Part shown: positions 1-11,827 of the stretch, piece after piece | How the letters are laid out: every line of letters begins with the position of its first letter | Position numbering within the stretch: position 1 is the first letter of the stretch | Source of the DNA: Candidatus Nanopusillus sp. | GTDB taxonomy: Archaea > Nanobdellota > Nanobdellia > Nanobdellales > Nanobdellaceae | DNA: 11,827 nt | Direction: 5' to 3' | NCBI GenBank assembly: GCA_036845085.1 | Contig: DAIUEN010000017.1 | Span: 1-11,827 of the forward strand | Program-made: the position numbers and the translations under genes | The notes under the pieces: model-generated | The model's input: only the letters and a program-made list of their open reading frames with translations | Told to the model about the DNA's origin: nothing | Databases searched by the model: none

Positions 1-40
1 ATAAAAAAACTTATAAAAATTTCTATAAAAATAACTAATA

Positions 41-856
41 ATGAGTGACTACAATATAAGTCTTGATGATATATTAGAAGAAAGATTTAATTATTTTATG
101 GAATTTTTAAAAAGAGAAGGGATAAATAAAAAAGTTATACTTGTTACAAGTTTATCTCCAAGTATTACTTTACCAGCCCTTACCATGCTTTTAGGATCTA
201 TTGCTGAGTTCTTGAACATGATAAATAATGACACGATCTATATACCAATTCCCATGTTAACTACACTCCCTATTATTTTTTATTTATTATATGAACATAA
301 AAATTCCTATGCAGCTTATTTACCATTACTTAGAATAATCAATGTACGAGTAAATACCTTAGAGAGCGATATAAATAATATATCAGAAAAATTGGTAGGA
401 AAAAATATTAATAATAATTTTTTAATATTACTAGATGTTTCTGGAGATAATACTATTGTATATCCAATACTTGTAAGAGACGTTAATGATGCTAAAAGAA
501 CGCTAGCACTATCATTTGTTGATATAATACTTTCTCATGAAATATCTCATGCTCTGGTTGGATCCAGTGAAATAAAGGCATCTAGTTTAGGTTATTTAAT
601 GTTTTATATTACTAGAGGAGATGAAAAGCAATATATTGAAAAATATATACCAAGGAATCTACTTAAATGTAAAGAATACATAAATAATAACAAAAAGTAT
701 GATCAATATATTATTGGCGAGTGTTTTGCAAATGTTATGCTAAATGAAAATAAAAATATTAATGTAAAAGAAAAAATAGAGTATATAAAGTCATTAAAAG
801 ATAACGATATTATCAGAATAGTAGAGTCTCGTTTGACCGAGTATAACATTAGTTGA
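41..856 (+). CDS. Hypothetical protein with a single HExxH motif; possible membrane-associated zinc metallopeptidase, family not recognised
   Basis: 271-codon ATG ORF on a purine-rich sense strand, like all confident genes here. Two hydrophobic stretches lie near the N-terminus (LPALTMLLGSIAEFL and IPIPMLTTLPIIFYLLY). HEISH is at aa 166-170 (nt 536-550). The metallopeptidase idea rests on this motif alone. Confidence 0.6.
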   Translation: MSDYNISLDDILEERFNYFMEFLKREGINKKVILVTSLSPSITLPALTMLLGSIAEFLNMINNDTIYIPIPMLTTLPIIFYLLYEHKNSYAAYLPLLRIINVRVNTLESDINNISEKLVGKNINNNFLILLDVSGDNTIVYPILVRDVNDAKRTLALSFVDIILSHEISHALVGSSEIKASSLGYLMFYITRGDEKQYIEKYIPRNLLKCKEYINNNKKYDQYIIGECFANVMLNENKNINVKEKIEYIKSLKDNDIIRIVESRLTEYNIS

Positions 857-894
857 AATATTTAAAAGATTTTCTAAGTTAAGATATAAAATGA

Positions 895-2511
895 GTGTTG
901 ATCGGAAGATTTGAAAATGGAGATTTTTTTAAAAATTACGATAGTCCTATATTAAATTCTGATTCACATCATGCTATGGTAGATAAAGATCTATATAAAA
1001 CTGGCTTGGAGATAGATATAGTAAATAGGTTGAAAATATTGGAAGAAATGAAGAAAAAGGGTTATAATCCATATCCATACGAATTCGATAAGACAAATGA
1101 TATAAAAGAAATAATAAGAGATCCAGAAAAGTTTATAGATAAATATGTAAAAGTAGCTGGTAGAGTTTTTTCAATAAGGAAACATGGTAGAATAATATTT
1201 TATGATTTATATGAAGAAGGAGAAAAGTTACAAGTTGTAGTAAAAGCAGATATTACTAAGAATTTTGAAGATGCATCAAAGTTTATTCAAAGAGGAGATA
1301 TAGTTGGATTTTATGGAAAAATAGGTAGAACAAAGGCTGGAGAGTTATCTTTATTTTCAGAAGATTGGATTATCTTGTCTAAAGCTCTAATATCTCTACC
1401 AGATTTGTGGTTTGGGTTAGAAGATGTAGATGAAAGATATAGAAAAAGGTATTTGGATATTTTGATGAATAAAAATGTGAGGAAAATATTTGAACTTAAA
1501 TCTAAAACAATAAGTTATATAAGGAAGTATTTTGAGGATTTGGGATATATTGAAATACAAACTCCGGTATTACAACCGGTTTATGGTGGAGCTAATGCCA
1601 GACCATTTATAACATATGTAAATGATCTAAAAGAAAATTGGTATTTAAGGATAGCTACAGAATTATATCTAAAAAGAATGCTTGTTGCCGGATTCAATAA
1701 AGTATTTGAAATAGGGCCAGATTTTAGAAATGAATCTATTGATGTTACACATAATCCAGAATTTACAATGTTAGAAGCATATGAAGCTTATATAAATAGA
1801 GATAAAATGATGGAAATAACAGAAAATCTTGTATATGGAATAGCTAAAGATGTATTTGGAATAGAATACATAGAATATGAAGGTAAAAAAATATATTTAA
1901 AACCACCTTGGAAAAGATTGACCATGTATGATGCATTAAAAGAATATGCGGGATTAGATGTTGCTAAAATGTCGGATGAAGAGATAATGGAGATAATGAG
2001 ACAATATAACATAGAGATGGAAGTAAAAAAATATAACAGAGGTCTGGCTATAACAGAATTATTTGAAACTTTGGTAGAAGATAAATTAATAGAACCTACT
2101 TTTATAATAGAGCATCCTAAAGAAAGTACTCCATTATGTAAACTTAGTAGGAGAGATCCAAATTTGGTAGAGAGAGCAGAGGCTTATCTACTTGGAGTAG
2201 AGATCGCAAACATATATTCAGAATTGAATGATCCAATAATACAAAACGAATTACTATTGGAACAAGCTAAGATGAGAGAATTAGGATTTGAAGAAGCACA
2301 TGAATATGATCAAGATTTTATAGAAGCTTTAATGTATGGTATGCCACCTGCGGGTGGAATGGGTCTTGGAGTAGATAGGTTAATAATGTTATTATTGGGT
2401 TTAAAAAGTATAAAAGAAGTAATACTATTTCCAATGATGAAAAAATTAAATTATTCCGAAGCGGTCAATATATTAACAAAGTATACATTAAACAAAGAAG
2501 AAAATAATTAG
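895..2511 (+). CDS. lysS: Lysyl-tRNA synthetase, class II
   Basis: Shows class II LysRS hallmarks: an N-terminal helix then GYNPYPYEF, an OB-fold anticodon-binding region, FRNESIDVTHNPEFTMLEAY (motif 2 region) and GMPPAGGMGLGVDRLIMLL (motif 3 region). The ORF-track start is GTG at 895. An in-frame ATG at 976 (MVDKDLYKTG...) gives a more typical N-terminus, so the 5' end is uncertain. Confidence 0.92.
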   Translation: MLIGRFENGDFFKNYDSPILNSDSHHAMVDKDLYKTGLEIDIVNRLKILEEMKKKGYNPYPYEFDKTNDIKEIIRDPEKFIDKYVKVAGRVFSIRKHGRIIFYDLYEEGEKLQVVVKADITKNFEDASKFIQRGDIVGFYGKIGRTKAGELSLFSEDWIILSKALISLPDLWFGLEDVDERYRKRYLDILMNKNVRKIFELKSKTISYIRKYFEDLGYIEIQTPVLQPVYGGANARPFITYVNDLKENWYLRIATELYLKRMLVAGFNKVFEIGPDFRNESIDVTHNPEFTMLEAYEAYINRDKMMEITENLVYGIAKDVFGIEYIEYEGKKIYLKPPWKRLTMYDALKEYAGLDVAKMSDEEIMEIMRQYNIEMEVKKYNRGLAITELFETLVEDKLIEPTFIIEHPKESTPLCKLSRRDPNLVERAEAYLLGVEIANIYSELNDPIIQNELLLEQAKMRELGFEEAHEYDQDFIEALMYGMPPAGGMGLGVDRLIMLLLGLKSIKEVILFPMMKKLNYSEAVNILTKYTLNKEENN

Positions 2512-2572
2512 TTATAATATAAAATTTTTAAATTTTTTTGTACATAATTTTTTCTATGGTCATACGGTTTAG

Positions 2573-3403
2573 ATAATTACTTATGTCGGTTCTGGTAAAA
2601 TATACTACCTAGGTCCAGAGTATAGTTTTTCTCATGAGGCTGCATTAAGTTTATGTGGAAAAAGTTATGAATATAGTTATGTAGAAAGTATTTCCGAGAT
2701 ATTTGAAAGAGTTAATAAAGAAGATTCTTGTGGAGTTATACCATTAGAAAATAGTTTAGAAGGGCCAATACATGAGAGTCTAGATAATTTATTCATTTAC
2801 GAAAATATTTTTATTAATAGTATTTATATAAAAAAGATAGAACTGTTTTTAGCTTCTTCTGATGGAGATCTTAAAGATACTTTATATACTAATTATTATG
2901 CATTCAAAGAAGCTGGGAAATATATAAGAGATTTTAATTTCAAAAATGTAGAATTTGTTCCCAGTACTTCAAAAGCTGCAAGATTAGCAGCATATAATAA
3001 TGGAGTGTGCATATGTTCAAAATTAGCTGTAGAAAATTATAATTTAAAGGTAATCAAGGAAATACATAATGAAAATAACTATACTAAATTCTCTTTAATA
3101 TCTAAAAATCCCACTTATAGTGGAGAGAGATCTCTAATAATATTTACTATAGAAAATAAGCCAGGATCTTTATATAAAGTTTTAAGGGTATTTTATGAAG
3201 GGAAAATAAATCTTTCTATGATATACTCTAGGCCACTTTTTAAGATATCTAAAGAAAATAATAAAAATATTAATAGAAAAATGCCATGGGAATATTACTT
3301 TTATTTAGAATATGAAGGACCGTATATTGATAGATTGATTAAAAAATTAGAAAATATAACTGAAAAAATAAAATTTAAAGGGTCTTATAATATTATTTTT
3401 TAA
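2573..3403 (+). CDS. pheA: Prephenate dehydratase (PDT domain plus ACT domain) with a defective or non-canonical 5' end; possibly frameshifted or a pseudogene
   Basis: The frame open from 2573 reads ...GKIYYLGPEYSFSHEAA...GVIPLENSLEGPI...STSKAARLAA (PDT domain). It continues with SLIIFTIENKPGSLYKVLRVFYEGKINLSMIYSRP...WEYYFYLEYEG (ACT regulatory domain). The ORF track reports only the C-terminal 132 aa because there is no ATG, GTG or TTG in this frame between the TAG at 2570-2572 and the GTG at 3005. An ATG at 2583 lies in the adjacent frame. Confidence 0.78.
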   Translation: MITYVGSGKIYYLGPEYSFSHEAALSLCGKSYEYSYVESISEIFERVNKEDSCGVIPLENSLEGPIHESLDNLFIYENIFINSIYIKKIELFLASSDGDLKDTLYTNYYAFKEAGKYIRDFNFKNVEFVPSTSKAARLAAYNNGVCICSKLAVENYNLKVIKEIHNENNYTKFSLISKNPTYSGERSLIIFTIENKPGSLYKVLRVFYEGKINLSMIYSRPLFKISKENNKNINRKMPWEYYFYLEYEGPYIDRLIKKLENITEKIKFKGSYNIIF

Positions 3404-3414
3404 CTAAGTAAAGG

Positions 3415-4725
3415 TTAAGGGAATAATCTTTTTGGATCTCTTGCTATGAATACAGCTTCTTTTATATTTTCTATATTTAATAATTGTTTTACAAATCTTG
3501 CAGGTCCAAATCCAAAACCACCCATGGGTGGAGATCCATATTCGAAAAATTCTACAAAAAATCTTAGATTATCTATATTCAATCCTTTTTGTTTTATTTG
3601 TTCTATTAGGATATTATATCTATGTTCTCTTTGAGATCCAGTTGTTATTTCTAATCCTTTAAATAACAGGTCAAAACTTTTAGTAGTTTCTCTTCCATCT
3701 TTCATAGGTTCTCCTTTCATATGATAAAAAGGTCTTGCTGTCCAAGGCCAATCGGTTATAAATACGAAATCAGAGTCATATTCTTTTTTAACATATTCTC
3801 CTAAAACTTTTTCTCCTTCTGAACTAATATCTCCATTTTCTTTTATATATTTTTTATCTAATATTTCATATACTTCTTCCATTTTTATTCTTGGAATTTT
3901 ATTTTTTAAAGAAACCTCAATATTATATTTTTCTTTTAGTTTTTCGATAGTATATTTTATCATTTTTTCTTCTAAATCCATTATATCATGATGAGATGAA
4001 ATATAACCCATTTCTATATCTACAGATGTAAATTCAGTTAAATGTCTAGAAGTAAAAGATGGTTCGGCTCTAAAGGCTGGTGCTATTTCGAAAACCCTTT
4101 CAAAACCAGCTATTATTGCTAATTGTTTATAAAATTGTGGGGATTGAGCTAAATATGCTGTTTTTTCAAAGTATTTCACTTCAAAAACTTCAGCCCCACC
4201 TTCTGACGGATATCCTAATATCTTGGGAGAAAATATTTCTATGAAATCATTTTCATAAAGAAATTCTCTTATATGTTTTATAGAATCAGAAAATATATCA
4301 ATTACTATAGATTTTTTCGGATCTCTTAAATCTATCCATCTATAGTCTAATCTTTTTTCGAAAGAGGAATTTTCATCTATTGGCAGAGGTTTTGCAATAT
4401 TTCCTAATAAGTATATTTCTTTAGCTAAAATCTCTTTATATTTCTTAGCTATTCCTTTTATATATTCTCCTCTTACTACTATAAAAGTATGAGCAGATAA
4501 GTCTTTTAAAAAATCTATATTTCCAAAAATATCTTTTTTTATTGTTATTTGTACATCTCCACTTTTATCTCTTAATATTAAAAATCCAATATTTCCCAAA
4601 ATTTTTATATTTATAATCCATCCTGCTAAGACAACTTCTTTTTCATATTCTATTTTTTCTAAGTCTTTTATTTTAATTCTATTTTTTAGTAGTTCTGAAG
4701 CTTTATTATAGTCATATATGTTCAT
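3415..4725 (-). CDS. aspS: Aspartyl-tRNA synthetase, archaeal/eukaryal type
   Basis: 436 aa. Has an OB-fold N-domain (VVLAGWIINIKILGNIGFLILRDKSGDVQI), QSPQFYKQ, motif 2 FRAEPSFTSRHLTEFTSVDIEM, motif 3 GSPPMGGFGFGPARFV and a C-terminal RDPKRLFP. Its ATG shares one base with the stop of the upstream minus-strand gene (TAATG read on the minus strand at 4727-4723). Confidence 0.93.
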   Translation of the reverse strand: MNIYDYNKASELLKNRIKIKDLEKIEYEKEVVLAGWIINIKILGNIGFLILRDKSGDVQITIKKDIFGNIDFLKDLSAHTFIVVRGEYIKGIAKKYKEILAKEIYLLGNIAKPLPIDENSSFEKRLDYRWIDLRDPKKSIVIDIFSDSIKHIREFLYENDFIEIFSPKILGYPSEGGAEVFEVKYFEKTAYLAQSPQFYKQLAIIAGFERVFEIAPAFRAEPSFTSRHLTEFTSVDIEMGYISSHHDIMDLEEKMIKYTIEKLKEKYNIEVSLKNKIPRIKMEEVYEILDKKYIKENGDISSEGEKVLGEYVKKEYDSDFVFITDWPWTARPFYHMKGEPMKDGRETTKSFDLLFKGLEITTGSQREHRYNILIEQIKQKGLNIDNLRFFVEFFEYGSPPMGGFGFGPARFVKQLLNIENIKEAVFIARDPKRLFP

Positions 4726-5468
4726 TAAAAATAAATACTATGAAATTTTTTTATTTTCATATAAGTATCTATCATACCATGAAGTTCTTTATATATTATT
4801 ACTAGTTTGTCATGAAAGTCAACTTCTGTATAATTACATATACATAATGGAGTATCTTTATTAGAATCTCTATAATTAAAATACTCAGCTAAAGCGTCTT
4901 TACAGTCTATCTCTTTCATCTTTTTAATAAGAATTTTTTCAAATAAGGCAAAATTTTCTTTCACATATTTTTCTAGTTTTTTCCTTAAAATATCATATTC
5001 TGAAAAATCATTTAGTAACATTTTGGTATAATAATCTATTACAAAAATTGGTTTTTCTATAGAATATAATAAAATTACATCTGCAGTTTCTTTGCCAATA
5101 CCTTTTATTTTTAGTAAATTATTTCTTAAATAAAATAAATCTTCTTTTCTCATATTTTTAATAGAGCCGAAGTTTTCTAATATAAATTTTGCTACATTTC
5201 TTATTGTCTCTGCTTTTCTTTTTTTAAAAGGTACTTTTATTAAATCTTCTCTAATTCTTATTAAATTTTCTAGGCTAAATTCAAAATTAATAAGTTTCAA
5301 TAAATTTATATTTTTTTCTACAAGAGACCATTTTGTATTTTGTGTTAATATAGAACCAACTAATACTTCTACTCTCCAATCACCATTAGTTTTAATATTA
5401 TACTCTAAATCAACTGGCCACCAAAAGGAGAAACCCCAATTTTTAAAGATATTAAGTATTATATCCAT
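4725..5468 (-). CDS. HhH-GPD superfamily DNA glycosylase-like protein (endonuclease III-related), without a recognisable Fe-S cluster loop
   Basis: 247 aa. Has WWP near the N-terminus, VLVGSILTQNTKW, the helix-hairpin-helix KIKGIGKETADVILLY with the Lys in the EndoIII position, and an Asp-containing PIFVIDYYT. The C-terminus ends after YKELHGMIDTYMKIKK... with no Cx6Cx2Cx5C motif. Confidence 0.8.
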   Translation of the reverse strand: MDIILNIFKNWGFSFWWPVDLEYNIKTNGDWRVEVLVGSILTQNTKWSLVEKNINLLKLINFEFSLENLIRIREDLIKVPFKKRKAETIRNVAKFILENFGSIKNMRKEDLFYLRNNLLKIKGIGKETADVILLYSIEKPIFVIDYYTKMLLNDFSEYDILRKKLEKYVKENFALFEKILIKKMKEIDCKDALAEYFNYRDSNKDTPLCICNYTEVDFHDKLVIIYKELHGMIDTYMKIKKFHSIYF

Positions 5469-5496
5469 TTTTAAGGTTTATGTTAAATTAATAAAA
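5469..5496. promoter_or_regulatory. Ultra-short (28 bp) divergent intergenic region between the HhH-GPD gene (-) and dcd (+)
   Basis: TTTTTAAG at 5468-5475 lies about 25 nt upstream of the dcd ATG at 5497. The reverse complement of 5484-5497 (TTTTTATTAATTTA) lies about 25 nt upstream of the minus-strand ATG at 5468. Confidence 0.3.
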
Positions 5497-6111
5497 ATGT
5501 TGTTAAATGATAAAAAAATAAAGGAATATATAAAAAGTGGAAAAATAGTTGTAGATCCATTTGACGAAAATTTAGTAGGACCATCCTCTTTAGATATTAG
5601 AATAGGTTTCAAATTTAGGGTATTTAAAACTATAAACATGGAAGTTTTAGATATAATGAACTATAATGACGATGTTTTATATAGAATTGAAGATAAAAAT
5701 TATACAATTCATGTTGGAAAATATTCAGATTTATATATATTAAAAAATGAAAATACTCCGATAGTAATTCATCCTGGCGAATTTATTTTAGCATCTGTAT
5801 ACGAATATATAAGATTGCCGAAGAATATTGCTGCTCAAATACATGGTAGATCTTCTATAGGCAGATTAGGGTTATTAATTCATACTTCTGCTGGATGGAT
5901 AGATCCAGGATATGGTGGTCATCTTACTCTAGAAATAATAAATGTAAATAAATTTCCAATAAAAATATATCCATTGACTAAAGTTGGTCAAATTGTTTTC
6001 TATGAAATAGAAGATGTAGAAATACCGTATGATCAAAGGAAGAGCTCAAAATATATGAATGAGGAAGGAGCTACATATTCATTAATATCTCGAGATTTTG
6101 ATAAAAAATAA
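5497..6111 (+). CDS. dcd: dCTP deaminase family protein (possibly a bifunctional dCTP deaminase/dUTPase, as in some archaea)
   Basis: 204 aa. N-terminus is MLLNDKKIKEYIKSGKIVVDPFDENLVGPSSLDIRIG. The core is HGRSSIGRLGLLIHTSAGWIDPGYGGHLTLEIIN, the characteristic Dcd/dUTPase-fold signature. Confidence 0.92.
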   Translation: MLLNDKKIKEYIKSGKIVVDPFDENLVGPSSLDIRIGFKFRVFKTINMEVLDIMNYNDDVLYRIEDKNYTIHVGKYSDLYILKNENTPIVIHPGEFILASVYEYIRLPKNIAAQIHGRSSIGRLGLLIHTSAGWIDPGYGGHLTLEIINVNKFPIKIYPLTKVGQIVFYEIEDVEIPYDQRKSSKYMNEEGATYSLISRDFDKK

Positions 6112-6143
6112 CTTTTAAATTTATTTTTTAAATAAAGATTCTT
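6112..6143 (+). promoter_or_regulatory. Putative TATA box/promoter for the rpl18e-rpl13 unit
   Basis: TTTTAAAT at 6113-6120 is centred about 27 nt upstream of the ATG at 6144, consistent with a leaderless transcript. No SD-like sequence is present. Confidence 0.3.
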
Positions 6144-6509
6144 ATGGTAAAAAGGACAGGTCCTACCAACATATATTTAAGAAAATTAATTGCTATGCTT
6201 AAGAAAGAAGGAAAGAAAAATGGAGCAAGGATTTGGTTTTATGTTGCAAAACTATTAAGTAAACCAACTAGGAATAGAGTCGAAGTTAATTTATATAAGA
6301 TAAACAAATATTCTAAAGATGGAGAAACTATTTTAGTTCCTGGAAAAGTTTTGGGAGTAGGTTATGTAAGTAAAAATATAAAAATAGCTGCATGGAAATT
6401 CTCAAATAATGCTATCGAAAAGTTATCTAAAAATAATATTAAAATAATGAACATAGAGGAGCTTGTAAAGGAAAATCCTAAAGGATCTAATGTAAGAATA
6501 TTAATATGA
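6144..6509 (+). CDS. rpl18e: 50S ribosomal protein L18e (eL18)
   Basis: 121 aa. Shows TGPTN, IW..VAKLLSKPTRNRVEVNLYKINKY, VPGKVLG and a C-terminal ENPKGSNVRILI, the typical archaeal L18e pattern. Its stop overlaps the next start as ATGA at 6506-6509. Confidence 0.93.
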   Translation: MVKRTGPTNIYLRKLIAMLKKEGKKNGARIWFYVAKLLSKPTRNRVEVNLYKINKYSKDGETILVPGKVLGVGYVSKNIKIAAWKFSNNAIEKLSKNNIKIMNIEELVKENPKGSNVRILI

Positions 6510-6961
6510 TGGTTATTGGAAAAAAATATATAAATGCAGAAAATCAGGTTATTGGAAGATTAGCTTCTAAAGTAGCAAAGTTGGCGTTAATGGGGTATGA
6601 GATCTATATATTTAATGCTGAAAAATCTGTGATAACTGGTGATTGGTATTTCTTAGTTAAATATTGGAATCATAAAGTAAATGAAAGAGGAGATTGGTTA
6701 AAGGGACCATTTTATCCTACTAGACCTGATAAAATATTAAGAAGAGTTATTAGAGGTATGTTGCCTAAAAATTATCGTGGAAGAATAGCTTTGAAAAGGG
6801 TAAAAGTATTTTTAGGAGTACCAGAAGAATATAAAAATGTAACATTGGAAACTTTTAAAGATGCTGACATTACAGAAAGGATAAAAAAGTCTAAGAGGAG
6901 AATAAAATACTACTATCTAATTGATATATCTAAGCAAATAGGTTATAATCCTTCTGAATAG
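6506..6961 (+). CDS. rpl13: 50S ribosomal protein L13 (uL13)
   Basis: 151 aa. Shows IGRLASKVAKLALMGYEIYIFNAEKSVITG and RPDKILRRVIRGMLPKNYRGRIALKRVKVFLGVP, a clear uL13 pattern. The ATGA overlap with rpl18e suggests translational coupling. Confidence 0.95.
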   Translation: MMVIGKKYINAENQVIGRLASKVAKLALMGYEIYIFNAEKSVITGDWYFLVKYWNHKVNERGDWLKGPFYPTRPDKILRRVIRGMLPKNYRGRIALKRVKVFLGVPEEYKNVTLETFKDADITERIKKSKRRIKYYYLIDISKQIGYNPSE

Positions 6962-6995
6962 TGTAGTTTATATTTTTATTTTATAATATATATAA
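6962..6995 (+). promoter_or_regulatory. Putative TATA box/promoter for the KaiC-like ATPase gene
   Basis: TTTATATT at 6967-6974 is centred about 25 nt upstream of the ATG at 6996. This suggests the inserted ATPase gene has its own promoter inside the ribosomal protein cluster. Confidence 0.3.
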
Positions 6996-7832
6996 ATGGA
7001 AATAAGAAGAGTTAGAACATATATTCCAGGACTAGACGAAATATTATATGGAGGAATTCCAGAAAGAAATGTTGTATTATTATCTGGAGGACCTGGAACT
7101 GGAAAATCTATTATGGCAAAACAATTCTTATATAACGGTTTAATAAATGGGGAAAATGGACTTTTTGTTACATTAGAAGAGCATCCTATATCCGTTTTAA
7201 GAAGTTTTTCGCATTTTGGATGGGATGTATCTAAATTTGAAAAAGAAGGAAAATTTGCTATAATAGATGCTTTTACTGGAGGAGTTGGTGCTTATGCTCA
7301 AAAAGAAAAATATGTTATAAAAGATTTAAATGATCTTAGAGAGTTTATAGATGTTTTGAGAACAGCTATAAGAGAAATTAATGCTAATAGAGTTGTAGTA
7401 GATTCTGTTAGTACTTTATATTTAGCTAAACCAGCAGTAGCTAGATCTACTGTTATGACATTAAAAAGAGTATTAGCTGGTTTGGGATGTACTGCAATAT
7501 TTGTTAGTCAAGTATCTGTTGGAGAAAGGGGATTTGGAGGTCCTGGTGTAGAACATGCAGTTGACGGAATAATTAGATTAGATTTGGATGAAATAGATGG
7601 AAAATTATATAGATCTATAATTGTATGGAAGATGAGAGACACTAAGATATCTATGGTTAGACATCCTTTTGATATTACAGATAAAGGAATTATAATTCAT
7701 TGGGATAAATATCTGAAAATAAGTGGATATAGAGCAGAGATTCAACCTCTTCCAGAAGAAGACATAGAAAATATGAAAAAAGCTGTTAAAGAAAGTAAGA
7801 TTGCTACAGGAAGATATGAAGAAGATTTATAA
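6996..7832 (+). CDS. KaiC-like / RecA-superfamily single-domain ATPase (COG0467-type)
   Basis: 278 aa. Begins [39 protein letters not shown], with Walker A GGPGTGKS at nt 7086-7109. A Walker B-like [11 protein letters not shown] follows, then [12 protein letters not shown]...[12 protein letters not shown]...[15 protein letters not shown]...[13 protein letters not shown]. There is an acidic C-terminal tail. Confidence 0.85.
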
Positions 7833-7857
7833 AATAATCTTGAAATGAAATAAAAAT

Positions 7858-8256
7858 ATGGTCATAGTTACTGTAGGTAAGAGAAAGACAGCCATTGCTA
7901 GAGCATATATAAAAGAGGGCAAAGGAAGGGTAAAAATAAATTCAATACCTATAGAAGTTTATAATCCTTGGTTAGCTAGGGTTAGGATTTTAGAACCGCT
8001 CGTACTTGCTGGTGAAGAATATATATCAAAAGTAGATATAAAGGTAATTGTAGAGGGTGGGGGAGTTATGGGTAAAGCAGATGCCGCTAGAACAGCAATA
8101 GCAAAAGCGTTAGTCAAATATTTCGATGACGAAAAATTAAAAAATCTATTTATACAATATGATCCTTGGCTGTTAAAATCTGATGTAAGAAGAAAAGAAC
8201 AGAGAAAATCACCAACATCTAAGGCTAGAAAGCACTATACTACTGCATATAGATAA
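7858..8256 (+). CDS. rps9: 30S ribosomal protein S9 (uS9)
   Basis: 132 aa. Shows GKRKTAIARAYIKEGKGRVKIN, GGGVMGKADAARTAIAKALV and LLKSDVRRKEQRK, and ends ...AYR. This is the typical archaeal uS9 pattern. Confidence 0.95.
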   Translation: MVIVTVGKRKTAIARAYIKEGKGRVKINSIPIEVYNPWLARVRILEPLVLAGEEYISKVDIKVIVEGGGVMGKADAARTAIAKALVKYFDDEKLKNLFIQYDPWLLKSDVRRKEQRKSPTSKARKHYTTAYR

Positions 8257-8257
8257 C

Positions 8258-8578
8258 TTATTCTATTTTTTCTACTTTTATATTTATATTTTCTTTACTA
8301 GTTTCTTCTCTTTTATTAGTTTCTTCTTCATGAGATTTTATAGAATATACTGCTCTAGAAACAATCCATATTTGCCCCATAGCTCTAATAAGCAAATGCT
8401 GCACTAATAATCCTTTTACACCTCTTCCTACAAGAGATGGATTTAATACTTTTATTTTCCAACCATATACTTTATTTCCTTCTATTACTGCATCTAGCAC
8501 TTCTCCTAATAGATACCCATCCTCCGTATATACTTTACTTCCATAAGTTTGGGATATCTTTTTTAAGTTAATAGCCAT
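8258..8578 (-). CDS. PRC-barrel domain protein with a charged C-terminal tail
   Basis: 106 aa. GSKVYTEDGYLLGEVLDAVIEGNKVYGWKIKV...GLLVQHLLIRAMGQIWIVS matches the small archaeal PRC-barrel pattern (G.kVy..dG..lG.V.D..id). The tail is HEEETNKREETSKEN. Family assignment is from memory of the motif only. Confidence 0.6.
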   Translation of the reverse strand: MAINLKKISQTYGSKVYTEDGYLLGEVLDAVIEGNKVYGWKIKVLNPSLVGRGVKGLLVQHLLIRAMGQIWIVSRAVYSIKSHEEETNKREETSKENINIKVEKIE

Positions 8579-8642
8579 ATTATAATTGAGAATTTCAATA
8601 TTTAAATTGTTTACTTATAAACCTAAATTTTAATAAAATAAA
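8579..8642. promoter_or_regulatory. Divergent promoter region with back-to-back TATA-like boxes for the PRC-barrel gene (-) and cdc48 (+)
   Basis: CTTATAAA at 8614-8621 is centred about 25 nt upstream of the cdc48 ATG at 8643. ATATTTAAATT at 8598-8608 is centred about 25 nt upstream of the minus-strand ATG at 8578. This spacing fits archaeal TATA-to-TSS distances with leaderless mRNAs. TATA-like strings are common by chance in such AT-rich DNA. Confidence 0.35.
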
Positions 8643-11012
8643 ATGGTCGGCAATAATGATTCTAATAGAGTACCAGAAGTAAAATTAAAAGTTGCTGGTG
8701 CGTATCAGAATGATATTGGTAAAGGAATAGTAAGAATAGACGCAGAAGTTATGAGAAAATTAGGAATAAAAGTTGGAGACGTTGTAGAAATAGAAGGAAA
8801 AAGAAAAACTGTCGCTATAGCACAATTATCTTTACCTCAAGATGTTGGTTTAGGTATTATAAGGATGGATGTAACTGTAAGAAGAAATGCTGGTGCTACA
8901 TTCGGAGGATACGTTACTGTTAGAAAAGCAGAAGTAAAAGAAGCTTCAAGAGTAATCTTAGCTCCAGCTGTAAAGAATGTTACTTATAGTATACATCCAA
9001 CATATTTGAAAAGAATGCTTTTGGGAAGACCTCTAGTTAAGGGAGACTATATAGTAATATCTTTATCTTCTCTTTATGGTAAATATAGCCCATTTTCTGA
9101 AATATTTTCTATAGAAGACTTTTTTTCTTTTAGCTTTGGTGGTGAAATAAAATTGGTGGTTGTAAATACAAATCCTAAAGGAGCGGTAATAGTTACTGAA
9201 GAAACAGAGATAGAATTATTACCTCAAGCTCCAGAAATAAGAGAAGAAGTTCCAGAAGTTGGATATGAAGATATTGGAGGAATGGATGATGTAGTTAGAA
9301 AAGTAAGAGAAATGGTTGAATTACCTTTAAAACATCCAGAAATATTCGAAAAATTAGGAATTGAACCTCCAAAAGGTGTATTGCTATATGGTCCTCCAGG
9401 TACAGGTAAAACACTATTAGCTAAAGCAGTTGCAAACGAATCTGGAGCACATTTCATTGCTATAAATGGGCCAGAAATAATTTCTAAATATGTTGGAGAA
9501 TCTGAAAAGAAGCTGAGAGATATATTTGAAGAAGCTAGAAAAAATGCTCCAGCAATTATATTTATTGACGAAATAGACGCAATAGCACCTAAGAGAGAAG
9601 GAGATACTAGTGAAGTAGAGAGAAGACTTGTTGCTCAATTACTTACATTAATGGATGGATTAAAAGAAAGAGGTAAGGTAATTGTAATAGCTGCTACTAA
9701 TAGACCTGATGCTATAGATCCTGCATTAAGGAGACCGGGAAGATTTGATAGAGAAATAGAAGTTCCAGTACCTGATGAGGAAGGAAGGTATCAAATACTG
9801 AAAATACATACTAGAAAAGTTCCATTAGGAAAATTAGAAGGAGAAAAATATGTTTTATTATCTGAAGAAGAGAAAGATAAATTACTTAGGAAATTAGCTT
9901 CAATTACTTATGGATATGTTGGAGCTGACTTAGCAGCTTTAGTAAAAGAAGCTGCTATGAATGTAATCAGAAGATTAATACCAGAAATAGAAAAATATGA
10001 AGATAGAGAAATACCTACAGAGTTATATGAAAAACTTGTAGTTACGGAGGAAGATTTTATGGAGGCTTTGAAAATGATTCATCCATCTGCTATGAGAGAA
10101 GTATATGTTGAAGTTCCTAAAGTTAGATGGGGAGACATTGGTGGTTTGGAAGATGTGAAACAACAGTTAAGAGAAATAGTAGAGTGGCCAATAAAATATA
10201 AAAAAATATTCGAAAAATTAGGAATTGAACCTCCAAAAGGTGTATTGCTATATGGTCCTCCAGGTACAGGTAAAACACTATTAGCTAAAGCAGTTGCAAA
10301 CGAATCTGGAGCTAATTTCATTGCAATCAAAGGACCAGAAATATTTTCTAAATGGGTTGGAGAATCTGAAAGAAGAATTAGAGAAATATTCAGAAAAGCA
10401 AAACAAGTAGCCCCAGCAATTATATTTATTGACGAAATAGACGCAATAGCACCGAGGAGAGGTACTCATATTGGAAGCAACGTCTATGATACTGTAGTAA
10501 ATCAGCTATTAGCTGAAATGGATGGAATAACATCTAGAGGAGATGTAATGGTTATAGCTGCTACAAATAGACCAGATCAAGTAGATCCTGCTTTATTAAG
10601 ACCTGGAAGGTTTGATAGGATAGTATATGTCCCACCACCAGATTATAAGTCTAGATTAGAAATATTAAAAGTTCATACAAGAAATATTCCTTTATCATCA
10701 GACGTAAATCTAGAAGAAATAGCAAGATTAACTGAAGGATATTCGGGAGCAGATTTAGCATTACTAGTCAAAGAAGCTGCTATGTTTGAAATTAGAAAAA
10801 TATACGAACATTTATCTAAAGAAAGATTGACTGAAAAAGAAATAATGGATAAGCTTTTAGAGTTAGATATTAAAGTTACTATGGAAGATTTCAAAAAAGC
10901 TCTAGAAAAAGTAAGACCATCTATTACAAAAGAAATGGAAGAATATTATAAAAATTTTGCAGAAACATTTAGAAGAAAATATATAGAAGGGGATAGAAAA
11001 TATTATGGATAG
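8643..11012 (+). CDS. cdc48: Cdc48/VAT/p97-type AAA+ ATPase (N domain plus D1 and D2)
   Basis: 789 aa. The N domain reads [40 protein letters not shown]1 Walker A GPPGTGKT is at nt 9390-9413, with pore loop KYVGESE and Walker [14 protein letters not shown]2 Walker A is at nt 10254-10277, with pore loop KWVGESE and Walker [13 protein letters not shown]. The C-terminal tripeptide Y-Y-G is compatible with an HbYX-type proteasome-docking tail. Confidence 0.97.
9340..9589 (+). repeat. Intragenic direct repeat, copy 1 (cdc48 D1, Walker A to Walker B)
   Basis: Hand alignment at an offset of exactly 864 nt. 9340-9448 is identical to 10204-10312 (109/109). 9549-9589 is identical to 10413-10453 (41/41). 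The 100 nt between them differ at 27 positions, giving about 223/250 identity overall. Confidence 0.9.
10204..10453 (+). repeat. Intragenic direct repeat, copy 2 (cdc48 D2, Walker A to Walker B)
   Basis: Partner of 9340-9589. The offset of 864 nt is 288 codons, so the two copies are in the same reading frame. Confidence 0.9.
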
Positions 11013-11715
11013 GTATGTATCTCAATTTTTGTTTTTTAGAGATATAAATAGAAAAATATTTTCATCAACGGTTACAATTATAGGAATTGGAGGATTAGGT
11101 TCATATCTTTCTGAAATTTTGGCTAGAATGGGGGTAAAAAAAATTATCTTAGTAGATTTTGACAAAGTAGAAGAAAAAAACCTTAATAGACAAAACTTTA
11201 TCTTAGAAGATATAGGAAAATATAAAGTAGATGCTATAGAAAAAAGATTGAAGAGTATAAGGAATGATATAGAAATAGAGAAATACTTAGAAATAAATGA
11301 AAAAGTATTAGAATCTGATATGTTATTTGATTGTACTGATAATATAAATTCCAAATATTTAATAAACGAATTTTCTGTATATTTAGGAAAACCATACATT
11401 TTTGGTAGTGTAGTTATGGATAGAGGCTTTGTGGGTCTAATAAATCCAAATGAATTTTGCTTGTATGATATATATCTAGGAAAAGAAGATTTGATTTCTT
11501 GTGAAACAGCAGGAGTAGATCCATCATCTATATTATTTGCTTCTTCAATTATGGCGAAACTCTTTATTAAATATTTAGAAGGAGACAGAAATTCTGTAGT
11601 ATATCATTTTAATACTAATAAAAAATTTTACATAGAAGAAATAAAAGTTGTTAGAAGAGAATGTCCAATTTGTGTAAAAAAAGATTATAAATTCATATGG
11701 AAATATATGAAATAA
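11005..11715 (+). CDS. ThiF/MoeB/HesA-family E1-like adenylyltransferase (stand-alone, no rhodanese domain)
   Basis: 236 aa. Begins RYVSQFLF...VTIIGIGGLGSYLSEILARMGVKKIILVDFDKVEEKNLNRQ, with the nucleotide-binding GxGGxG at nt 11083-11103. A Cys-containing SCETAGVDPSSILFASSIMA region follows, and one CPIC zinc-type motif lies near the C-terminus. The ATG overlaps the cdc48 3' end by 8 nt. An SD-like AAGGGGAT lies at 10987-10994. Confidence 0.85.
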   Translation: MDRYVSQFLFFRDINRKIFSSTVTIIGIGGLGSYLSEILARMGVKKIILVDFDKVEEKNLNRQNFILEDIGKYKVDAIEKRLKSIRNDIEIEKYLEINEKVLESDMLFDCTDNINSKYLINEFSVYLGKPYIFGSVVMDRGFVGLINPNEFCLYDIYLGKEDLISCETAGVDPSSILFASSIMAKLFIKYLEGDRNSVVYHFNTNKKFYIEEIKVVRRECPICVKKDYKFIWKYMK

Positions 11716-11827
11716 TTGTTGAGATAAAGAAAAAATCAGAATTAAAAAATATATCTGATAAAATATTGGAAAAGATAGTAATTAGGGAATTAAGCAAAAG
11801 AAAATATCTATATAATATCATAAAAAA
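11697..11827 (+). CDS. 5' part of an unidentified ORF running off the window
   Basis: The ATG at 11697 opens a frame (MEIYEIIVEIKKKSELKNISDKILEKIVIRELSKRKYLYNIIK...) that stays open to the window end. It overlaps the E1-like gene by 19 nt on the same strand. The composition resembles the other genes here, but I recognise no family. Confidence 0.3.
   Translation, partial: MEIYEIIVEIKKKSELKNISDKILEKIVIRELSKRKYLYNIIK

Follow-up and report, generated by a model that had tools for sequence, protein, structure and literature searches.

Prokaryotic paralogues such as tuf, mtrA, amo and others have been described as evolving in concert over long periods through gene conversion (PMC6053082, PMC4632066). 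The archaeal list in one of these studies (PMC6053082) includes seven genes, all from methanogens, and Cdc48 is absent from it. Experiments in Sulfolobus (Grogan, PMC4471258) revealed patchy, discontinuous short-tract conversion. A search of the open-access literature for conversion between the D1 and D2 modules of Cdc48 or other AAA+ proteins found nothing; gene conversion is a known process, and the Cdc48 D1/D2 pair is a new example of it, with no earlier report found in that literature.

The window analysed here (the whole stretch of DNA, 11,827 nt) is from a Nanopusillaceae (Nanoarchaeota) archaeon and contains an intact Cdc48/VAT gene of 789 aa, encoding an N domain, D1 and D2. The D1 and D2 modules of Cdc48 are ancient paralogues, which have been used for rooting and dating AAA+ evolution. 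The genes and repeat segments are as follows.

8643..11012, + strand: cdc48/VAT (ORF list; Pfam; NCBIfam TIGR01243)
9340..9448, + strand: D1 copy of tract A; its 109 nt encode [36 protein letters not shown]; Walker A at 9390-9413
9449..9548, + strand: unconverted middle of D1; pore loop 1 SKYVG at 9483-9497
9549..9589, + strand: D1 copy of tract B; its 41 nt encode [14 protein letters not shown]; Walker B at 9555-9578
10204..10312, + strand: tract A, D2 copy, equal to the D1 copy; Walker A at 10254-10277
10313-10412, + strand: D2 counterpart of the unconverted middle; pore loop SKWVG at 10347-10361
10413..10453, + strand: tract B, D2 copy, with D1-type residues APAIIFI; Walker B at 10419-10442
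11005..11715, + strand: ThiF/E1-like adenylyltransferase gene (Pfam ThiF), outside the repeat

The protein belongs to the TIGR01243 (CDC48) family, with a score of 1139.3 bits against the cut-off of 802.65 and coverage of residues 13-778. The Pfam matches include CDC48_N (PF02359, 14-97), CDC48_2 (PF02933, 121-196), two AAA domains (PF00004) and two AAA_lid_3 domains (PF17862), which correspond to an N-terminal double-psi barrel and beta-clam ahead of two classical AAA modules, each with its lid. The full architecture of the Cdc48/VAT/p97 double-ring AAA+ unfoldases is therefore shared, and the score lies above the family cut-off. Walker A is formed by residues 250-257 in D1 and 538-545 in D2, Walker B by residues 305-312 and 593-600, and the pore loops are KYVG (D1) and KWVG (D2). 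The C-terminus (...KYYG) is HbYX-like and might be a putative proteasome-docking motif. The start of the ThiF-like gene overlaps the cdc48 stop by 8 nt, and this arrangement is conserved in the related contigs and genomes L001, L002 and L163-L168. The family search assigned no family to an antisense ORF at 10079-10330.

An earlier sequence-only reading of this DNA had reported a 109-bp perfect in-frame direct repeat between the two modules, and direct string comparison confirmed it: 9340-9448 was identical to 10204-10312 (109/109), and the second claimed identity, of 9549-9589 to 10413-10453, also proved exact (41/41). The offset of 864 nt corresponds to 288 codons, and both copies are in frame in the ORF 8643..11012. 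A repeat search, independent of the string comparison, returned a 294-nt direct repeat with 86% identity and a spacing of 864. The estimate of about 223 identities over a 250-nt block was accurate (exactly 223/250 for 9340-9589); however, the single block resolved into two discrete tracts 100 nt apart. The middle 100 nt showed 73/100 identities between D1 and D2, and the same codon was used at 14/20 positions against 11.1 expected, which is background-like. The codon differences in this middle segment comprised 6 synonymous and 13 non-synonymous ones; in its first half, where most differences had been said to change amino acids, the two kinds were about equal in number. The conserved GDIGG and ATNRPD peptides are written with different codons in D1 and D2, as had been claimed.

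The codon tests also separated the tracts from the rest of the alignment. In tracts A and B together, 48 of the 50 degenerate identical residues used the same codon, whereas 26.5 were expected. Among the degenerate codons overlapping tract A the figure was 35/36 (18.8 expected), and the sole mismatch, the GCA/GCT pair at 9447-9449, comes from position 9449 alone, which already lies outside the tract; for tract B it was 13/14 (7.7 expected). Outside the tracts the modules used the same codon at 54/95 residues against 52.4 expected, which is the chance level. The 250-nt block (62/70) differed significantly from the remaining D1/D2 alignment (54/95; Fisher, P = 1e-5), and the probability of all 36 degenerate tract A codons matching under the codon usage of the window was ~1e-10.7. 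The longest in-register D1/D2 run was 109 nt; whereas the null, in which synonymous codons were resampled from the gene's own usage with both proteins kept fixed, gave a mean of 19.7 and a maximum of 41 in 300 trials. The sequence-only reading had named synonymous divergence no lower inside the tract than in the flanks as evidence against itself; instead, synonymous identity was raised only within the tracts, and the flanking D1/D2 alignment was saturated. The possibility of GC-biased conversion was also considered and rejected, as the tract GC3 (0.08) lies below that of the gene (0.13) and gives no such signal.

Whole-protein scans of genome and metagenome contigs found no close relatives and were dominated by the ubiquitous IIFIDEID pattern; the DNA of close orthologues was obtained by exact-protein look-up. 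Comparison of D1 with D2 in these related genes, which the earlier reading had proposed, showed that the effect recurs. The longest D1/D2 runs in the Nanopusillaceae orthologues were 93, 79, 79, 62, 41 and 41 nt, at the same place as in the window. In an 84-nt P-loop core, the two modules of one genome differed at 0, 4, 0, 6, 4 and 8 positions; whereas between orthologues the mean was 13.9 differences for D1-D1 and 15.7 for D2-D2. The core copies thus grouped by genome and not by domain: the own paralogue was the nearest neighbour for 10/10 copies in five lineages, and none of the 120 permutations gave a lower within-genome sum than the observed 16 (mean 70). The adjacent 108 nt clustered by domain and not by genome, and so did the unconverted middle segment in the orthologues. 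The window and P0005 cores have 14 synonymous differences, and 14/14 are common to D1 and D2. Covariation between the modules extends to amino acids, including V or I after PPKG, and a change of E to D in both Nanobdella modules.

Tract B has a narrower distribution, with 1 difference in 42 nt between D1 and D2 in the window lineage as compared with 7-13 in other Nanopusillaceae. The D2 of the window bears the D1-type F, L, ANESGA and APAIIFI; whereas the D2 of its relatives has AP[ST][VI]IFF. Judged from the sequences, the Walker-B tract, like the extensions of the P-loop tract on its 5' and 3' sides, is confined to the window lineage or shared only with P0005, and these segments appear to have given D2 amino acids of the D1 type. 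How many conversion events occurred, and in which direction, is inferred from five lineages only. One D2-type residue was also seen in D1 (the Lys in EKLG), which could be a simple point substitution.

These results indicate that D1 and D2 very probably undergo recurrent short-patch gene conversion, which is patchy and extends across the Nanopusillaceae family. The earlier proposal of recent intragenic conversion is upheld as to conversion by the tract-limited synonymous identity and the genome-wise clustering; the single recent 250-nt event has to be replaced by recurrent exchange in two tracts. In the proposed mechanism, D1 and D2, as direct repeats 864 nt apart, would recombine non-reciprocally with each other. 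The exchange would be seeded where protein constraint keeps the modules most alike, at the P-loop/Walker A and here also at Walker B. Each event would replace tens to ~100 nt in one module by the other's sequence, so that synonymous sites and some non-critical residues would evolve in concert within a genome and diverge between species. The tract borders coincide with residues distinguishing D1 from D2, for example the pore-loop Tyr versus Trp, which suggests that selection removes conversions extending into functionally specialised positions. The pathway might be RadA-dependent repair with the paralogous module as template, and the conversion would be a neutral by-product rather than an adaptive process.

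The repeat might also recombine unequally. The deletion product predicted by the sequence-only reading, a single-ring N-D1/D2 chimera, was indeed 501 aa and in frame by computation. No such protein was found among the best 120 database matches, of which the shortest had 754 aa; this is a weak test, since two-ring proteins outscore single-ring ones. The reciprocal product, a 'three-ring' N-D1-D1-D2 gene with 287 additional codons, occurs in three public assemblies (JAVVFX010000002.1, REYS20-1 scaffold_32047 and Ga0496363_0008382), joined exactly through the repeat. These genes encode 993-1081 aa and come from three unrelated archaeal lineages, with one contig each; every one of them has a perfect internal duplication of 839-882 nt, with its switch point within the shared blocks. 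They could be real; however, they are probably assembly loops, and the warning that the repeat is an assembly hazard was thus well founded. A literature search for the provenance of the three assemblies found no paper. It seems unlikely that the P-loop repeat is an active recombination substrate yielding real variants, with the three-ring genes as genuine high-frequency products of unequal recombination; if it were, conversion would represent a built-in repair template for the most essential ATPase motif of these tiny-genome symbionts.

Cycles of unequal crossing-over could in this way replace conversion as the explanation, if an N-D1-D1-D2 (or N-D1/D2) gene arose first and a second event restored two modules with mosaic tracts. 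The repeat is direct and in frame, so the reading frame would be kept in both products, and genes of the duplication architecture with a switch point inside the shared blocks do exist in three lineages. However, each of them is known from a single contig and may be an assembly loop, no single-module chimera was seen among the matches searched, and the intermediates would disrupt a presumably essential hexameric motor. The two short tracts around unconverted sequence, together with a 10-nt difference between near-clonal contigs, fit short-patch conversion better. Such cycles are therefore considered very unlikely.

The same loop-like genes, joined via the repeat, raise the question of an assembly artefact, in which differing copies were collapsed or bubble-popped to one consensus by the metagenome assembler. 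The strain-level differences are relevant here. An independent contig, L001, is 99.95% identical to the window, and its tract A shows 107/109 identities. The only gene positions differing between the two are 10238 and 10247, in the D2 copy of tract A, where L001 retains two synonymous differences absent from the window: its D2 codons are AAG/TTA (Lys532, Leu535), whereas the window D2 has AAA/TTG, as in D1. Two of the three differences between the window and L001 thus fall in the tract, both making the window D2 equal to D1 (P=0.0035). The last two nucleotides of the 109/109 match represent either very recent conversion or assembler smoothing, and are strain- or assembly-dependent. Between the near-clonal L167 and L168, 10 of the 29 differences fall in 168 nt of tract sequence (P=7e-7), including a CCC CCG / CCT CCA change that is the same in both modules. 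Parallel variants of this kind are what a collapse yields, and they could in principle also come from assemblers collapsing slightly different copies onto one variant.

Nevertheless, a collapse erases only isolated SNPs in near-identical sequence; copies differing at ~15/84 sites cannot be made to share k-mers in this way, and even L001 still shows 107/109. Species-specific synonymous changes are common to both copies in every lineage. The effect is also present in the closed genomes L165 and L166: Nanobdella aerobiophila AP019769 (669 kb, single replicon) has a core identity of 80/84 and a 79-nt run, and strain YN1 AP031373 (773 kb, single replicon) has 78/84 and a 41-nt run. The YN1 genome, which is behind L165, is a Nanopore and Illumina hybrid assembly from a pure co-culture (PMC11420986), so that the effect persists in a long-read-closed, clonal source. 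An artefact is therefore highly improbable as the general explanation.

Selection without recombination is even less probable; it would act through strongly preferred codons where residues are highly conserved, or through an element at the nucleotide level, such as an RNA structure or a binding site, in both modules. In so AT-rich a genome (27.7% GC; cdc48 GC3 0.13), codons often agree by chance (expected rate per residue 0.36-0.95), and the tract spans the most conserved motif. However, the codon-usage null was far exceeded, and the equally conserved ATNRPD, RPGRFDR and GDIGG are not codon-matched. The tract nucleotides vary between species, with 12-21/84 nt of the core differing between lineages (closer only in the near-clonal pair L163/L165), yet match within each genome. 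Neither an RNA element nor a tRNA was found within the window, and Rfam gave no match. Some 60 further Cdc48 genes, taken as a background set from the whole-protein scans of genome and metagenome contigs, showed no excess with the same peptide: despite equally conserved P-loop peptides, their D1/D2 runs were 7-25 nt, which is the null level, as compared with 109 nt in the window gene. There were six exceptions, with 25-90 nt at the P-loop site; four are MAGs with a Nanoarchaeota or Micrarchaeota label, or similar cases of ~30 nt. The D1 and D2 proteins are 61% identical in the window gene and 29-58% in the background set.

The least probable explanation, an intein homing endonuclease targeting Cdc48 with double-strand breaks repaired from the paralogous module, was rejected on tract geometry. 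The close relatives P0021 and P0025 do carry an intein in D2, and its insertion point, VGE^SEK, falls within the 250-nt block; D1 and D2 of the window also agree in the target peptide VGESE and in its 16 nt. However, the unconverted middle surrounds this site, and the identical tracts are found at distances of 44-152 nt (upstream) and 42-82 nt (downstream) instead of being centred on it. The window has no intein.

With gene conversion as the preferred explanation, the sequence around the P-loop (about 80-110 nt) can go on evolving in concert long after the D1/D2 duplication, and motif-centred stretches of D1/D2 alignments can hold a within-genome rather than a deep-time signal. Conversion can also transfer domain-specific residues between the rings, as in the window D2. 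A short perfect in-frame repeat of this kind, within a universal, single-copy gene, poses a practical risk in assembly; it is plausibly behind mis-assembled three-ring Cdc48 genes in public MAGs, and behind strain-level 'SNPs' concentrated at the motif. The conceptual advance is modest, because gene conversion itself is already well known.

The closest described systems share some of these properties. The Sulfolobus transformants (PMC4471258) had multiple short discontinuous tracts, some of a single marker, comparable to the two tracts and the 10-nt strain difference in Cdc48; whereas that work was experimental, in a crenarchaeon transformed with marked DNA, and the Nanoarchaeota pathway is inferred. 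The RF1/RF2 report (PMC4530459) describes, as in Cdc48, exchange between paralogues older than the split of the major lineages and limited to conserved segments; the exchange described there is intergenic, bacterial and sporadic, whereas that in Cdc48 is intragenic and family-wide persistent. For tuf, mtrA and amo, as for Cdc48, the copies are closer within a genome than the orthologues are between genomes, the process is long-recurring, and the products are core housekeeping or complex-forming proteins. However, those paralogues are separate genes, whereas the partners in Cdc48 are two domains of one polypeptide, with a tract of only ~40-110 nt.

The cdc48/VAT gene of the window (27.7% G+C) is surrounded by housekeeping genes, including those for two class II aminoacyl-tRNA synthetases, an HhH-GPD glycosylase, a dCTP deaminase, the ribosomal proteins L18e, L13 and S9, a KaiC-like ATPase and a ThiF/E1-like protein; no Rfam families or tRNAs were found in the window. 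The encoded protein contains the Pfam domains CDC48_N, CDC48_2, two AAA and two AAA lids, and scored 1139 bits against the NCBIfam CDC48 family TIGR01243 (cut-off 802.65). Its closest database matches are Nanopusillaceae/Nanoarchaeota proteins (70-75% identity).

Features of the window cdc48 gene and its surroundings
6996-7832, plus strand: KaiC-domain ATPase gene (TIGR03877, 444 bits)
8258-8578, minus strand: 100-114-aa ORF of no Pfam family, upstream of cdc48 on the opposite strand
8643..11012, plus strand: cdc48/VAT ORF, 789-aa product
Residues 250-257 (D1) and 538-545 (D2) of Cdc48: Walker A
Residues 305-312 (D1) and 593-600 (D2) of Cdc48: Walker B
KYVG (D1) and KWVG (D2) of Cdc48: pore loop 1
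10079-10330, minus strand: antisense ORF (83 aa, TTG start) of no Pfam family, overlapping the D2 repeat copy
11005-11715, plus strand: ThiF/E1-like gene, with an 8-nt overlap with the cdc48 stop codon

The antisense ORF is probably spurious. The ThiF/E1-like gene and the upstream minus-strand ORF are kept at every Nanopusillaceae locus examined; since both neighbours are conserved, this suggests that cdc48 and the E1-like gene form a conserved unit. In the window and in its near-identical sibling contig L001, the KaiC-domain gene is flanked by the genes for L13 and S9; it is missing from the otherwise syntenic locus L002. The C-terminus of Cdc48 (...KYYG, 10998-11009) is similar to the HbYX motif, used in docking of AAA unfoldases on the 20S proteasome.

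Direct comparison of the sequence showed that 9340-9448 is identical to 10204-10312 (tract A, 109/109) and 9549-9589 to 10413-10453 (tract B, 41/41), with a D1/D2 offset of 864 nt, or 288 codons. An independent repeat search also revealed a 294-nt direct repeat (86% identity, spacing 864). Codon expectations were computed from the usage in the window's own ORFs. The same codon was used at 35/36 degenerate identical residues in tract A (expected 18.8; P of every degenerate codon matching about 1e-10.7) and at 13/14 in tract B (expected 7.7); whereas the D1/D2 alignment outside the block was at the saturated level (54/95, expected 52.4). The codons of the control motifs GDIGG and ATNRPD differ between D1 and D2, as the sequence-only reading had noted. 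The longest in-register run was 109 nt, versus a null mean of 19.7 nt and a maximum of 41 in 300 trials, in which synonymous codons were resampled with both protein sequences fixed. The D1/D2 nucleotide identity exceeds what codon bias gives.

Homogenisation is absent from the intervening 100 nt, where 73/100 positions are identical and 14/20 codons match (expected 11.1); here, 6 codons differ synonymously and 13 non-synonymously. Therefore, the proposed 250-nt block (9340-9589) is composed of two discrete tracts; its count of about 223 identities was reproduced (223/250). The remark that most differences in the first half of the intervening stretch change amino acids was only half right.

Orthologous DNA from five lineages beyond the window was collected by exact-protein look-ups, and these loci share the gene order S9, small minus-strand ORF, cdc48, thiF. 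As the sequence-only reading had advised, D1 was compared with D2 in each orthologue, and a long exact run was found at the same place in every one (93, 79, 79, 62, 41 and 41 nt), each longer than its own null. The orthologues include those of two single-replicon genomes, Nanobdella aerobiophila AP019769 (669 kb) and strain YN1 AP031373 (773 kb); the latter came from a pure co-culture and was assembled from Nanopore and Illumina reads (PMC11420986). An 84-nt P-loop core, encoding LGIEPPKG[VI], 18 further residues and [NT], was compared between genomes. Within the individual genomes, D1 and D2 differ at 0, 4, 0, 6, 4 and 8 positions; between orthologues the mean is 13.9 (D1-D1) and 15.7 (D2-D2). 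The nearest neighbour was the own paralogue for 10/10 copies, and the within-genome sum of 16 was the lowest among all 120 permutations (mean 70). The adjoining 108 nt showed the reverse pattern, with 29.8 differences within genomes versus 18-19 between orthologues. Moreover, 14 synonymous positions separate the window from the homologue P0005 in the core, and D1 and D2 share 14/14. Both modules of Nanobdella read GGC ATA GAC CCA, including an E-to-D replacement in both; the residue that follows PPKG, V or I, likewise changes together in D1 and D2. This pattern is concerted evolution, arisen independently again in each lineage. The reading as D1/D2 gene conversion is supported by the paralogue-nearest clustering together with the codon tests; however, it was not one recent event, and the process is recurrent in every lineage compared.

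About 60 further archaeal and bacterial Cdc48-type genes from two collection scans served as background. Their P-loop peptides are equally conserved, and the longest in-register runs (7-25 nt) fit the null, with six exceptions: L087 (90 nt), L031 (47), L036 (34), L088 (33), L086 (29) and L018 (25), all at the same P-loop position. Therefore, the process is sporadic outside Nanopusillaceae and persistent within this family. The L087 gene (Ga0256829_1000745; 44% G+C) encodes a Cdc48 56% identical to that of the window, and has the unusual LLFGPPG in both modules with a perfect 90-nt match.

Two near-clonal pairs were also compared. L001 is an independent 6,291-nt JGI contig encoding an identical Cdc48; it differs from the window at three positions, two of which (10238 and 10247) are synonymous, lie in the D2 copy of tract A and carry the D1 base in the window only (P = 0.0035 for at least 2/3 differences landing in the tract A copies, which span 218 nt together). 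The perfect 109/109 match thus holds in the window, and ranges from 107 to 109 of 109 by strain or assembly. L167 and L168 are two assemblies with one NZ13-N Cdc48 protein sequence in common and 29 differences in 3,406 nt; the 84-nt cores of D1 and D2 (locus coordinates 1227-1310 and 2103-2186) account for 10/29 (P=7e-7), and the same CCC CCG / CCT CCA change occurs in D1 and in D2. These differences may reflect ongoing conversion among co-existing strains; alternatively, assemblers may smooth isolated variants between copies already almost identical. The homogenisation itself holds under either reading, since neither the between-species pattern nor the identity in closed genomes can come from collapse.

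Tract A of the window reaches further both ways than in most relatives. The window D2 has the D1-type F, L and ANESGA; whereas the D2 of P0004, P0007, Nanobdella and NZ13-N has Y, I/V and ATE[IA]GA. In tract B, the window D2 reads the D1-type APAIIFI instead of AP[ST][VI]IFF, and D1-D2 differences are 1/42 nt versus 7-13 elsewhere, which is unique to the window lineage. These residues indicate conversion from D1 to D2. In D1, a single residue (the Lys of EKLG) is of the D2 type and may point to conversion the other way; it could also be a point change.

Homologous recombination between the direct-repeat modules, in short and non-reciprocal patches, is the best-supported mechanism. It would be seeded at sites where amino-acid constraint keeps nucleotide identity, and the converted patches would end where D1 and D2 carry specialised residues. 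Patchy, discontinuous tracts have been recorded experimentally in Sulfolobus (PMC4471258). Unequal recombination between the modules would give an in-frame 501-aa N-D1/D2 chimera, as predicted; it was unseen among the best 120 hits with the chimera as query, which is a weak test. The reciprocal architecture, N-D1-D1-D2, is present in P0001 (1081 aa, a Ca. Nanopusillus MAG protein from a locus syntenic with the window), P0003 (1007 aa) and P0012 (993 aa).

Three-module cdc48 genes
L002, 3001-6246: duplicated gene coordinates 723-1604 = 1584-2465
L169, 337-3360
L170, 165-3146

The three genes come from unrelated lineages (32%, 42% and 60% G+C). Their internal segments of 882, 839 and 863 nt are duplicated perfectly, and the switch from D2-type to D1-type lies inside shared P-loop repeat blocks of 21, 20 and 44 nt. 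Each was found on a single contig only. They are most likely assembly loops in strain mixtures, although real, transient tandem duplications by unequal recombination could produce them.

Other explanations found no support. In the relatives P0021 (72% identical to the window Cdc48) and P0025, D2 is interrupted between VGE and SEK, adjacent to pore loop 1, by an intein that contains a LAGLIDADG-type insert; cdc48 of the window lacks an intein, and the equivalent site (D2 VGE^SE, about 10359-10365) falls in the unconverted middle, which argues against an intein endonuclease. A nucleotide-level functional element is not supported, as the tract varies freely among species and has no Rfam match; nor is GC-biased conversion (GC3 0.08 in the tract versus 0.13 in the gene).

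In the open-access literature, no paper describing conversion between D1 and D2 of Cdc48, VAT or p97 was found; this does not prove that none exists. For paralogues of prokaryotes in general, gene conversion is well established, with examples including tuf and mtrA (PMC6053082, PMC4632066) and the ancient paralogues RF1 and RF2 (PMC4530459). The survey in PMC6053082 covers seven archaeal genes, Cdc48 not among them. Its cases are separate genes only; whereas here two modules within one gene are involved. The Cdc48 modules are a further case of this known process, a family-wide intragenic concerted evolution between very early-duplicated modules, which matters in practice to AAA+ phylogenetics and metagenome assembly.
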